Shown here piece by piece: positions 1-64,000 of a stretch of DNA of 64,000 bases (the stretch's first letter is position 1; every line of letters starts with the position of its first letter). A program made the position numbers and the translations under genes. A model generated the notes under the pieces. It did not search any database, had not been told where the DNA came from, and saw only the letters and a list, made by a program, of their open reading frames with translations. The stretch is from a virus. Lineage: Duplodnaviria; Caudoviricetes. The stretch covers positions 1 to 64,000 of the IMG/VR virus record IMGVR_UViG_2562617158_000001; one strand, written 5' to 3'.

Positions 1-408
1 TTAGTCTCCTTTGTACATCTTGACACAGAACGCCATAAACTTTTCCGTGACAGTGAAATAGTCAGCCAAGTCCCACAATGAGATATGGCCTTGTTTGACT
101 GCATCGTCTAAATCACGCTCTGGGACAAGGTAATGCCCTGCCCAGACCATAGCCTTGTGCTCTGTCTTGTCCATGAATATACGATCGGCATAGCAATGAC
201 ATACCGTAGCATTCCCGACAGATGTGAAATGATGTCCAAGTTCTTCTGCAAAAACTGAACGTCTTTCCGCGAGTGTTTCGATGTCTTTCGCAATCCCTAT
301 CATCTTGAGTCTACCGTCATCAATGTATATCCCTCGCAATGGATAGGGGAAGTCTGCGGGCTGTACGATGATATGCTCATTCTTTGCCAGTTCCATCATT
401 TTCTTCAT
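1..408 (-). CDS. ImmA/IrrE-family metallopeptidase (anti-repressor protease)
   Basis: FAEELGHHFT (HExxH-like variant), E..A..WA..YL helix; directly downstream of an XRE repressor as in ImmR/ImmA pairs. Confidence 0.8.
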   Translation of the reverse strand: MKKMMELAKNEHIIVQPADFPYPLRGIYIDDGRLKMIGIAKDIETLAERRSVFAEELGHHFTSVGNATVCHCYADRIFMDKTEHKAMVWAGHYLVPERDLDDAVKQGHISLWDLADYFTVTEKFMAFCVKMYKGD

Positions 409-703
409 ACTTCAGTTTCTGCTCTCTATAGAATTTCTCGACAGCTAATTGTAATTCTGGCGGTAACGACGTACCCTTCTCATTGTGTGCTGCGACAGTC
501 ATGTCGGTCCCCATGAGGTAGTCAGCAGACACTCCAAAGTAATCACTGAGGATACGGATACTCTTCCAACTCGGATTCGAGTCTGCTCTTTCGCATTTAT
601 TGATGGTCATCCAACTCAGTGGCGTCCCATGTCTCTCAAGGTCAGCCGCAAGTTCTCTCAAGCCTAATCCCTTGGCTTCTCGTAACATTTTGATGCGATT
701 CAT
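377..703 (-). CDS. XRE-family HTH repressor (CI/ImmR-like)
   Basis: NRIKMLREAKGLGLRELA...INKCERADSNPS...LSDYFGVSADYLMG; start set at ATG 703 using AGGAGG at 711-716. Confidence 0.85.
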   Translation of the reverse strand: MNRIKMLREAKGLGLRELAADLERHGTPLSWMTINKCERADSNPSWKSIRILSDYFGVSADYLMGTDMTVAAHNEKGTSLPPELQLAVEKFYREQKLKYEENDGTGKE

Positions 704-723
704 AAAAAATCCTCCTAACCCTG

Positions 724-764
724 TTGACAACGATGGTTATACGACGTATAATAATACTTGTCAA
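724..764. promoter_or_regulatory. Overlapping divergent sigma70 promoters with central palindromic operator (lysis/lysogeny switch)
   Basis: + strand TTGACA(724-729)-17-TATAAT(747-752); - strand TTGACA(764-759)-17-TATAAC(741-736); perfect palindrome TTATACG-A-CGTATAA at 737-751. Confidence 0.85.
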
Positions 765-871
765 GCGACAAGAGAGGTTGTCAACAACAATCATATAACG
801 GTTTATATTATGATTGTACCATAGATAACTCCACTTGTCACAGAATTGCCTAGTTTCAAGGAGGAATTTTT

Positions 872-1477
872 ATGGCAAACATTATCAACAAGTCGTTCAA
901 CGCTGCTGTATCCCCACAGGGTAAAGCAATGTGGGCGAAAATCAACTCTCGCGTTGACGAGTATGAGGGCAAGAAGAAATACAGCGTTGATGTTGTGTTC
1001 AACAAAGATGGCGAGCAGAAGATGCTCAAGATCATCAACGATGCACTCAACGAAGCCAAGAACAGTCCAGAGTACACTGGTAAGGTCTGGCGCAATGACA
1101 CGGAGCGTCTTAGCTACCACAATGAAACCGACAAGGATGGCAACGAGACTGGTAATCTGATTTTCCATTTCCAGACCAAGGCTTACATGCGTGACCGTGA
1201 GACTGGAGAGGAAGTCCAGAAAATCATCCCTGTGTTCTCCAATGAAGAGAAACGCAAACTGAACAAGGACGAGTCCATCGGCAACGGTTCGATGGTTCGC
1301 ATCAAGTTCACACCGAGTGCCTACTGGATGAACAAGTCATCCAATGGTATCAACCTTTATCTCTCGAAGATTGTCGTAGATAAATGGGTGAAGTTCGGCG
1401 GAGGTGATGATGACTTCAGTGAGTTCGGTATTGGTACAGATGATGCTTTCCTGTCCGAAGATGATATTCCTATCTGA
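872..1477 (+). CDS. Single-stranded DNA-binding protein, T7 gp2.5-like
   Basis: KYSVDV..., IGNGSMVRIKF, GINLYL motifs; acidic C-terminal tail ending in a hydrophobic residue. Confidence 0.75.
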   Translation: MANIINKSFNAAVSPQGKAMWAKINSRVDEYEGKKKYSVDVVFNKDGEQKMLKIINDALNEAKNSPEYTGKVWRNDTERLSYHNETDKDGNETGNLIFHFQTKAYMRDRETGEEVQKIIPVFSNEEKRKLNKDESIGNGSMVRIKFTPSAYWMNKSSNGINLYLSKIVVDKWVKFGGGDDDFSEFGIGTDDAFLSEDDIPI

Positions 1478-1541
1478 TTGATGATTGGGGAGCATGAGAA
1501 AAATCTTGTGCTCCCTTTTACTTTACCCAAAAGGAGAAACC

Positions 1542-2096
1542 ATGAAGATTTACCATTTAGATTCATTTCAACTTCGTGCTGTAGCACTGGATGACGATAT
1601 CTATTTCGTCGGAAAAGACCTTGCCAAAATCCTTGGATACAAGAATGAGCGCGATGCAATCCGTAATCATGTACGGAAACACAATAAAGAGACATGTGCT
1701 ATCCCTGATGACCGTGGGGTATTGCAGCAGACCAATTGCATCTCCGTAGAAGGTGCATTGGAACTTATCAATACGTGCCGCAGTACACAGTGGGTTCCCA
1801 TGGTACGTAACTGGTTTAACTCAAAAGTATTACCAGATGCCGTGAGATACCGTCAGGCACTCAGAGTTGAGGACGAATATAACTACTGGATGACTCCTGT
1901 ATATACCTACAAGGACATCCTGAAGCGGCTCGACGTAAACACTAATGTGTTATCCGATTTCCTTATGAATCATAATTTCATGGACACAAACTTCCATTTG
2001 ATGAACAAGGGGATTTTCATTGACAACCATAAGTTCACACGAGTTGGCTATGAGTTCATCAAAGAGATGATGAAAGCGGAGGGATTCAAGAAATGA
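1542..2096 (+). CDS. Bro-N domain antirepressor-like protein
   Basis: YFVGKDLAKILGYKN..DAIRNHV; RBS AAGGAG before ATG 1542. Confidence 0.8.
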   Translation: MKIYHLDSFQLRAVALDDDIYFVGKDLAKILGYKNERDAIRNHVRKHNKETCAIPDDRGVLQQTNCISVEGALELINTCRSTQWVPMVRNWFNSKVLPDAVRYRQALRVEDEYNYWMTPVYTYKDILKRLDVNTNVLSDFLMNHNFMDTNFHLMNKGIFIDNHKFTRVGYEFIKEMMKAEGFKK

Positions 2097-2257
2097 ACTA
2101 TGAGCACCTTGCAATAGAACTCAAGGGAATGGCACAGATTGTCTATGCGATTGCCGAGTCTCCGTTTGAGAATCCAGAAGCATTAGTGTTCATCAGTGAA
2201 CACCTTGATGCCATTGCAAAGATCGTGGAGGATGACGTGAAGAATGGACGAGTATAA
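2093..2257 (+). CDS. Hypothetical protein (54 aa, not in ORF track)
   Basis: ATGA-type overlaps with both neighbours; MNYEHLAIELKG...KNGRV. Confidence 0.55.
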   Translation: MNYEHLAIELKGMAQIVYAIAESPFENPEALVFISEHLDAIAKIVEDDVKNGRV

Positions 2258-2462
2258 AATTCTTAAGAAGAAAATCCTTGAGCTATCGAGAACCATTGAC
2301 TCTCAGAATGATGCACTGAATCTCGCAGCAAAAGAGTACAGGAATGCAGCTCTATGCTCTAAGTGTAAAATGGAAAAGGTTTGCAGAAATGTAGATTTTC
2401 CAGAGTGTTATATTTCATGTGAAGATGTCATAAAGTGTCACTGGATGCATGATATGGAGTGA
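2244..2462 (+). CDS. Hypothetical protein with Cys cluster
   Basis: Tightly packed in operon; CSKC..VC..EC..C. Confidence 0.6.
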   Translation: MDEYKILKKKILELSRTIDSQNDALNLAAKEYRNAALCSKCKMEKVCRNVDFPECYISCEDVIKCHWMHDME

Positions 2463-2469
2463 ATATAAA

Positions 2470-2943
2470 ATGGATATGGTATTTGCAAATCGACTCAAAG
2501 AGGTACGAGAGCGTTCTGGGATGAAGCGCAAGGAAGTCGCTGAGAAATTAGGGATTACCATGCAGGCTTATACGTGTTATGAATATGGCAGACGAGAGCC
2601 TAGACTCAGTAACCTCATTAAATTATCCAAAATCTTCGATATACCAGTTGATGTGTTATGTTCGCCTTATCCCGTAGACATGACAATCGACAGTTGCTCG
2701 GATTTCATCAATTCGATTGACGGTTGCGGCATCGAGAGAATGACTGATAATCCCAATAATTACCTTGTGACTATTCCGTATTCTCCTGAGTATTCCCTTG
2801 ATTTAGTAATGCCAAGAGAAGATGTAATCTCTATGTGCCAGAGTGTAAACGGTTCTAAGACGGCATTTGTGAGGGCATTCAAGAATAGGTACTTAATGTG
2901 TGCAGCTAAATATGCCACTACAAACAAGGTTCTTTATTGGTAA
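2470..2943 (+). CDS. XRE-family HTH transcriptional regulator
   Basis: FANRLKEVRERSGMKRKEVAEKLGITMQAYTCYEYGRREP. Confidence 0.85.
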   Translation: MDMVFANRLKEVRERSGMKRKEVAEKLGITMQAYTCYEYGRREPRLSNLIKLSKIFDIPVDVLCSPYPVDMTIDSCSDFINSIDGCGIERMTDNPNNYLVTIPYSPEYSLDLVMPREDVISMCQSVNGSKTAFVRAFKNRYLMCAAKYATTNKVLYW

Positions 2944-2956
2944 GGAGGAAACATAA

Positions 2957-3706
2957 ATGAATGACCTGGTAATTTCTGAGATTGCAAACGAGTGTGTGTT
3001 GGACAGCCGTAGAGTGGCAGAGATGATTGGTAAAACACATGCACATCTTTGCCGTGATATTGATGGATACATCGCCGTCATGAGTCAAAATCCAAAATTG
3101 GATTCTGATAAATTCTTCATCAAGCAGACCTATACGGCAGGCACAGGCAAGCAGTACAAGCGTTACGACATTACCAAGATGGGATGCGAGATGGTTGCCA
3201 ATAAACTCACAGGACAGAAGGGTATCATGTTTACGGCAAAGTACGTAGAAATCTTCAATAAGATGGCAGAGCAAATCATTGAGGAGCGAACGGACTCCTA
3301 TATGATTACCGATCCTGTAAAGCGTGCCAAGAAATGGATTGAAGAGGAGACGGAGCGCCAGAAGCTCCGCGCTGAGAATAAGGAGATGCTGCCGAAAGCA
3401 CAGTTCTATGACACGGTTGCTAATACAGAGTCCTTGTTCTCCATGGCTGATGTTGCCAAAACATTAGATATGGGCATTGGACGCAACAAGCTCTTTGCAT
3501 TTCTCCGTAACAAGGGTATCCTTGATAAGGACAATCACCCATATCAGAAATATGTCGATGCAGGATACTTGAGACTCGTTGAGGATCATTGCAAGGCAGG
3601 GGATAACGACGTTGTATACAAATGTACCTATGTCAAACAGAAGGGCATTGATTATATCCGTAAGATTCTCTTGAAGGAGCGTGAACTCAATGAAATCGTG
3701 GAGTGA
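2957..3706 (+). CDS. Rha-family / KilA-C (ANT) phage antirepressor
   Basis: Rha N-term (LDSRRVAEMIGK.H..L.RDI; ITKMGCEMVANKLTG.KG); KilA-C C-term (PKAQFYD, DVAKTLDMGIGRNKLFAFLR, PYQKYVD.GY). Confidence 0.85.
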   Translation: MNDLVISEIANECVLDSRRVAEMIGKTHAHLCRDIDGYIAVMSQNPKLDSDKFFIKQTYTAGTGKQYKRYDITKMGCEMVANKLTGQKGIMFTAKYVEIFNKMAEQIIEERTDSYMITDPVKRAKKWIEEETERQKLRAENKEMLPKAQFYDTVANTESLFSMADVAKTLDMGIGRNKLFAFLRNKGILDKDNHPYQKYVDAGYLRLVEDHCKAGDNDVVYKCTYVKQKGIDYIRKILLKERELNEIVE

Positions 3707-3995
3707 TTGCAATAAGCCACACAGGCTGACACTAGAATACATGAGGTCTCAGCATATCAATGGATTTACCAATGGTAGACCAACAAAGAGCTTCTTCAAA
3801 CTCTACAATTTCTTCAAAAAGCAGCCATTGGAAGTCTTGAATCTGCTCCATGAATTCCTGGAGACGAAACCAAGAAAAAATATGAACATGTCACAGCTTT
3901 TCTATGAAGCTCGCAACTGGAACACGGGGACTAAGGTAGCCAAGATTACCAAGACAAACGAAACAGATTACTTTGCACTACTCAAGGAGATGTAA
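3690..3995 (+). CDS. Hypothetical protein
   Basis: RBS GAAGGAG; overlaps upstream stop. Confidence 0.6.
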   Translation: MKSWSDCNKPHRLTLEYMRSQHINGFTNGRPTKSFFKLYNFFKKQPLEVLNLLHEFLETKPRKNMNMSQLFYEARNWNTGTKVAKITKTNETDYFALLKEM

Positions 3996-3998
3996 TTT

Positions 3999-4169
3999 AT
4001 GACAGACAATAAACTCAAACGATTCCAGATTATCATGAATAGACGCAGAAACATGAATGGTAGATTCAAAGAGATTGCTCCACACCATGCTAGGGAAAAT
4101 CTCAAGGTGGTTGCTAAGAGGGTTGCCGAGGAAAATGCCAAGCACAAGAAGGAGAAGAAACATGAATAA
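3999..4169 (+). CDS. Hypothetical basic protein (56 aa, not in ORF track)
   Basis: Fills gap; RBS AAGGAG; MTDNKLKRFQII...KKHE. Confidence 0.5.
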   Translation: MTDNKLKRFQIIMNRRRNMNGRFKEIAPHHARENLKVVAKRVAEENAKHKKEKKHE

Positions 4170-4452
4170 CGAGTATAAAGACATCATCAAGAAGTGCTTC
4201 CCAACCATGAGAGACGATGACCTTGAAGCGGTATTCGACGTAGCAAAGATTGCTGAGAAACGTTTCAACATGTGTGCCGATTTCCGCAGCGCTGTCGAGG
4301 AGCACCTTAAAGATAAGGGGTATTCAAAGAAAAAGCTCAAGGACTTCATAGAGCTGTATGATGCAGTGTTTGCCATTGGTAACTCAACTGGCGCAACCAT
4401 GTTCGCCCTTGCTACCGATACTGTAAAAACAAACCATTTATTTGACTTCTAA
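4162..4452 (+). CDS. Hypothetical protein
   Basis: RBS AAGGAG before ATG 4162 (MNNEYKDIIK). Confidence 0.6.
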   Translation: MNNEYKDIIKKCFPTMRDDDLEAVFDVAKIAEKRFNMCADFRSAVEEHLKDKGYSKKKLKDFIELYDAVFAIGNSTGATMFALATDTVKTNHLFDF

Positions 4453-4466
4453 GGGGTGGTGATTGT

Positions 4467-4865
4467 ATTAAGCAGGGAATCATATTAGCCGCAGGACTGT
4501 TACTCTCCATGGCTTCACCGTTAGCAAACGCATCGGTATTGCATCCAGACTACGTGGAGAGCGTGGAAATTAAAGCAGTCCAAGAATTGGCACAGGACCA
4601 AACACGGATTGTCCAAGGGAATGTCAGTGCCTATACAGGGGGATACGTTATGGCAAATGGTGAACGCCCTCATGTAGGAGCCGTAGCAAACGATGTGTTG
4701 CCGTTCGGAACCGTTGTGAAAATCAATGGGCGAGAATACGTAGTCAAGGATCGTTTCGGTGGTAACTATGGCATTGAACGTTTTGATATCTACATGGACG
4801 ATGAATCATCCTGTTGGGACTTTGGCAGACAGTATGTTGACGTAGAAATAGTAGGAGGAATCTGA
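4467..4865 (+). CDS. 3D (Asp-Asp-Asp) domain cell-wall protein, probably secreted
   Basis: VSAYTG...MANG...GAVA.D.LPFGTVVKI..YVVKDRFGG...RFDIYM; frame open upstream of ATG 4509 through a signal-peptide-like stretch, so start is uncertain. Confidence 0.75.
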   Translation: MKQGIILAAGLLLSMASPLANASVLHPDYVESVEIKAVQELAQDQTRIVQGNVSAYTGGYVMANGERPHVGAVANDVLPFGTVVKINGREYVVKDRFGGNYGIERFDIYMDDESSCWDFGRQYVDVEIVGGI

Positions 4866-5273
4866 ATGGACGAAATCATTAAACTCTTTGGTGTAGCATA
4901 TGGTGAGCATTTTCTTCTCAATGACCGTGGTGGCGAATTCTTCTTTACGCCAAGTGCATTGAAACGTGTATTTAATGGCGTGACAACGGATGACCCCAGA
5001 ACGCTCATGGATATGCTTGCAAAGAGATGTACATTGGACGATGTGTATGACAACGTAGGCTATGGGGATGACTTCTGGTATATCGAGCACATCAATGGCA
5101 AAGACTACGTGCGCAAAGATGTATTTGACATTTACGATCCTGTATGTCTCTCGCTGTATAAGTCGAATAACGTGTTCAAGACCCAGAAAGCTGCATCGCG
5201 CAATATTGAGAGAGTCAAGAAAGAACTCAATGATTTCTACAATGATTCCGTAAGGGGCTATGGCGATGAGTAA
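4866..5273 (+). CDS. Hypothetical protein
   Basis: In operon; RBS AGGAGG. Confidence 0.65.
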   Translation: MDEIIKLFGVAYGEHFLLNDRGGEFFFTPSALKRVFNGVTTDDPRTLMDMLAKRCTLDDVYDNVGYGDDFWYIEHINGKDYVRKDVFDIYDPVCLSLYKSNNVFKTQKAASRNIERVKKELNDFYNDSVRGYGDE

Positions 5274-7287
5274 TATCATTTCATCGTTGAACCGTAGAAG
5301 TCTCGTTGAGTACGTCAGTGACGCAGTATTGCAATCCGATGGAACGTATCGCTGTGTATGTCCATTCCATGCAGGCGCAACGAATCCTACAAGTTTTGCG
5401 ATATTCCCCAATACAAATACATTTTACTGTTTCTCATGCCATGCACAGGGTAAGGGTGTTATCTCCTATGTACAGCATCGTGACTCCTGTACGTACATGC
5501 AGGCCGTAAAGACTCTGTGTGATGACTTTGGACTCACCATTGATTCTGATGACTCGTTCAATACTCACATGGATATTGTACAGAGGAATGAAGCATGGGC
5601 AAAGGGGATGCAGCGGAATCTCCCTGTCATCTACAAGTATCTCAAGAACCGAGGATTCACAGACGAGACCATCAAGCTCTACGGATTTGGATATAGCACC
5701 AAGAATCAGGTGTTGTCCATTCCAATGCGTGATGAGTTTGGACGTTGTGTAGCATTTCTGTATCGTCACTTTGATGGCGGAGCTAAGTATAAGAACTCCA
5801 AGAACGTTCCTGGGCTGTTTGTCAAAGGTGAATTCCTGTATGGCATCAACGAGACCATCAAGAATCTACGGAACACCAAGAGTATCGTGCTCTGTGAGGG
5901 TTCATTGGACGCTGCTAGTGCAACACAACAGGGACTCTGTTGTATGGCCTACTGTGGCATCAGTATTACACGAAGCCATGCGGATAAGGTCACGGAGATT
6001 CTACGGCCTATCAAGGGTGGCAAGGTAATCCTTGTGCCGGACAACGATGGGAAAGCATCAAAGTTTGTATTGCGTGCGCGTGAAATCTTCCGTAAATACC
6101 ATCCGCAGACTGTCGTGAAGGTCGCTGTCATCCCAGATGGCAACAAGGACCTCAATGACATGCTCGTGAATGGTCTCGATATTGCCGAGAATTGTACATA
6201 CGAGTCGTTGGATTACTACTGTGCTAAAGAGGTTATCAAAGGTGAGTCTGACCCAGAAGTTCAGGAGAAGCTTATTGTTGAGTACATGAAGTCCGTGTCT
6301 AATCCTGTAGTTCGCGCAGATATTGCAGAGTATCTGGCCAAGGTATGGAACAGGGATGTCACTCTTGTACGTGAGCTGCTGTCCGTAAAAGAGGACACCA
6401 TTGACGAGAAGCTCAAGGACTTTGTTACGGTAGAACAGGCATATACTGCACTGGACAAGATGGAAGAGGGTAAGGCTATCACTACGGGATTCATGAATGT
6501 CGACGATGCTATCACCATGATTAAGACAGATGTAACTATGATTGCCGGATATTCGTTCTCTGGTAAGACCAGTACAACGTGCCAGATGATTCTCAATTGG
6601 TGTATCAAGCAGAAACTGAAGGTTTTATTTTTCTCATTGGAAATGCCCAGGCAGCGTGTCATGCAGGTTCTTGTTGCACAAATCATGGGTATTCCAAGGC
6701 ATAAGGTGCTGAACTTCATTCATGAGCACAGGGACACCTATCAGACAATCAGCGACAAGCTGTCGGACTACCTGTATATCATTGACCGCAATGACTTGTC
6801 CATTGATGACATTGAGTCGTACCTGAAGATTGCCAATACACACATTGGGCAGATTGATGTTGTCATCGTTGACTATTTTGGTTATCTCCGTCATACAGAC
6901 ACGGTTGAGGAACAGGAGTCTACGGCAAAGAAGATGAAAGCCATTGCCAAGCGCAACAATATCCTCTTTGTCATGCTCTCACAGCTCAACAAGGCGTCCC
7001 AGAACAAAGACAAGGGGCGCATCCCAGAGCCGACAATGAATGACATCAAAGGGGCTGGAGGACAGGGAGCATCCGCAGATACCATACTGCTGCTATGGAA
7101 AGCCGATGTGGACACGAGTCTTTCCCCGATTGACAGGGAGAAAAACCGTAACATCTCCTATATCAAAGTGGGCAAAGCTCGTGAGAGCAAGAATGGCAAC
7201 ACCATATTCAAGATGCGGTATGACCCTGCAACATCCAAGGTGTCCGAAGTGGTTGACGAGAATTTTCTAGGAGTGAGTAAAGAATGA
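5260..7287 (+). CDS. Primase-helicase fusion (CHC2 zinc finger + TOPRIM + DnaB-like helicase)
   Basis: CVCPFH..CFSC zinc finger; LCEGSLDA and LVPDND TOPRIM; AGYSFSGKT Walker A, FFSLEM, VIVDYF, MLSQLN, IKGAG. Confidence 0.92.
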   Translation: MAMSNIISSLNRRSLVEYVSDAVLQSDGTYRCVCPFHAGATNPTSFAIFPNTNTFYCFSCHAQGKGVISYVQHRDSCTYMQAVKTLCDDFGLTIDSDDSFNTHMDIVQRNEAWAKGMQRNLPVIYKYLKNRGFTDETIKLYGFGYSTKNQVLSIPMRDEFGRCVAFLYRHFDGGAKYKNSKNVPGLFVKGEFLYGINETIKNLRNTKSIVLCEGSLDAASATQQGLCCMAYCGISITRSHADKVTEILRPIKGGKVILVPDNDGKASKFVLRAREIFRKYHPQTVVKVAVIPDGNKDLNDMLVNGLDIAENCTYESLDYYCAKEVIKGESDPEVQEKLIVEYMKSVSNPVVRADIAEYLAKVWNRDVTLVRELLSVKEDTIDEKLKDFVTVEQAYTALDKMEEGKAITTGFMNVDDAITMIKTDVTMIAGYSFSGKTSTTCQMILNWCIKQKLKVLFFSLEMPRQRVMQVLVAQIMGIPRHKVLNFIHEHRDTYQTISDKLSDYLYIIDRNDLSIDDIESYLKIANTHIGQIDVVIVDYFGYLRHTDTVEEQESTAKKMKAIAKRNNILFVMLSQLNKASQNKDKGRIPEPTMNDIKGAGGQGASADTILLLWKADVDTSLSPIDREKNRNISYIKVGKARESKNGNTIFKMRYDPATSKVSEVVDENFLGVSKE

Positions 7288-7469
7288 TTAGTGGATTCAA
7301 GGATTTTTGGCGTAAGTATCCCCAGAAGCGTGCAAAGCTCATTTTTTGTCTTTTCCCTGTGAGTATCATTTACATCACACATATCGTCGGTTGGCTTTTT
7401 ACATGGTTCTCCGATGCACTCGATGAAGGTACGAGGAAGTGGTTGTGGAAATGATTTTTGATATTTTCA

Positions 7470-7498
7470 TTGACAACGATAGTTATACGATGTATAAT
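7470..7498 (+). promoter_or_regulatory. Consensus sigma70 promoter with copy of the switch operator
   Basis: TTGACA-17-TATAAT containing TTATACGATGTATAA (7483-7497); near-identical to 724-752; followed by GAAAGGAGG RBS. Confidence 0.85.
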
Positions 7499-7528
7499 TG
7501 TAGATGTCAGCTGAAAGGAGGAAGTTGA

Positions 7529-8428
7529 ATGCCAGCAATAGGATTCAGATGCCCTAATGGAGACACCGTGAAATTCAATGAATGCCTGAATGGCAACTGT
7601 GGCCATCGGTGTATGGCATTACCTGCACTGAATGCAGCAGAGAAGTCAACGCACCATTGGTACGGGAAGTTCAGTGTAACAACGTTGCTCAAGCCAACCC
7701 GTATGGTATATCTCGAACATCTTCGTGACTACTATGTAGACCCGTTAGGTGGCATAGCTGCTATGATAGGTACGAATAGCCACAAGGCGTTCGAGGATTC
7801 GTCTCCAGATGGTTGGATGACAGAACATCGAATGACCGATGACATCACAAGCGGTGCATTTGATGCCTACGACATTAAGAATCAGGTGCTATGGGATTTT
7901 AAGTTTTTCCGTAGTGCAAGAATCGCAAGGTGTCTGGGAATGAAGCCAAGATGGACGAAGAAAGTGGTGACAAGGGGAAAATACAAAGGACAGGAGCGAT
8001 GGGAACAGGTATGGGAGCCAGGTGGTGTCCGTGAAGTCATGGATATTGCCCTACAGCTCAACTACTATCGCTATATGATGGAAAACGAAGGATTACCTGT
8101 AAAAGCCATTCGTGTCAATATGTTCCTGCGTAGTTCAGTCGATGCAGAAGCCAAGAAGATGGGACTGGATAAGCCAAGTTACATTGTACCTATCAATTTC
8201 ATCTCACTGAAATGGGTGCGGCTGTACTTTGAGACAAAGAATAGAATGTTGCAGGAAGCCCTTGAGTCAGACAAGTGTCCCCCACCATGCTCCTCGACGG
8301 AACGATGGAACAGCAGCAAGAGTTTCCCAAACAGGCGATGTGCTCTCTGGTGTAGCGTGAACGAACAGTGTGATTTCTATAAGACGCATTGGTGTGGCAA
8401 TCATAACAAGGGGATGGATACAGAGTGA
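7529..8428 (+). CDS. PD-(D/E)XK exonuclease, Cas4/RecB-like
   Basis: GTNSH, SGAFD...WDFKF, QLNYY motifs; N- and C-terminal Cys (RC..WC..C). Confidence 0.8.
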   Translation: MPAIGFRCPNGDTVKFNECLNGNCGHRCMALPALNAAEKSTHHWYGKFSVTTLLKPTRMVYLEHLRDYYVDPLGGIAAMIGTNSHKAFEDSSPDGWMTEHRMTDDITSGAFDAYDIKNQVLWDFKFFRSARIARCLGMKPRWTKKVVTRGKYKGQERWEQVWEPGGVREVMDIALQLNYYRYMMENEGLPVKAIRVNMFLRSSVDAEAKKMGLDKPSYIVPINFISLKWVRLYFETKNRMLQEALESDKCPPPCSSTERWNSSKSFPNRRCALWCSVNEQCDFYKTHWCGNHNKGMDTE

Positions 8429-8607
8429 CACAACAGGAAGTATACGACATGGCGTGTAAAATCAAGCAGTATTGCGATAAACGGACATGGAGCAAAGAGG
8501 ACCCATGTGAGAATTGTCCGTTGAGTGTTGAGTTCCTGTTTGCGAACAAAACAACTCACTGGGGCTGCGCATTGCATGACACGCCGGATACGTGGGAAAT
8601 AGATTGA
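8425..8607 (+). CDS. Small Cys-containing hypothetical protein
   Basis: Overlaps upstream stop; YC..PCENCP..GC. Confidence 0.6.
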   Translation: MTQQEVYDMACKIKQYCDKRTWSKEDPCENCPLSVEFLFANKTTHWGCALHDTPDTWEID

Positions 8608-8665
8608 TTAACTATGTCTTGATTGACAACGATAGTTTTCAATGACAATTTTGGGGTGATACCAT

Positions 8666-8833
8666 ATGGACGAGGATAGCTCGTATAAGAACGACGTGGA
8701 CTATCCATGTCAATACTGTGATAGAGATTGCGACACATGGGAAGCTAGGTATTGCTGCACGCTATGCGAATGGTTATGCGGAGGAGTTCCGTCAGAATCA
8801 TGTTGTGATGATTGTGATCCTGAAGATATCTAA
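8666..8833 (+). CDS. Small acidic Cys-rich protein (55 aa, 10 Cys; not in ORF track)
   Basis: RBS GGGGTGA; MDEDSSYKNDVDYPCQYCDRDCDTWEARYCCTLCEWLCGGVPSESCCDDCDPEDI. Confidence 0.65.
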   Translation: MDEDSSYKNDVDYPCQYCDRDCDTWEARYCCTLCEWLCGGVPSESCCDDCDPEDI

Positions 8834-8843
8834 GGAGGTAGTC

Positions 8844-9035
8844 ATGTTTAATATCGGAGACAAGGTAATTATCAAGTATCGTCCACCACTCTATATGAAG
8901 GGATACATTGACTATGCATTGCCCGTCGGAGTGATTGTGTCTGACTTTGGCAATGGTGTTTATGGAGTAGGACTGAATACTGGCGATGAATACATCTTTG
9001 ATAAAGACCAACTGAAATTGGAGAAAAAAGAATGA
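8844..9035 (+). CDS. Hypothetical protein (KOW/SH3-like beta fold)
   Basis: RBS AAGGAGG; MFNIGDKVII...GVIV...YGV. Confidence 0.6.
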   Translation: MFNIGDKVIIKYRPPLYMKGYIDYALPVGVIVSDFGNGVYGVGLNTGDEYIFDKDQLKLEKKE

Positions 9036-9400
9036 ACAAGAGAATTTCAATGATGATTGAATCTAATGAAGACACTCGAAAAGTCAAAGCATATGTCTTT
9101 GATGACAAATGGAATTCCTATGAAGGTGTCGCAAGATGCAACGAGTGTGATAAGTTTGATTTCATGGTGGGTGCAAATATCGCCATGGAACGAGCATTGG
9201 AAAATTACAATAAAAGCAACACAGATGACATTGAGATGTGTGACCATTACTTTGTCCCGGATATCATGGGTAAGAGCCTCTACGCTGAAGCCATTTGGTT
9301 TAATGATGACGAAGACAAGAACATGAAAAAGCGTGGCCTTGTCTACAAAACCAAAGAAGAAGCCATTGCACGAGCAAAGGAAATGCTCGGGATTGACTAA
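9032..9400 (+). CDS. Hypothetical protein
   Basis: GVARCNECDKFDFMVGANIAMERA; in operon. Confidence 0.65.
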   Translation: MNKRISMMIESNEDTRKVKAYVFDDKWNSYEGVARCNECDKFDFMVGANIAMERALENYNKSNTDDIEMCDHYFVPDIMGKSLYAEAIWFNDDEDKNMKKRGLVYKTKEEAIARAKEMLGID

Positions 9401-9770
9401 AGAACTATTCATCACCATTCCCGTGCCTATCACGGAAAACCATGCCTTTTTCTATCGAAAGGGCATGAAAATCCTTAATAAGCGCGGGAAAGAGTGGATG
9501 AAAAACGCAGAGGATTCCATGCGTGTTGCAATGGAAGAACAGGGATGGCAAACGGTTAACAACGAAAAGGTCATCGTAGAGCTATGGCATTATTGGCCTG
9601 ATAAGCGTGTACGTGATTGTTCCAACTCATTGAAGCTGCTCTGTGATTCCATTCAGAATGCAGGGATTGTCAATAATGACCGATGGCTCTTGTGTAGGCA
9701 ACAGGATTTCAGTGTTGACCGTGAGAATCCTCGGCTAGAAATGAGAATACGGAGATTTAACAATGAGTAA
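9393..9770 (+). CDS. rusA: RusA-family Holliday junction resolvase
   Basis: RDCSNSLKLLCDSIQNAGIVNNDRW matches RusA D-x-x-N..K...D....G...DD; TTG start inferred. Confidence 0.8.
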   Translation: MTKELFITIPVPITENHAFFYRKGMKILNKRGKEWMKNAEDSMRVAMEEQGWQTVNNEKVIVELWHYWPDKRVRDCSNSLKLLCDSIQNAGIVNNDRWLLCRQQDFSVDRENPRLEMRIRRFNNE

Positions 9771-10149
9771 ATATGAGAAAATGGCAAAATATCTCGGCGT
9801 AGAAATGAACGCTCCATTCAACGTCAAAGCGGCCACAGGGTACATCTTTGGGTGTCCATACAGGGTTACTGAGAACGGCATCTATGACCGAAGTGGCAAC
9901 CGTGCACAGCTTAATGAGCTTGGGGCGATGTTCTCTGGAACAACCAAGATTGTACCGTGCGAAAACAAGCGCGAGGCAATGCATATGGGCGATATTTTCT
10001 ACTATATCGATATTGATGGAAACATCAAGTATGGGTATTGGATGAACGAGTGTAAACACCTTGGTATTTTTGGCAATGTATTCAAGAACAAGGACGAAGC
10101 CAGGGAGTATAGTAATAAGATTCAAGTTATACTGAATAATAGAAAGTGA
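9763..10149 (+). CDS. Hypothetical protein
   Basis: In operon, overlaps upstream stop. Confidence 0.65.
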   Translation: MSKYEKMAKYLGVEMNAPFNVKAATGYIFGCPYRVTENGIYDRSGNRAQLNELGAMFSGTTKIVPCENKREAMHMGDIFYYIDIDGNIKYGYWMNECKHLGIFGNVFKNKDEAREYSNKIQVILNNRK

Positions 10150-10160
10150 GTGGTGTGTAA

Positions 10161-12344
10161 ATGGTAAAAGTCGTGAAACGCAATGGAAGCCTTGCCGATT
10201 TTGATAAGTCAAAGATTTCCAATGCAATCCTTAAGGCAATGACTGTTGGTAACACAATCAATGAGTCTATTGCTAGCCAGATCGCTGATGACGCAGAACA
10301 TCAATACAAAGACAAAGAAAAGGTCAGTATCTCCGATATTGAAACCTTTGTATTTAATGAACTCTGTAAATATGGTCAGCAGATGACGGCAAAAGCCTAC
10401 GAAGGATACCGCTCAATCCGTGAATTCCAGAGAAAGGCTAGCAATTCCATTGAAAAACAGGTGAAGGAACTTGTAAATGGAGATAGTGACTATTGGAATA
10501 ACGAGAACTCCAATAAAAACGCCAAGCTAGTTACAACTCAGCGCGACTACATGGCAGGGATTATTTCAAAGGAAATCACACGGAAATACATTCTTACCCC
10601 GGACGTTGTTCAGGCTCATGACGATGGTATTATCCATTTCCATGATATCGACTACATGGGACAGAACGCACTCACGAACTGTTGTTTGATTAACCTTGAT
10701 GATATGCTGCAGTATGGCACTGTCATCAACAAGGTGAAAATTGACAAGCCGCATCGACTTATTACGGCAACTACACTTGCAACACAGATTATTACAGCCG
10801 TTACTAGCTCTCAGTATGGTGGCGCAACGATTACCTTATCACACCTTGCCCCGTTCGTTCGCGATTCCTTTAACCGTTACTATGCAAAATATAAACTTCG
10901 TAATTGCAGCGAGTCTAAATGTGAGAAGTTTGCATGGGAAGATATCAAAAAGGAAATTGAAGATGCCGTACAGACATTCAACTACCAAATCAATTCGATG
11001 ACAACGACGAATGGCCAGAGTCCTTTCATTACAGTATTCATGTATGTCAATGAGCGTAAGGGATACGAAAAGGAGACCGCAATGCTTATCGAGGAATTCC
11101 TTCGTCAGCGCATCAAAGGTATGAAGAATAAATCTGGTGAATACGTCACTCAGGCATTTCCTAAACTCATCTATGTCCTTGATTCTGATAACGTAGAGCC
11201 GGGTACTAAATACTTCTGGTTGACTGAACTGGCAGCTCGTTGTACGGCCAAGAGAATGAATCCAGACTATGTCAGTGCAAAAATCATGAAGGAATACAAG
11301 GGTGCAGTATTCCCGAGCATGGGCTGTCGCAGCTGGCTTACTAAAGACCGTACAACGGAAAACCTTGCGAACGCAAAGAATTGGGAGAAAGGCAATAAAT
11401 ACTATGGCCGTGTAAATCAGGGCGTTGTTACTATTAACCTTCCAGACGTCGCATTGAGTTCTAGCAAAGACATGGATGCATTCTGGAAAATCCTTGATAA
11501 GCGACTGGAATTATGCCATAAGGCTCTGCGGATTCGCCATGAGCATTTGTTGGGAACATTAAGTGACGTTGCACCAATTCTCTGGCAGGACGGTGCATTC
11601 GCCAGACTCGCTCCACACGAGAAGATTGATAAGCTGCTGTACAATGGCTATTCGACGATTTCTCTTGGATATGCGGGACTCTACGAATGTGTAAAGTACA
11701 TGACAGGGAAGTCCCATGCAGATATGGGTGAAGGTGAATCGTTTGGACTCAAGGTCATGCAGCGACTCAATGACAAGTGCAACGAATGGAAAGATGCCGA
11801 GAACATTGACTATAGTGTCTATGGAAGTCCTATCGAGAGTACGACATATAAGTTCGCTAAATGCCTTAAGAAGCGTTTTGGTATTGTCAAGGGAATCACC
11901 GACCATGACTATATTACCAATAGCTATCATATCAATGTACGCGAAGCGATTGACCCGTTCAAGAAACTGGATATCGAGAGCCGTTTCCAGAGACTGAGTC
12001 CTGGTGGTGCAATCAGTTATATTGAATGTGGCGACCTTACCCATAATATTCCTGCTGTCTTATCCGTACTAAAACACATCTATAACACGATGGTGTATGC
12101 AGAGCTGAATATTAAGAGTGACTATTGTCAGGTATGCGGATACGATGGGGAAATCAAGATTATCGACAGGGATGGTAAATTAGAATGGCAGTGCCCAAAC
12201 TGCGGTAACACAGACCAGTCCAAAATGAACGTCGCAAGGCGCACATGCGGCTACATTGGAACCAATTACTGGAATCAGGGTAGGACACAGGAAATCGCAG
12301 AACGCTATGTTCATTTAACAGATATCGAGGATGATGAAATGTGA
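10161..12344 (+). CDS. nrdD: Anaerobic (class III) ribonucleoside-triphosphate reductase
   Basis: N-terminal ATP cone (VVKRNG..FDKSKI), SMGCRS, CQVCG/CPNCG zinc site, RRTCGYIG glycyl-radical loop. Confidence 0.97.
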   Translation: MVKVVKRNGSLADFDKSKISNAILKAMTVGNTINESIASQIADDAEHQYKDKEKVSISDIETFVFNELCKYGQQMTAKAYEGYRSIREFQRKASNSIEKQVKELVNGDSDYWNNENSNKNAKLVTTQRDYMAGIISKEITRKYILTPDVVQAHDDGIIHFHDIDYMGQNALTNCCLINLDDMLQYGTVINKVKIDKPHRLITATTLATQIITAVTSSQYGGATITLSHLAPFVRDSFNRYYAKYKLRNCSESKCEKFAWEDIKKEIEDAVQTFNYQINSMTTTNGQSPFITVFMYVNERKGYEKETAMLIEEFLRQRIKGMKNKSGEYVTQAFPKLIYVLDSDNVEPGTKYFWLTELAARCTAKRMNPDYVSAKIMKEYKGAVFPSMGCRSWLTKDRTTENLANAKNWEKGNKYYGRVNQGVVTINLPDVALSSSKDMDAFWKILDKRLELCHKALRIRHEHLLGTLSDVAPILWQDGAFARLAPHEKIDKLLYNGYSTISLGYAGLYECVKYMTGKSHADMGEGESFGLKVMQRLNDKCNEWKDAENIDYSVYGSPIESTTYKFAKCLKKRFGIVKGITDHDYITNSYHINVREAIDPFKKLDIESRFQRLSPGGAISYIECGDLTHNIPAVLSVLKHIYNTMVYAELNIKSDYCQVCGYDGEIKIIDRDGKLEWQCPNCGNTDQSKMNVARRTCGYIGTNYWNQGRTQEIAERYVHLTDIEDDEM

Positions 12345-12805
12345 GATACGCACAGATTCGTAAATTAGATATTTCCAATGGGGAAGGTATTGGAATTGCC
12401 CTGTTTGTTCAGGGATGTCATTTCCATTGCAAGAATTGCTTTAATCAATCCACATGGAATTTCGATGGGGGGAAGCCGTTCACCATTGATGTGAAAAGGC
12501 ATTTCCTGAATCTCGCGAGGAATAAATATGTATCTCGTGTCTCAATCCTCGGTGGCGAACCATTAGCAGCTGAGAATTACCTTGAAGTGGAGCAACTGTG
12601 TAGGGGCATCAATAAACCGATATGGCTTTACACTGGGTACATCTTTAATGAAATCCCATGTAAATCCATCCTTGAATTTGTCGATGTAATTGTCGATGGT
12701 CAATATATTGATAGCCTCAAAGACTTCTCGTTGAAATTCCGTGGTTCATCCAATCAGTATATCTGGAAGAAAGACAAGGACAATCATTGGTATAAGGAGG
12801 AATAA
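12341..12805 (+). CDS. nrdG: Anaerobic ribonucleotide reductase activase (radical SAM)
   Basis: LFVQGCHFHCKNCFN, SILGGEP, FRGSSNQ; follows nrdD. Confidence 0.95.
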   Translation: MRYAQIRKLDISNGEGIGIALFVQGCHFHCKNCFNQSTWNFDGGKPFTIDVKRHFLNLARNKYVSRVSILGGEPLAAENYLEVEQLCRGINKPIWLYTGYIFNEIPCKSILEFVDVIVDGQYIDSLKDFSLKFRGSSNQYIWKKDKDNHWYKEE

Positions 12806-12807
12806 CC

Positions 12808-13050
12808 ATGATTAAGGATATTGCCAATCATGTCTTGTCTATTGGAGACAAGGTTGTCATCATTAGCCGCATCCATAAGCCGTTTGAATCGGAAGGGATG
12901 ATTATTGGACTCAAGGAACTTCTCAACCCGAGCACAAATGTACTCAAGCAGCGTGTCCAGGTAGAAGTCCTTGAAACAGATATTTGTGGCGTAACGAAAT
13001 CATGGTTCAGCCCAATGAACCTCGTCAAGAAGGAGAGTGATTTCCATTGA
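12808..13050 (+). CDS. Hypothetical protein
   Basis: RBS AAGGAGG; IKDIANHVLSIGDKV. Confidence 0.6.
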   Translation: MIKDIANHVLSIGDKVVIISRIHKPFESEGMIIGLKELLNPSTNVLKQRVQVEVLETDICGVTKSWFSPMNLVKKESDFH

Positions 13051-14036
13051 GAAAGCTGGCATCTGTACAGGTCATCCGTAAGTTATCCCCAATCAAAGAC
13101 GCTGACCGCATTGAATTAGCACATATTGAAGGATTTCAATGTGTTGTTCCCAAAGGCCGCCATGTTGGAGACAAGGTTATCTACATTGAAACAGACAGTA
13201 TCTGTCCGAAGAATGAGACATTTGCGTTTCTCAAGGGTAAATCTCATATCAAACTCCAGAAAATCCGTGGCGTATACTCACAAGGCATTGCACTAGAATA
13301 TCATGGGGATGCACCTGTTGGCACGGACATGACAGAAGTACTTGGGATTACCAAATATGAACCTCCACAGCAGCCAGAGGACACCATTGGTGATTTCCCT
13401 TCATTCATTCCTAAGACTGACGAGGTGAGAGCACAGAATATCCTTGAGCTGCTTACGAAGTACAAAGGTGTTCCGTGTTATGCAACGGAAAAGCTAGACG
13501 GATCGTCGTGCACTATTTACCGCAAGGGAAAGCATATAGGCGTCTGTACTAGAAAGCGTGAGGTTGACAATACATCCCGTATGTACCAGACAGCAGAAAA
13601 ACAGGGACTTATTAAGTTTCTCACGTTTAAAGACTCTGGAAATTCATATGCCGAACACGATTGGGACTTTGCATTGCAGGGTGAGTTTGTAGGACCAAAA
13701 GAACAGGGGAACCATCTGCATTTGTCCGAGCCGCACATCTACATCTTCTCAGTATATGACATCAATAAACAGGGGTACTTCGACCAAGACTCAATGGATG
13801 TATTCCTTGGTTCCCATGATGTTGATACCGTGCCAGTCATTGATGAATTCAATTTGACCGACGATATTGATGCACTGGTGAAACGTGCTATTGGCAATAG
13901 TACCTTTGGCAATTTCCCTAGAGAGGGCATTGTAATTCGTCCGATTGAACCGATTGAAGGACTCATTGGATTCCCAGGCAATCGTTTTTCCTTTAAGGTT
14001 ATCAACCCTGAATATCAGATGAAGAAAGGGGAATGA
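13047..14036 (+). CDS. ATP-dependent RNA ligase (Rnl2/DRB0094-type, N-terminal OB/tRNA-binding-like domain)
   Basis: MRKLAS...ADRIELA N-term; TEKLDGSS (motif I), QGEFVG, REGIVIR, FKVIN. Confidence 0.85.
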   Translation: MRKLASVQVIRKLSPIKDADRIELAHIEGFQCVVPKGRHVGDKVIYIETDSICPKNETFAFLKGKSHIKLQKIRGVYSQGIALEYHGDAPVGTDMTEVLGITKYEPPQQPEDTIGDFPSFIPKTDEVRAQNILELLTKYKGVPCYATEKLDGSSCTIYRKGKHIGVCTRKREVDNTSRMYQTAEKQGLIKFLTFKDSGNSYAEHDWDFALQGEFVGPKEQGNHLHLSEPHIYIFSVYDINKQGYFDQDSMDVFLGSHDVDTVPVIDEFNLTDDIDALVKRAIGNSTFGNFPREGIVIRPIEPIEGLIGFPGNRFSFKVINPEYQMKKGE

Positions 14037-14266
14037 TTATGAGAAGACGTGTAGCAAAGTTTGATTTCGAGACTTGCATGGATGAACATGTAGACAAGCG
14101 CATCGTAAATATCCTTATGGAGTTACAGAACGACTACTTTGTCAAGCTGGAGATTGCCAGACAGACAGATAATGAATCCGCTAAAGAGGCAGCCAAAGAA
14201 GCCTACCTTACGCTAGTCATGTCCTGTCCCGTTGGTACTCTAGTACCATGTGACAATGCCCATTAA
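14033..14266 (+). CDS. Hypothetical protein
   Basis: In operon. Confidence 0.55.
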   Translation: MIMRRRVAKFDFETCMDEHVDKRIVNILMELQNDYFVKLEIARQTDNESAKEAAKEAYLTLVMSCPVGTLVPCDNAH

Positions 14267-14432
14267 GGCATACCTCATTGCAGATAACCATGGCAATGTG
14301 TGGACAATGCGTTCCACCATTGCCGCTGCAATGGAAAAAGCAGAGGAGTTGCATGCAGCTCATCCTCTAATCCGATATAGAATTCATGAAGTGACCAAGA
14401 CTCAGATTGTAAAACGGGAGGAATTATATTGA
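14250..14432 (+). CDS. Hypothetical protein
   Basis: In operon. Confidence 0.5.
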   Translation: MTMPIKAYLIADNHGNVWTMRSTIAAAMEKAEELHAAHPLIRYRIHEVTKTQIVKREELY

Positions 14433-15475
14433 ATATCAAAGACCATTTAGAAGGAAATAAATACGGAAAACTTACTGTTATTGAGAGGGATAAAAACAAA
14501 GGAGGTTCACACTGGATATGCAAATGTGACTGCGGAAACATAACTTCTGTAGTAGGTACAGACCTAAAATTAGGTAAAACTAAATCATGTGGGTGTCTTG
14601 GAAGGGAAATACACAGAGAGAAGAGTACAAAGCACGGGTTTTCTAAGACAAAACTATATAGAATCTGGAAGGGAATGAAAAGCAGATGTTACAGTAAGGG
14701 TCACAATAGTTACAAATATTACGGAGGAAAAGGGATAAAAGTATGCAAGCAGTGGGAGCACGATTTTGTGGCCTTTCGTACATGGTCGCTGAATAACGGA
14801 TATAAGGAAGGACTATCTATAGATAGAATTGATAGTAATAAAGACTACGGGCCAGATAACTGTAGATGGGTGACACCTCTTGTTCAATCCAATAATACTT
14901 CCAGAAATCACATTATTACGTACCACGGGGAATCCAAAACTATGGCAGAGTGGGCAGACGAGGTTGGCATAAAGTATTCCACCTTGAGGGGCAGAATTAA
15001 TACCAGTAAATGGCCTATAGAAAAAGCCCTGTTTGCTCCCTTACAGCGTCAAGAAGAAGCCGTTATCAAAGTAAAGTATAGAGATAGTCTTTGCCAATTA
15101 GAACAAAATGGCAGTTGGATAGACCTGAGAGCATCACAAGATTACTCTTACAAAAAAGGAGATTTTATAATGATAGACTTAGGTGTTTGTATTAAATTAC
15201 CAGAAAGACATGAAGCACATCTACTTCCTCGTTCAAGTACATTTAAGAGATATGGCTTGATTATGACTAATTCTATGGGAATTATCGACTCCGCATACTC
15301 GGGAAATGATGATTGGTGGGCAATGCCATGTCTTGCAGTAAGGGATGGAGAAATCCATAAAGGGGATAGAGTTGCACAGTTTAGGATTGCAAAAGAGCAA
15401 CCCGTTATGTATGCAGAATCCGTTGACCATCTTGATGATGTATCTCGTGGCGGCTTTGGGAGTACAGGAAGATGA
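14429..15475 (+). CDS. dut: Fusion of HNH-type homing endonuclease (N-term ~210 aa) and trimeric dUTPase (C-term ~135 aa)
   Basis: N: GKLTVI..WICKCDCG..TKSCGC..IWKGMKSRC..YGGKGI..SIDRIDSNKDYGPDNCRW; C: IDLRA, PRSS, GIIDSAYSG, AQF, RGGFGSTG; one uninterrupted frame. Confidence 0.88.
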   Translation: MNIKDHLEGNKYGKLTVIERDKNKGGSHWICKCDCGNITSVVGTDLKLGKTKSCGCLGREIHREKSTKHGFSKTKLYRIWKGMKSRCYSKGHNSYKYYGGKGIKVCKQWEHDFVAFRTWSLNNGYKEGLSIDRIDSNKDYGPDNCRWVTPLVQSNNTSRNHIITYHGESKTMAEWADEVGIKYSTLRGRINTSKWPIEKALFAPLQRQEEAVIKVKYRDSLCQLEQNGSWIDLRASQDYSYKKGDFIMIDLGVCIKLPERHEAHLLPRSSTFKRYGLIMTNSMGIIDSAYSGNDDWWAMPCLAVRDGEIHKGDRVAQFRIAKEQPVMYAESVDHLDDVSRGGFGSTGR

Positions 15476-15786
15476 AACAGAATATTAATGGCATGACCAT
15501 CGTAAGACTCCTGGTTGACTACGGCGACTCTGGATTTCTTTACTGCATGACCATTGCCACAAAGGATAAAGACATGCTTTTTCAGTGCATGAAAGGGTAT
15601 TCCCATGATGTTCGATATCTGGACACCAAGAAGAGAGCAGGGAAGAACGACAAGGGCAACCGTAGACTCCCGGACGGCTCCATTATCATCGGTGCGACTG
15701 CTTTTGGTGACAAGGTATCAGCCAACACAGCCTTTAACAAATCTGAAAACCGTATGAATCTCATTCGTCAGGCGGTGATGGTATGA
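15472..15786 (+). CDS. Hypothetical protein
   Basis: In operon. Confidence 0.6.
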   Translation: MKQNINGMTIVRLLVDYGDSGFLYCMTIATKDKDMLFQCMKGYSHDVRYLDTKKRAGKNDKGNRRLPDGSIIIGATAFGDKVSANTAFNKSENRMNLIRQAVMV

Positions 15787-16343
15787 AGGATTCTATTGAA
15801 CAATTCCTAGATGATTATAAAGCAGGGCGCATTGACGTCAACGCACTCCAAAGGCGAATCAATTATATGGATTGGAGCCAGAATAAGCCGATGGCAATGC
15901 CGATGGATTATATCGAATCCAGTGAGGAGCCATGTGAAACCCTTGTTAACAGAGAGAAGTCTAATGACCTCGCTACGGCATTACATGACCTAAAAATGAA
16001 CCTCTCAGATGATGACTGGAACATGTTTCTCATGACGGCCAATGGTTGTACCCAAGAGGAAATCGCCAACAAGTTACACTATACCCGCAGTTCAGTCATA
16101 CGGCATATGCAGCGCATTGCCAAGATCAAACCTGAGTTACGTACTTTACTGAAAAAGGATACCCCAATGTACTTCGCGGATACGCCAAAGGATAAGCTGC
16201 GGTATCCCATGGACATTGCACGGAAGGTCACTGACCCAGACGGTAAAGTCCGTTGCCACCTTCCTGAATACCTCCATACCCAGGATTGTGACTCTATCTG
16301 TACCTATTGCCAAAACTGTACTCGTAAGACTTCCCAGTGTTAA
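15783..16343 (+). CDS. Sigma70 region-4-like HTH transcription factor with C-terminal Cys cluster
   Basis: LSDDDWNMFLMTANGCTQEEIANKLHYTRSSVIRHMQRI; C-term C..C..C.YC..C. Confidence 0.65.
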   Translation: MKDSIEQFLDDYKAGRIDVNALQRRINYMDWSQNKPMAMPMDYIESSEEPCETLVNREKSNDLATALHDLKMNLSDDDWNMFLMTANGCTQEEIANKLHYTRSSVIRHMQRIAKIKPELRTLLKKDTPMYFADTPKDKLRYPMDIARKVTDPDGKVRCHLPEYLHTQDCDSICTYCQNCTRKTSQC

Positions 16344-16345
16344 AA

Positions 16346-16377
16346 AATAGGGGACTACCTAATAAGTAGCCCCTATT
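16346..16377. terminator. Intrinsic terminator-like hairpin
   Basis: AATAGGGGACTAC-loop-GTAGCCCCTATT, A-tract on left (T-tract on - strand). Confidence 0.6.
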
Positions 16378-16405
16378 AATTCACTTGATTGAGAGGAGAA
16401 TCATT

Positions 16406-17107
16406 TTGAACGTTATTCTGTTAACCCATACCCCAGAGCCAGAGAAAATCATTGCTGCCGCTGCAAAGCTCTGTTATTCCCAGAAAGCTGACATTCAATC
16501 ACTTATGGATGGCCTTGAACCAGATACGGTGAAAACATTCATCTCTAAGCTGATGTCCATGCACCATGAGAGTCCATTGGAACACGTGTCCTTCACCTTT
16601 GCCGTTGAGGATGTATCCCGTGCCCTTCTCGCACAAATCACAAGGCATCGCCTTGCATCCTTCTCTGTACGTTCCCAGAGGTATTGCTCAGAGGAAACCT
16701 TTAAGGCTGTTATACCAGATTCAATAGACAAGGACCCGAAGAAGCGGGTAATCTTCCGTGATGCTATTGTAGATGCGAAGAACGCATACAATGGATTGCA
16801 GAGACTCGGTGTTAAGAACGAGGATGCACGAGCTGTACTCCCTAACGCCTGTTGTACCCGCATGGTGTTCACGATGAACCTGCGTGAGTTATTACATTTC
16901 TTCAACCTTCGTTGCTGTGTTCGTGCTCAGACAGAGATTCGTGAACTTGCAAACCAGATGCTAATTCTCTGCAAAGAAGTCTCTCCGATTCTCTTTGAAC
17001 ACGCTGGTGCGCATTGTGAATCCCTTGGCTATTGCCCAGAAGGAAAAATGAGCTGCGGCAGAGCACCGACAATTGAAAAACTCTTGAGTGTGTATCGTTC
17101 CAAATAA
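16406..17107 (+). CDS. thyX: Flavin-dependent thymidylate synthase
   Basis: HESPLEH, RHRLASFSVRSQRY, ARAVLP, RAQTEIR; TTG start after GAGGAG. Confidence 0.95.
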   Translation: MNVILLTHTPEPEKIIAAAAKLCYSQKADIQSLMDGLEPDTVKTFISKLMSMHHESPLEHVSFTFAVEDVSRALLAQITRHRLASFSVRSQRYCSEETFKAVIPDSIDKDPKKRVIFRDAIVDAKNAYNGLQRLGVKNEDARAVLPNACCTRMVFTMNLRELLHFFNLRCCVRAQTEIRELANQMLILCKEVSPILFEHAGAHCESLGYCPEGKMSCGRAPTIEKLLSVYRSK

Positions 17108-17140
17108 AAAAACAGGGGCTACCTTATGGTAGTCCCTTTT
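17106..17140. terminator. Bidirectional intrinsic terminator between convergent arms
   Basis: A7-GGGGCTACC-TTAT-GGTAGTCCC-TTTT. Confidence 0.8.
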
Positions 17141-17143
17141 GCG

Positions 17144-17419
17144 TTACTCAATTTCCCCTGTCTCCAGATTTAACTTCTTTCCCTTGTCGATCCTGTAAGC
17201 TGTACATGGTCCGTGTTCCATGTCTGTCCATACAAGATGATAGAGAGGTACATATCCGTTCTCAATGTCATCCCCAAGGCGAATACAATCTGATTCCCAT
17301 GTCCCTTCATTCCATTCAAGGTCAGACAAGGGGATGTAATCGCCATCCCTATGACCTACATCTTCAAGAATCTCTCTGATAGTCATGTTGTATACGGTCG
17401 TATCCATTGTAACCTTCAT
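17144..17419 (-). CDS. Hypothetical acidic protein
   Basis: RBS AAGGAG.GAGG before ATG 17419. Confidence 0.65.
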   Translation of the reverse strand: MKVTMDTTVYNMTIREILEDVGHRDGDYIPLSDLEWNEGTWESDCIRLGDDIENGYVPLYHLVWTDMEHGPCTAYRIDKGKKLNLETGEIE

Positions 17420-17443
17420 AGTCCTCACTCCTTGTTCTTGATA

Positions 17444-17986
17444 CTAGTTAACGTACGCTTTCACCTCAAAATACCAGTGGCTTCTAACCCTATCGTGCTC
17501 AGTTACCAGCCGATAGTATCTTTGTGTATCGTGACAGTAGAAGAAGCCACGCCCATATTCCTTCGCATTATCTCTTGCTCTGCATAACTGACGTATTTCT
17601 TCGCTATCCCAAGTATAGTTTTCAGAATCAGTTCCAACGGCAGTGAGTAGTAGAGTAGTGGCAATGTGCTCCAATGCCATTGAATTCGTAGAGTCTGGAA
17701 CAGTCATTGATAGTCCACAAACGTACCCAGGCTCATTCTGGAATACAGCCATAACCCATTCATCTAGATTGTACGTGATGTACATCCGCGTATAGTCGTT
17801 CGGACCTTCTACTTGTCGCATGGGCACGTAGAACTTCACATCGTCTGTGAAACGTGAATTAATAGCTGCTTTAGTCTGTTCTACACTGTATGTTTCGTTT
17901 AGTTCAACCTGTTGTGGACTTGCAAAGGCAACGCTAGACAACAATATCATCATGGTTGAAACTATTGATACAAATACTCTTTTCAT
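17444..17986 (-). CDS. Hypothetical secreted protein
   Basis: Signal peptide MKRVFVSIVSTMMILLSSVAFA. Confidence 0.7.
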   Translation of the reverse strand: MKRVFVSIVSTMMILLSSVAFASPQQVELNETYSVEQTKAAINSRFTDDVKFYVPMRQVEGPNDYTRMYITYNLDEWVMAVFQNEPGYVCGLSMTVPDSTNSMALEHIATTLLLTAVGTDSENYTWDSEEIRQLCRARDNAKEYGRGFFYCHDTQRYYRLVTEHDRVRSHWYFEVKAYVN

Positions 17987-18001
17987 AGTCCTCACTCCTT
18001 G

Positions 18002-18382
18002 TTATTCTACTTCTCTGCCACAGTACCGACAAACCTTGGCGTCTTTTTTGATGTACTCCGCGCAATACGGGCAGACCTTCATGTCAGCCATGTTTGGCTT
18101 AGGGTCTTTAGCAAGGACGCAAATCAAGGCAATCGGGAAAAAGAGAATCCCAAACACTCGCCACAAGCCTAAATCCGTGAAGTTCTTCTGCTCGGCAATG
18201 TCAACAATGATACTAGACAAAAGCCAGTACCCAAAACAGAGAAACGCCAAGGACACCAAGAAACCGCCAAAGTCAAAAAAGTTCGAGTAAGGGCGAACAA
18301 GCGTCTCATAGTAAAGGGCATCAATAAACAGAACGATTGGTGCACCGACGATAAATCTCAATATATTTTTCGTTGTACTCAC
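18002..18382 (-). CDS. Membrane protein with C-terminal double zinc ribbon
   Basis: Three hydrophobic segments; CPYC...CRYC. Confidence 0.7.
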   Translation of the reverse strand: MSTTKNILRFIVGAPIVLFIDALYYETLVRPYSNFFDFGGFLVSLAFLCFGYWLLSSIIVDIAEQKNFTDLGLWRVFGILFFPIALICVLAKDPKPNMADMKVCPYCAEYIKKDAKVCRYCGREVE

Positions 18383-18466
18383 TCCTTATTTATAATCCAA
18401 TCCATACGCGACTCAAGTCATATCAGTTACCTCCTCAGATATACTCTACATCAAATTCCCTATTAA

Positions 18467-18751
18467 TCATAATCGCTTCACGGCGAGTGCAAACGTAATG
18501 GTCTGGCTCATCCTGTCAAGTATAACACAGAAGTTGTTCCCATAGGACTTCTGCATATCTTCGTAGTCTGCATAGCATACTACAGGGTCGCCTTCTTCCT
18601 CGGCAATGACAAAACGACGTTGATGCATCCATTTCTCACGCTCCTCGTCGCTCGTGAACGCATAAGAACTAAAACCGCCGCAGCCAACACCACGGCTCCA
18701 GAACTTTGCATAGAATAGGTTCTTCTTGTTGGTGTTCTTGTCCATAGTCAT
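18467..18751 (-). CDS. Hypothetical protein
   Basis: RBS GAGGAGG; MTMDKNTNK. Confidence 0.6.
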   Translation of the reverse strand: MTMDKNTNKKNLFYAKFWSRGVGCGGFSSYAFTSDEEREKWMHQRRFVIAEEEGDPVVCYADYEDMQKSYGNNFCVILDRMSQTITFALAVKRL

Positions 18752-18752
18752 T

Positions 18753-19019
18753 TTATTTCTCCTCCTCTTTCTCGATAGACAACAAGCAATCACCCATAAG
18801 GTCTTCTCTATTGTCGTAGTCATCAATATCACGGCCACAATAATAAGCTAACTGGTCGTATGCATCGCTGTCAACGACATCCCAGGAGTCAGCCTTGTCT
18901 GTTTCCTTTTCGATATAGTCATACAATTCTCTTGCGGACGGATTGTAGTAGTTTTCATTCCTTGCGGTTCTAACGTCGTTCGTCCAATTTCCATTGCCAT
19001 CTGTCCAAAGCATTGTCAA
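18753..19019 (-). CDS. Hypothetical acidic protein
   Basis: In leftward operon. Confidence 0.6.
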   Translation of the reverse strand: MTMLWTDGNGNWTNDVRTARNENYYNPSARELYDYIEKETDKADSWDVVDSDAYDQLAYYCGRDIDDYDNREDLMGDCLLSIEKEEEK

Positions 19020-19222
19020 TCATCCTCCTCTTCCAGTTTCTTTCTCATGTCCTTCTCGATGTAGTCGGCCATGATTTCTTTCAATGCATCCGTAATAGCA
19101 GATACGCTGTCAAATTCATCATCCATAAGGTCAGCCGCAATAGTATTCCCTGGTCCGAATGATAAAGTCGTATGGCCGTATTTGTTCTCTGCATTGATAT
19201 CAATCTCAATCGTTGCTTTCAT
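19016..19222 (-). CDS. Hypothetical acidic protein
   Basis: RBS AGGAGG; MKATIEID. Confidence 0.6.
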   Translation of the reverse strand: MKATIEIDINAENKYGHTTLSFGPGNTIAADLMDDEFDSVSAITDALKEIMADYIEKDMRKKLEEEDD

Positions 19223-19431
19223 TGTAATCATCCTCCTATTCCTATTACTTCCTGCGGATGTATTCAAGTTCGTCTAACACATAATCAAACCTACATCCAT
19301 GAACCGACGAATAAAGTGGACATCTACCACATTGATGTTCGTGAGTAGTAGTACGGCATCGCAAGTAATTTCCTTCATAGTTTCTACTTCTTTAATTATA
19401 TTTTCCAATCTTGTCATAACACTCGCTCCTA

Positions 19432-19704
19432 TTACTTCTTATCTACCCATTTGATTGTCTTTACAGGGACAACCTCTTGACATTCGACTTCCTCTTCGTC
19501 TTCCCAAGGCGTCCAATCCTCTGGCTCCTCTGGTTTATCATAACTAGCTCGATATGTCTTTCCGTCTACGTCCCTGAAAATCAACGTATGGTCGACCAGG
19601 CCACAATCAGCGTAGTCAATTGTATCCTCGATGAAATATTCGTTACACAAACTATATGGGAGACCAAGCTCCTCAATAAGATATTCCCTCTTGAATTTCT
19701 TCAT
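19432..19704 (-). CDS. Hypothetical acidic protein
   Basis: RBS AGGAG; MKKFKREYL. Confidence 0.65.
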   Translation of the reverse strand: MKKFKREYLIEELGLPYSLCNEYFIEDTIDYADCGLVDHTLIFRDVDGKTYRASYDKPEEPEDWTPWEDEEEVECQEVVPVKTIKWVDKK

Positions 19705-20318
19705 CGTAATCACTCCTATTTCATTTACTAGTTGCCCATACTACTAAAAACGTAAATATAATCCCTGCCGTAATCATTCCTTCATCATCTGCTACTTAAA
19801 ACATAGATAAATGTGCCTATGCTAAGATGTTTTGCTACAATCTCACGATTTGTAGTTCCTTGTTCATCATATCCGTCCTCGCCGTCAAAAGACAGGCTAC
19901 TAACGTTTGAGTGATACTCCAAAGGCGTAAATTCCCGACTAGCCATCGGTACATATTGACAGTATCTTGTTTGTGATATTCTGCCAATTACATCTAGTAG
20001 CTTTCTCCTTTCATAATATTTTGTTTTTGCGTATTGGTTCGCCAACCTTGCTTGGTTCTCGCATTTACCACTGTCCAACGGCTACCATCAGGGTTCTATC
20101 CCGTAGTTAGACGGACTGTTTCAACCGCCTCTGGCTTATTTCCAGCCGTTCCGACTGCTGTAAAGTCAGCACAAACTAACTCAATGGATTCTTTGAGTCT
20201 TTAGCATATTGCTACACTTTTATTCATATTTGAGCATCCTTTCAGTTGCTTAAATTTCCTGTTTTTATTCACCAGTTGACCATACAATCAAAAAAGGTAA
20301 ACAAAATAACAGCTGCAA

Positions 20319-21257
20319 TCATTCCTTCATCATCTGTCTGCTGACCAATACCTGTGCCGTATCCCTTGTTATAAGGTATGCTTTGATACTCCGAATCTGC
20401 TTCACGATCTCGTCCAGTTTCTCATCCACTGTATTCGACGTAGAGTCATCAGATTCCTTCATGGAATAGCTGCCAGTCTTACGAATGGACGGCAAGACTT
20501 CCGATGTTACCCAATGCTTGAACCGTCTCGCCGATTCCAGTTTGCTGCCAAAGATAAGGCTGTACATACCTGACTCATTGATTATTGTGAGTCCTCTCGG
20601 CGGCACATTGAGTCCTGTGATATTGATAGGAGAGGGGAATGGATTTCCCAAAGTACGTGATTCCCGTACTTTAGAACCATTCTCATTTATACCATTGATT
20701 TCCAAACGTCGCGTTTTGCGACCTTTAGAATTACCATTGTTGCCTAAACGCCCTAAAACAGGGCTTTTAGAACTATTCTCATTTACTACAACAATTCCCA
20801 TGCCATTCTTTTGCTTCAGTAACGCCTTATCTTCATCGTAAACATGTTCCCTGATAGCATTCCTTTCCTTTAAATACCCCAAGTCTTCGGCAACATCCTT
20901 GCCAACAAACCAGGGATTCCCATTCGCATCCTCAATGACACGTAGCTGCTGAAATTCCGAACACGAAAATGACATGACATTTCCAACTGGATTTGCCTGA
21001 ACCAACTCCCTGCCAAATCCCTGTACGCTCAATGCCTTATCCATGTCGCCAGTCGTGAATAACAGGATTCCTCTAGGGTATTTCCTGCTAGTCCTATTCT
21101 CATCCCCAAACATGACCGACTCTGCCCGTGTTAACTTCATAGGTTCAATCCCATGGCGTTTACAGAATGAATGAACGCCGTTGTATGAACTCACCCCGAT
21201 AATCTTCTTGAATTCCTTCATAGTGTATACTCGTTCACCTTTATAGAACATGACCAT
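20319..21257 (-). CDS. Bro-N domain antirepressor-like protein with internal insertion
   Basis: PWFVGKDVAEDLGY...IINESGMYSLIFGSKLESARRFKHWVTSEVLPSIRKTGSY. Confidence 0.85.
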   Translation of the reverse strand: MVMFYKGERVYTMKEFKKIIGVSSYNGVHSFCKRHGIEPMKLTRAESVMFGDENRTSRKYPRGILLFTTGDMDKALSVQGFGRELVQANPVGNVMSFSCSEFQQLRVIEDANGNPWFVGKDVAEDLGYLKERNAIREHVYDEDKALLKQKNGMGIVVVNENSSKSPVLGRLGNNGNSKGRKTRRLEINGINENGSKVRESRTLGNPFPSPINITGLNVPPRGLTIINESGMYSLIFGSKLESARRFKHWVTSEVLPSIRKTGSYSMKESDDSTSNTVDEKLDEIVKQIRSIKAYLITRDTAQVLVSRQMMKE

Positions 21258-22038
21258 ATACCTCCCTTAAAATATCCCTTGTCTTATCTTCGTCTATATT
21301 CAAGTATCCCATTGTCGTTGTGATACTCGCATGTCTCATGGCAACCTGTATGTCCTGCACGGGTATCCCATTACGCGACAAGGTATTAGCAAAGTACCTT
21401 CTCAGGCTATGCGCATGGAATGCCAGGCCGTTATCATGGAACTCGTTACGGATGAACTGTGCAAGGCCATTGCAGCTCATGCGCACCCCTCTGTGATTCA
21501 GGAAGAGGGCAGGGGACTCACTTTTTCTTTCCTTAATATATGCCTTGAGACTCGACAGGACGCGCGGATGGACTAACGGGATGATAGCATCGCGCTTTCC
21601 TTTGGTGTTCCGTAGTCTCAGCCTATGCCCATTCAGTATGTCATCCATGTCTAAACCAACAACTTCTCCAACGCGCAACCCATTGTAAGCCATCAGCGCG
21701 AACATAGCTCGATCTCTATGCGTTAACAGGTTGCCCCAGACAAGCTCAACGTCCTTATCCGTTGGGCACTCCTGTATAGTCACGTTCGGCCTATAGGACT
21801 TGATGAGTTTCTTATGTGCCTTGTCGTACATGTCATTATACTCAAGGGCAATACAGAGCACTTTAAGCGTTTGCTTTTTCGTACTGTCTGCAAGGTCATT
21901 TTCCAAGAACAACTTGATTTCATCCAATGAACCATCCTTGAAGTATCTCAAGGCATTCCGATAGTTCTTATATGTGTTATCCGACTTCGTTGCATGAACA
22001 TCATCCAGGAAGTCATGCCATAAACTCATGTCTCCCAT
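21241..22038 (-). CDS. Tyrosine recombinase/integrase (short, Xer-like)
   Basis: GLRVGE (R), TKG (K), HSLRR (HxxR), MRH..ITTTMGY (H, Y). Confidence 0.9.
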   Translation of the reverse strand: MGDMSLWHDFLDDVHATKSDNTYKNYRNALRYFKDGSLDEIKLFLENDLADSTKKQTLKVLCIALEYNDMYDKAHKKLIKSYRPNVTIQECPTDKDVELVWGNLLTHRDRAMFALMAYNGLRVGEVVGLDMDDILNGHRLRLRNTKGKRDAIIPLVHPRVLSSLKAYIKERKSESPALFLNHRGVRMSCNGLAQFIRNEFHDNGLAFHAHSLRRYFANTLSRNGIPVQDIQVAMRHASITTTMGYLNIDEDKTRDILREVYGHVL

Positions 22039-22237
22039 GTTCTTCCCATCTCCTCTCAGCAGCCGAACGTACAACCTTATCCTTCATGGTACGAATCAAT
22101 GGACGCTCCCCAAGGTTATACAGTGCCCATACCCTGTGCTCTGTTTCCAGACAATAGCAGGGGACACGCCATTTCCTTTTTCTATCCTTGTTATACTCAG
22201 GCTCTCCAATAAGCCTATATGTCAACACGTGTTTCAT
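22013..22237 (-). CDS. Hypothetical protein
   Basis: RBS GGAGG; MKHVLTY. Confidence 0.55.
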   Translation of the reverse strand: MKHVLTYRLIGEPEYNKDRKRKWRVPCYCLETEHRVWALYNLGERPLIRTMKDKVVRSAAERRWEEHGRHEFMA

Positions 22238-22413
22238 TTGCCAAACCTCCAAACGCCGTTGCTTTCCTCTACGTGAAAATGGGATTCCTTGCCGTCAATC
22301 GTGTTGTATACTGTGCCACCTTCTCCAATTTTCCAGATACCATCAATGTAGAAACGCTTGATTTTCTCCAACATTTCCCGCTTAGAATATGCTTCTAAAA
22401 TAATCCTCTCCAT
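22234..22413 (-). CDS. Hypothetical protein
   Basis: MERIILEAYSK; overlap chain. Confidence 0.55.
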   Translation of the reverse strand: MERIILEAYSKREMLEKIKRFYIDGIWKIGEGGTVYNTIDGKESHFHVEESNGVWRFGK

Positions 22414-22417
22414 GTCA

Positions 22418-22588
22418 TTACCCTGCCTTCCTATGCACCTTATAGCGATCCGCAACACGTTCCAGGGCTATCCGTTGGATTTTCCCTAGTGTATACACGT
22501 CATCGCATGGCGTTCCTCTTGCAAGATTCCTGTATTCCTTCCGTACATCTTCCGTGAATTCACGAATAAACGTGTTGAATTCCTTCAT
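22418..22588 (-). CDS. Hypothetical protein (56 aa, not in ORF track)
   Basis: RBS AGGAGG; MKEFNTFIREF...KAG. Confidence 0.55.
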   Translation of the reverse strand: MKEFNTFIREFTEDVRKEYRNLARGTPCDDVYTLGKIQRIALERVADRYKVHRKAG

Positions 22589-22600
22589 GTTTATACCTCC

Positions 22601-22945
22601 TTAACCAATAGCAGGTGTTCTCATAGCGTTATGTCCATCGTTTACGCCACTGTTATAGGCATGTTCGTTGCAGGATACGTTTGTATGCGTTACCCTGGCA
22701 TATGGGAAAAGCTCCTGGACTTTATCGTCAACCTCCATTGACTTCTTGACGTCCTTAATGCTTTCCTCTAGCTCTTCTAGAGCCAGGCGGATGGATGCAT
22801 TCTCTTCCTCTAGCTCGCTATGTCTTTCCGTAACCTCTTCATCGACGCGACGAGAGATGTAATGCTCTATAGCCTTCTCGATCTCTACGGCTTCCGCCAT
22901 AGTAAAGCGCGAACGAATTAACTTCTGTACCTCTAGAATAGTCAT
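22601..22945 (-). CDS. Hypothetical coiled-coil protein
   Basis: RBS GGAGGG. Confidence 0.6.
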   Translation of the reverse strand: MTILEVQKLIRSRFTMAEAVEIEKAIEHYISRRVDEEVTERHSELEEENASIRLALEELEESIKDVKKSMEVDDKVQELFPYARVTHTNVSCNEHAYNSGVNDGHNAMRTPAIG

Positions 22946-22948
22946 ATA

Positions 22949-23248
22949 TCATCCCTCCAATAATTCCAAGGCCACATAGTTTTCTTCTTTTTTGTTGCAG
23001 CAGATGTAAACACCTTTATTTCTCGTCTCAACCATAGCAAAATCCTTGCCACAGCAATGCTCTACAATTCTTCTCGTTGTCGCTGCTACCTTATTCCAGC
23101 ATTCGCCCATCTCGTTATCGCAAACCCACTCATCACGCTTTTTCTTGGAGTCGAATGCGTAAAAGGTAAAGGCATTTCCTCTACCTCCAAACGATTCGTA
23201 AGAGATGTTAACGCCATACTCGTAATACTCAGCATAGTACATTCTCAT
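22949..23248 (-). CDS. Hypothetical protein
   Basis: RBS AGGAGG. Confidence 0.65.
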   Translation of the reverse strand: MRMYYAEYYEYGVNISYESFGGRGNAFTFYAFDSKKKRDEWVCDNEMGECWNKVAATTRRIVEHCCGKDFAMVETRNKGVYICCNKKEENYVALELLEG

Positions 23249-23290
23249 TTCAATTACCTCCTATAAAGTTAACCACTAGTTGATACCGTA

Positions 23291-23322
23291 GAGCCTACAA
23301 AAGTGTTATCCCTTGTAGGCTC
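23291..23322 (-). terminator. Hairpin, putative terminator within leftward arm
   Basis: GAGCCTACAA...TTGTAGGCTC inverted repeat between genes. Confidence 0.45.
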
Positions 23323-23332
23323 TGGCTACCAA

Positions 23333-23773
23333 TTAGAAGTCATAGCATCTTGCGCCGTTTACGTAGAACCAAACCTTGCAGGTTTTACAGTATTCCGCGA
23401 TACACTCTGGTGTAGCCTGATATTTGTGGAAATACTTAACATACGCATTGTCTAACCATTCTGCAACGGAATAGCCGTACTGATTCCACTTCAGGTCAAC
23501 GAGCAGATTTGACATGATAATGTTTTTCAGCTCGACGTTATTCATTTCGTCAAGTGTAGCCAATGCGCTAGCCAGGTTAATGTCAGAATTCTGCTTGCCA
23601 AGGAATCTAGCACCAGTCCAATAGATGCCATCGAACGCCTTGCAGATGATTTTCGCGCAGTCTGCAAGTTCCTGCTTAATGATAAGGTTATGATCGCCCG
23701 CCATAACTCTGTATGCGCTTGCCTTGGCACTCTTGCCCAGTTCCTCGTAGGAATACAGCGTAATCTTTTTCAT
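23333..23773 (-). CDS. Hypothetical protein
   Basis: RBS GAAAGGA; MKKITLYSYEEL. Confidence 0.65.
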   Translation of the reverse strand: MKKITLYSYEELGKSAKASAYRVMAGDHNLIIKQELADCAKIICKAFDGIYWTGARFLGKQNSDINLASALATLDEMNNVELKNIIMSNLLVDLKWNQYGYSVAEWLDNAYVKYFHKYQATPECIAEYCKTCKVWFYVNGARCYDF

Positions 23774-23779
23774 TTCAAT

Positions 23780-23947
23780 TCATCCTTTCTGGCTATGATA
23801 CATGTAAACACCTAATCCGATTACATACAATCCCAAAAGCGTATGGGACTGAACAAACCCACCTACGTCAAATACTGGCGCGATAGGGGAAAACCATCCT
23901 GCTACCATCGTCAGGATCAGCAAAACAACAAGCATGACCTTTTCCAT
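23780..23947 (-). CDS. Small membrane protein (2 TM)
   Basis: MEKVMLVVLLILTMVAGW...LLGLYVIGLGVYMY. Confidence 0.55.
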   Translation of the reverse strand: MEKVMLVVLLILTMVAGWFSPIAPVFDVGGFVQSHTLLGLYVIGLGVYMYHSQKG

Positions 23948-24015
23948 TTTTATCCACTTCCTTTTAATTGTTCTAGTGTGCGGACTATCATGGGGATAAT
24001 CCGTACAAAGAGCAA

Positions 24016-24684
24016 TCAAAAGTCCATCAGAAATGCTCGCGTCTTCTTCTTGTTCGTTCCATGGACAGGAAATACTATGACTTCTTTCCTTCCTTTCTTC
24101 CAACACTTGCCACAATCACGGCATGTCATGTTTTTGTCATGACTTGCAGGACAGAGTCTATAGGTTATCCCGTCAATACGACGAGCGGCCTTGTCTTTCT
24201 GTGTCCACTCATATACCGCCAATACAGCAGGCACATGATTTTCACGGCATTCCATAACCTGGCTTAATGTCTCGCATGACATATTAATGACAAAGCCATT
24301 TTCTGCCGCCTTGTGAATCAGCTGAAAATTCTCTGCCGACTTGCTAGCATGCGTATAGGTGTATGCCTTAACACCCTTATATGCTCTAGACAAATCGCGA
24401 ATCAATTCGCCGTCAAGTTCGTCAGTGTCATGGATACACATATCGCCGGCCACATTGTGGCGCAACACTTTTGTATGGCCTTTTGATTCCATCATGTCAG
24501 CAAGGGTTTTTGATGTGCAATTACTCTGCACCCAATGGCGGCGAGTGGTGAAATTTTCACCATAGCATCCGTGACACTTAAACGGGCAGGACTTTGGACA
24601 GGTGTGGGGATCACTATACGTTTGTGAAATATCTCCTGTTTTCGTGTTGCAGGAATGTGCGACGTACTTCATTTTGGTTACCAT
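24016..24684 (-). CDS. Cys-rich conserved-looking phage protein (possible Fe-S/radical-SAM-like)
   Basis: KTGDI, CPKSCPFKCHGCY, LRHNVAGD, YTYTH, CPA..CRDCGKC. Confidence 0.6.
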   Translation of the reverse strand: MVTKMKYVAHSCNTKTGDISQTYSDPHTCPKSCPFKCHGCYGENFTTRRHWVQSNCTSKTLADMMESKGHTKVLRHNVAGDMCIHDTDELDGELIRDLSRAYKGVKAYTYTHASKSAENFQLIHKAAENGFVINMSCETLSQVMECRENHVPAVLAVYEWTQKDKAARRIDGITYRLCPASHDKNMTCRDCGKCWKKGRKEVIVFPVHGTNKKKTRAFLMDF

Positions 24685-25145
24685 ATGATATTACATCTCC
24701 TCTCAGTTCCGTCCGTACGGAATGAATAGAAATTATCTCCTACAATGATATGGTCAAGAACAGGTACATCAAGAATATGTCCCGCTTTGACAAGTCTTTC
24801 TGTAATCGCCTTGTCTTCACGGCTTGGCGTAACGTCTCCACTTGGATGATTATGAAACACGAAGCAAGCGGCCGCGTTTGCCAACAAACAAGGCTGGAAA
24901 ACCTCTCTAGGATGTACGAGAGAACAGTTTAGCGTTCCCTTTGTCACAACGGTAACACACAAGGGTTTACTCTTAGAGTCAATGGGCACGACAATGAACA
25001 GTTCACAAGGGACTGTGTCAAAGTCGATAACGCTCTTAATGAATTCGGCGGCGTCTTCTGGAGAATGCAAGGTTCTTGGGACGTCGTACTTGTGCGAGGA
25101 TTCCTTAACGAGCTGTACACTCATACGCTTGATAATGGTTTTCAT
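24678..25145 (-). CDS. RadC-like JAB domain protein
   Basis: GTLNCSLVHPREVF, HNHPSGD, S.ED, VLDHIIVG. Confidence 0.9.
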   Translation of the reverse strand: MKTIIKRMSVQLVKESSHKYDVPRTLHSPEDAAEFIKSVIDFDTVPCELFIVVPIDSKSKPLCVTVVTKGTLNCSLVHPREVFQPCLLANAAACFVFHNHPSGDVTPSREDKAITERLVKAGHILDVPVLDHIIVGDNFYSFRTDGTERRCNIIW

Positions 25146-25146
25146 A

Positions 25147-25395
25147 TTACTCATCCTCCTCATATTCTTCTGCTTTTAGCGCGTCGATTACAGTGGCGGC
25201 CTGGTCACTCATCGTTGTGCCCTCTACAGACTCGCTGTACACGACAGCAGGGGCATCCCAATGGCAACCATCCCAATTCTCTGCTTTCGCAATGGCATTA
25301 CGTGCCGCCTTGGGGATCACGGCATAGATTTTTGTTGTTGTGATGTAGTTGTTACCGTAATATTCTGTGTAGCTCTCGTAAATAAACCTCTTCAT
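25147..25395 (-). CDS. Hypothetical protein
   Basis: MKRFIYESY; in operon. Confidence 0.6.
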   Translation of the reverse strand: MKRFIYESYTEYYGNNYITTTKIYAVIPKAARNAIAKAENWDGCHWDAPAVVYSESVEGTTMSDQAATVIDALKAEEYEEDE

Positions 25396-25400
25396 ATTAG

Positions 25401-25661
25401 TCACCCTTTATCTCCATATGCCTTAGCATATTCAGACTTGATTTTCTTCCTCAGATATTTCGGAAGGCACTCTGGAAAGTCAGCAGAAATAACAATCTTC
25501 CCATTTTTCTTGTCTGCGGCAAAGGACATGCAAGTGCCAAAGCTAGGAATGATAACCCCGACATATTCAAGCCATCCCGACATACGTCCATCTGGCCATA
25601 TATTCGATACTTGAATCTCCCAATTTCTGCACTTGATGAGTGTGTTCATAAACTTCTTCAT
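25401..25661 (-). CDS. Hypothetical protein
   Basis: RBS AAAGGGG. Confidence 0.6.
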   Translation of the reverse strand: MKKFMNTLIKCRNWEIQVSNIWPDGRMSGWLEYVGVIIPSFGTCMSFAADKKNGKIVISADFPECLPKYLRKKIKSEYAKAYGDKG

Positions 25662-25677
25662 GATTAAATCCCCTTTC

Positions 25678-26136
25678 TCATGCTTCTCTCTTAATACCTA
25701 ATACAAAGTCGAATTTATCGGCAAGAATCTCAGGAATCACAACGGCCCCAAACATTGCAGCCAATGACAATGCTACCATGGGCGCGACATATGGGCGCAA
25801 GGCATGGCCGTCGATGTATCCAATGATAACGGCGAGAATCAGGAACACCTGGGGAATCATGACAATGGCCGACACGATGAAGAACGTGACATTCTCAACG
25901 TAATTAAGGGAACGATTGACGCGCACAACGTCTTCATCGGCCATCGCCCAGTGACGTTTGAAGCCGCCAGCGATGTGACGGTCAAGTGCATCACGATGTA
26001 GATGGAACTTCTTGACGATGTCCGCCTTTGCCATACGTTCGACACGGCCAGACGCCCAACGGATGGCATAGTGTTCGCCCTTGTAGACGATAGCGCACGG
26101 ACGGTTTTGAATGGAAATCTGTTCATAGCCTTTCAT
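25678..26136 (-). CDS. Hypothetical membrane protein, first gene of leftward arm
   Basis: RBS AAAGGGG; two C-terminal TM segments. Confidence 0.65.
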   Translation of the reverse strand: MKGYEQISIQNRPCAIVYKGEHYAIRWASGRVERMAKADIVKKFHLHRDALDRHIAGGFKRHWAMADEDVVRVNRSLNYVENVTFFIVSAIVMIPQVFLILAVIIGYIDGHALRPYVAPMVALSLAAMFGAVVIPEILADKFDFVLGIKREA

Positions 26137-26137
26137 T

Positions 26138-26166
26138 TTGAAAACCCCTTTCAGATGTGTTATAAT
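26138..26166 (+). promoter_or_regulatory. Rightward sigma70 promoter, antisense to leader of leftward arm
   Basis: TTGAAA-17-TATAAT with TG extended -10. Confidence 0.55.
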
Positions 26167-26718
26167 AGAGTTAACATCATATTGCAGGGCTTAATATTGA
26201 TGTATTCTGTCCGTTCCTCCGTTTTGATCCTTTGGCAACATCGGGAATCTCAGTTACTCAATCAGGGACGCAGGATAAAATCCGTTGTGTGTTCGCTGAG
26301 TACCAATATTAAGCACTGTATATACAAGGTTAACATTGGATTGTCATCGCTATCGTGCGGGTTTGTAGTCTCATCTCTGAGGCATAGCCCGTGTCATGCA
26401 CAATCAGTCTTTCGACGGTTCACTACGTTATTTTGGTTCGCTGCAACATTACAGCGTTTACATTATTTGGTTGTCTTATTTCTTTATCTCTCTCTTTATC
26501 TTGACTATAGTATACCGCAAAATAGCTGTATAGTACATCAATAGAATCACTTGTTACAGCTTATTAACACACATTATATCGCAATATCGCTGCATATCTC
26601 ACTCGATCGCATTAATGCTCTTGATTTCAAAAAGGCGTCAAAACAGATGTGCAGTACAAGGGGACACGTAGCGGATCAGTCAATATGCAATGCATATATG
26701 TATAGTATGCAATAGGAG

Positions 26719-26949
26719 ATGTATAACATGTCATTAAAACACAAATTAAAGGTACTATGTGCTAATAATGATATAACATTATTAGACATAATGAAGGCAT
26801 ATAATAAAGCATATGACAAGTCAATGGTATCTCAGACATTCTATAGAATGGTAAATAGTAACAATATGCGTTACAACCAATTATCAGATATGCTTGACTC
26901 AATTGGCTATGAAATTGTATTCCGACGCAAGCGCGATGGGGATCAGTAG
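26719..26949 (+). CDS. Small putative HTH DNA-binding protein
   Basis: RBS AGGAG; helical pattern ...MLDSIGYEIVF typical of XRE-like C-termini. Confidence 0.55.
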   Translation: MYNMSLKHKLKVLCANNDITLLDIMKAYNKAYDKSMVSQTFYRMVNSNNMRYNQLSDMLDSIGYEIVFRRKRDGDQ

Positions 26950-27593
26950 AATTGTTTTTCTAAATTCAATTTGATTCAATGGATGAAAGCAGCCAAATAC
27001 ACATGAATGGCCGTTCACATGTATTGATCCTTATTGTGTTTCCGTTGTATGCGTTGATGTTACGTTGAGTTCCCGTTGTGTAGCCAATGAGATTACAACG
27101 AGATACCGTTGTATATTCCATTGTCATGACAGGCGTGTTGACAGATTGACGCGCGTTCTATACCACTAATATATTGACGTTCATCAATATGTTATCAAGG
27201 GAATAGTCATTGATCCTGACGATGGTATCTCGTTGTAATTCGCCTGGTTACAATGAATATCTATGTCATTCATTGAGATGCATTATCATATAATTGTCAT
27301 CATTGGTATCACAATGACAGCAGCGCACAAGGCAATGACACATTACTGTATGTAATATTAGGTTGTAAATGGCGTAATATAATGGGTTATCGCGATGGAG
27401 ATCGATACGTCCGCAAATCGGATACACTGATGGGGCGGTGCATTTCATCGTACCAATTTGGGAAACGTTGTCAGGAAAGTTCGCGGCATAGTCCCAACAC
27501 AAACCGCGCACCTCATTGGAATTTCTACGTCATGCACCGTATTCATTGTGTCTCATTAAATTTCATGCAATTTCATTAAAAAACACCGCAATC

Positions 27594-27689
27594 CCCTTGT
27601 GCCACAAGGGTTTATCGAAGGTGAAACAGGGTAATCCGTTACCATTTCGTTGCAGAATCGTGCTCTACCCTTGTAAATCAAGGGTTTAT
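27594..27689. repeat. Two copies of palindrome CCCTTG-N5-CAAGGG-TTTAT
   Basis: 27594-27615 and 27668-27689, 74 bp apart. Confidence 0.8.
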
Positions 27690-27772
27690 ACAAGGTGATA
27701 CGGGTGATTCCTAAATGGGCACACAGGACAATCTGGACGTTCAGAAAAATTTTTTATATTTTTTTGAGATTT

Positions 27773-27822
27773 ACCGAACAAATACCCCCATTTTTCGACA
27801 TTATATATAGAGGGGTAATTTT
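27773..27822 (+). promoter_or_regulatory. Phage-specific promoter-like motif, copy 1
   Basis: ACCGAACAA-N16-ACATTATATATAGAGGG; also at 30721 and 52049. Confidence 0.7.
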
Positions 27823-28292
27823 ATTACCAAGTCGAGTGAAGGTGGAGCCGTAGTATGCGTTGAGTGTCAATGCTACGCAGGCGTGAGCCATCGCATTTCT
27901 CTCTTCTTTTCCTTGGCCTACATTGTAAGTCAGAAACCTCCCTGCCTGACCGTAGGAAGTCGGGCTATTCAATCTTTACGTCCATGGCGTAAGTCAGAGT
28001 CATGCATAGATACCCATTGGGCAGCAGTGACAGCGTAAAGAGAGAAGAAAAGGAAGTGCCCCGGGGATAGTGTATCTTCACGGGGGATTACAGGGGGACA
28101 TAGAGATACAATAGAGTATACTATAGTAACTCATTGGATATACATTGAATCTCTATAGATAACATTGTATTCAACGATAAGCGTATAGTCTTTAAACATA
28201 GTCCTTCCGTTGATAACAATGATTCTTATAGAGTTAATGGTTAGACAATGTAAGGCAATAGGGTTGCATTCCTTCCCTTGATTAAATAAATT

Positions 28293-28322
28293 ACTTACGA
28301 AGTAAGTGTTTGCGATAGCAAA
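28293..28322 (+). repeat. Tandem mini-hairpin pair ACTTAC-GAA-GTAAGT / TTTGC-GATA-GCAAA
   Basis: Read directly; related pairs at 52263-52293 (+) and 52440-52470 (-). Confidence 0.8.
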
Positions 28323-28489
28323 CTTGAACCTTGATATACCTATGTACTCATTGAGATGAGTATAGTGTTCCAATGAATCTGATTGGAAACCGTTAGTGAA
28401 CTATGTTTAAAGAACATAGTCTTTACAACAGAATACAATAACACTCATTGTATACTATAGATATACAATGTATATACATAGTATAGCCA

Positions 28490-28518
28490 TGACCATAGAA
28501 CTCTATGGTCTTTTTTAT
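28490..28518 (+). terminator. Intrinsic terminator
   Basis: GACCATAG-AACT-CTATGGTC followed by T-tract. Confidence 0.7.
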
Positions 28519-28532
28519 TAGGAGGACATAAC

Positions 28533-29195
28533 ATGAATGACAAAGAAATTCCGCTGTTCAACAAGGATCGTGACCGTTTCTATAAGAAGATGTCCAATGA
28601 ACAACATGTGATGTTCGATAGCATCCTTGAGGTTCCATTTACCTTTGTAGAAGCCAAAGCAGGCTCTGGCAAGACAACTGTTGCATTTGCTGCTGGCATT
28701 GATATGCTCGCCAATGGTGTCATCAGTAAAATCATCTATATCATCAAGCCATCCAAGCGCAGCTATGCCAACGGATACTTACCAGGAGACCTTGAACAGA
28801 AAACAGCGCAATTATACTATGCTGCATATGACGCACTGGAAGTCCTTGGATTTTCACAGAGGGATATCCAGGCACTCATCAATACAGAACAGGTCATGCT
28901 CATTACAGACAATAATCTCCGTGGCGTGAACCTTATGGATTGCCTTGTCATCATCGACGAGGGACAGAACATGGGCGTGAGTGACTTACGATTGGTGTTG
29001 ACGCGCATTCATGATGATTCTAAGTGTGTATTGCTTGGTGATTCTCGACAGAGTGACAATCCAGGCAACAAGGAGCATTGCTTTGTTGACTATGGAAACT
29101 ACATGGTTGAGCACATTGGACGCAAGGTTGAGCTGACACGGAACTTCCGTGGACGTTTATCGAGGATTGCAGAGGAATACGAACCATTAGATTGA
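28533..29195 (+). CDS. phoH: PhoH-family ATPase
   Basis: AKAGSGKT, GYLPGDL, LRG.NL, IIDEGQN, LTRI, LLGD..Q.D. Confidence 0.9.
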   Translation: MNDKEIPLFNKDRDRFYKKMSNEQHVMFDSILEVPFTFVEAKAGSGKTTVAFAAGIDMLANGVISKIIYIIKPSKRSYANGYLPGDLEQKTAQLYYAAYDALEVLGFSQRDIQALINTEQVMLITDNNLRGVNLMDCLVIIDEGQNMGVSDLRLVLTRIHDDSKCVLLGDSRQSDNPGNKEHCFVDYGNYMVEHIGRKVELTRNFRGRLSRIAEEYEPLD

Positions 29196-29214
29196 ATTAT
29201 AAGGGGATGTTTAT

Positions 29215-29388
29215 TTGATATATATCACGATTCATGATGATAGCATTGAGGGTGCGTTGAAGGATATGACGGTGCGTGTGGATGATAATGGAAATCCCGC
29301 AGAGGTTTCGCACAAAGTCCAAGAAAAAGCCAACGAGCTGTTTACGGACTGGAATAATAAGCGTATGGAGGTGGAGCCTGATGAATAA
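29215..29388 (+). CDS. Hypothetical protein (57 aa, TTG start, not in ORF track)
   Basis: RBS AAGGGG; open frame ending EVEPDE. Confidence 0.45.
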   Translation: MIYITIHDDSIEGALKDMTVRVDDNGNPAEVSHKVQEKANELFTDWNNKRMEVEPDE

Positions 29389-29569
29389 TGGCGCATTACT
29401 AATTCTCTTTGGTGTTCTCATGGCAGTTGTATCTCTGCTCTGTGCAAATAGCGTGCAGATGTTCAGAGCAACCGTGTGTGTTATGCTCCTCGTAGCAAAT
29501 ATTGGTATTTTGGCACTCGTTGCGGCTAGTTTTGAGGTCGTAGACGGGGATGACGAGGAGAAAAAATGA
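29381..29569 (+). CDS. Small membrane protein (2 TM)
   Basis: RBS GGAGG; hydrophobic MNNGALLILFGVLMAV. Confidence 0.6.
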   Translation: MNNGALLILFGVLMAVVSLLCANSVQMFRATVCVMLLVANIGILALVAASFEVVDGDDEEKK

Positions 29570-30512
29570 ACCACACAAAAGACGAATTAAAGGAACTCCA
29601 GTCGCTCCCCTTGGTAGATAAGGTGGCGTTAACAAAGTTAAGAATCACTGAATGGCACGAGCATTATAACGGCAAAGTGTATGTAAGCTTTAGTGGCGGC
29701 AAGGACTCCTCTGTATTACTTCACATCGCAAGGGAAATTTACCCAGAAGTGGGGGGGTATTTGTTGATACTGGCTTAGAGTTTCCAGAAGTTAAAGACCA
29801 TGTAAAGTCATTTGAAAATATTACAATCATACGTCCAAAGAAGTCCTTTGCTCAAGTGATTCAAGATGAAGGTTTGGTATTTCCGTCTAAGGAGGTTGCT
29901 CTAGACGTTTATTATGCTCGAAAAGGCTCTCTGTGGGCAATCAACAAATTTAATGGGCTTGATAGGCATGGAAACAAGGATGCCTACAAGCAGTCCAGTA
30001 TGAAATGGAAATGGTTGATTGGTTCGCCGTACAAGATTAGCCCCTTCTGTTGCGACATAATGAAAAAGAAACCCGCTCATCAGTACACAAAACAGACTGG
30101 TGAGTTTCCGATACTAGCAACAATGGCTTCCGAGTCCAGGCTGAGGTATAATGCATGGATAAAGACAGGCTGCAATGCGTTTGATGCGACGTATCCATCG
30201 TCTAAGCCAATGAGTTTTTGGACAAATCAAGATGTCCTTGAATACATTGCTTATCATCGTGTGAAAATCCCTAGCGTCTATGGGAATGTTGTAAAATCTA
30301 AGAATGGGAAATACGCAACAACGGGGGAAGATAGGACTGGCTGTGTATTTTGCCCGATTGGATGTCATCTTGAAAAGGGAGATAGCCGTAGGTTTGTGCG
30401 ACTGTCTAAGACGCATCCCAAGCTGTACGACTATTGCATGAACAAACTAGGAATGAAAGAACTACTTGATGCAATCCAAGAACATACTGGATGTGAAAAG
30501 CTTTATGTATGA
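29566..30512 (+). pseudogene. PAPS-reductase/DndC-like PP-loop protein, frameshifted at a G7 tract (29751-29757)
   Basis: SFSGGKDS in upstream ORF; adding one G joins it to VFVDTGLEFPE...CC..MKKKP...RTGCVFCP of the downstream ORF. Confidence 0.85.
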
Positions 30513-30705
30513 TAAGATTAGCTGCTTTGCAGATTGTGGCAGTGAGTGCCTTATAATGCGTGTTCCGTATGATATTGCAGCCACGATGATGAAGAATATG
30601 CCTGAATCTGATGCTAAAAACCAACTCATAGAGCGTGCAAGGGTGGCTTCTAGGCGTTCAAAGATATTGAAATCGGCTCTCGATGAAATTTTTGAAAAAA
30701 AATAA
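30505..30705 (+). CDS. Hypothetical protein
   Basis: Overlaps upstream stop; MYDKISCF. Confidence 0.5.
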   Translation: MYDKISCFADCGSECLIMRVPYDIAATMMKNMPESDAKNQLIERARVASRRSKILKSALDEIFEKK

Positions 30706-30720
30706 AAAAAATTACAAAAC

Positions 30721-30770
30721 ACCGAACAATTACCCCCATTTTTATACATTATATATAGAGGGGTAATTTT
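30721..30770 (+). promoter_or_regulatory. Phage-specific promoter-like motif, copy 2
   Basis: ACCGAACAA-N16-ACATTATATATAGAGGGGTAATTTT. Confidence 0.7.
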
Positions 30771-30997
30771 ATATGATTATCACTCGTAGACACGGTTCGC
30801 CTCCTTACCGTGTCTATTTTCATGTCCAAGAGGCATAGGTGGGAAACTATTGTACACTCCCACCACCTACCGTCATAACGACGAACACGGTATATGGATT
30901 TCCCCTTTCGTTCATATGCCGTTACCATGGCAGGGACAAGGTTAATGCCTTGAATCTGCATTGAACGAGAATGGGGATGTGTAGAAAGGGAATTGAT

Positions 30998-31588
30998 ATG
31001 AATGAGAATTTTGGCGCGGTCGCTCATGTTGAATCTTACGGAGTGACCGTTAGTATTTATGGAACGTTACGGATGCCCTTTGTTAAGGCAATGGACTTAG
31101 CTGATTGGATTGACCATCGGTTAGGCCGTACAGAGGTCATGGTTGAGACGTTGGGTATCAGTCCATATCGTGATGAAAACAATGAGCCGTATTATACATT
31201 GCGGACAGCTGCAAAAACAATCCTTGAATATTTCCCTAGAGGAAATGGCAAGGCTTTCCTTGATGTGATTCATCGGAAACTCAAGTACCTCAATGTACGT
31301 GATGGACGAGAGTATATGAATCATGTTGATGATGATAAGGTATTCTCCATGAATCAGTTTGCAGGAACTGTATGGAATAGATTCAGTATTGGACACAACA
31401 AGCTGTATCGTTGGATGGTGAATCATGGATATATCTATAAGACACCTGAGAACAAATACATGCCATATCAGCGTTACATTGACTATGGATGGTTTATTGT
31501 CAATCCGCTGAAAGACGATAGGTCCTATACGGAAATCACGAGTTTAGGATCGTTGGTGTTGATGGAATCTCTAGAGCGTCACAACTGA
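30998..31588 (+). CDS. Antirepressor-like protein with KilA-C (ANT) C-terminus
   Basis: IGHNKLYRWM..GYIYK..NKYMPYQRYIDYGWF, TEITSLG. Confidence 0.7.
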   Translation: MNENFGAVAHVESYGVTVSIYGTLRMPFVKAMDLADWIDHRLGRTEVMVETLGISPYRDENNEPYYTLRTAAKTILEYFPRGNGKAFLDVIHRKLKYLNVRDGREYMNHVDDDKVFSMNQFAGTVWNRFSIGHNKLYRWMVNHGYIYKTPENKYMPYQRYIDYGWFIVNPLKDDRSYTEITSLGSLVLMESLERHN

Positions 31589-31602
31589 CGCTCTTTTGTT
31601 TT
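31574..31602 (+). terminator. Intrinsic terminator
   Basis: GAGCGTCA-CAAC-TGACGCTC-TTTTGTTTT. Confidence 0.7.
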
Positions 31603-31604
31603 AT

Positions 31605-31622
31605 AGGAGTGTAGCCAAGTGG
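31605..31622 (+). pseudogene. 5' fragment of split tRNA (acceptor strand + D arm start)
   Basis: AGGAGTG-TA-GCCAAGTGG; pairs with CACTTCT-G-CCA at 32483-32493. Confidence 0.75.
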
Positions 31623-31648
31623 CTATGTGTTAAAGATATGAATATTAT

Positions 31649-31723
31649 AGGGATATAGTTTAATGGTTAAAACGATTGACTTTGAATCAATAGATTTCAG
31701 TTCGATTCTGAATATCTCCGCCA
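31649..31723 (+). tRNA. tRNA-Gln(TTG)
   Basis: Cloverleaf; ATTGA-CTTTGAA-TCAAT anticodon arm, TTCAG-TTCGATT-CTGAA T arm, G73, encoded CCA. Confidence 0.9.
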
Positions 31724-31755
31724 TTGATATGTTTTTTAATACTTGGTGATGAATA

Positions 31756-32454
31756 TTGACAAAATACGATTATAGTAGAGAGAACTTAGCTAAAATAGTC
31801 TCTCAGTCTGAATCTATTTCTGATGTTGCAAGAGCCTTAGGAATGACTACGAAGGGTGCAAACCATAATACGTTAAAAAGAAAAATTAACGAATTTGATT
31901 TGGACACAAGTCATTTTAAAGGGAAAGGATGGAGCAAGGGCAGGAGCCTTGAAAAAGTACCTATAGAAGATTATTTAAATAATACCAGAAAAATATCTTC
32001 ATGGAAATTAAAAAATAGACTTCTAGAAGAGCATTTGAAAGAAAATGTTTGTGAAATATGCGGCATATCAGAATGGAATGGAAAGCCAATTTCTTGTCAA
32101 CTACACCATAAAGATGGAGATAATACTAATAATTCATTAGATAATCTACAAATGTTATGCCCCAATTGCCATAGTCAAACAGATAATTTTGCAGGGAGGA
32201 AAAATCGTAAACATAGTGCGAGGAGACGTAAGCATATATCAAATATTGATAGAGCACTAACAAAAGAAGAACGGAGTAAGATAAATCAACACCCTCGACT
32301 AGGGCTTAGACGGGTAGCTAGGCCAAGCTATTTACAATTTAAGAAAGAATTAACGGAATTTAATAATAACTATTGTGCGATGGCAAGAAAGTATGGTATT
32401 TCTGATAGTGCTATAAGAAAGTGGGAGAAATCCTATAAAAAATATGGGGTTTAG
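31756..32454 (+). CDS. HNH homing endonuclease with HTH-like N- and C-terminal domains
   Basis: CEICG...LHHKDGDNTNNSLDNLQMLCPNCHSQT; visibly more AT-rich than flanks. Confidence 0.9.
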   Translation: MTKYDYSRENLAKIVSQSESISDVARALGMTTKGANHNTLKRKINEFDLDTSHFKGKGWSKGRSLEKVPIEDYLNNTRKISSWKLKNRLLEEHLKENVCEICGISEWNGKPISCQLHHKDGDNTNNSLDNLQMLCPNCHSQTDNFAGRKNRKHSARRRKHISNIDRALTKEERSKINQHPRLGLRRVARPSYLQFKKELTEFNNNYCAMARKYGISDSAIRKWEKSYKKYGV

Positions 32455-32493
32455 GTCCTGCATCCGTTGGTTCGAATCCAACCACTTCTGCCA
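32448..32493 (+). pseudogene. 3' fragment of split tRNA (Gln-like)
   Basis: GG-TTTAGGT-CCTGC-ATCC-GTTGG-TTCGAAT-CCAAC-CACTTCT-G-CCA. Confidence 0.8.
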
Positions 32494-32499
32494 ATATGA

Positions 32500-32910
32500 A
32501 ATTACATGAAATAGCCATCGGTATGTCTGTGAACAGAATCCGTAGAATGGGCGTTGGCATTCCTAGACCTTGCGGAGGGGTCTATAATATCTAACCGTAA
32601 ATGTCATCGGGGTTTTCACAGGGATTCCGATGACTACATAGATTATTACACTGTATGCATAAAAGCATGGTTCGCTATGAGAATCATTGCTAACCCATAT
32701 GGTGTTCATCACGGTGAGTCGGGGTAGCTCCCCATAGACAGGTTTCCATTCCTTCCCCTGTCAGCTCACCGTTATTTATGACAAGAACAAGGTTAACGCC
32801 TTGTGATTGCGAACATGATATGTGAAAGCTGAAAATTCAGCTGTAACCTATTTAGCTCGTCCGCAACAATGCGGAATCGAGTATCTGGGGTCGTAAGACG
32901 CGACCCCTGC
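32500..32910 (+). ncRNA. Array of hairpins / putative small structured RNAs
   Basis: Stems at 32603-32634, three-way junction 32711-32772, 32787-32803, 32855-32882, 32887-32907; no good ORF. Confidence 0.45.
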
Positions 32911-32914
32911 TTAT

Positions 32915-33031
32915 GTCGTAGTAGCTCAAGGGATGGACATTCCATCTGTGGCGAGAGCAAAGGAGCATATGCTTAACGAGGTGCACATCGTTAATTAATC
33001 CTTGATACGGGTTCGAGTCCCGTCTATGGCT
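32915..33031 (+). ncRNA. tRNA-like RNA with hairpin insertions in D loop and anticodon loop
   Basis: GTCGTAG/CTATGGC acceptor, GCTC/GAGC D stem, AAGGA/TCCTT anticodon stem, ACGGG-TTCGAGT-CCCGT T arm; no encoded CCA. Confidence 0.75.
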
Positions 33032-33037
33032 TATTAT

Positions 33038-33112
33038 GCCAATGTGGCGCAATGGTAGCGCAGCGCACCTGTAATGCGAAGGTTGTCAGTTCAATCCTGA
33101 CCATTGGCTCCA
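33038..33112 (+). tRNA. tRNA-Thr(TGT)
   Basis: GCCAATG/CATTGGC acceptor, loop CCTGTAA (C at 33), T arm GTCAG-TTCAATC-CTGAC, encoded CCA. Confidence 0.88.
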
Positions 33113-33144
33113 TTAAAAAACAATACACAGAAAGGGTTTATCAT

Positions 33145-33438
33145 ATGGATGACTACAGAGTACCAACGGATGAACAGGAGACAGTTATTCAATTTGACCG
33201 CAATGGCACGGTTTGCCATGTCTATACAACAGACCTCACTGTGATGACAAAGCTTGATAAGAAATACAAGCGTGTCAAACAGGATTATGTTAATAGAAAG
33301 CCCATTGCGGCGTACTATGAGTTTGATAAGAGACTACTGTCGTTTCGCTCTAAGGTAATGAAAAAGAATCTTTCCGATGAAGAAAAGAAAAAAGCTAGAG
33401 AACAATTAGCGAAGAACAGAAAAATGAAAGGAAAGTAA
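33145..33438 (+). CDS. Hypothetical phage protein
   Basis: RBS AAAGGG; QETVIQFD...HVYTT. Confidence 0.65.
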   Translation: MDDYRVPTDEQETVIQFDRNGTVCHVYTTDLTVMTKLDKKYKRVKQDYVNRKPIAAYYEFDKRLLSFRSKVMKKNLSDEEKKKAREQLAKNRKMKGK

Positions 33439-33541
33439 TTTCAATTCTATGTCAAATTTTTAGGTAATACAACCTATATTTGCCTTGTCCTTCCGTTGGC
33501 CTATATAGTTAGACCTATTGGAAAAACAAGGAGGAATTTCT

Positions 33542-34189
33542 ATGGCAAACAAGCATCCAGTGCCACCACCACCGAGAATCAATCGAGCAGACCATCCGCA
33601 TTTTGAATCTGCGGGTATGACATTGGTCGAACAGTACAACCTGACAAACCTTGTCCGTGAAAAGCGCATGCAGGGCATGAGTTACCGTGAGTTGACGGAT
33701 TACATCAATAACACAAAGGGACTCATTCCGAACAACTATAAGATTTCACACAATTCTATTGCGCGTTACTGTAGAGACCACGGACTTGGCGGGGATGTCT
33801 CTGAGCAATCCAATGATGAAGCTGTGAATGTATATAGAGAGAATTGTAAATCTCTCCATGACATCAACACAGCTCTCGATATCATCTCTGTACAACTCGA
33901 TGAAATGAATAAACAGGTTGGCAAGGGTTCCGTCAATGTAAAGGACCTGAGTGTCATGATTAACTCGTTGGATAAGCTCACACTGCGCCGTCAAACGCTC
34001 ACGGCATCCATCGGAGAGATGCAGGAGAAAGTATACAAATACGAGACGATCTCTCGTATCATTGGCACAGTGATGGCAAAGGTATCTGTATGGATTACAC
34101 CAGAACAGTATGAAGAACTCAAAGATATGCTTCGCCAGGACCCGATTCTCTGTGAAGCATTACGTGAAGTTGCACCATCTAACATTTAA
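33542..34189 (+). CDS. Putative terminase small subunit
   Basis: N-terminal HTH-like (GMSYRELTDYI..ISHNSIARY), helical C-term, upstream of terL. Confidence 0.6.
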   Translation: MANKHPVPPPPRINRADHPHFESAGMTLVEQYNLTNLVREKRMQGMSYRELTDYINNTKGLIPNNYKISHNSIARYCRDHGLGGDVSEQSNDEAVNVYRENCKSLHDINTALDIISVQLDEMNKQVGKGSVNVKDLSVMINSLDKLTLRRQTLTASIGEMQEKVYKYETISRIIGTVMAKVSVWITPEQYEELKDMLRQDPILCEALREVAPSNI

Positions 34190-34200
34190 GGAGGATAACC

Positions 34201-34329
34201 ATGTCGATGGAAGAGAAGAACAGGCGCATGAACCATGTGAAGAAAGGCAAAGATGTTCGGCGTACCGTGAAGAATAGAGAGGATAAGAAATGGGCGAAAA
34301 AGGAAATCATGCAGTACAAGACACGGTGA
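34201..34329 (+). CDS. Small basic peptide (42 aa, not in ORF track)
   Basis: RBS AAGGAGG; MSMEEKNRRMNHVKKGK. Confidence 0.4.
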   Translation: MSMEEKNRRMNHVKKGKDVRRTVKNREDKKWAKKEIMQYKTR

Positions 34330-35195
34330 TTGTTGATGGAGATGTCTATATGGACAGCCGTGTGATTGCATGGGAGTTGCACCGCGCTCACAAGGATATC
34401 CTCGAAAAGGTACGTAGGTACACAACGGATTCCCTTGATTCTTACTATATAGACAAACAAGGGAAAAGACGAACGTCATATCTTGTCTCTCGTGATGGTT
34501 TTATCTTGATGAATATACAAGGACGCGTCGATGAACGACTCAGGATTCTCCATCGTTATGACATGGCTAAATCCGTAACAACTATTGATAAACAGCTCAA
34601 TGCATTACGTCACGATCTTAATGAATCTGGTGTTGTCCGTCCATGGATTAATCCAAGGTATCAGCTTGATAATCTCAAGTCCATCTACAAGGATGTGACT
34701 GGTGATGATACGCCGAGAGGTTTCTATGATTCCATCGGTGATTGGATGGGTATCAATGTACCCTATAGCCATCGTTTGAAAATCACTGTACGGGATTGGA
34801 TTTTACAGAATATCCCGATTGAGAAAATCAAGGAATTCGTCACAGGTATTCAATCACACACCATTGTCCGTAGCGAACGAGGGCATTGGATTTGTCTTGG
34901 CGGATTCGACAACAACACCGTTGAATGGGACAAGATTGTCAATGAATTCCATGGAAAGTGCGCATACTGTGGCGAAGAGAAGCCATTGTTGCCAGAGCAT
35001 ATCATTCCGCAAACAGTGCTCAGTAAGGAGCATCCAGAGCTTGTCGATAGGATTCAGAATGTTGTTCCTAGCTGCTCTGATTGTAACCATAGCAAATTAC
35101 GGTACAACTGGGAGCGATGGTTTAAGAGTCAACCATTCTATACAGAGTCCCGTTTCAATGCGATAAAAAGACATATTAACAAATACAAGATGTAA
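34290..35195 (+). CDS. Rha-like N-terminal domain fused to C-terminal HNH nuclease
   Basis: DSRVIA..HKDILEKVR..YIDKQGK..YLVSRDGF; CAYCG..EHIIP..NVVPSCSDCNHSK; start may be further downstream. Confidence 0.8.
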   Translation: MGEKGNHAVQDTVIVDGDVYMDSRVIAWELHRAHKDILEKVRRYTTDSLDSYYIDKQGKRRTSYLVSRDGFILMNIQGRVDERLRILHRYDMAKSVTTIDKQLNALRHDLNESGVVRPWINPRYQLDNLKSIYKDVTGDDTPRGFYDSIGDWMGINVPYSHRLKITVRDWILQNIPIEKIKEFVTGIQSHTIVRSERGHWICLGGFDNNTVEWDKIVNEFHGKCAYCGEEKPLLPEHIIPQTVLSKEHPELVDRIQNVVPSCSDCNHSKLRYNWERWFKSQPFYTESRFNAIKRHINKYKM

Positions 35196-35210
35196 GGGAG
35201 GTGTCAAAGA

Positions 35211-36866
35211 TTGTCCACTGATATTATGAAGGAAATCTTTGGTAATTCCCTTAGACGCACGGGAGAAAAAGAGACCCCTAAAGACCGAGCAGCGCACGAC
35301 TTTCAGTTTTTCTGCGAGTATTATCTAGCTGATTACTTTACATCCCCATGGAGTGAAGCGTTCCACAAATGGCTTATACACAAATACGAAGACATCATCT
35401 TCAATCACAAGGATGAACAGAACAAGGTCTGCGTCTCGTCCCCACGAGGTCATGCTAAGTCAACCTTGTCATCTTTTGCGTTTGTCCTCTGGTGCGCGTT
35501 GTATGGCTATAAGAAGTTCATCGTTATCATCTCGGCAACGGCCATTGTTGCTAAACAGTTCATCCTGAATATCCGTGATGCGATTGAATTTAATCCATTG
35601 ATTAAGCGTGATTTCGGCAGTCTCAAGAATGATAGTCTGTGGAACTCTCAGGAGCTGCTTCTTCGTACTGGTGCTTATATCATCTGTAAAGGCGCAAACG
35701 CACAGCTCCGTGGACTTCAGTTTGGCGGCACTCGTCCTGACCTGGCACTCCTTGATGATATGGAGTCCCAGGAAGAAGTCGATAGTCCAACACAGGTTGA
35801 TTCATTGGAACACTGGTTGACAGCAGATGTCATCCCGATGCTTTCCGTTGATGGAGACGCGATCTTCATCGGAACGGTACTGAGTTACAACTCTGTTCTC
35901 TGGAGACTCCTGACAGAAGCAAGGTTTGCATCGTGGGAGCGCAAGAGATTCCAAGCAGTCATTGAATTTTCTCCGAGCAACCTTTGGGCTGAATGGGAAA
36001 GCATCATGACAGACCTGTCACGCGGTGACAATGCCTATCGAGAAGCCAAGAATTTTTACAACGAACATAAAGAAGAGATGCTTGATGGTGCTAAAGTTCT
36101 TTGGCCTGACCAGAGAAAGGACCAGTACCTGTACCTCATGGAAAAGCGCTTGGAATCCGAGGAGTCCTTTGCTAGTGAGTATCAGAATGACCCGATGACA
36201 GAGAATCTTCGTGTATTCAAAACAGAGTGGCTTGAGAACAACTATTACGAGGAGACTCCTGATATCAAAGAGGTCAACATTGCGCTTGACCCTGCTGTCA
36301 GTACGTCCCGTACCGCAGACTATTCGGTCATCCTTGTATTAGGGCGAGGAACAGACAATTACTTCTATGTACTTGAGTGCGATGCTCAGAAGAGAAGCGG
36401 CGACAAGCTCATTGATGATGCAAAGAAAATTATTGCAACATACTATAGATATCGTCCGAAGATTATCTGTGAGACCAATCAGTTTCAGGCATTCTTCTCG
36501 ACAACATTACAAAAAGACTTGATTGACTCTGGTATTTATTTGGAATGGATTGATGTCATGCATATGGGTAAAGATAAAAAGAAAACTCGTATCGAAAGCC
36601 TTGCGCCCCATATCCGTCAAGGCCACATCAAATTCAAGAAGGACCAGAGTTTGTTACTATATCAGCTGCGTATGTACCCTAGGACTCATGATGATTGCCC
36701 TGATGCACTCCATATGGCAATCAGTCCAATGCTCGAATCGTCAATCGCCAAGTTCTCCTTTGGCAGTTTTGGCGGCAACACGACACACAACGAGAACGGC
36801 TCTAGGATGACCATAAGGCAGCTCGGTGAACAATTAAAGAAATGGGGAGGTGAAACTTACGAATAA
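35211..36866 (+). CDS. Terminase large subunit
   Basis: PRGHAKST Walker A, LLDDME Walker B, ALDPA and HDDCPDA nuclease motifs. Confidence 0.93.
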   Translation: MSTDIMKEIFGNSLRRTGEKETPKDRAAHDFQFFCEYYLADYFTSPWSEAFHKWLIHKYEDIIFNHKDEQNKVCVSSPRGHAKSTLSSFAFVLWCALYGYKKFIVIISATAIVAKQFILNIRDAIEFNPLIKRDFGSLKNDSLWNSQELLLRTGAYIICKGANAQLRGLQFGGTRPDLALLDDMESQEEVDSPTQVDSLEHWLTADVIPMLSVDGDAIFIGTVLSYNSVLWRLLTEARFASWERKRFQAVIEFSPSNLWAEWESIMTDLSRGDNAYREAKNFYNEHKEEMLDGAKVLWPDQRKDQYLYLMEKRLESEESFASEYQNDPMTENLRVFKTEWLENNYYEETPDIKEVNIALDPAVSTSRTADYSVILVLGRGTDNYFYVLECDAQKRSGDKLIDDAKKIIATYYRYRPKIICETNQFQAFFSTTLQKDLIDSGIYLEWIDVMHMGKDKKKTRIESLAPHIRQGHIKFKKDQSLLLYQLRMYPRTHDDCPDALHMAISPMLESSIAKFSFGSFGGNTTHNENGSRMTIRQLGEQLKKWGGETYE

Positions 36867-38169
36867 ATTACAGAGATTCCTTGCATCCAAGATTCCATCC
36901 ATGAAACTCTTGTGGACTGACCGATATGGCATGAATATCCCAAATGAGAATAAGGCACGGAAAATGACGTTACCTCCCCCAGACAAACGGAGACTCCGTA
37001 ACCTCTCCCGTGAACCTATCGTGCGAAAAGCCATGAATATCATCAGTGATGCCGTGTCATCAATGCCATACACCATTGATGTGATTGCCCCAGGACGCAA
37101 GAAGTATGTCAAAGAGATTGCTGTGATTCAGAATATCATCGAGCATCCGAACGTCATTGATAGTCGGCGCAGCTTCACGAAGAGAATCATGGACGATGCA
37201 CTGGTCTTAGATGCGATGGTTGTTGAAGCGGCCAAAGGAAGTGACCGTAATCATCCCATTTACCTTTACCCTGTAGATGCAGGGACAATCAAGCTGCTTG
37301 AACCATGGGATTACACGAATCCGCATGGATTCCGCTATGTACAGGACCAAGAGCATGGTGCTCAGAAGTTCACGGCAGACACGATCTTCTATGGCACTCG
37401 TCAGAATTTCACGGATACACACTATGGCTGTTCTCCTGTCCGCTATGCATACAAATACATCAGTGATTACATTGAAGCCTGTGCAAGAGCTAACGATATT
37501 GCGACGAATACAACGTCGAGCTTTATTGTCGGACTCAAGGATGCAACTCCAGAGATGGTTGAGAAGTTCCGTGACTACATGACAAATGAGATTGAAGGTA
37601 CAGGTCATATCCCTGTCGTTGGTGGTACGGATATTGATAGTAGGCAGATTCGTAGCATCAACAAGGACAACCTTGGTATCGACTGGATTGACAGGCTGAC
37701 AAAAATCATTGCTATGTCTTTCAGTATCCCTCCTGAAGAACTCGGTATTACCATTCAGAACGATAGAAGTACTGAAGATGACCGTGATAACTCCATGACA
37801 GAGGGTGCAATCAAACCATACGCCTATCTCCTTGAGGACTTGTATAACAACTACGTCATTGCAAAGATGGGACTTGGTGGTGTACTAAAATTCCGATTCA
37901 TCCATGAGGATAGTGAGAATCAGAAAACAGCAAAGAGTACACGGCTTGTCAATGAATATAAAGCTGACCTTATTACGGAGAATGAGTTCCGTACACTTTG
38001 CGGATACGAAGAGAGTCAGTCGAAATACGCCAATATGACACACGTTGAAAAGACAGCTAATCTCAATGTTGACCTTGGAATCGCAGGCGGTGGCGGCTTC
38101 AATGGTGTTGGTGATGTTAAGAATACAACAAAAGATGATGGTAGCAAGAAGGATGGTGATAGTGGTTGA
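36850..38169 (+). CDS. Portal protein
   Basis: Follows terL; size; YGCSPV, F.IPPEELG, LITENEFR. Confidence 0.88.
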   Translation: MKLTNKLQRFLASKIPSMKLLWTDRYGMNIPNENKARKMTLPPPDKRRLRNLSREPIVRKAMNIISDAVSSMPYTIDVIAPGRKKYVKEIAVIQNIIEHPNVIDSRRSFTKRIMDDALVLDAMVVEAAKGSDRNHPIYLYPVDAGTIKLLEPWDYTNPHGFRYVQDQEHGAQKFTADTIFYGTRQNFTDTHYGCSPVRYAYKYISDYIEACARANDIATNTTSSFIVGLKDATPEMVEKFRDYMTNEIEGTGHIPVVGGTDIDSRQIRSINKDNLGIDWIDRLTKIIAMSFSIPPEELGITIQNDRSTEDDRDNSMTEGAIKPYAYLLEDLYNNYVIAKMGLGGVLKFRFIHEDSENQKTAKSTRLVNEYKADLITENEFRTLCGYEESQSKYANMTHVEKTANLNVDLGIAGGGGFNGVGDVKNTTKDDGSKKDGDSG

Positions 38170-39086
38170 GTAAAGAATTGATGAAGAGTTCCTTGACAGA
38201 AGTCACAATGTCCTCGGAACTTGGTAAGATGGTTATCAATGGCTGCATTACGAAGATTGGCAAAGCATCTACTGGTGCTCCTTGTGGTACTGATGGAAAG
38301 CTCGCTGTGTTTACCGCAGAATCTATTAAGAAATGCGCCGATACATTCGTCGGTATGCCATTGAACTGCACATATCCTGATGGATGGTTTGCAGATGGTA
38401 CGGATTTGTTTACGAATCACGGCGATATGAACATTGGTTATATCCGCAGTGTTGAAGCGAAAGACGATAACCTTATGGCAGAAATCGTCGTATGGAAAGA
38501 TAAATTCCCTGAAGAAGCATTCATGATTGTGAATGGCGCAGAAGCACTCGGCTTTAGCGTTGAGTGGTATGCAACGCAGACACATGAAGATGAAGAAAAT
38601 GTCTATATGGATGAATTTCAGGGTGCTGGCTGTGCAATCCTTTGGAAGAACTGCGCAGCTTTTAGTGACACGTTTATTGAGACTCTTGCAGCAAGCAGAG
38701 ATAAAAAGAATAGGAGTGATAATTCTATGAATGAACAGGAAAAGAAAGAGATTATCGACAGCATTATGGCTGGTTTGGATGAGAAGCTGAAAGGCTACGA
38801 GGAGAAAATTGGTGAGATCAAGGCGTCCGTCGAGAAGGTTAAGGGTGACGTTGATGAATCCGTAAAGGCTTCGATTGAGGAAGTCAAGGCAGATATGGAG
38901 AAGGCCAAGGATGAGTTCAAGGCATCTGTTGCTGTTCCGCAGCCGAAAACGCAGGAGCCTGCAAAGAACCCGTTTGAGGGTGGCGAGGAGAAGTCCAAGG
39001 AAGAGAAGATTGCAGAAATCAATGCTTCCAACATGTCTCTCGCTGATAAGCTCCATGAGATCACGAAGATTCGCTACGGTAAGTAA
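38166..39086 (+). CDS. Prohead protease with C-terminal scaffold
   Basis: NHGD..IG, GFSVEW protease-like motifs; coiled-coil/Pro-rich C-term; between portal and MCP. Confidence 0.75.
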   Translation: MSKELMKSSLTEVTMSSELGKMVINGCITKIGKASTGAPCGTDGKLAVFTAESIKKCADTFVGMPLNCTYPDGWFADGTDLFTNHGDMNIGYIRSVEAKDDNLMAEIVVWKDKFPEEAFMIVNGAEALGFSVEWYATQTHEDEENVYMDEFQGAGCAILWKNCAAFSDTFIETLAASRDKKNRSDNSMNEQEKKEIIDSIMAGLDEKLKGYEEKIGEIKASVEKVKGDVDESVKASIEEVKADMEKAKDEFKASVAVPQPKTQEPAKNPFEGGEEKSKEEKIAEINASNMSLADKLHEITKIRYGK

Positions 39087-39100
39087 TTTAGACTAACAGA

Positions 39101-39134
39101 CAAGACTGTTGCATTTGCAATGGTCTTTTTTTAT
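39101..39134 (+). terminator. Terminator/attenuator-like hairpin before capsid gene
   Basis: AAGACTGTTGCA-T-TTGCAATGGTCTT followed by T-tract. Confidence 0.55.
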
Positions 39135-39154
39135 TGGAAAGGATGATGTGAATA

Positions 39155-40231
39155 ATGAGTAATGGTGTACTTTTTAGTGCGGCTATCGCAACTACAGACA
39201 AAGGTCAGCCGATTAAGGCTGCATCGAATCCGATTAGCGTTTACAATGAAGACCATATGTTGGTCGTCGGGGACTATGACAAGGTCCTCCATGATTATCT
39301 GAAACGTGACTTTGCACTTGCTGTTAAGGTCAACAGTGTCCGTGCATCGGGCTATCCGCATGTATGGAATGAGCAGAAGGGTCTCCCTGCAAATACGCAG
39401 GCTGTTGACCCGAAGGTCGGCTTTGGCACGACGGATGCTCCGTCTTATCGTCCGAAGACGCTCTCCACGGAATACAAGCGTGATAACTGGAAGCAGGCAT
39501 TTGCTCGTTGCTATTCTACGGGTATCCGCTATGATTACTTCACGCGCCAGATGGAGAATAACTACGGTACGTTCGAGAATCTGACCGAGAAGGACTACAA
39601 CGACATGTTCGTTGACTTCACGAAGACTACGTGCAATGACTTCTGGAATGGCGCAACGAAGTTTGACGCAACGGATGCATTTACGTACTACGGTGTTATC
39701 GCTCAGATTTCTGAGAATAAGGACAATGTTACGGCTATTGCTGATGGCACGAAGATTGCCGATGCACTCAACACGAAGATTGCAAACCTCATGGCTCGCC
39801 TTGACTACACTGGCTACCCGGATGTCATTGCAATGAACCCTGCAACGTATGACATTCTCATCAAGGAAGAAGCAGAGCGTTCCCTGTATCAGCGTGATAT
39901 CACGACGGAAATTGTCCCGGGCGTCAAAGTTCCGGCATTCTTCACACCGATGGGCAAGCTCCCGATTGTCCTTACGCCGTTCATTAAGCCGACGGTTGAT
40001 TCCTCCGCTGGTACGACGAAGCACCAGATCGTTGCAATCAATTCGGCTATGATTGACCGTATCTGGCTCTTTAATGACGCCCCGAAGGTCTATGAGATTG
40101 CTAACCCGGAGCTCCCGCTTGCAAATGACCGACTCCTCACGGATAAGTTTGTACTCGACTTTGCCAACTACATCGTCCATGGTGTTGACACGGGTATGCA
40201 CTTCATCCTCACGAAAACGGTGAAGAACTGA
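39155..40231 (+). CDS. Major capsid protein (HK97 fold)
   Basis: Position, size, strong codon bias, DVIAMNP, TPMGKLPIV. Confidence 0.85.
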   Translation: MSNGVLFSAAIATTDKGQPIKAASNPISVYNEDHMLVVGDYDKVLHDYLKRDFALAVKVNSVRASGYPHVWNEQKGLPANTQAVDPKVGFGTTDAPSYRPKTLSTEYKRDNWKQAFARCYSTGIRYDYFTRQMENNYGTFENLTEKDYNDMFVDFTKTTCNDFWNGATKFDATDAFTYYGVIAQISENKDNVTAIADGTKIADALNTKIANLMARLDYTGYPDVIAMNPATYDILIKEEAERSLYQRDITTEIVPGVKVPAFFTPMGKLPIVLTPFIKPTVDSSAGTTKHQIVAINSAMIDRIWLFNDAPKVYEIANPELPLANDRLLTDKFVLDFANYIVHGVDTGMHFILTKTVKN

Positions 40232-40306
40232 TAACTAAGTGAAATCGTCGCTTGGCATTCAACCAACAAATAAACAAACCATGCGGCTTTTATAGGAGGT
40301 AGTTAG

Positions 40307-40513
40307 ATGGCAAGAACAGCAAAAGCAGCAGCAACAACGGAAAAGCCAGTTGTTGAAGCAACGGATAAACCAGTGGAGTGTGAAGTGAAAGACTTTTTGA
40401 AATCTCATGGTTCTATCATGCTTGGCACTCACTTCATTCCGATTGTTGGTGGTAAGGTCAAAATCAGTGCAAAGACAAAGGAAATCTTTGAGAAAAGTGG
40501 GTTCCTGAAATGA
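40307..40513 (+). CDS. Small head-associated protein
   Basis: RBS AGGAGG; follows MCP. Confidence 0.6.
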   Translation: MARTAKAAATTEKPVVEATDKPVECEVKDFLKSHGSIMLGTHFIPIVGGKVKISAKTKEIFEKSGFLK

Positions 40514-41079
40514 AAACGTATCTGACTGAGGATGAAATCCCCCTGTACTGTGGCCTTATCAGTGGCGTCAAGATGGAACACATCGAAGCGGCTACAACGC
40601 TCATTGATGCATTTAAAGGACGTTCATTTTATCCAATGGAGCATACAGAGCGTGTTGAGTTGAAGCATAAGCGTGTAGACCATGAATTCCGTGGGAAACT
40701 CAAGCATTTTCCTCGTGTTTCCATTGAGAAGGTCACGGCAAAGACACATGGGTTTTTTGGAGATGACACATTGACTCTGAATGCAGACACACTGGATTTC
40801 GACGATGATGAGTCCCTGTATTTTACCTTTGAGTTCCCTCAGTCGTTCATGTTCCGTAAGCCACCGAAGTATCTTAAGGTTACTTATAAGAGTGGTTATG
40901 CGGAAATCCCAGAAGCAGTAAAGCGGGCATGTGGAATCCTTGCCTGTAACATCAAGCAGATGGGCGGTACATTACGGTGGAAAAGCCGTGATGACTATGA
41001 CGTCAAGGTAACACTTAGTGACTCTGGTGTGTTCTCTCCAGAGATTGAGAATATATTGCGAGGTGTAGAGATTCAATGA
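40510..41079 (+). CDS. Head-tail adaptor (connector)
   Basis: VTYKSGY.EIPEAVKRAC motif; synteny. Confidence 0.75.
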   Translation: MKTYLTEDEIPLYCGLISGVKMEHIEAATTLIDAFKGRSFYPMEHTERVELKHKRVDHEFRGKLKHFPRVSIEKVTAKTHGFFGDDTLTLNADTLDFDDDESLYFTFEFPQSFMFRKPPKYLKVTYKSGYAEIPEAVKRACGILACNIKQMGGTLRWKSRDDYDVKVTLSDSGVFSPEIENILRGVEIQ

Positions 41080-41636
41080 ATGTACTGGCTTACTATACTG
41101 ACCGAATGGAACCATTGACGAATGAACATGGAGCAACGGAACAAGCCCTGGTATTGCGCAGAGGTAAGACAATGAGTCCACAGACGATTGCAGACGGTAG
41201 AGTGATGCTTGTAGACCTTGGGACACAATTTGTTGGCGGTGATATCTTATCGCGACAGAATGGTGAGCAGTATTTCATCGTATCAAAACAGCAGAGTTCA
41301 GACTGTGTTCAGATTCAGGGTAAACGAGTGAATGCCCATGTCAATATCAGTGCATTAACGGACAAATATGTGAATCATAAAAAGGTTGGCACAGAAGAAA
41401 CCGTGATTATTACGGACTGTCCAACGTATTATCAAGATGTGTCGGCGGCAATGCACACGTATGACGCAGGACTTTTACCGAAAACCGTGAAGCGCATCGT
41501 TATCCATAATTCTATCAAGGTGAAACTCCTTGACCGTGTTTCGTTCGGTGAACGGAACTATCAGGTAGACAACATTGATACGGCCAAGTATGTCGGATTG
41601 TATGAGCTGCAATTATCAGAGGATACACGACAATGA
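41076..41636 (+). CDS. Head closure/head-tail joining protein
   Basis: Synteny; DRVSF...YQVDNID. Confidence 0.6.
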   Translation: MNVLAYYTDRMEPLTNEHGATEQALVLRRGKTMSPQTIADGRVMLVDLGTQFVGGDILSRQNGEQYFIVSKQQSSDCVQIQGKRVNAHVNISALTDKYVNHKKVGTEETVIITDCPTYYQDVSAAMHTYDAGLLPKTVKRIVIHNSIKVKLLDRVSFGERNYQVDNIDTAKYVGLYELQLSEDTRQ

Positions 41637-42190
41637 GTAATATTTCTAAGGCCGTCACTCAGTGGGCAAATAAGAATATCGCGGACATTAAGGGCGAATG
41701 GGGGAAATCAACCATTGAAGGTAACGCAGAAATAAATTTCAAGATCACGAAGGACAGCCCCGATGAAGTCACAGGTGAATTTACCGCGAGTGGACAGAAG
41801 ATGTGGATGAATGAATATGGCTCTGGTTCTAGACTAGACCGTAGCAATCCGTTTTTATCCCAATACACCAGTTCATCGGTATTCAACAGGGAACGCCTAA
41901 ATGATACTGGTTTTGAATATGCAATCCGTACAAGGCCGTCTGGTCATTACTACCAAGACCTTGATGGTAATAATCATAGAGGTTCTGGCATTGGTATGCC
42001 GCATGGACTCCGCCTTGAAAGTAAGACTACTTTTGGAGATATGGCAGTCAAGCCACATGAGCCTAAGCATACCATCAAAGAGACCTTGACTGGCAATACG
42101 GTATATAACGAACAATTCAAACAAGATTTATTGAATTCGTTTGGCGCAACAATACAAGAGTCCATTGCAAAGGTGGTGCGTAAATCATGA
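41633..42190 (+). CDS. Tail completion/neck protein
   Basis: Synteny; NEYGSG motif. Confidence 0.55.
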   Translation: MSNISKAVTQWANKNIADIKGEWGKSTIEGNAEINFKITKDSPDEVTGEFTASGQKMWMNEYGSGSRLDRSNPFLSQYTSSSVFNRERLNDTGFEYAIRTRPSGHYYQDLDGNNHRGSGIGMPHGLRLESKTTFGDMAVKPHEPKHTIKETLTGNTVYNEQFKQDLLNSFGATIQESIAKVVRKS

Positions 42191-42588
42191 ACGCATTTGA
42201 GTTTGGTAATGAACTCTGGAATCTATTCACGAATGACGAGACTCTGGTGAAGCTATTGGATGTCGATGTGGACGATGAATCATCGTATGTAAAGCACTAT
42301 CGACAAGAAGATGTAGCACCAGAGCTTTTTAATGTGGAGAACTTGCCGTCCATTGCATTTTACTTTGCAGACGCAGGCTCTACCGTGAATGACTATTTGA
42401 ATCTCGGACTTCTACGTATTGACATCTACACATCTTATCGAGATGACGTAGAGCCAATCCGTAAACGTATCGTTGATATCATCCACGAGAGATTCGACGA
42501 GCGTGTCCGTGCGGAAGGACAGAGGAGTTCGGGTATCACCAATGTATACAAATATAGACTGGAGTTTACTCCATTGATTTTCACATGA
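42187..42588 (+). CDS. Tail terminator protein
   Basis: Synteny; LRIDIYT. Confidence 0.6.
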   Translation: MNAFEFGNELWNLFTNDETLVKLLDVDVDDESSYVKHYRQEDVAPELFNVENLPSIAFYFADAGSTVNDYLNLGLLRIDIYTSYRDDVEPIRKRIVDIIHERFDERVRAEGQRSSGITNVYKYRLEFTPLIFT

Positions 42589-42605
42589 GAAAGGATGATG
42601 TGTAG

Positions 42606-43349
42606 ATGGCAGTTAAAGACCTTCTGAATAAAGGACTGCTCCTGCATGGTATTGGTGCAGGCGTTCTGAAGAGTGTCACTGGCAAGATCGCTGAGATGAC
42701 TACTTCCCAGAGCATGAATATGAACATTACGGCAACGACAGAGGATGTCTATGGCGGTGACGGCCTGTTCCCGCTCTATACGTACATTTCCAAGAAGGAA
42801 GGTACGGTTGAGATTACGAACGCTGAGTTTAAGCTCTCTCAGGTACAGATTGCACAGGGTACTAAGATTACGGCAACGGGCAATAAGCGTAACTACCGTG
42901 TCCTCATCACGAAGGACGATAAGCAGCTCATCAAGGACGGTGCTCTGACTGGTGTTGAAGCCCTTGCAGTCATCGGTCCGGATGGCAACGATGCATCGGC
43001 TGCTGTTACGGTCACGGATACTGGCGCTGTAACCTTTGGCGAAGCTGCGGTTGCCGGTGAGTATGTTGTATGGTTCAAGGCAACGGATGCTAACAGTGTT
43101 AAGGCCGAGATGCTCAAGAATGCAATGCCGGAAGTTGCAACGTTCAACTGGATGTTTACCACGGAGGATTCCGAGGGCAACAAGTATCAGATTGATATCT
43201 ATGCTCGCCGTGTCCGTGCTGATGGCGAACTCAAGATTGAGACGGCTCGTGACAAGGCAACCACTCCGTCCCTCAAGATTAAGATTCTTGACCCAGGTGA
43301 TGGCCATGATGACTTTGCAGTTGTCACGATCACGCCGCTTGCTGCTTGA
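42606..43349 (+). CDS. Major tail (tube) protein
   Basis: Position, size, strong codon bias, followed by terminator. Confidence 0.8.
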   Translation: MAVKDLLNKGLLLHGIGAGVLKSVTGKIAEMTTSQSMNMNITATTEDVYGGDGLFPLYTYISKKEGTVEITNAEFKLSQVQIAQGTKITATGNKRNYRVLITKDDKQLIKDGALTGVEALAVIGPDGNDASAAVTVTDTGAVTFGEAAVAGEYVVWFKATDANSVKAEMLKNAMPEVATFNWMFTTEDSEGNKYQIDIYARRVRADGELKIETARDKATTPSLKIKILDPGDGHDDFAVVTITPLAA

Positions 43350-43368
43350 TGATTTAGTAGCTTAACTT

Positions 43369-43397
43369 TGGGACTGACTACGGTCAGTCCTTTGTTT
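43369..43397 (+). terminator. Intrinsic terminator
   Basis: GGGACTGAC-TACG-GTCAGTCCT-TTGTTT. Confidence 0.75.
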
Positions 43398-43428
43398 AAA
43401 CTACCAAGTTACAAGGAGGTAACAATAC

Positions 43429-43845
43429 ATGGCAGAAGAAAAGAGTAACGATAATGTCATTGGACTCTATGAGATTGTCCGTGACCGCTATGGCAAGAAA
43501 CATAAAGTATATAGTGCAAAGTTCAAGGACTTGCATACGATTATGAATTTCACTCAGCATTACAGCCCAGATTCCTTTGGCCTCTACATGCTTGCCCCTG
43601 TGATTGACAAGGATGGCGAGGTAGACATGGATGCAGAGGGCAACATCAACTATGACAACGGATTCTATGATGACCTCATGGAGATGATTGAGATGGCACT
43701 TGACCATCGTGAGACTCGTGAGCAGATCGAAGAATGGCTCGATGTAGAGGTTGCTCGGAATATCATCATGGTCTATCTTCGCGTTTCTCAGTTTAAAAAA
43801 AACAATCCATTAAATCTGGAGAAGAGACTCATTGGCGAAATCTGA
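43429..43845 (+). CDS. Tail assembly chaperone (G)
   Basis: Between tail tube and TMP; slippery TTTAAAAAAAAC at 43792-43803. Confidence 0.8.
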   Translation: MAEEKSNDNVIGLYEIVRDRYGKKHKVYSAKFKDLHTIMNFTQHYSPDSFGLYMLAPVIDKDGEVDMDAEGNINYDNGFYDDLMEMIEMALDHRETREQIEEWLDVEVARNIIMVYLRVSQFKKNNPLNLEKRLIGEI

Positions 43846-44030
43846 TTGCAAGCCTTGTTCAGAACACGAGTCTCAACGTACATGACATTGAGGAACTTCG
43901 TATCAATGAAATGGAGGACCTGTTGCAGGGTATCAGTGAGAATAACGAGGAACTGAATAAGAAGTACGGCAATGGTGGCAAGGAACAGCTTGAAGGTGAT
44001 GATGCTATCCATGCACTCCTTGGAAAATAA
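43429..44030 (+). CDS. Tail assembly chaperone frameshift product (G-T), -1 programmed frameshift
   Basis: -1 frame open from A8 tract to TAA 44028-44030 (KQSIKSGEETHWRNL...ALLGK). Confidence 0.75.
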
Positions 44031-44033
44031 CTG

Positions 44034-44062
44034 TTGACAACTTTTGATATACGACGTATAAT
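44034..44062 (+). promoter_or_regulatory. Consensus sigma70 promoter with copy of the switch operator
   Basis: TTGACA-17-TATAAT containing ATATACGACGTATAA. Confidence 0.85.
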
Positions 44063-44114
44063 CGAAGAAAACAAGGAAAAAATGTTAATAGTTGTGTAAA
44101 GGAGGATTACAAAA

Positions 44115-44495
44115 ATGAAGCGGCTACTCATCATTTTCATGACATTATTCGCATTCTCATCAGTATGTTTCGCAGATGGCAATGAAGACGTATTGGATCA
44201 CGATGAACAGTTTGCGTATGATTGTATTGACAAGTGGTATACCTTCCTAGATAATAGCAAGGTACGTTTCAAAGCAGTCGATGCAACAGACAAGGACAAC
44301 GTCGAAAAAGGATTATGCGTAATATCCTTGGAAGTACCTAATCAGTTCGGTGGAATGTCATTCAGAAACTACTGGTTCCAAGACGGAAAACCAGATTCAG
44401 TATACGACGGCATCGGTGACAGCGATGTTTGGAATAGGTTCGATATAGCAAAGATGAACAGGGTGTGGAAGGAAAAACATCCACCCGAGCAGTGA
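44115..44495 (+). CDS. Moron: secreted/periplasmic hypothetical protein
   Basis: Signal peptide MKRLLIIFMTLFAFSSVCFA; own promoter, RBS AAAGGAGG and terminator; NQFGG motif. Confidence 0.75.
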   Translation: MKRLLIIFMTLFAFSSVCFADGNEDVLDHDEQFAYDCIDKWYTFLDNSKVRFKAVDATDKDNVEKGLCVISLEVPNQFGGMSFRNYWFQDGKPDSVYDGIGDSDVWNRFDIAKMNRVWKEKHPPEQ

Positions 44496-44515
44496 ATATA
44501 CAATAGAATAACGAA

Positions 44516-44555
44516 AAGGGGTATCATGGTAAAACATGGTATCCCTTATTTTTTT
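44516..44555 (+). terminator. Intrinsic terminator after moron
   Basis: AAGGGGTATCATG-loop-CATGGTATCCCTT followed by T-tract. Confidence 0.7.
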
Positions 44556-44572
44556 ATGTTTGGAGGGATAAA

Positions 44573-46672
44573 ATGGCAGATAAACAACAGTTGGTATATG
44601 AGATTAATATCATTGCCAACGGTACGGATAAAATTGAGGGTGTCAAGAAGTCCCTCGAAGGTGCAAAAGACCTTGTCGATAAAATGAATAACACCAACCT
44701 CAAGATTGGTGTCAACGGTGATTTTGAGTCGAAGATGCACACGATTTCGCAGGACTTGCGTGAGGTCAGACGTGGCATTGAATTGCTGAACAAAGGTGCG
44801 ACCATTAATATTTCTGGCGTACCTCAGACAGAACAGTCGCTTCGTGCTTTAGAGAAGACCTTAGAGGATACGCTGAGAAACATCAAGGCTACTTCTTTCA
44901 ACAACGTTGCTAATGACATGGCAAAACTGCAAGAAGCCGCAAAGAAAGATAGTGATGCCATTGACAAGCTAATGAAGAAGTACGAGAGACTAACGCAGAC
45001 ATTCAATAGTGCAACGCAGAACCGCAAGGTCATTCCTGAGTCAACATGGTATAACCGCAGGGACTCTCTTGATGGTGTCATTGCAAAACTCAGGGAATAC
45101 GGCATTGTTCGTGACAACGTATACCGTAGCGAACAGTATGCCACCCATAAGTCATCCATTGAAGGATACATTCAGGCACAGAAACGCCGTTTGGAGCTAG
45201 AGAGCCAGATTGAGAAGGTCATTGATAGACAGACAGTTGCCATGGAGCGTGGCCAGCAAGTTAAAAAAGCTGACTTTGATTTATCCATGAGACAGCTACA
45301 GCAGCTCCTTGCTGAATACAACAAGCTTGGTGGAACCAAACAGTTTACATCTCCGTTCTCTGCATTTAAAACGTCCAGTGAACAGAACAAGGCTATCATG
45401 GCACAGAACGCCGAAGCATGGTCTACGGGACTCAAGACATATTCTCAGGAGCTATCACGATTGATGGCACTGCAAGAGCAGATGTACATCCTTTGGCGTC
45501 ATGATGGTACACAAGAAGCACGAGAGAACCTTAATAAGCTCGCTGAGAGTATTGCAAAAGTCCGTGCGGAACAAGAAGCCTATCAGAACTCGACAAGACC
45601 TGTGACTCAGCCCGTAGACCCGTCAACGAAATGGGCAGAGGGACTCCAATCGTATACACGTGAACTCCGTAGACTTGAAGAGGTACAACAGAAAGTCTTT
45701 GCGGCATGGAAGAGTGACCCAACGGCTGCTAATAAACTTGCATTGGATAATGTAAAGGCAAGCCTTGCGTCGGTACGAAAAGAGTATGAGGAATTCCAGA
45801 AATCCATTGGCAAAGCCGGAGCAAACATCAATAAAACCAATGGATATTTCACGTCGTTTACACAGAAGCTCCGTAGTCATCTTTATTGGATTACCGCAGG
45901 ATCGTTGCTTGGAGCTGCCTTTGCTGTACCAACGGAGACATTCAATTCTCTTGTTCAACTCGATGAAGAGATGCATAACTTGGCAACGGTAATGCCACAA
46001 CTTGAGGGACAATCCGAAGAAGCTGTCAAAAAATACCAGGCAGAGCAGCGAGAACTCATCAATACAGCCAGTGAATACGGTGCATCTGTAAAGGATGTCA
46101 TGGAATCCGCACGACTCTGGGGACGTATGTACAAAGACCAAGCAACGGTCAATACACTGGTATCACAGTCGGCTAAACTTGCAGTTGCCGATAACTTCTC
46201 TATGGCAGAGTCGACGAAAGCCGTAGAAGCCGCAATGTTCCAGTATGGACTTGTTGCGAAAAACAGTGCAGAAGCATTGGCGTATTCTAATAAGATTGTC
46301 GATGTATATACAAAACTGTCACATAATGCCGGTGTTTCCGCACAGGACCTTGCAGCAGGCGTAGAACGCTCTGGTTCTGTCGCTAAACAGGCAGGAATCT
46401 CCTTTGAATTCCTCAATGCGCTCATTGCACAGGGCACTCGTGCAACGGCATTGAGTGGTGCGGAAATCGGTAATATGCTCAAGACAATGCTTGCATCGTT
46501 CAACAGTGATAAGGCTGTGAAGGAACTCAAGAAACTCGGCATTGCAACCACAGAGACAGTCAATGGCGTGAAAAAGGTACGTTCTGCGCAGGCTGTATTG
46601 ATGGACGTTGCAGTTGCCGCGCAGGGAACTAATAAAGACCTGAAAGACCTCTGGATTCAAATGAGTGGCGGT
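44573..46672 (+). CDS. Tape measure protein, exon 1 (700 codons)
   Basis: Coiled-coil repeats and TP901-like TMP core; ends ...QMSGG at predicted 5' splice site. Confidence 0.85.
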
Positions 46673-46944
46673 AGACGATTTGCCGCATGATATAGAAATA
46701 TATCATTAGTATGTTTTAATAACGGTTAAACTCCAATGGCAGGACAAGACCGTGGTAAAACCCATAAGGGGAACCGTAGAGACTACAAATAACCGCCTTA
46801 ACATGTAATGGTGAAGGATGAATGTATAGTCCGATCTCACGATATAGCCAACAAATGAAACGTGAGAGCATGGCAGAAATGACCATGCCCGTAATTATAA
46901 GTCATGATAAATAGTCATGGCTTATTTTTATGAGTAACAACATG
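46673..46944 (+). mobile_element. Group I self-splicing intron (272 nt, no ORF)
   Basis: P1 GCGGT/GCCGC with U-G at splice site; P3 CGGTTA/TAACCG; P7 GACTA/TAGTC; GAACCGTAGAGACTAC and TATAGTCCGA cores; terminal G; splicing restores frame. Confidence 0.9.
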
Positions 46945-49900
46945 AAATTCCAGTGGGCAAAAGCAGCAGCAATGTTCAGTAACTATCAGGAAATCATCAA
47001 GAACTGGGGTCTCGCCGTAAACTCCATGGGATTTACTGATAATCAGGTAAAGAACCAGATGGATTCTCTGTCTCGCCGTATCAACAAACTCAAGGCTGAC
47101 TTGACTGGCTTGGTTGCACAGGGTGGTAATAGCGGCTTAACGCAGTGGCTCAAGGAATGTGTCACGGAATTAGACAACCTCGCTAAGTTCTTATCGACAG
47201 TCAGCACATCTACATATCATTTCATTGGCAGCTTCACGAAGTTGCTCATGATTATGTATCTTGTAAATAAGGCAACGAGACTCCTGCGAACGTCATTGAA
47301 TATGATTACAACTAGTGGTGCAACAGCGACGATTACTAGTATGTCTACGGCATTTGCATCGGCTACAACCACAGCAGAGGGACTGAGGGCTGCTATCATT
47401 GCACTGAGGCACTCCATTAATCTTCTGAAAGCCGCTGCAACGGTTGGTGTATCCATTGCGATTGACCTTGGGCTTGAAGCACTGACAGATTATATCGACA
47501 ACACAACTAATGCCGTAGAAAAACAGACGGAAGCCGTGTCTAACGATATGGCTGTAAAGCGTCAACAGATTGAGATGTATAACCAACAAGAGGATTTCCT
47601 TGACGCATTGTTTGTTGCCCATCAAAAACTCACAGCTGAAATTGAGAGTTCTACAGTTAGCGACGAGAAGAAAAAGAAGTTACTTGAAGATCGTATTGAA
47701 ACAGAGAACCAGATGGCAAATGTTGTTGGGGGGTCTGCAGTACAACAGATGCAAGCCGATAACTGGACGGATGCATCAACCAAAAAGGTAAGGGACAACT
47801 ATGTAAATGCAACGGAAGCTAAGAAAAAATCCTTGGCGCAATTCTTGTCGGCAAAACAACAAGAAGCAGTTAAAAACTATAGAATTGCCACGGAGAACAT
47901 GCAGAATTGGAAAGAAGAAACTGACCAATTTTGTAGGGCAACTGGCGACAAGATTAATGCACTACACGCATATGTATCTGCACAGGAATTAGTTGCCACG
48001 GTCGAGGAAAAGGTTCATCAATTACAAAAATCAAGTGCAGAACAAGGTCTTGAGAACTTCAAGCAGAAACAATATGAACTCAGTCAACTACAAAATGACC
48101 CAAACCATGAATGGACAAGTAGTGACCAAGAGGCATTAGATAATGCTAATCGCATGGTCAGCCGATTGAATGGCGATGTTGATAGACTAAACAAAGAAAT
48201 ATATAATGATAGACATACTATTCAATGGGAGCAGACAGGCGCGGAACTTGCAAAGGAAGAAGAAGCCGCAAGGAAAGCCTTTATGGATATAGGTGGAGCT
48301 AATCTTGTTAATCCTGGTGGCGTCATGAGTCCTGATGACTTTCTACAAAAGTGGGGTTCAGGAGAAGGCGCAGGTGGCGACGAGTATAACCATACACCAA
48401 CCAGTAAGCAACACCATGAGCGCAAGAAGAAGGACCCGAATTATGTCAAGGAAGACTGGCAGTATGGAGACACGACTTCCCAGATGTTTGCAGAGCTGTC
48501 CAAGAAATTCGAGTCGAAGTTCGATACAAAGAATGGCCTTGATATGGCTACGTTGTCTGCTATCGTCACGAAATTGACTGGTATCAACACTTTGGACTTT
48601 GACGGGGTGTCTGACCCATTCGGTACTGGTGGACGCAATACATGGGAATCTGGACGTTTGTTTTATCAGAAGATGGCTCCGTATTTAGCACAGGGGCTCA
48701 GTGTGCCCCAAGCACTTGGCCATCTGACTCCTGGTATCACCGACGAGGAATGGAAGACATGGCTCGATGATAAAGCACTGTATCTCCGTAACAAATACAA
48801 TTACACCAAGAATGACCAGAGATTCAGTGACCCTAATGAGCAATCAGGGGGACTCTATGACCTCGGTGGTGCACCTACGTCTGGTGGAGGAGACGAAGAC
48901 TATGTCGGCAATGATGTTGATGAAGGCCACTTATGGGAACTTGCAGTCATAGCGGCTAATCAGGCAAAGGTTGTAAAGGACCCATTGTATTATTGGCTTA
49001 TCATGATGCATGAGTCTGGACGAGGTAAAGACGGTACATCTGTAGCAAATCATAACTTCGCTGGTCTTGGTGGCGGTTCAGGAGTTGACATGCAGACCGA
49101 TGCTAATTTTGCGAGCACTTTCGCTAGAACGCTCGATGGAATGTTTACGTCTGCACCGAACAATATTGGAGAACTTGTCTATGGCATGTATACTCATGGC
49201 TATTTCACAGGTGATGCTGAAGCATATCAGTCTGACCTTGAGGGGATTAAGAATGAAGGTCTCGTTAGCGGTGGCAACAACCAGGGCACTGGTGTATCGT
49301 CTGCACCCATTGGAGATGCTGTATATGACGAAGCATTAAAAGAGTCCGCAGAACGCAAAGGACAAGCCCTTGGCGCAAACACATGCGCTGCCTTTGTTTC
49401 TTATGTCACTCGCGGTATCGGTGCAAACACAGGTATTGATGACCCATTAGTTAAGAATTGGGTTGATAAGGCTCAAGCGAATGGCGCATGGGTTGATTCT
49501 TCTAGTGGACAGACAGCTCCTAAAGGCTCGTTGGTTGTATGGAGCCGCGAAGGAGAACAGGATGGTAATCCGTGGATGCATATTGGTATTTCCGATGGCC
49601 AAGGCGGTTGGATTTCTTCGGATACACACGGACTCAAGCATCACACTGGCCTTGATTCCTACTATAGTGGGAATGGATATAACTATGCTGGTTATATTGA
49701 TATGGCAAAGTTAACTGGCGGACAGACTGTATCTGGGTATGCGACTCCAAGAAAGCCCTCCTTCTGGAATGGCCATAAGAGTTCCCTTGCTGACTTCACG
49801 AGAGACCAGATTGCAGAGACCATCTATGACCAAGACCGTCAGCAGAAACTCTATGAGGCTCGTAAGAAGAACTTTGAGTATCAGATGAAGATTCACGGTG

Positions 49901-51852
49901 AGACCTATGCATTACTTCGTGCTAACGATGCAAACGAGAAAGCATACTATGAAGCCTTAGAGAAGAACCGCAAGGGCTGGGCTGATAAATACGATGAACT
50001 CACAGATGCTATCTCTCAGAATCTTAATGAACACGTAGAAATCAAGCAGAAGCTCGACGGCAAGAATATCTTTGATATGCCACAGGATGAGCTGAATAAG
50101 CTCTTAGACCTGTCCAAAGGCGATGACCCAGAGCTTAAGCAACTCGTTGACAATCTGTTCAAGGTACGTGAACGACTCAGTAATACCGATAGTAAACTCG
50201 TTGAAGCCCGTACTGCTGAGAAGATTCGCAACGGTTATATGAACCCTGAACAAGATGAGGATTATAGGCTCAAACGTCTGGACAAATGGTATAACCGTAC
50301 AACGGCCAATAAGACAGATGGAGAGAAGTATACGGATACTCATGAGTATTACCAAGCACAGCTTGAAATTTATGAGGAACGCCGTGCACGCCAAACGAAA
50401 AAGCTCATGGACATTCGTAGACGTGACCAAGAGCAGCTTGAAGACTACTATAACCAGATTGATGAGCTAGAGCATGGCAAGAGGAATGAAAAGGGCGAAG
50501 TCACACAGAAGGGACTTGACCAGTACAATGGTGATTCTTCAGATGAAGCCAAGGATAAGATTGCAGAGCTCAAGGCTAAAATCAAGGACCTCAAGGAGAA
50601 CACCGACCAACTTGCAAAGCATGGCAGTGAGAATTTCCAGAAAGTACAGAAGGAAGTCGAAGATACCGAAGCGAAAATCCGTGAGATCGCTGAGAAAGAC
50701 AATGAAGTCACGAAGAATCTCTGGGATACCATTGAGAATGATATTGATGATATGTTCTTCGATATTATCAAGCAGGGTGGTTCGTTCAAAGAGTCTTGGA
50801 AAAAGCTCTGGGATGACGTTGCCAAGATTGCATTGCAACAAATCATGCGCATGACGGTCAACAAATGGCTGTTCAAGATGCGCACGACGATTGACGATGC
50901 GATTGACAATAGGAATGCAGGGAAAAACGCTGCTATCAATGCAGGCGTCGGGCTTGCATCGAGGTTCACAACATCGCCAAAGAGATGGAATCAGGTTGCT
51001 ACTGGTAATCGTTATCTTGATATGGCGAATGGCGTAACGAATGGCAACTTCTTCCCCATGAAATCCAGTGGTGCTTCTGATAAACTTGCGACGAATATCA
51101 ATAAGTCCGTGCAGGCCACCAGTAAGCTCAGTAACGTCACACAAAAAGCAACTGCGCTTACCAACGTGTCGAATACATTGACGCAGACAGCAACTGCAAA
51201 GGGTGCATTGAATACTTCGGCTACCACAGCGCAGACTATGGCAACTCAGGCTAATACTTTGGCAATGCAGGCTAATACCGAGGCAAGGATAATGGCAGGA
51301 ACCCCAATTACTCAGTTTGCCAATGGTGGCTCTATTTCCTCTCGTCTGCTTACCGCAGCATATGCTAATGGCGGCTCTATTCCAGGCTATGCAAGCGCAG
51401 GGCTTATCCGTGGAGCAGGCACAGGGAAATCCGATAGTATTCTTGCGTATCTTGCCAATAAGGATAAGTTTGTATACCTCTCTAATGGCGAATACGTCAT
51501 GACGGAAGAAGCAACGAATCGCATCGGAAAAGACAATTTAGATGCCATGAATTACGGTAAATTTGCCGATGGCGGTGCGTTGAATCCAACTCCTTATGTC
51601 CCACAAATTTCCCCTAGAATTGCAAGGAGAATTGAGAATATCACACCGAATAATCCTAATGCACGCATGGAAAAACTCATGCAGGAGCAGACGGATACCA
51701 TTCGGAATATGGGTAATTCCGATGGTTCTGGCAATGTGATTGTGTTGAATACACACGCATCTAGTGATGATGTTTTAAATGCAATCCAGAAGAATCCAAG
51801 GGCATTCCAGGCTATCACACAAAGACAGAAACGTCACGGTTTCCGTAGTTAA
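46945..51852 (+). CDS. Tape measure protein, exon 2, with peptidoglycan hydrolase domains
   Basis: Begins KFQWAKAAAMF; HESG..NHNFAGL lysozyme/glucosaminidase-like; TCAAFVS..HIGIS NlpC/CHAP-like; GAGTGKSDSI..LSNGEYV C-term. Confidence 0.88.
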   Translation, partial: KFQWAKAAAMFSNYQEIIKNWGLAVNSMGFTDNQVKNQMDSLSRRINKLKADLTGLVAQGGNSGLTQWLKECVTELDNLAKFLSTVSTSTYHFIGSFTKLLMIMYLVNKATRLLRTSLNMITTSGATATITSMSTAFASATTTAEGLRAAIIALRHSINLLKAAATVGVSIAIDLGLEALTDYIDNTTNAVEKQTEAVSNDMAVKRQQIEMYNQQEDFLDALFVAHQKLTAEIESSTVSDEKKKKLLEDRIETENQMANVVGGSAVQQMQADNWTDASTKKVRDNYVNATEAKKKSLAQFLSAKQQEAVKNYRIATENMQNWKEETDQFCRATGDKINALHAYVSAQELVATVEEKVHQLQKSSAEQGLENFKQKQYELSQLQNDPNHEWTSSDQEALDNANRMVSRLNGDVDRLNKEIYNDRHTIQWEQTGAELAKEEEAARKAFMDIGGANLVNPGGVMSPDDFLQKWGSGEGAGGDEYNHTPTSKQHHERKKKDPNYVKEDWQYGDTTSQMFAELSKKFESKFDTKNGLDMATLSAIVTKLTGINTLDFDGVSDPFGTGGRNTWESGRLFYQKMAPYLAQGLSVPQALGHLTPGITDEEWKTWLDDKALYLRNKYNYTKNDQRFSDPNEQSGGLYDLGGAPTSGGGDEDYVGNDVDEGHLWELAVIAANQAKVVKDPLYYWLIMMHESGRGKDGTSVANHNFAGLGGGSGVDMQTDANFASTFARTLDGMFTSAPNNIGELVYGMYTHGYFTGDAEAYQSDLEGIKNEGLVSGGNNQGTGVSSAPIGDAVYDEALKESAERKGQALGANTCAAFVSYVTRGIGANTGIDDPLVKNWVDKAQANGAWVDSSSGQTAPKGSLVVWSREGEQDGNPWMHIGISDGQGGWISSDTHGLKHHTGLDSYYSGNGYNYAGYIDMAKLTGGQTVSGYATPRKPSFWNGHKSSLADFTRDQIAETIYDQDRQQKLYEARKKNFEYQMKIHGETYALLRANDANEKAYYEALEKNRKGWADKYDELTDAISQNLNEHVEIKQKLDGKNIFDMPQDELNKLLDLSKGDDPELKQLVDNLFKVRERLSNTDSKLVEARTAEKIRNGYMNPEQDEDYRLKRLDKWYNRTTANKTDGEKYTDTHEYYQAQLEIYEERRARQTKKLMDIRRRDQEQLEDYYNQIDELEHGKRNEKGEVTQKGLDQYNGDSSDEAKDKIAELKAKIKDLKENTDQLAKHGSENFQKVQKEVEDTEAKIREIAEKDNEVTKNLWDTIENDIDDMFFDIIKQGGSFKESWKKLWDDVAKIALQQIMRMTVNKWLFKMRTTIDDAIDNRNAGKNAAINAGVGLASRFTTSPKRWNQVATGNRYLDMANGVTNGNFFPMKSSGASDKLATNINKSVQATSKLSNVTQKATALTNVSNTLTQTATAKGALNTSATTAQTMATQANTLAMQANTEARIMAGTPITQFANGGSISSRLLTAAYANGGSIPGYASAGLIRGAGTGKSDSILAYLANKDKFVYLSNGEYVMTEEATNRIGKDNLDAMNYGKFADGGALNPTPYVPQISPRIARRIENITPNNPNARMEKLMQEQTDTIRNMGNSDGSGNVIVLNTHASSDDVLNAIQKNPRAFQAITQRQKRHGFRS

Positions 51853-52048
51853 GATACTATAGCATGTATGCATAGGAGCTATATGTTTCTATGCATATTT
51901 CTATGGTATCTTGAAATAAATGTCCATCGGTAGTGTACAAAATATGCTGAGAAAACACATAGAAAAGGCATATGGGCGCATTAAATATGGCAAAAATAGA
52001 ACATGCTTTAGAACGATAAGTAAAACTTTGATTAAACTTTCAAGATTT

Positions 52049-52089
52049 ACCGAACAATATGCCCGAAAAAAGACATTATATATAGAGGG
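52049..52089 (+). promoter_or_regulatory. Phage-specific promoter-like motif, copy 3
   Basis: ACCGAACAA-N15-ACATTATATATAGAGGG. Confidence 0.65.
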
Positions 52090-52262
52090 ACAAATAAAGA
52101 GGGTATCATTGGATATACATTGAAACTCCATACAGACTTCGTGAACAACAATGGATGAAGCCTTAGAGATTTGACTTTGGTCCTTCCATTGAGATTCACG
52201 ATAAGCTATGAGAGTAATGAATGGATACTGAATGGTTTTGACATTCTCCTGTTTATAAAATC

Positions 52263-52470
52263 ATTTGCGATAGCAAATATTTACGAAGTAAATCCTTCAA
52301 GGAGATAACATTGAAAGCATTGTCCTTAAAGAAGCTATTGAGTAGTAGTTGAAATACTATGAGATATATCTCATAGACAAACAACGAAAATTCAATAGCT
52401 TCTTTTTGTACAATGAATCAAATATATCTCTTTGATTTGATTTGCTTACGCAAATACTTACTTCGTAAGT
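52263..52470. repeat. Two oppositely oriented mini-hairpin pairs
   Basis: ATTTGC-GATA-GCAAAT + ATTTAC-GAA-GTAAAT (+, 52263-52293); ACTTAC-GAA-GTAAGT + ATTTGC-GTAA-GCAAAT (-, 52440-52470). Confidence 0.8.
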
Positions 52471-52616
52471 GATTTGTTTAATCAAGACAAGCATGTCCCT
52501 CCCATTCAAATAACATGAATATCATTGATGACAATGGATAGAACCTTAGTATTAAACCTTGGTTCCTCCATTGAATACAATGAATACCATGAAATACCAA
52601 TGAAAGGAGGTATGGA

Positions 52617-53309
52617 ATGGCCATTGATACATTCACACTGATTCCTTATGGAAAAGTCAAAATATCATATGCATGGTCATCCGATGAATATGAATCGGAG
52701 AATGGTACGAAACTCTATCGTCGCAAACGTATCCATGCAAAGAAAACATATAGCTTCACTATACAGGGCATCCGTGAAGACATGGATAAACTCATGGATT
52801 TTTACAATGCACATCATGGGCAGCTCGATCCATTCTTCTTTGAGTACGACGGAATCAAGGACTTGTGCTATTTCTCTAGTACACTTGCCGTAAAACAGAC
52901 CGTAGCAATGAAAGAGATTCAGATGTTTTCCTGTGATGTTGCATTGGAAGTCAAAGCACAGTCCGTGTCTTATCCCGATGCATCAACCGATGATATATTG
53001 CCATCGCCATACAAGGACTTCACGCGGACGATTGACTGGAACGTCCAAGTGCTTGAAATGGGTGCTACGGATAGACGTGCGAAGTCCGATAGGAAGCACG
53101 AAAAGCTCAATGCAACATGGAGCGGACTGAAACCAGAGAGGGATACGATGATAAATCTATTCAATTCTCATTGTCGTGTTCCGTTAAAGATGGAGTATGA
53201 CCATAATACAATCTCTGTGATTCTCCCAGATACAATGGAAATCACGGATTATCGTGAAGGACACAATATCGTTGGCTATGAGTGCCAGATGGAGGTGACA
53301 ATCGTCTAA
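52617..53309 (+). CDS. Distal tail protein-like (internally duplicated)
   Basis: After TMP; two similar halves (R..K...TW....D.L..FFN.H). Confidence 0.7.
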   Translation: MAIDTFTLIPYGKVKISYAWSSDEYESENGTKLYRRKRIHAKKTYSFTIQGIREDMDKLMDFYNAHHGQLDPFFFEYDGIKDLCYFSSTLAVKQTVAMKEIQMFSCDVALEVKAQSVSYPDASTDDILPSPYKDFTRTIDWNVQVLEMGATDRRAKSDRKHEKLNATWSGLKPERDTMINLFNSHCRVPLKMEYDHNTISVILPDTMEITDYREGHNIVGYECQMEVTIV

Positions 53310-53725
53310 TGGAAAACGTGAATAAATACATCGGGATTCCGCACTACTTCGGTGAGTCCTCATTCAAAAAATGTGACTGCATTGGTTTGTGCCGTTTATT
53401 CTATCGCAACCACGGATGGAGCCATCCGATTGAAGATGGGAAACCTGTAGACAAAGACCATTTTTCCGAACCATCAGTTTGGCGCAGATTGTATAAATAT
53501 TGCCTACTCAATATGACTCAGGTGTTTTATGATGAACTGTCCTTTGGTGACTTTGTCATCTTCAAGATAGATGGTGATTTGCACACGGGAATCTATCTTG
53601 GGTATGGTGATTTGTTATCCATGCAGGTTCCAACGGTATACGGTGCGTCCACATCGACAATCTATCATCGTGCATGGTGGACACCGTTCTTCAAGTATGC
53701 ATTTCGCAAGGAGGGATTATTTTGA
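53309..53725 (+). CDS. NlpC/P60-family tail peptidase
   Basis: YIGIP, CDCIGL, GDFVIF, HTGIYLG. Confidence 0.85.
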   Translation: MENVNKYIGIPHYFGESSFKKCDCIGLCRLFYRNHGWSHPIEDGKPVDKDHFSEPSVWRRLYKYCLLNMTQVFYDELSFGDFVIFKIDGDLHTGIYLGYGDLLSMQVPTVYGASTSTIYHRAWWTPFFKYAFRKEGLF

Positions 53726-54513
53726 TAACGTTACCAGTCTCTATGGCAAAGGCAAAGGAATCTGGTAATCCATTTTTCATTGAATTATATATCTTGCAGC
53801 TCCGCGATGGCGTCATGCGTATTGCTGCGACAGACGAGAATGTTCTGTTCAACAACGAGGAGTACACAGCAGTCCCATTTCAGCGTGGAGAAATCACGAC
53901 AAGCATGGATAATCTCACGGACTCCTGTGAGGTATCTCTTGGTGACTGTACCTATGAGGCTCTGCGGTATGTCATGGAGGGCTTCGACTTCCGTGGCTGT
54001 AATGCTATCATCTTCCGCATCCAGTATCCAGACTCATTGAAGGACCCGACGATCTTCCAACCAGTCTTTGCAGGATACATTGATGAACCATCGTACACCA
54101 ATGGTGAGTTCACATGCAAGGTCAAGAGCAGGCTCCCTGAGATTGAATGTCCGAACCGTGACTTCCGCCTTGCTTGTAACAGTGAGTTTGGCGATGAAGA
54201 GTGTGGCATGAGTCTTGCAGAAGAAACCATGACTGTCCAGAGCGTATCTTCGAATAACGTGACACTCGACAAGAGTCACGCAGACAACTATTGGAAAGAC
54301 GGTGTGATTACCGTTGGGGGCGAGTCGAGAATCGTTGTACAGTCCTCTGGCAATACCGTGACACTCAATGTCAATTTCGTGCAGGATATCACAGGACATT
54401 CCGCAACGTTACGCAGAGGTTGCAATAAGACCGTCGATATGTGTCGCGCGTATAACAACATGAAACACTTCAGTGGATTCCCTGCAATTCCATTTGAAAA
54501 TAGTTACCATTAA
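53722..54513 (+). CDS. Baseplate hub / minor tail L-like protein
   Basis: ACNSEFGDEECG, GCNKT..C..YNN..HFSGFP; TTG start after GGAGGG. Confidence 0.8.
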   Translation: MITLPVSMAKAKESGNPFFIELYILQLRDGVMRIAATDENVLFNNEEYTAVPFQRGEITTSMDNLTDSCEVSLGDCTYEALRYVMEGFDFRGCNAIIFRIQYPDSLKDPTIFQPVFAGYIDEPSYTNGEFTCKVKSRLPEIECPNRDFRLACNSEFGDEECGMSLAEETMTVQSVSSNNVTLDKSHADNYWKDGVITVGGESRIVVQSSGNTVTLNVNFVQDITGHSATLRRGCNKTVDMCRAYNNMKHFSGFPAIPFENSYH

Positions 54514-54525
54514 GGAGGTGAGCAA

Positions 54526-57500
54526 TTGGATAAATTTGATTTAGAGTTCCTTATGGATAAGAAAACGAACCTTCAGAACGCTCGCAATACTATGTCTGAC
54601 GGCCACTTACGGTATCTCTATGAACATGCTATGGGTCATACCGCAGCGTTTGACCTACAGCGTTTCGGACACCATCATGGTAAGTCTGGCGGTAAGATTT
54701 TTGCGAGTATTGCAGGATTCATTGTTGGCTTTACAACTCCATGGCTGTTTGGCGCAAAAGCGTTCGCAGCTGGTGTCATGGGTGCGTCTCTCTTTGGTTC
54801 TGTATGGAGCGCAACGCATCAGCAGAATGTAGACTCTAATGGCTCTGCCGATGTATCTCGATTTGACCGTGCGCAGGAGACCATGAGCTCTGATGCTCAG
54901 ATTCCTATTGTCTATGGCACGCGACAAATCAGTGGCAATCAGACCTTCCACCAGACGAATGCCGATGCAAACACGCTGCATAAGCACGTTGTCCTCTGTG
55001 AGGGTGGCATCGAAGGTGTTGTGTCTGTCATGGCAAGTGACATGATTATCCCTACAGGCTCCCAGACGGGCAATACGGTGTTCACGATTATGAACAACAA
55101 GTATTCCGATGCTCGTGTGCGGAAACATGGTCAGGACTTTGACTTGTGGGCAGGAGACAATCATCATCACATCCATCTGTGTACCAAGAAGGAAGTAGAG
55201 AATAGTCACGATACGTACTGGGAATACCAGGTATCTGTATCGTCTCTTATCTCGTATATCAATCAGTTATATGCCGAGGGATGGCAGGCATTCCCCGTTG
55301 CATCTACCAACAATTACCCTGGTGATTTATGGGACGCCGAGGGCAATGTCTATGTAGAGACGCCTTGGAGTAAGCTGTTCGAGAATCAGGATAAGTACAA
55401 CGAGCAGAACTATGTGACCATTGACGCGAAGAATAGTTTCATCAACTTCTGCGCTGACACAATCAGGGGCGGCACGAACTACACTTTCCATGACTGTGAA
55501 TCCCCATCGAATTACAATGAAGTCGGTGGCTACCCTGCAATGGCATGGCTCGACATGAATTTCATTGTGTCCAATGAACTCAACGGCAATCCTAGTGTTA
55601 CTGCTGTTGTCATGGGCAAGAAAGTCTATGATACTCGTACCAAGACTACGGCTTATTCAACGAATCCTGCCATGTGTCTTCGTGACTTCATGTTATCGAA
55701 ACGATATGGATTAGGCCGTTGGATTACAGCAGACGATCTTGACGAGGACTCATGGAATCGTGTTGCTGATTACTGTGATGAAGAAATCAGTTTCCTTGAC
55801 GCATCCGGCGCAATCATCAGGGCAAAACGCTTTGAGCTGAACATGGTCATTGACCAGAAGAACAGTGCATTGGACTGGGTACAGGAAATCCTTGCTAACT
55901 TCCAAGGCTATCTTACACTCACTAATGGCAAGTTCAAGCTGCACATTGAACAGCAGACGGATGTCTCGTACAAATTCAATGACGACAACTGCTCTGACCT
56001 GAGTGTCACTCCGTTGAGTCTCAACGATACGCCAAATAAGTACACGGTGAAAATCATTGACCCGAGAAACAACTGGAGTTCCGTTGCATGTAACGTAGAG
56101 GACTATGCAGACCAGAAGGAACGCCAGAAGATTATCACCAAAGAGGTTAATCTGAACGGCACTACATCTCAGTATCAGGCATTGAGGTTGGCGCGCTTCT
56201 ACCGTGACCAGAACTTAGCATGTCCGTTGACTTTATCGTGGAAAACAGGAATCAATGGTATGCACCTTGAACCAGGCGATGTTGTTACCATCAGCTATCA
56301 CAAGGTATTTACCGATCTCCCTGTACGTATCACGGAAATCAAACAGGATGACGATGGAAAATTTGAACTGACAGGCCGTCAGTACAATGATACCATCTAT
56401 GGCGATGCGCTTGGCGGTGGTGTTCACTGGTATAACTACACGGATACTACGCAGACAGTCGAGAAGCGCACTCCGTCAAATCCTGCAAACCTAAAAGCAT
56501 ATACACAGTATAGACGCTATGAAGATGGCACAACGGGATACGACGTAATCTGCTCATATGAGTTACCACAACGCTACGATGTAGAGACAGGGCTAGTCTA
56601 CTATAAGACCAATCATATGACAGCGGCTCAAATCGGGACGTTTAAAGAGGGCGAAATAGTTGATTCCGTTGGCTTATCGAGGGAATGGATATATGCAGGG
56701 GATTCTCCTACGAAAATCGTTATATCCAACGCAAAAGTCGGCGATATCTATGAGTTCCGTGTGCAGAGCCGTACAACCGATGGATTAATCTCTAGTGAAG
56801 CTAATGCACCTACTGTGACTATTAAGGTAACGGCCAAAGAGACAGTACCGTCACAACCGTATAACCTGACCTATGATTTTACTAAGGCGTTCACTTTTAA
56901 ATGGTCTGACGTCCCTGATTCTGATGTGGTGTACTATGAAGTCCGAACGGATACGAACGTAGGAAGTATTAATGGGTTGCTCGGTAAGACACAATCTACT
57001 TCTCTCGATGTGAATATCATGGAGCGCAATGGTACAGTCTATGTCTACAGTGTAAATACGCTAAAGAAATACAGCTATCCTGCAAAAGTAACATATAATT
57101 ATCCAAAGCCAGATGCACCGAGTTACATTCACTTCACTGAGGCTCTACGCGGTGTCAATGTACTAGTGGCTCCATTTCCCGCTCATGTGAAGTCCATGCG
57201 GCTCTACGTGGAAGGACACAATATCTCCAAGGTATTTGACTTAGACAATGCATCGTATACATTCTATGGTGAGCCTGACATTTATAATTTCTGGGCGTCT
57301 TACGTTGACCTTATGGGTGAAGGTTACACATCTGTAAAATATGCTTACACGATTAAGCCTGAGTTGAATCCAGAATGGCTCAAGGACGAAGCTATCTCAC
57401 TCAAGAAGGTAGACAAAACCATCCAGAGTGCGGTTGCTGATGCGCAAGAAGCTATCCCTCGATTAGATAGTGTAGATGGGAACATCGAGACTATTAACAC

Positions 57501-59133
57501 GAATATCTCTGAGTTGCGTCATACAGACACAGAGCTGACGTCAACCATTGTACAGAACAAGAAGGACGCCGAGAACTCTGACGCCGCACTTGCTAGTCAA
57601 ATCGAGCAGACAGCCGATGAAATCAGGACTACAGTCCAAGAGAACAAAGACACAACCGACAGTGCTATCTCTCAAGTATCACAAAAAGCGGACAACGTAA
57701 AAGTTACAATCGAGAATAACCTCAATAACACCGACCCGTCGAAAAGCGTATATAAATCTATATCGCAGCTTAAGGTTGATATTAATGGATTGACCACAAC
57801 TGTACAGAATAATAAGTCTGCAACAGACACTCAGATTTCTCAAATCAAACAGAATGCAAATTCATTAAGCTCTACTGTGCAAAACTATCATACAGATGCT
57901 AACAATCAGATTTCTGGACTGTCATCGCAAATCGAGCAGAACGCAAATAGTATCACGTCGGTTGTCACAAATCTCTCCGATTCGACCAAAGCAAAGGCAA
58001 ATTACTCTGCTATTGCTCAGTTAGATAACGATATTGCACTTAGGGTATCTAAAAACGATGTTATCAATCAAATCAATATTAGCAAAGAATCTATTCTCAT
58101 CGACGGCAAAAAGATACATATCACTGGCGATACTCATTTTGACAATAATGTCGTTGTGCGTGGCATGATAGCCGCAGGAGCCATTACTGCTGATAAACTG
58201 AGTGCTAGCACATTAGCATTGAGCAACAATCAGGGTATCAAGGGAGGTAACGTAATACTTGATTCCAATGGTATGGCATGTACAGATTCTAGCGGTACAA
58301 CCATACAGTTTGGACAGGACGGCATGACCTCAAAAGACAAAAACGGGAACAGCTTTGCAATACTTTCTCAGTGCATGATGGGCGTAGCTAAAAATGGTCA
58401 GTATGTGAAATTCTCGAATCCGTGGACGGAAGTCCCTGTTATCATTGTTACGCCACAGAACATCCAGACAAACAACCCTGCGTACAGCACATCAACGGTA
58501 AGATTGCATTGTTATGCCGATGAGGTATCCGTGAATGGATTCAGGATGCGCGCTTATAGTGGCATTGCGGATGGTGCTGGTTCAATTGCAAAAAATCAAA
58601 GTTGTGGGACAATGACATGGACAATTGGACGTTCGTATGATGCTTGGAATGATTTGAATCCAATCTTTGGTAGTAAGAGTATAAACTTCAACGTGTCAAT
58701 GCCGAGCAATGCAAGTTCGGTTGTATTCCACGGAAGACTACGGACAAATGCTCACTTTAGAGAACCACAGATGAAGATACCAAGTTCGACAAGATACCAA
58801 AGGCTGGAAGTAAAATGTAATGGCACAACTACGTACTCTGACGTTCTGTGGAATAGTGGAGACGGAGAGGTCGGAATACAAAAGAATACAGATATATACA
58901 CGTCTATTACAACCAGTAGTATCTCAGTTACAAAGGGAGCTGCACTAAACTGTACGCTGACAATCGACCCGTGCGTTTTACATCCAGGCGACGGTAACGA
59001 CTCATTGGATATTGAATTTATACTTGATTCAATTGACTGTAGGATTGATGGTGAACAGGTACTTGATAACGATGGAACAGGAGCGTTCTTTATTGTGAAC
59101 AAGAGTAACGGATTGTATACGGTTACAGATTAA
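54526..59133 (+). CDS. Tail tip / host-specificity protein J-like with FN3 domains
   Basis: IPIVYG, LCEGGIEG, NPAMCLRD, LEPGDVV; FN3 repeats; coiled-coil stalk. Confidence 0.85.
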   Translation: MDKFDLEFLMDKKTNLQNARNTMSDGHLRYLYEHAMGHTAAFDLQRFGHHHGKSGGKIFASIAGFIVGFTTPWLFGAKAFAAGVMGASLFGSVWSATHQQNVDSNGSADVSRFDRAQETMSSDAQIPIVYGTRQISGNQTFHQTNADANTLHKHVVLCEGGIEGVVSVMASDMIIPTGSQTGNTVFTIMNNKYSDARVRKHGQDFDLWAGDNHHHIHLCTKKEVENSHDTYWEYQVSVSSLISYINQLYAEGWQAFPVASTNNYPGDLWDAEGNVYVETPWSKLFENQDKYNEQNYVTIDAKNSFINFCADTIRGGTNYTFHDCESPSNYNEVGGYPAMAWLDMNFIVSNELNGNPSVTAVVMGKKVYDTRTKTTAYSTNPAMCLRDFMLSKRYGLGRWITADDLDEDSWNRVADYCDEEISFLDASGAIIRAKRFELNMVIDQKNSALDWVQEILANFQGYLTLTNGKFKLHIEQQTDVSYKFNDDNCSDLSVTPLSLNDTPNKYTVKIIDPRNNWSSVACNVEDYADQKERQKIITKEVNLNGTTSQYQALRLARFYRDQNLACPLTLSWKTGINGMHLEPGDVVTISYHKVFTDLPVRITEIKQDDDGKFELTGRQYNDTIYGDALGGGVHWYNYTDTTQTVEKRTPSNPANLKAYTQYRRYEDGTTGYDVICSYELPQRYDVETGLVYYKTNHMTAAQIGTFKEGEIVDSVGLSREWIYAGDSPTKIVISNAKVGDIYEFRVQSRTTDGLISSEANAPTVTIKVTAKETVPSQPYNLTYDFTKAFTFKWSDVPDSDVVYYEVRTDTNVGSINGLLGKTQSTSLDVNIMERNGTVYVYSVNTLKKYSYPAKVTYNYPKPDAPSYIHFTEALRGVNVLVAPFPAHVKSMRLYVEGHNISKVFDLDNASYTFYGEPDIYNFWASYVDLMGEGYTSVKYAYTIKPELNPEWLKDEAISLKKVDKTIQSAVADAQEAIPRLDSVDGNIETINTNISELRHTDTELTSTIVQNKKDAENSDAALASQIEQTADEIRTTVQENKDTTDSAISQVSQKADNVKVTIENNLNNTDPSKSVYKSISQLKVDINGLTTTVQNNKSATDTQISQIKQNANSLSSTVQNYHTDANNQISGLSSQIEQNANSITSVVTNLSDSTKAKANYSAIAQLDNDIALRVSKNDVINQINISKESILIDGKKIHITGDTHFDNNVVVRGMIAAGAITADKLSASTLALSNNQGIKGGNVILDSNGMACTDSSGTTIQFGQDGMTSKDKNGNSFAILSQCMMGVAKNGQYVKFSNPWTEVPVIIVTPQNIQTNNPAYSTSTVRLHCYADEVSVNGFRMRAYSGIADGAGSIAKNQSCGTMTWTIGRSYDAWNDLNPIFGSKSINFNVSMPSNASSVVFHGRLRTNAHFREPQMKIPSSTRYQRLEVKCNGTTTYSDVLWNSGDGEVGIQKNTDIYTSITTSSISVTKGAALNCTLTIDPCVLHPGDGNDSLDIEFILDSIDCRIDGEQVLDNDGTGAFFIVNKSNGLYTVTD

Positions 59134-59150
59134 AGGGAGTGTGATACAAT

Positions 59151-61949
59151 ATGTTAAACGCAGGATTTCAATATCTAGAACAACGAGACGCAAATGATAC
59201 CATCACAAAAAATGGTGTAGTTGGCAAGAATAGCCCCTTTTCTGCGCCGGATAACAGTGGTATCTATGATGTAATTGCAGAAGATTTACGATGGCTCAAA
59301 GAGAATATAGATGATGTGAAAGACACGTCTGACCTAGAAGCCATCAAACAGTCTGTGACCGATATGTATAACACCATGAAGAACGATTCTTCGTTTGGTG
59401 AAGCAACGGCTAAGGCTCAAGCAGAAGAAGCAAAGAAACAGGCACAGGCGGCGCTAGAATCTGCAACGAACGCTAAGACATACTATGATGATATTACGAC
59501 AAAATCTACGGAAGTCAATAATACCATTGCAGAGATTAAGTCCTATATCGAAAAAGCAGAAGCACTCAATGAGTCCAATAAGACACTTGAACAGTCTATT
59601 TCTGATTCTGCCACGGTGGCGACAAATAAAGCTAAGAGCGCGGCCAGCAGTGCTACAAATGCGGCTACGAGTGAAACCAACGCTAAAGCATCGGAAACCA
59701 AAGCTAAGGCAAGTGAGACTAATGCCAAGGTATCCGAGACCAACGCAGCTAAAAGTGAATCTAATGCAAAGGCTCATATGGACGCTACGGCAACTAGTGA
59801 GTCGAATGCGAAAACTAGTGAGACAAACGCAAAAGCATCGCAGGCAGCGAGTAAAACGTCGGAAACCAACGCCAAGACCAGTGAGACGAATGCTAAACAG
59901 TATTCCATTAATTCTTCCAATAGTGCTGATTTAGCTAAGGCATGGGCAGAGTCCAGTGATTCTCCTGATTCGGTAAACGATACAGATTCGACAACTGGCA
60001 AAACTCAATCGTCTAAGACGTGGGCAATCTATTCAAAAGACCGTGCTATTAGTGCCTTCACCTCAGAGACTCATGCAAAGACCTCTGAGACCAACGCTAA
60101 AACCTCAGAAACAAATGCGGCCAACAGTGCTACCAATTCAGCGTCCAGTGCAACAGCCAGTGCAAATAGTGCCGAAGAAGCCGCTACTAGTGCTACCAAC
60201 GCAAAGACAAGTGAGACCAACGCTGCTACGTCTGCATCTAACGCAAAGACCTCAGAGACGAACGCTAAGACATCAGAGACTAATGCAAAGGCCAGTGAGA
60301 CTAATGCGGCAACGAGCGAAGGTAACACGAAGGGGTACATGGAGAAAGCACAGGTTGCCTATGAGTCCGCAAAAGCAATCCAGTCTGTTGTTGACGTTGC
60401 TAAAGCCGATGCGGAGAAGTGTGTTGCTGACGTAGAAGCCGTAAGAGATTCGTTAGCTAAAATGATGACGTATCAGGGGTCTGTAGATAATTACTCTGAT
60501 TTGCCGGCAAATCCTCAGGTTGGCTATTCGTATAATGTTAAGAACGCCGACAAAACACATGGTGTAAACGCAGGAGATAACCTTGTATGGAATGGTACGG
60601 ACTGGGACAACCTTGGTGGTACTGTAGATATGAGCCTATTCGCTGAACTTGGTAAGGACGTTCGTTTTAATGCTGTCACGGCTACGACTTTCACAGGTGA
60701 CTTGAAGGGCACAGCAGACAAAGCGACGAACGACAAGAACGGCGCCGATATTGCGGCAACGTACTTGAAGAAAACAGGAGATACTGCAACAGGTAAGATA
60801 ACGTTCAATTCAACAGACTTGAACGCGCTCCCCGAAGTCAAAAAAACATCTGATGACAATATGAGCGGCATTCGTTTTTCTTCTAAGTCAAAATTCCTCG
60901 GCGCCGTCGGCAAGCGTTTGTCGAACGGCGAGGACTTGCTGAACTTGCGAAGCGATAATACTACGACAGATATCGTGCTCGACAGCCGGAACTATAATAA
61001 CTTTGCTCCCACAAATACCGGCTCCGGCGCTTCCGGTACATGGGGTATTAATATCGCGGGTAATGCCGCGACGGCAACAAAACTCGCCACTGCCCGCACG
61101 ATTGCCCTCAGTGGCAACGCAAGCGGCTCGGCCACATTTGATGGTAGCGGCAACGCAACAATCAACGCGACGGTCAGCGAGAGTGCTCACGCAACGAAGG
61201 CGACGCAGGACACGAACGGGCGCGCCTTTACGGATACGAACGCTTATATGCATATCAGCTATTTAGCGAATGGTACAGACTTTAATGACGTCAAGACGAC
61301 GGGTATTTACTATTGCACTCAAGATACGTACACTAACCGGCCGCATAATAGTTGGGGTATCCTCACGGTTTATTCTATCGGCACGGTAAAACAGGAATAT
61401 AGGCCAGACAATGCGGCAGTCTATTACACGCGCGAATATAATAACTCGAACTGGACAGCATGGAGCAAAGTCGCCGCTTCTACTGCTGATAATGCAGACA
61501 CGGTGGATGATTATCATGTTAGCGACATTATAAGCAAGATATATCCGGTTGGTAGCATCTACATGAGCATGGTTGCGACGAACCCACATGACTTGTTTGG
61601 TGTTGGTACATGGGAACGTATTAGTCAGGGGCGTATGCTTTTGGGTGCAGATGATAGTGCCTATAAGGCAGGAGCAACTGGCGGCGAGGCTACACATACG
61701 CTGACGGTTGATGAGATGCCACGCCATTTTCATAACTATGACTTGTATGTTGGTGATTACGGAGTTAGCCAAGGTGATGCTAGACAAGGCAAGTTCTTAT
61801 CCGCAATCGCCACTGCTCTTACAAATAAATCTTTTCTCTGTGGCGATGGGAAAAGTAATGAAAATCACCTTTTGCCTGCTGGTGGTTCCCAGCCACATAA
61901 CAATATGCCGCCATACATCGTTTGTTATATCTGGCAACGGACAGCTTAA
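59151..61949 (+). CDS. Long tail fibre with Ala/Ser-rich heptad repeats and C-terminal tip domain
   Basis: (A/T)SETNAK repeats; DFND..TTGIYY; YPVGSIYMS..GTWER..GGEATHTLT..HNNMPPY. Confidence 0.85.
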   Translation: MLNAGFQYLEQRDANDTITKNGVVGKNSPFSAPDNSGIYDVIAEDLRWLKENIDDVKDTSDLEAIKQSVTDMYNTMKNDSSFGEATAKAQAEEAKKQAQAALESATNAKTYYDDITTKSTEVNNTIAEIKSYIEKAEALNESNKTLEQSISDSATVATNKAKSAASSATNAATSETNAKASETKAKASETNAKVSETNAAKSESNAKAHMDATATSESNAKTSETNAKASQAASKTSETNAKTSETNAKQYSINSSNSADLAKAWAESSDSPDSVNDTDSTTGKTQSSKTWAIYSKDRAISAFTSETHAKTSETNAKTSETNAANSATNSASSATASANSAEEAATSATNAKTSETNAATSASNAKTSETNAKTSETNAKASETNAATSEGNTKGYMEKAQVAYESAKAIQSVVDVAKADAEKCVADVEAVRDSLAKMMTYQGSVDNYSDLPANPQVGYSYNVKNADKTHGVNAGDNLVWNGTDWDNLGGTVDMSLFAELGKDVRFNAVTATTFTGDLKGTADKATNDKNGADIAATYLKKTGDTATGKITFNSTDLNALPEVKKTSDDNMSGIRFSSKSKFLGAVGKRLSNGEDLLNLRSDNTTTDIVLDSRNYNNFAPTNTGSGASGTWGINIAGNAATATKLATARTIALSGNASGSATFDGSGNATINATVSESAHATKATQDTNGRAFTDTNAYMHISYLANGTDFNDVKTTGIYYCTQDTYTNRPHNSWGILTVYSIGTVKQEYRPDNAAVYYTREYNNSNWTAWSKVAASTADNADTVDDYHVSDIISKIYPVGSIYMSMVATNPHDLFGVGTWERISQGRMLLGADDSAYKAGATGGEATHTLTVDEMPRHFHNYDLYVGDYGVSQGDARQGKFLSAIATALTNKSFLCGDGKSNENHLLPAGGSQPHNNMPPYIVCYIWQRTA
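59635..60325 (+). repeat. Imperfect 21-bp tandem repeats encoding SETNAK(A/T)
   Basis: Recurring AGTGAGAC(C/T)AA(C/T)GC units in tail fibre. Confidence 0.8.
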
Positions 61950-61963
61950 TAGAAAGCGAGGTA

Positions 61964-62344
61964 ATGCTTACGTTTGACATTAAAGAAAATAAGGTGGTCT
62001 ATCAGTACGATGCTGAGGGTGTTTTGCTCAAGGCTATTGTGCTGGACGCCACAGACAGAGCAGAAAATGGCGACTGGATTTATCCAACGAGAACAACTCC
62101 GGTTGTCCCGCCGCTTTCCAAGAAGGGATATGAACTCATCTGGAAGAACGGTGCATGGCAGTATCGTGTGTATGTGCCAAAGCCACTGAAAACCGATGAG
62201 CAGATTGCAAAAGAAGAGTATGAATCTATGCAGAACGAGTGCATTAACAATCTCAACGTTGCTATGCTGAGAAACGACGATAAAGCCATTGCGTCTGTAC
62301 GTCAGGACTATGCCGATTTGCAGGAATACTACGGAGAGAATTGA
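61964..62344 (+). CDS. Tail fibre assembly protein
   Basis: Follows fibre; YQYDAEG..PTRTTPVVPP..W.NGAW. Confidence 0.65.
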   Translation: MLTFDIKENKVVYQYDAEGVLLKAIVLDATDRAENGDWIYPTRTTPVVPPLSKKGYELIWKNGAWQYRVYVPKPLKTDEQIAKEEYESMQNECINNLNVAMLRNDDKAIASVRQDYADLQEYYGEN

Positions 62345-62369
62345 GTTTTTGAAATGAGGTGTATATAAA

Positions 62370-62525
62370 ATGGCTAGAAAGAAATTTACATTACCGCCGA
62401 GATGCCCGTATTGCGCACATAAACTTCGCGCGGATGGTACATGTCAGAATCCAGAGTGCATTATCGGGTATGTTCCAGAGAAGACAAAAGATACATCGGA
62501 CACGTCTAATACGGAAAATAAATGA
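62370..62525 (+). CDS. Small zinc-ribbon protein (51 aa, not in ORF track)
   Basis: RBS GAGGTG; RCPYCAH...CQNPEC. Confidence 0.55.
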   Translation: MARKKFTLPPRCPYCAHKLRADGTCQNPECIIGYVPEKTKDTSDTSNTENK

Positions 62526-62767
62526 TGGGACAAGACGATGTTGTGAAGATGCTAGAGAAGCTCAGTGACATCTCTGAACGTCTAGCAAAAGTCGAAGTAA
62601 TACTCAATGAACGATCCCGTGCAACCAGTGAGATAGTGGAAACTCTAGAGCAGCACGAAGAACGCATCCGTGAACTGGAACAATCAGATACCCAAATGTT
62701 CACGACGAAGAACCTCTTTGTGTGGGGCGTTGCAACCCTCATTGCAGCTTGGGGGGTGCTTCATTGA
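62522..62767 (+). CDS. Coiled-coil + C-terminal TM protein (XhlA-like lysis accessory)
   Basis: HEERIRELE coiled coil, C-terminal TM; in lysis cassette. Confidence 0.6.
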   Translation: MMGQDDVVKMLEKLSDISERLAKVEVILNERSRATSEIVETLEQHEERIRELEQSDTQMFTTKNLFVWGVATLIAAWGVLH

Positions 62768-63075
62768 AAGACAAGATATTGCAGTTTGGTAAATGGGCAG
62801 AATCTAATCATATGACACTGATATACCTTGCAGGAGCATGGGTATTAGCACTGTTGAGTCTTTGGAGTCTGTCTATTTTGATGTGCTTCTGGCTCAATGG
62901 ACTCTTTGGTTATCACTTTGAACTGAATGTGGGTATCAGTGGGATTGCCACGATTGCCACGGCAGGAGCTACAGTGTATGGCATTGCACGAGCAGCGCAG
63001 GCAAAGTACAACACTGACAGTACCGTGAATACACCAATGAGTATCATGCCGTACAAGGGAGGTAATAGTAAGTGA
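62764..63075 (+). CDS. Holin
   Basis: Two TM segments immediately upstream of endolysin. Confidence 0.6.
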   Translation: MKDKILQFGKWAESNHMTLIYLAGAWVLALLSLWSLSILMCFWLNGLFGYHFELNVGISGIATIATAGATVYGIARAAQAKYNTDSTVNTPMSIMPYKGGNSK

Positions 63076-63662
63076 GACAAGTTTCATTGGAAGAAATCAA
63101 GGATATGGCAGAGAATTGCCGTGAATCTATCTGGGAACAGGCAAAGGCATACGGTAGGGAACCTAAGATTTACTTGCACTGGACAGCAGGGCACTATGGT
63201 CAATACTATTTGAATGACTACCACATTGCCATTGACTATGACGGCTCCATCTATGTAGAACACGACCTGGACGAGGTGCTTGCCCATACGTATCGTAGAA
63301 ATACAGGTGCAGTTGGTATTACACTTGCATGTTGTGTCGGTGCTACATCCGACGATCTTGGCAGTGAACCACCTACGGCTGAACAGATTGAGGTCATGGC
63401 ACAGGTCATCACTGTTGTTGCAGATGGACTCTGGCTGACCATTGACAAAGACCATGTGATGACTCATGGTGAAGCTGCGGATAATGAAGATGGTATCTAC
63501 CCGCACGATCCGTATGGTCCTAAATCGACATGTGAGAGGTGGGACTTGGAATACCTGGGAACCAGTGAGTCTCCATCGTTCAATCCGTATGCAACCAATG
63601 GCAGCCGTGGTGGTGACGTACTGCGCGGCAAGGCTATCTGGTATCACAATCAGGGGGTATGA
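63072..63662 (+). CDS. Endolysin, N-acetylmuramoyl-L-alanine amidase (Amidase_2)
   Basis: IYLHWTAG, YHIAID, HTYRRNTGAVGI, THGE. Confidence 0.88.
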   Translation: MRQVSLEEIKDMAENCRESIWEQAKAYGREPKIYLHWTAGHYGQYYLNDYHIAIDYDGSIYVEHDLDEVLAHTYRRNTGAVGITLACCVGATSDDLGSEPPTAEQIEVMAQVITVVADGLWLTIDKDHVMTHGEAADNEDGIYPHDPYGPKSTCERWDLEYLGTSESPSFNPYATNGSRGGDVLRGKAIWYHNQGV

Positions 63663-63664
63663 CT

Positions 63665-64000
63665 ATGGAGAAGGTCAAGGGATTCTTTGTTGACCATTGG
63701 AAGCTCATTGTGGCGTTCGTTTTTGTCATTGTCTTATCCTTTGTCTGTGGATGGAAAGCCTGTGTTCATTTCAACAAGAACGTTGTAGAGGTTCCTGTGA
63801 CAAAGGTTGAGGTTCGCGAGGTAAAGGTTCCAGTGGAGACACAGGCAAAGACGGAGATTCAATACGTCGAAAAGGAGACTCCACAGGATGCCGATGTACA
63901 GATCACTAAGCCTGCACCAGAAGTCGTAGTGGACTACAATGGACAGCAGACGAAATTTGAGACGTTAGACAATGAGACTCAGAAGTTCGACAAGGGAAAG
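63665..64000 (+). CDS. Putative inner-membrane spanin (Rz-like), truncated by window end
   Basis: ATG 63665; N-terminal TM (LIVAFVFVIVLSFVCGW) then V/E/K-rich stalk; follows endolysin. Confidence 0.55.
   Translation, partial: MEKVKGFFVDHWKLIVAFVFVIVLSFVCGWKACVHFNKNVVEVPVTKVEVREVKVPVETQAKTEIQYVEKETPQDADVQITKPAPEVVVDYNGQQTKFETLDNETQKFDKGK

Follow-up and report, generated by a model that had tools for sequence, protein, structure and literature searches.

The phage record is a single 77,028-bp contig, and the stretch of DNA analyzed here comprises its first 64 kb (hereafter the window, to which all unprefixed coordinates refer). The locus of interest is bounded by an ANT gene (30971-31588) and a tRNA-Thr(UGU) gene (33038-33112). 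Between them, the resident tRNA-Gln(UUG) gene of this gut phage is split by an AT-rich cassette of 833 bp (31623-32455), and the two remnants of the gene and all parts of the cassette lie on the plus strand. GC content is 32.8% in the cassette compared to 43.5% in the genome, with local GC fractions down to about 0.30-0.35 inside the insert. Genes near the site encode a KilAC/ANT protein and a Rha-HNH fusion, and BRO-type proteins are encoded near the site in relatives.

The 5′ remnant of the resident gene (31605-31622) consists of the 5′ strand of the acceptor stem, positions 8-9, the 5′ strand of the D-stem, and the D loop as far as its GG. It matches the start of an intact tRNA-Gln gene in the related viral contig L001 (L001:6623-6640) at 17 of 18 nucleotides, and its 7-nt acceptor strand pairs with 32483-32489, on the far side of the insert. 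Homology to L001 ends at 31622, where foreign AT-rich DNA begins as a 26-nt left spacer (31623-31648). A complete tRNA-Gln(UUG) gene of what we call type A follows at 31649-31723. Both ARAGORN and Rfam (tRNA, 67.7 bits) recognize this gene, bearing out a preliminary description of the sequence that had reported an intact, divergent tRNA-Gln(UUG) inside the split one; we refer to it here as the spare. A further 32 nt (31724-31755) lead to the nuclease gene and contain, as read from the sequence, a Shine-Dalgarno-like GGTGA shortly before the TTG start codon. The choice of this start agrees with in-frame stops located just 5′ of it and with homologues that begin at the same residues. The nuclease gene itself (31756-32454) is an open reading frame of 232 amino acids with an HNH motif, as had also been claimed, and its predicted product, a putative homing endonuclease, comprises an N-terminal helical domain, a zinc-bound HNH core, and a C-terminal helix-turn-helix.

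The 3′ remnant (32452-32493) opens with positions 35-38 of the resident gene, altered from TGAC to TAGG, and continues through the 3′ strand of the anticodon stem, the variable loop, the T arm, and the 3′ strand of the acceptor stem to G73 and CCA. A remnant of the anticodon loop can be traced from 32449, and the assignment is firm from 32456 to the end at 32493, a segment in which 34 of 38 aligned positions are identical to L001:6662-6699. The nuclease stop codon, TAG at 32452-32454, coincides with positions 35-37 of the broken tRNA. This stop had been placed on the anticodon; its location inside the broken anticodon loop holds, but alignment to L001 moves the register by one, from positions 34-36 to 35-37. 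Three relatives with clean junctions (L098, L103, and L121) read TGA-C at positions 35-38, where the window reads TAGG. A promoter scan of the cassette returned nothing promoter-like beyond chance expectation, and a hairpin resembling a terminator is located just 5′ of the insert. Running ARAGORN on artificial joins of the remnants proved uninformative, as hundreds of joins were called “tRNA” and an acceptor stem plus T arm alone sufficed for the call.

The ancestral gene and the spare copy

A search with the ANT protein identified five related viral contigs. The nearest of these, L001 (91% protein identity), carries a single uninterrupted tRNA-Gln(ttg) gene at the same locus (L001:6623-6699). 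The window aligns to L001 on both sides of the insert, with 89% identity between 30902-31622 and L001:5918-6640 and 88% identity between 32456-32814 and L001:6662-7022. In the interval between these blocks, the window has 833 bp where L001 has 21 nt (L001:6641-6661), which are missing or altered in the window. Because the flanks of the insert align to the two ends of the L001 gene, the two fragments are the ends of one tRNA-Gln gene, as the preliminary description had maintained. The tRNA-Gln gene is likewise intact at this locus in L004 and L005 (54% ANT identity), and L002 and L003 have no tRNA-Gln there. The cassette is therefore present or absent at one and the same site, being found in the window and in L016 and lacking in L001, L004, and L005; a tRNA-Gln is retained in L016 as well as in the three uninterrupted contigs. 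The intact alleles identify the ancestral gene as tRNA-Gln with the anticodon UUG, confirming the identity proposed for it, and mark the insertion as the derived state. At positions 35-37 the ancestral gene reads TGA, where the window has TAG.

We considered an assembly chimera as the source of this arrangement and rejected it, since a 981-nt stretch of the window that crosses both junctions recurs with 100% identity in ten contigs, which come from ten separate sequencing runs. Searches of the locus against GenBank phages with blastn and megablast returned no relative, and an exact-pattern scan of IMG/VR with the 3′ remnant yielded no match. In the window, the outer tRNA has lost positions 20-34, and the otherwise invariant C56 has become T in the remnants of L016, L017, L099, and L100. 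The remnants are no longer under the constraints on a tRNA, and the resident gene in the window is dead.

The spare is a differing copy in tight linkage with the nuclease gene. It shares 40 of 77 positions (52%) with the resident gene of L001, and 60/75 and 61/75 (80%) with the cassette tRNAs of the unrelated phages L017 and L100, respectively. In an alignment that also included three intact resident genes, the seven cassette tRNAs fell into type A (window, L017, and L100) and type B (L016, L098, L099, and L103). One sequence around the 34/35 boundary is common to all broken alleles and to the intact gene of L001; it runs from the 3′ strand of the D-stem through the anticodon arm into the first part of the variable loop. 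The loop is preserved in each cassette tRNA, but roughly half of the positions flanking it are changed, for the most part as paired changes in the anticodon stem. The spare in the window retains all of its loops and the Gln-type features, and its stems differ on both sides of the insertion point. It belongs to a different, AT-rich kind of tRNA-Gln.

An exact-pattern scan of IMG/VR with the spare gave no match, and a search with the spacer plus the spare recovered unrelated tRNAs only. The pattern of the spare T arm occurs in 16 contigs, in each case within a tRNA of another isotype (Gly, Thr, or Arg); these hits speak neither to the source of the spare nor to its existence apart from the nuclease. 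The pattern scans and the spacer-plus-spare search, a weak search for this purpose, found no uninterrupted allele that has the spare and lacks the nuclease.

At least 120 bacterial species, almost all of them gut Bacillota, have the inferred target sequence without mismatch in their chromosomal tRNA-Gln(UUG) genes. Among the matches listed, these host genes are closer to the resident gene than to the spare (median matched bases, 55.5 versus 35.5). Because host genes match it far better, the resident gene can be regarded as host-like in sequence, a likeness that suggests a clostridial host. Glutamine codons in the phage comprise 184 CAA (30%) and 431 CAG, making CAA the minor codon.

The HNH nuclease

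The nuclease matches phrog_10822 (HNH endonuclease) along its full length (residues 2-227, E = 1.1e-50). Its scores against the Pfam families HNH (20.1 bits, cut-off 21.4) and HNH_3 (20.4 bits, cut-off 24.8) both fall slightly below threshold, and helix-turn-helix families match both ends of the protein. In an alignment with 18 homologues (19 sequences in all), the motif CxxC...HH...N...CxxCH is invariant, encompassing C99, C102, H117, H118, N126, N130, C135, C138, and H139. An AlphaFold model (mean pLDDT 79.6) displays three well-folded parts joined by disordered linkers, with the HNH/zinc region built of strands and a helix at a pLDDT above 90. Matches in the PDB are weak: a sequence search found the HNH region of a group II maturase (E = 0.008), and the best matches of a fold search were HNH nucleases, McrA and Cap5 (E of at least 0.02). 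The protein is 36% identical over residues 8-156 to T5 ORF070/BF23 HegA, annotated as F-TflIV, and we assign it to the F-TflIV-like HNH (His-Me finger) family, which has a ββα-metal core with catalytic His/Asn residues and a Cys4 zinc site. With invariant HNH/zinc ligands, a full-length PHROG match, and an identical protein in 16 contigs, the enzyme looks functional.

F-TflIV is a site-specific endonuclease of the T5 tRNA region, and its neighbors F-TflI and F-TflII are HNH endonucleases of that region, according to the work of Akulenko et al. 2004 as it is cited in PMC2330249 and PMC10644984. The F-TflIV gene resembles the cassette nuclease not only in family but also in position, being the immediate 3′ neighbor of a tRNA gene within the tRNA region of a phage. 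Unlike the cassette, it lies between genes, with no tRNA remnant after its stop codon and no split tRNA to be seen. The cassette nuclease is free-standing in the sense that it occupies no intron or intein-like setting. It does not, however, sit between intact genes with its target left whole, but within a tRNA-Gln gene of which two dead pieces remain.

Related cassettes and their junctions

A protein search returned 869 homologues of the nuclease, and we read the DNA flanks of the closest ones. With the exception of P0010, every close relative with readable DNA (53-64% identity, in several phage backgrounds) precedes the 3′ part of a tRNA-Gln, and an intact tRNA-Gln lies just 5′ of those nucleases wherever the contig extends far enough. 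In L098 (nuclease P0005, 56% identity), the cleanest case, a 5′ remnant of positions 1-34 ends in the CTT of the anticodon loop, and 26 nt of spacer separate it from an intact tRNA-Gln. The nuclease gene comes next; its TGA stop forms positions 35-37 of the broken gene, and the remainder of the tRNA continues from there to CCA. The L098 insert thus falls exactly at the 34/35 boundary of the anticodon, and its excision would restore a perfect anticodon arm. L103 and L121 (nucleases P0006 and P0002) have the same right junction as L098, and L125 (P0004) has a TAA stop, a few extra bases, and a similar 3′ remnant. The 5′ remnants of L017 and L099 (P0008 and P0009) extend into the anticodon loop; the L017 reading frame continues into the 3′ remnant as far as a TGA that has arisen in its T loop. 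In L100-102 (P0012), the nuclease gene is truncated and the 3′ remnant is kept. L016 (P0007, 57%) is itself related to the window phage; it has the ANT gene, a tRNA-Gln, the nuclease, and a 3′ remnant that is the same as that of the window, with no 5′ remnant. At about 40% identity, L046 and L067 contain the same four parts, once more with Gln, and the L046 nuclease ends on a TGA at the junction.

A co-occurrence of the nuclease with a replacement tRNA-Gln, which the preliminary description had named as a check, is therefore seen in L016, L017, L098, L099, L100-102, L103, and L121, and in the distant L046 and L067. In every Gln case seen, the spare is of the same isoacceptor as the gene that is broken. 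Within the wider family, 42 of 68 distinct members in IMG/VR adjoin a tRNA on the same strand, the commonest being Leu(UAA) or Gln(UUG). A spare is not obligatory for these nucleases: P0010 (L123/124) interrupts a non-Gln tRNA and has neither a spare in its cassette nor a visible ribozyme, and the annotated hegA of the Enterococcus phage vB_OCPT_Bop (Bop), with complementary tRNA halves on its two sides when read by eye, apparently splits a tRNA without spare or ribozyme.

These spare-less cases would fit passive hitch-hiking, whereby an ordinary free-standing homing endonuclease drags a neighboring tRNA-Gln along by co-conversion and the broken gene is collateral damage, with no selection for rescue or immunity. 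L002 and L003, which manage without a tRNA-Gln at the locus, can be read in the same way, and co-conversion of flanking tRNAs is documented for T4 SegB (PMC2330249). A bystander tRNA, however, accounts poorly for the invariable match between the isoacceptors of spare and broken gene, for the integrity of the spare while the remnants decay, and for the fact that its differences from the target fall in exactly those stems that border the insertion point, with the loops preserved. We therefore consider hitch-hiking an unlikely explanation, though not a negligible one.

The right junction is constant among these cassettes and the left junction is variable, displaying either no remnant or a 5′ remnant that ends at position 19, 34, or 37. 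In L017, a shared CTT joins positions 1-34 of the tRNA-Gln to a tRNA-Ile(UAU)-like gene that contributes positions 35-76, and L101 contains an intact tRNA-Ile(UAU) 5′ of its cassette tRNA. The L017 junction would be the expected product of a break at 34/35 that was healed through microhomology with an L101-type donor. The cassettes of the window and L016 differ in their spares (type A versus type B) and in their nuclease bodies (55-70% DNA identity). Sliding identity rises to 95% across 32370-32505, a segment made up of the 3′-terminal ~85 nt of the nuclease gene and the 3′ tRNA remnant. P0008 and P0009 lie near each other in the nuclease alignment, yet carry different spare types. Together with the L016 mosaic, this combination shows that the modules recombine; cassette tRNA type and HNH lineage are not strictly coupled, and one cassette can overwrite another at an occupied site.

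Ongoing mobility of this kind bears on whether the element still homes at all. Were it domesticated or stranded, the nuclease might be kept to cut host tRNA-Gln genes, a role compatible with the exact presence of its inferred target in gut Bacillota chromosomes, or to amplify tRNA genes against tRNA-targeting defenses, much as SegB amplifies tRNA-Tyr to beat Septu (PMC13096335). The window contains no tandem amplification, and the presence or absence of the cassette between close relatives, its spread to unrelated phages, and the mosaic junction in L016 all point to continuing movement, making loss of homing a very improbable account of the locus.

The 34/35 boundary is also a classical intron site in tRNA genes, exemplified by the cyanobacterial and plastid tRNA-Leu(UAA) intron between U34 and A35. 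Two members of the nuclease family, in L039 and L045 (46% identical to the cassette nuclease over the first 152 residues), reside within a group I intron (Rfam, 58-66 bits) that splits tRNA-Leu(UAA) between these same two nucleotides. Members of the family thus occupy the 34/35 point either together with a ribozyme or together with a spare gene. An insertion in the anticodon loop flanked by tRNA halves, as in L098 and at the matching right junction of the window, is itself intron-like. On this basis, the nuclease could have been encoded by a group I intron that has since decayed, with the outer tRNA spliced now or formerly and the inner tRNA incidental. We found no group I or other intron family of Rfam at E ≤ 1 in window positions 30500-34000, and no group I intron at E ≤ 0.01 in L046, L082, L098, L099, or L103; none of these loci thus displays a ribozyme core, a feature that the same search recovers in L039 and L045. 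A group I intron was rejected for the window on the lack of an Intron_gpI match. Moreover, the nuclease reading frame extends to the last base before the 3′ remnant, leaving no room for a 3′ ribozyme core, and with positions 20-34 missing, splicing could not restore the outer tRNA of the window, in contrast to L098. A decayed intron is accordingly a most unlikely origin for the cassette.

Proposed homing mechanism and its relation to known elements

Taken together, we think it likely that the insert is a mobile homing cassette that was copied into the anticodon loop of a resident, host-like tRNA-Gln(UUG) gene. The mobile unit would combine the spare tRNA-Gln(UUG) and the HNH gene with the 3′ portion of the target at its right end. 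During mixed infection, the HNH enzyme would cut a naive, resident-type tRNA-Gln gene at or near 34/35, and the break would be repaired from the cassette-bearing genome. Repair on the right side would draw on the 3′ half of the tRNA as homologous sequence, yielding the constant junction and leaving the nuclease reading frame to end on the target's own U35-G36-A37 (TGA; TAG in the window). On the left side, only short or imperfect homology would be available after resection, provided by the 5′ remnant, the spare, or microhomology, and the outcome would be a variable junction. The resident gene would be destroyed in the process, and the spare, once expressed, would supply tRNA-Gln(UUG). Owing to the changes in its stems to either side of the cut point, the spare itself is expected to escape the nuclease. 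The preliminary description likened this pairing to a toxin and its antidote. Given that L002 and L003 have no tRNA-Gln at the locus, that CAA is the minor codon, and that the promoter scan found nothing above chance, “antidote” may overstate the cost of losing tRNA-Gln.

The proposed mechanism shares features with several known systems. SegB of phages T4 and T6 is a free-standing GIY-YIG homing endonuclease in a tRNA cluster that cuts the tRNA genes of nuclease-less relatives and carries in its own gene with the neighboring tRNA genes, and the association between homing endonuclease genes and tRNAs is widespread (PMC2330249; PMC13096335). SegB has a different nuclease fold from the cassette enzyme and recognizes a T-arm motif; it also has intact genes on either side and brings about a clean replacement of homologous DNA, whereas the cassette splits its target. 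To our knowledge, a broken target accompanied by a full spare copy has not been described for SegB. Mobile group I introns of tRNA genes use the same 34/35 point as the cassette, have tRNA halves as flanking homology, and, in L039 and L045, encode a nuclease of the same HNH family. They differ in that RNA splicing repairs the damage, whereas the cassette has no ribozyme and would compensate at the DNA level through a second copy of the gene.

In 2007, Friedrich et al. reportedly described how MobE of Aeromonas phage Aeh1 splits nrdA into two genes, termed “genes in pieces”. Like the cassette nuclease, MobE (mentioned in PMC2330249) is encoded by a free-standing HNH-type gene that splits a phage gene. 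The protein halves in that case reassemble and work, whereas the RNA gene split by the cassette is dead and a complete substitute is supplied in its place. In synthetic Cleave and Rescue (ClvR) drives and natural toxin-antidote elements, a nuclease destroys a gene while a linked, recoded copy escapes. The cassette would follow a comparable logic, with a gene-destroying nuclease tightly linked to a recoded copy. ClvR, however, has an essential target and kills non-carriers, whereas the cassette would spread by copying itself into the cut site. A literature search covering few subscription journals found no paper on a cassette in which a nuclease gene interrupts a tRNA gene at the intron site and is accompanied by a complete spare.

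A broader reading, which we put forward tentatively and regard as doubtful, is that the cassette exemplifies a general class of element, an intron-like homing unit that enters anticodon loops. A recoded spare would replace splicing in such a unit, the stop codon would be borrowed from the target, and the universally conserved tRNA halves would act as portable homology arms between unrelated phages. Since the inferred target is identical in chromosomal tRNA-Gln genes of many gut Bacillota, the nuclease may also cut host genes, which would make infected cells depend on the resistant phage copy.

Homing endonucleases are thought to persist either inside self-splicing introns and inteins or harmlessly between genes. 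The cassette would represent a third way of persisting, in which the element breaks a gene and brings a complete, differently spelled replacement. If the proposed steps hold, it would constitute a natural counterpart of engineered cleave-and-rescue drives that acts on an RNA gene, and it would explain both the rewriting of phage tRNA sets and the differences between the tRNA stems of phages and their hosts. It would also provide a route between intron-borne and free-standing nucleases and define an enzyme family with predictable tRNA-gene targets, host-type genes included. A cultured Enterococcus phage also carries a relative, which suggests that this biology is open to experimental testing.

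Layouts of the nuclease family at other loci

Homologues of the window's HNH nuclease occupy several distinct settings. At L039:2400-3200 and in L045 (IMG/VR), a phage tRNA-Leu(UAA) is split between U34 and A35 by a bona fide group I intron, which scores 58-66 bits in Rfam and contains a family member. In two ENA contigs (L123/L124), a split non-Gln tRNA contains only the nuclease P0010, which has 54% identity to the window's enzyme, and an intact tRNA-Gln is found directly upstream of the 5' remnant, outside the P0010 insert. This arrangement constitutes a variant layout.

A cultured Enterococcus phage, vB_OCPT_Bop (L246; ON125307.1, 54555-56390), carries an annotated hegA with 39% identity to the window's nuclease. 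Read by eye, the two flanks of this gene resemble the 5' and 3' remnants of a tRNA, and the acceptor strands of these apparent remnants are 7 nt long and perfectly complementary. No spare tRNA was seen between the apparent remnants in the by-eye reading of 54555-56390.

Another locus with a homologous nuclease, L017, contains a dead chimeric tRNA (L017:2792-2875) in which tRNA-Gln positions 1-34 are joined to tRNA-Ile(UAU)-like positions 35-76, placing the fusion point at the anticodon. The chimera looks like a repair scar produced via microhomology (CTT).

Conserved RNA elements and genes flanking the cassette

The plus strand downstream of the cassette contains a non-coding element (32711-32815) that retains 85-90% identity across related viral contigs in which the ANT protein encoded next to it shares only 54-61% identity. 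Its consensus fold comprises a long hairpin that encloses two inner ones, with a second hairpin after it; the element is possibly a regulatory or structural RNA. Between it and tRNA-Thr, the relatives L001 (7063-7710), L002 (7377-8066), and L016 (1950-2588) each encode a BRO/KilAC-type gene that is absent from the window, and this intergenic region is a hot spot of gain and loss.

Directly upstream of tRNA-Thr lies a further conserved RNA (32917-33027, plus strand) with tRNA-like acceptor and T arms. An additional hairpin is grafted into its D region, and its “anticodon arm” is variable in length. Homologues occur in related contigs at L004:6686-6772, which ARAGORN calls “tRNA-???”, and at L005:6692-6790. 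RNAalifold identifies 30 pairs, with compensatory changes in 7. The RNA is tRNA-shaped and is not a decoding tRNA.

On the upstream side, a plus-strand terminator-like hairpin with a T run (31573-31594) overlaps the 3' end of ANT, and the tRNA remnant follows immediately. A further nuclease gene, a single plus-strand ORF (34290-35195) that combines a Rha domain at the N-terminus with an HNH motif at the C-terminus, is present 1.8 kb downstream of the cassette.

The inferred target in bacterial chromosomes

At least 120 bacterial species carry an exact copy of the 26-nt inferred target in their chromosomal tRNA-Gln(UUG) genes; among the matches listed (bacterial genomes L126-L205), gut Lachnospiraceae, Oscillospiraceae, and other Clostridia predominate. 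This identity hints at the phage's host range and, likewise, at possible cutting of the host gene.
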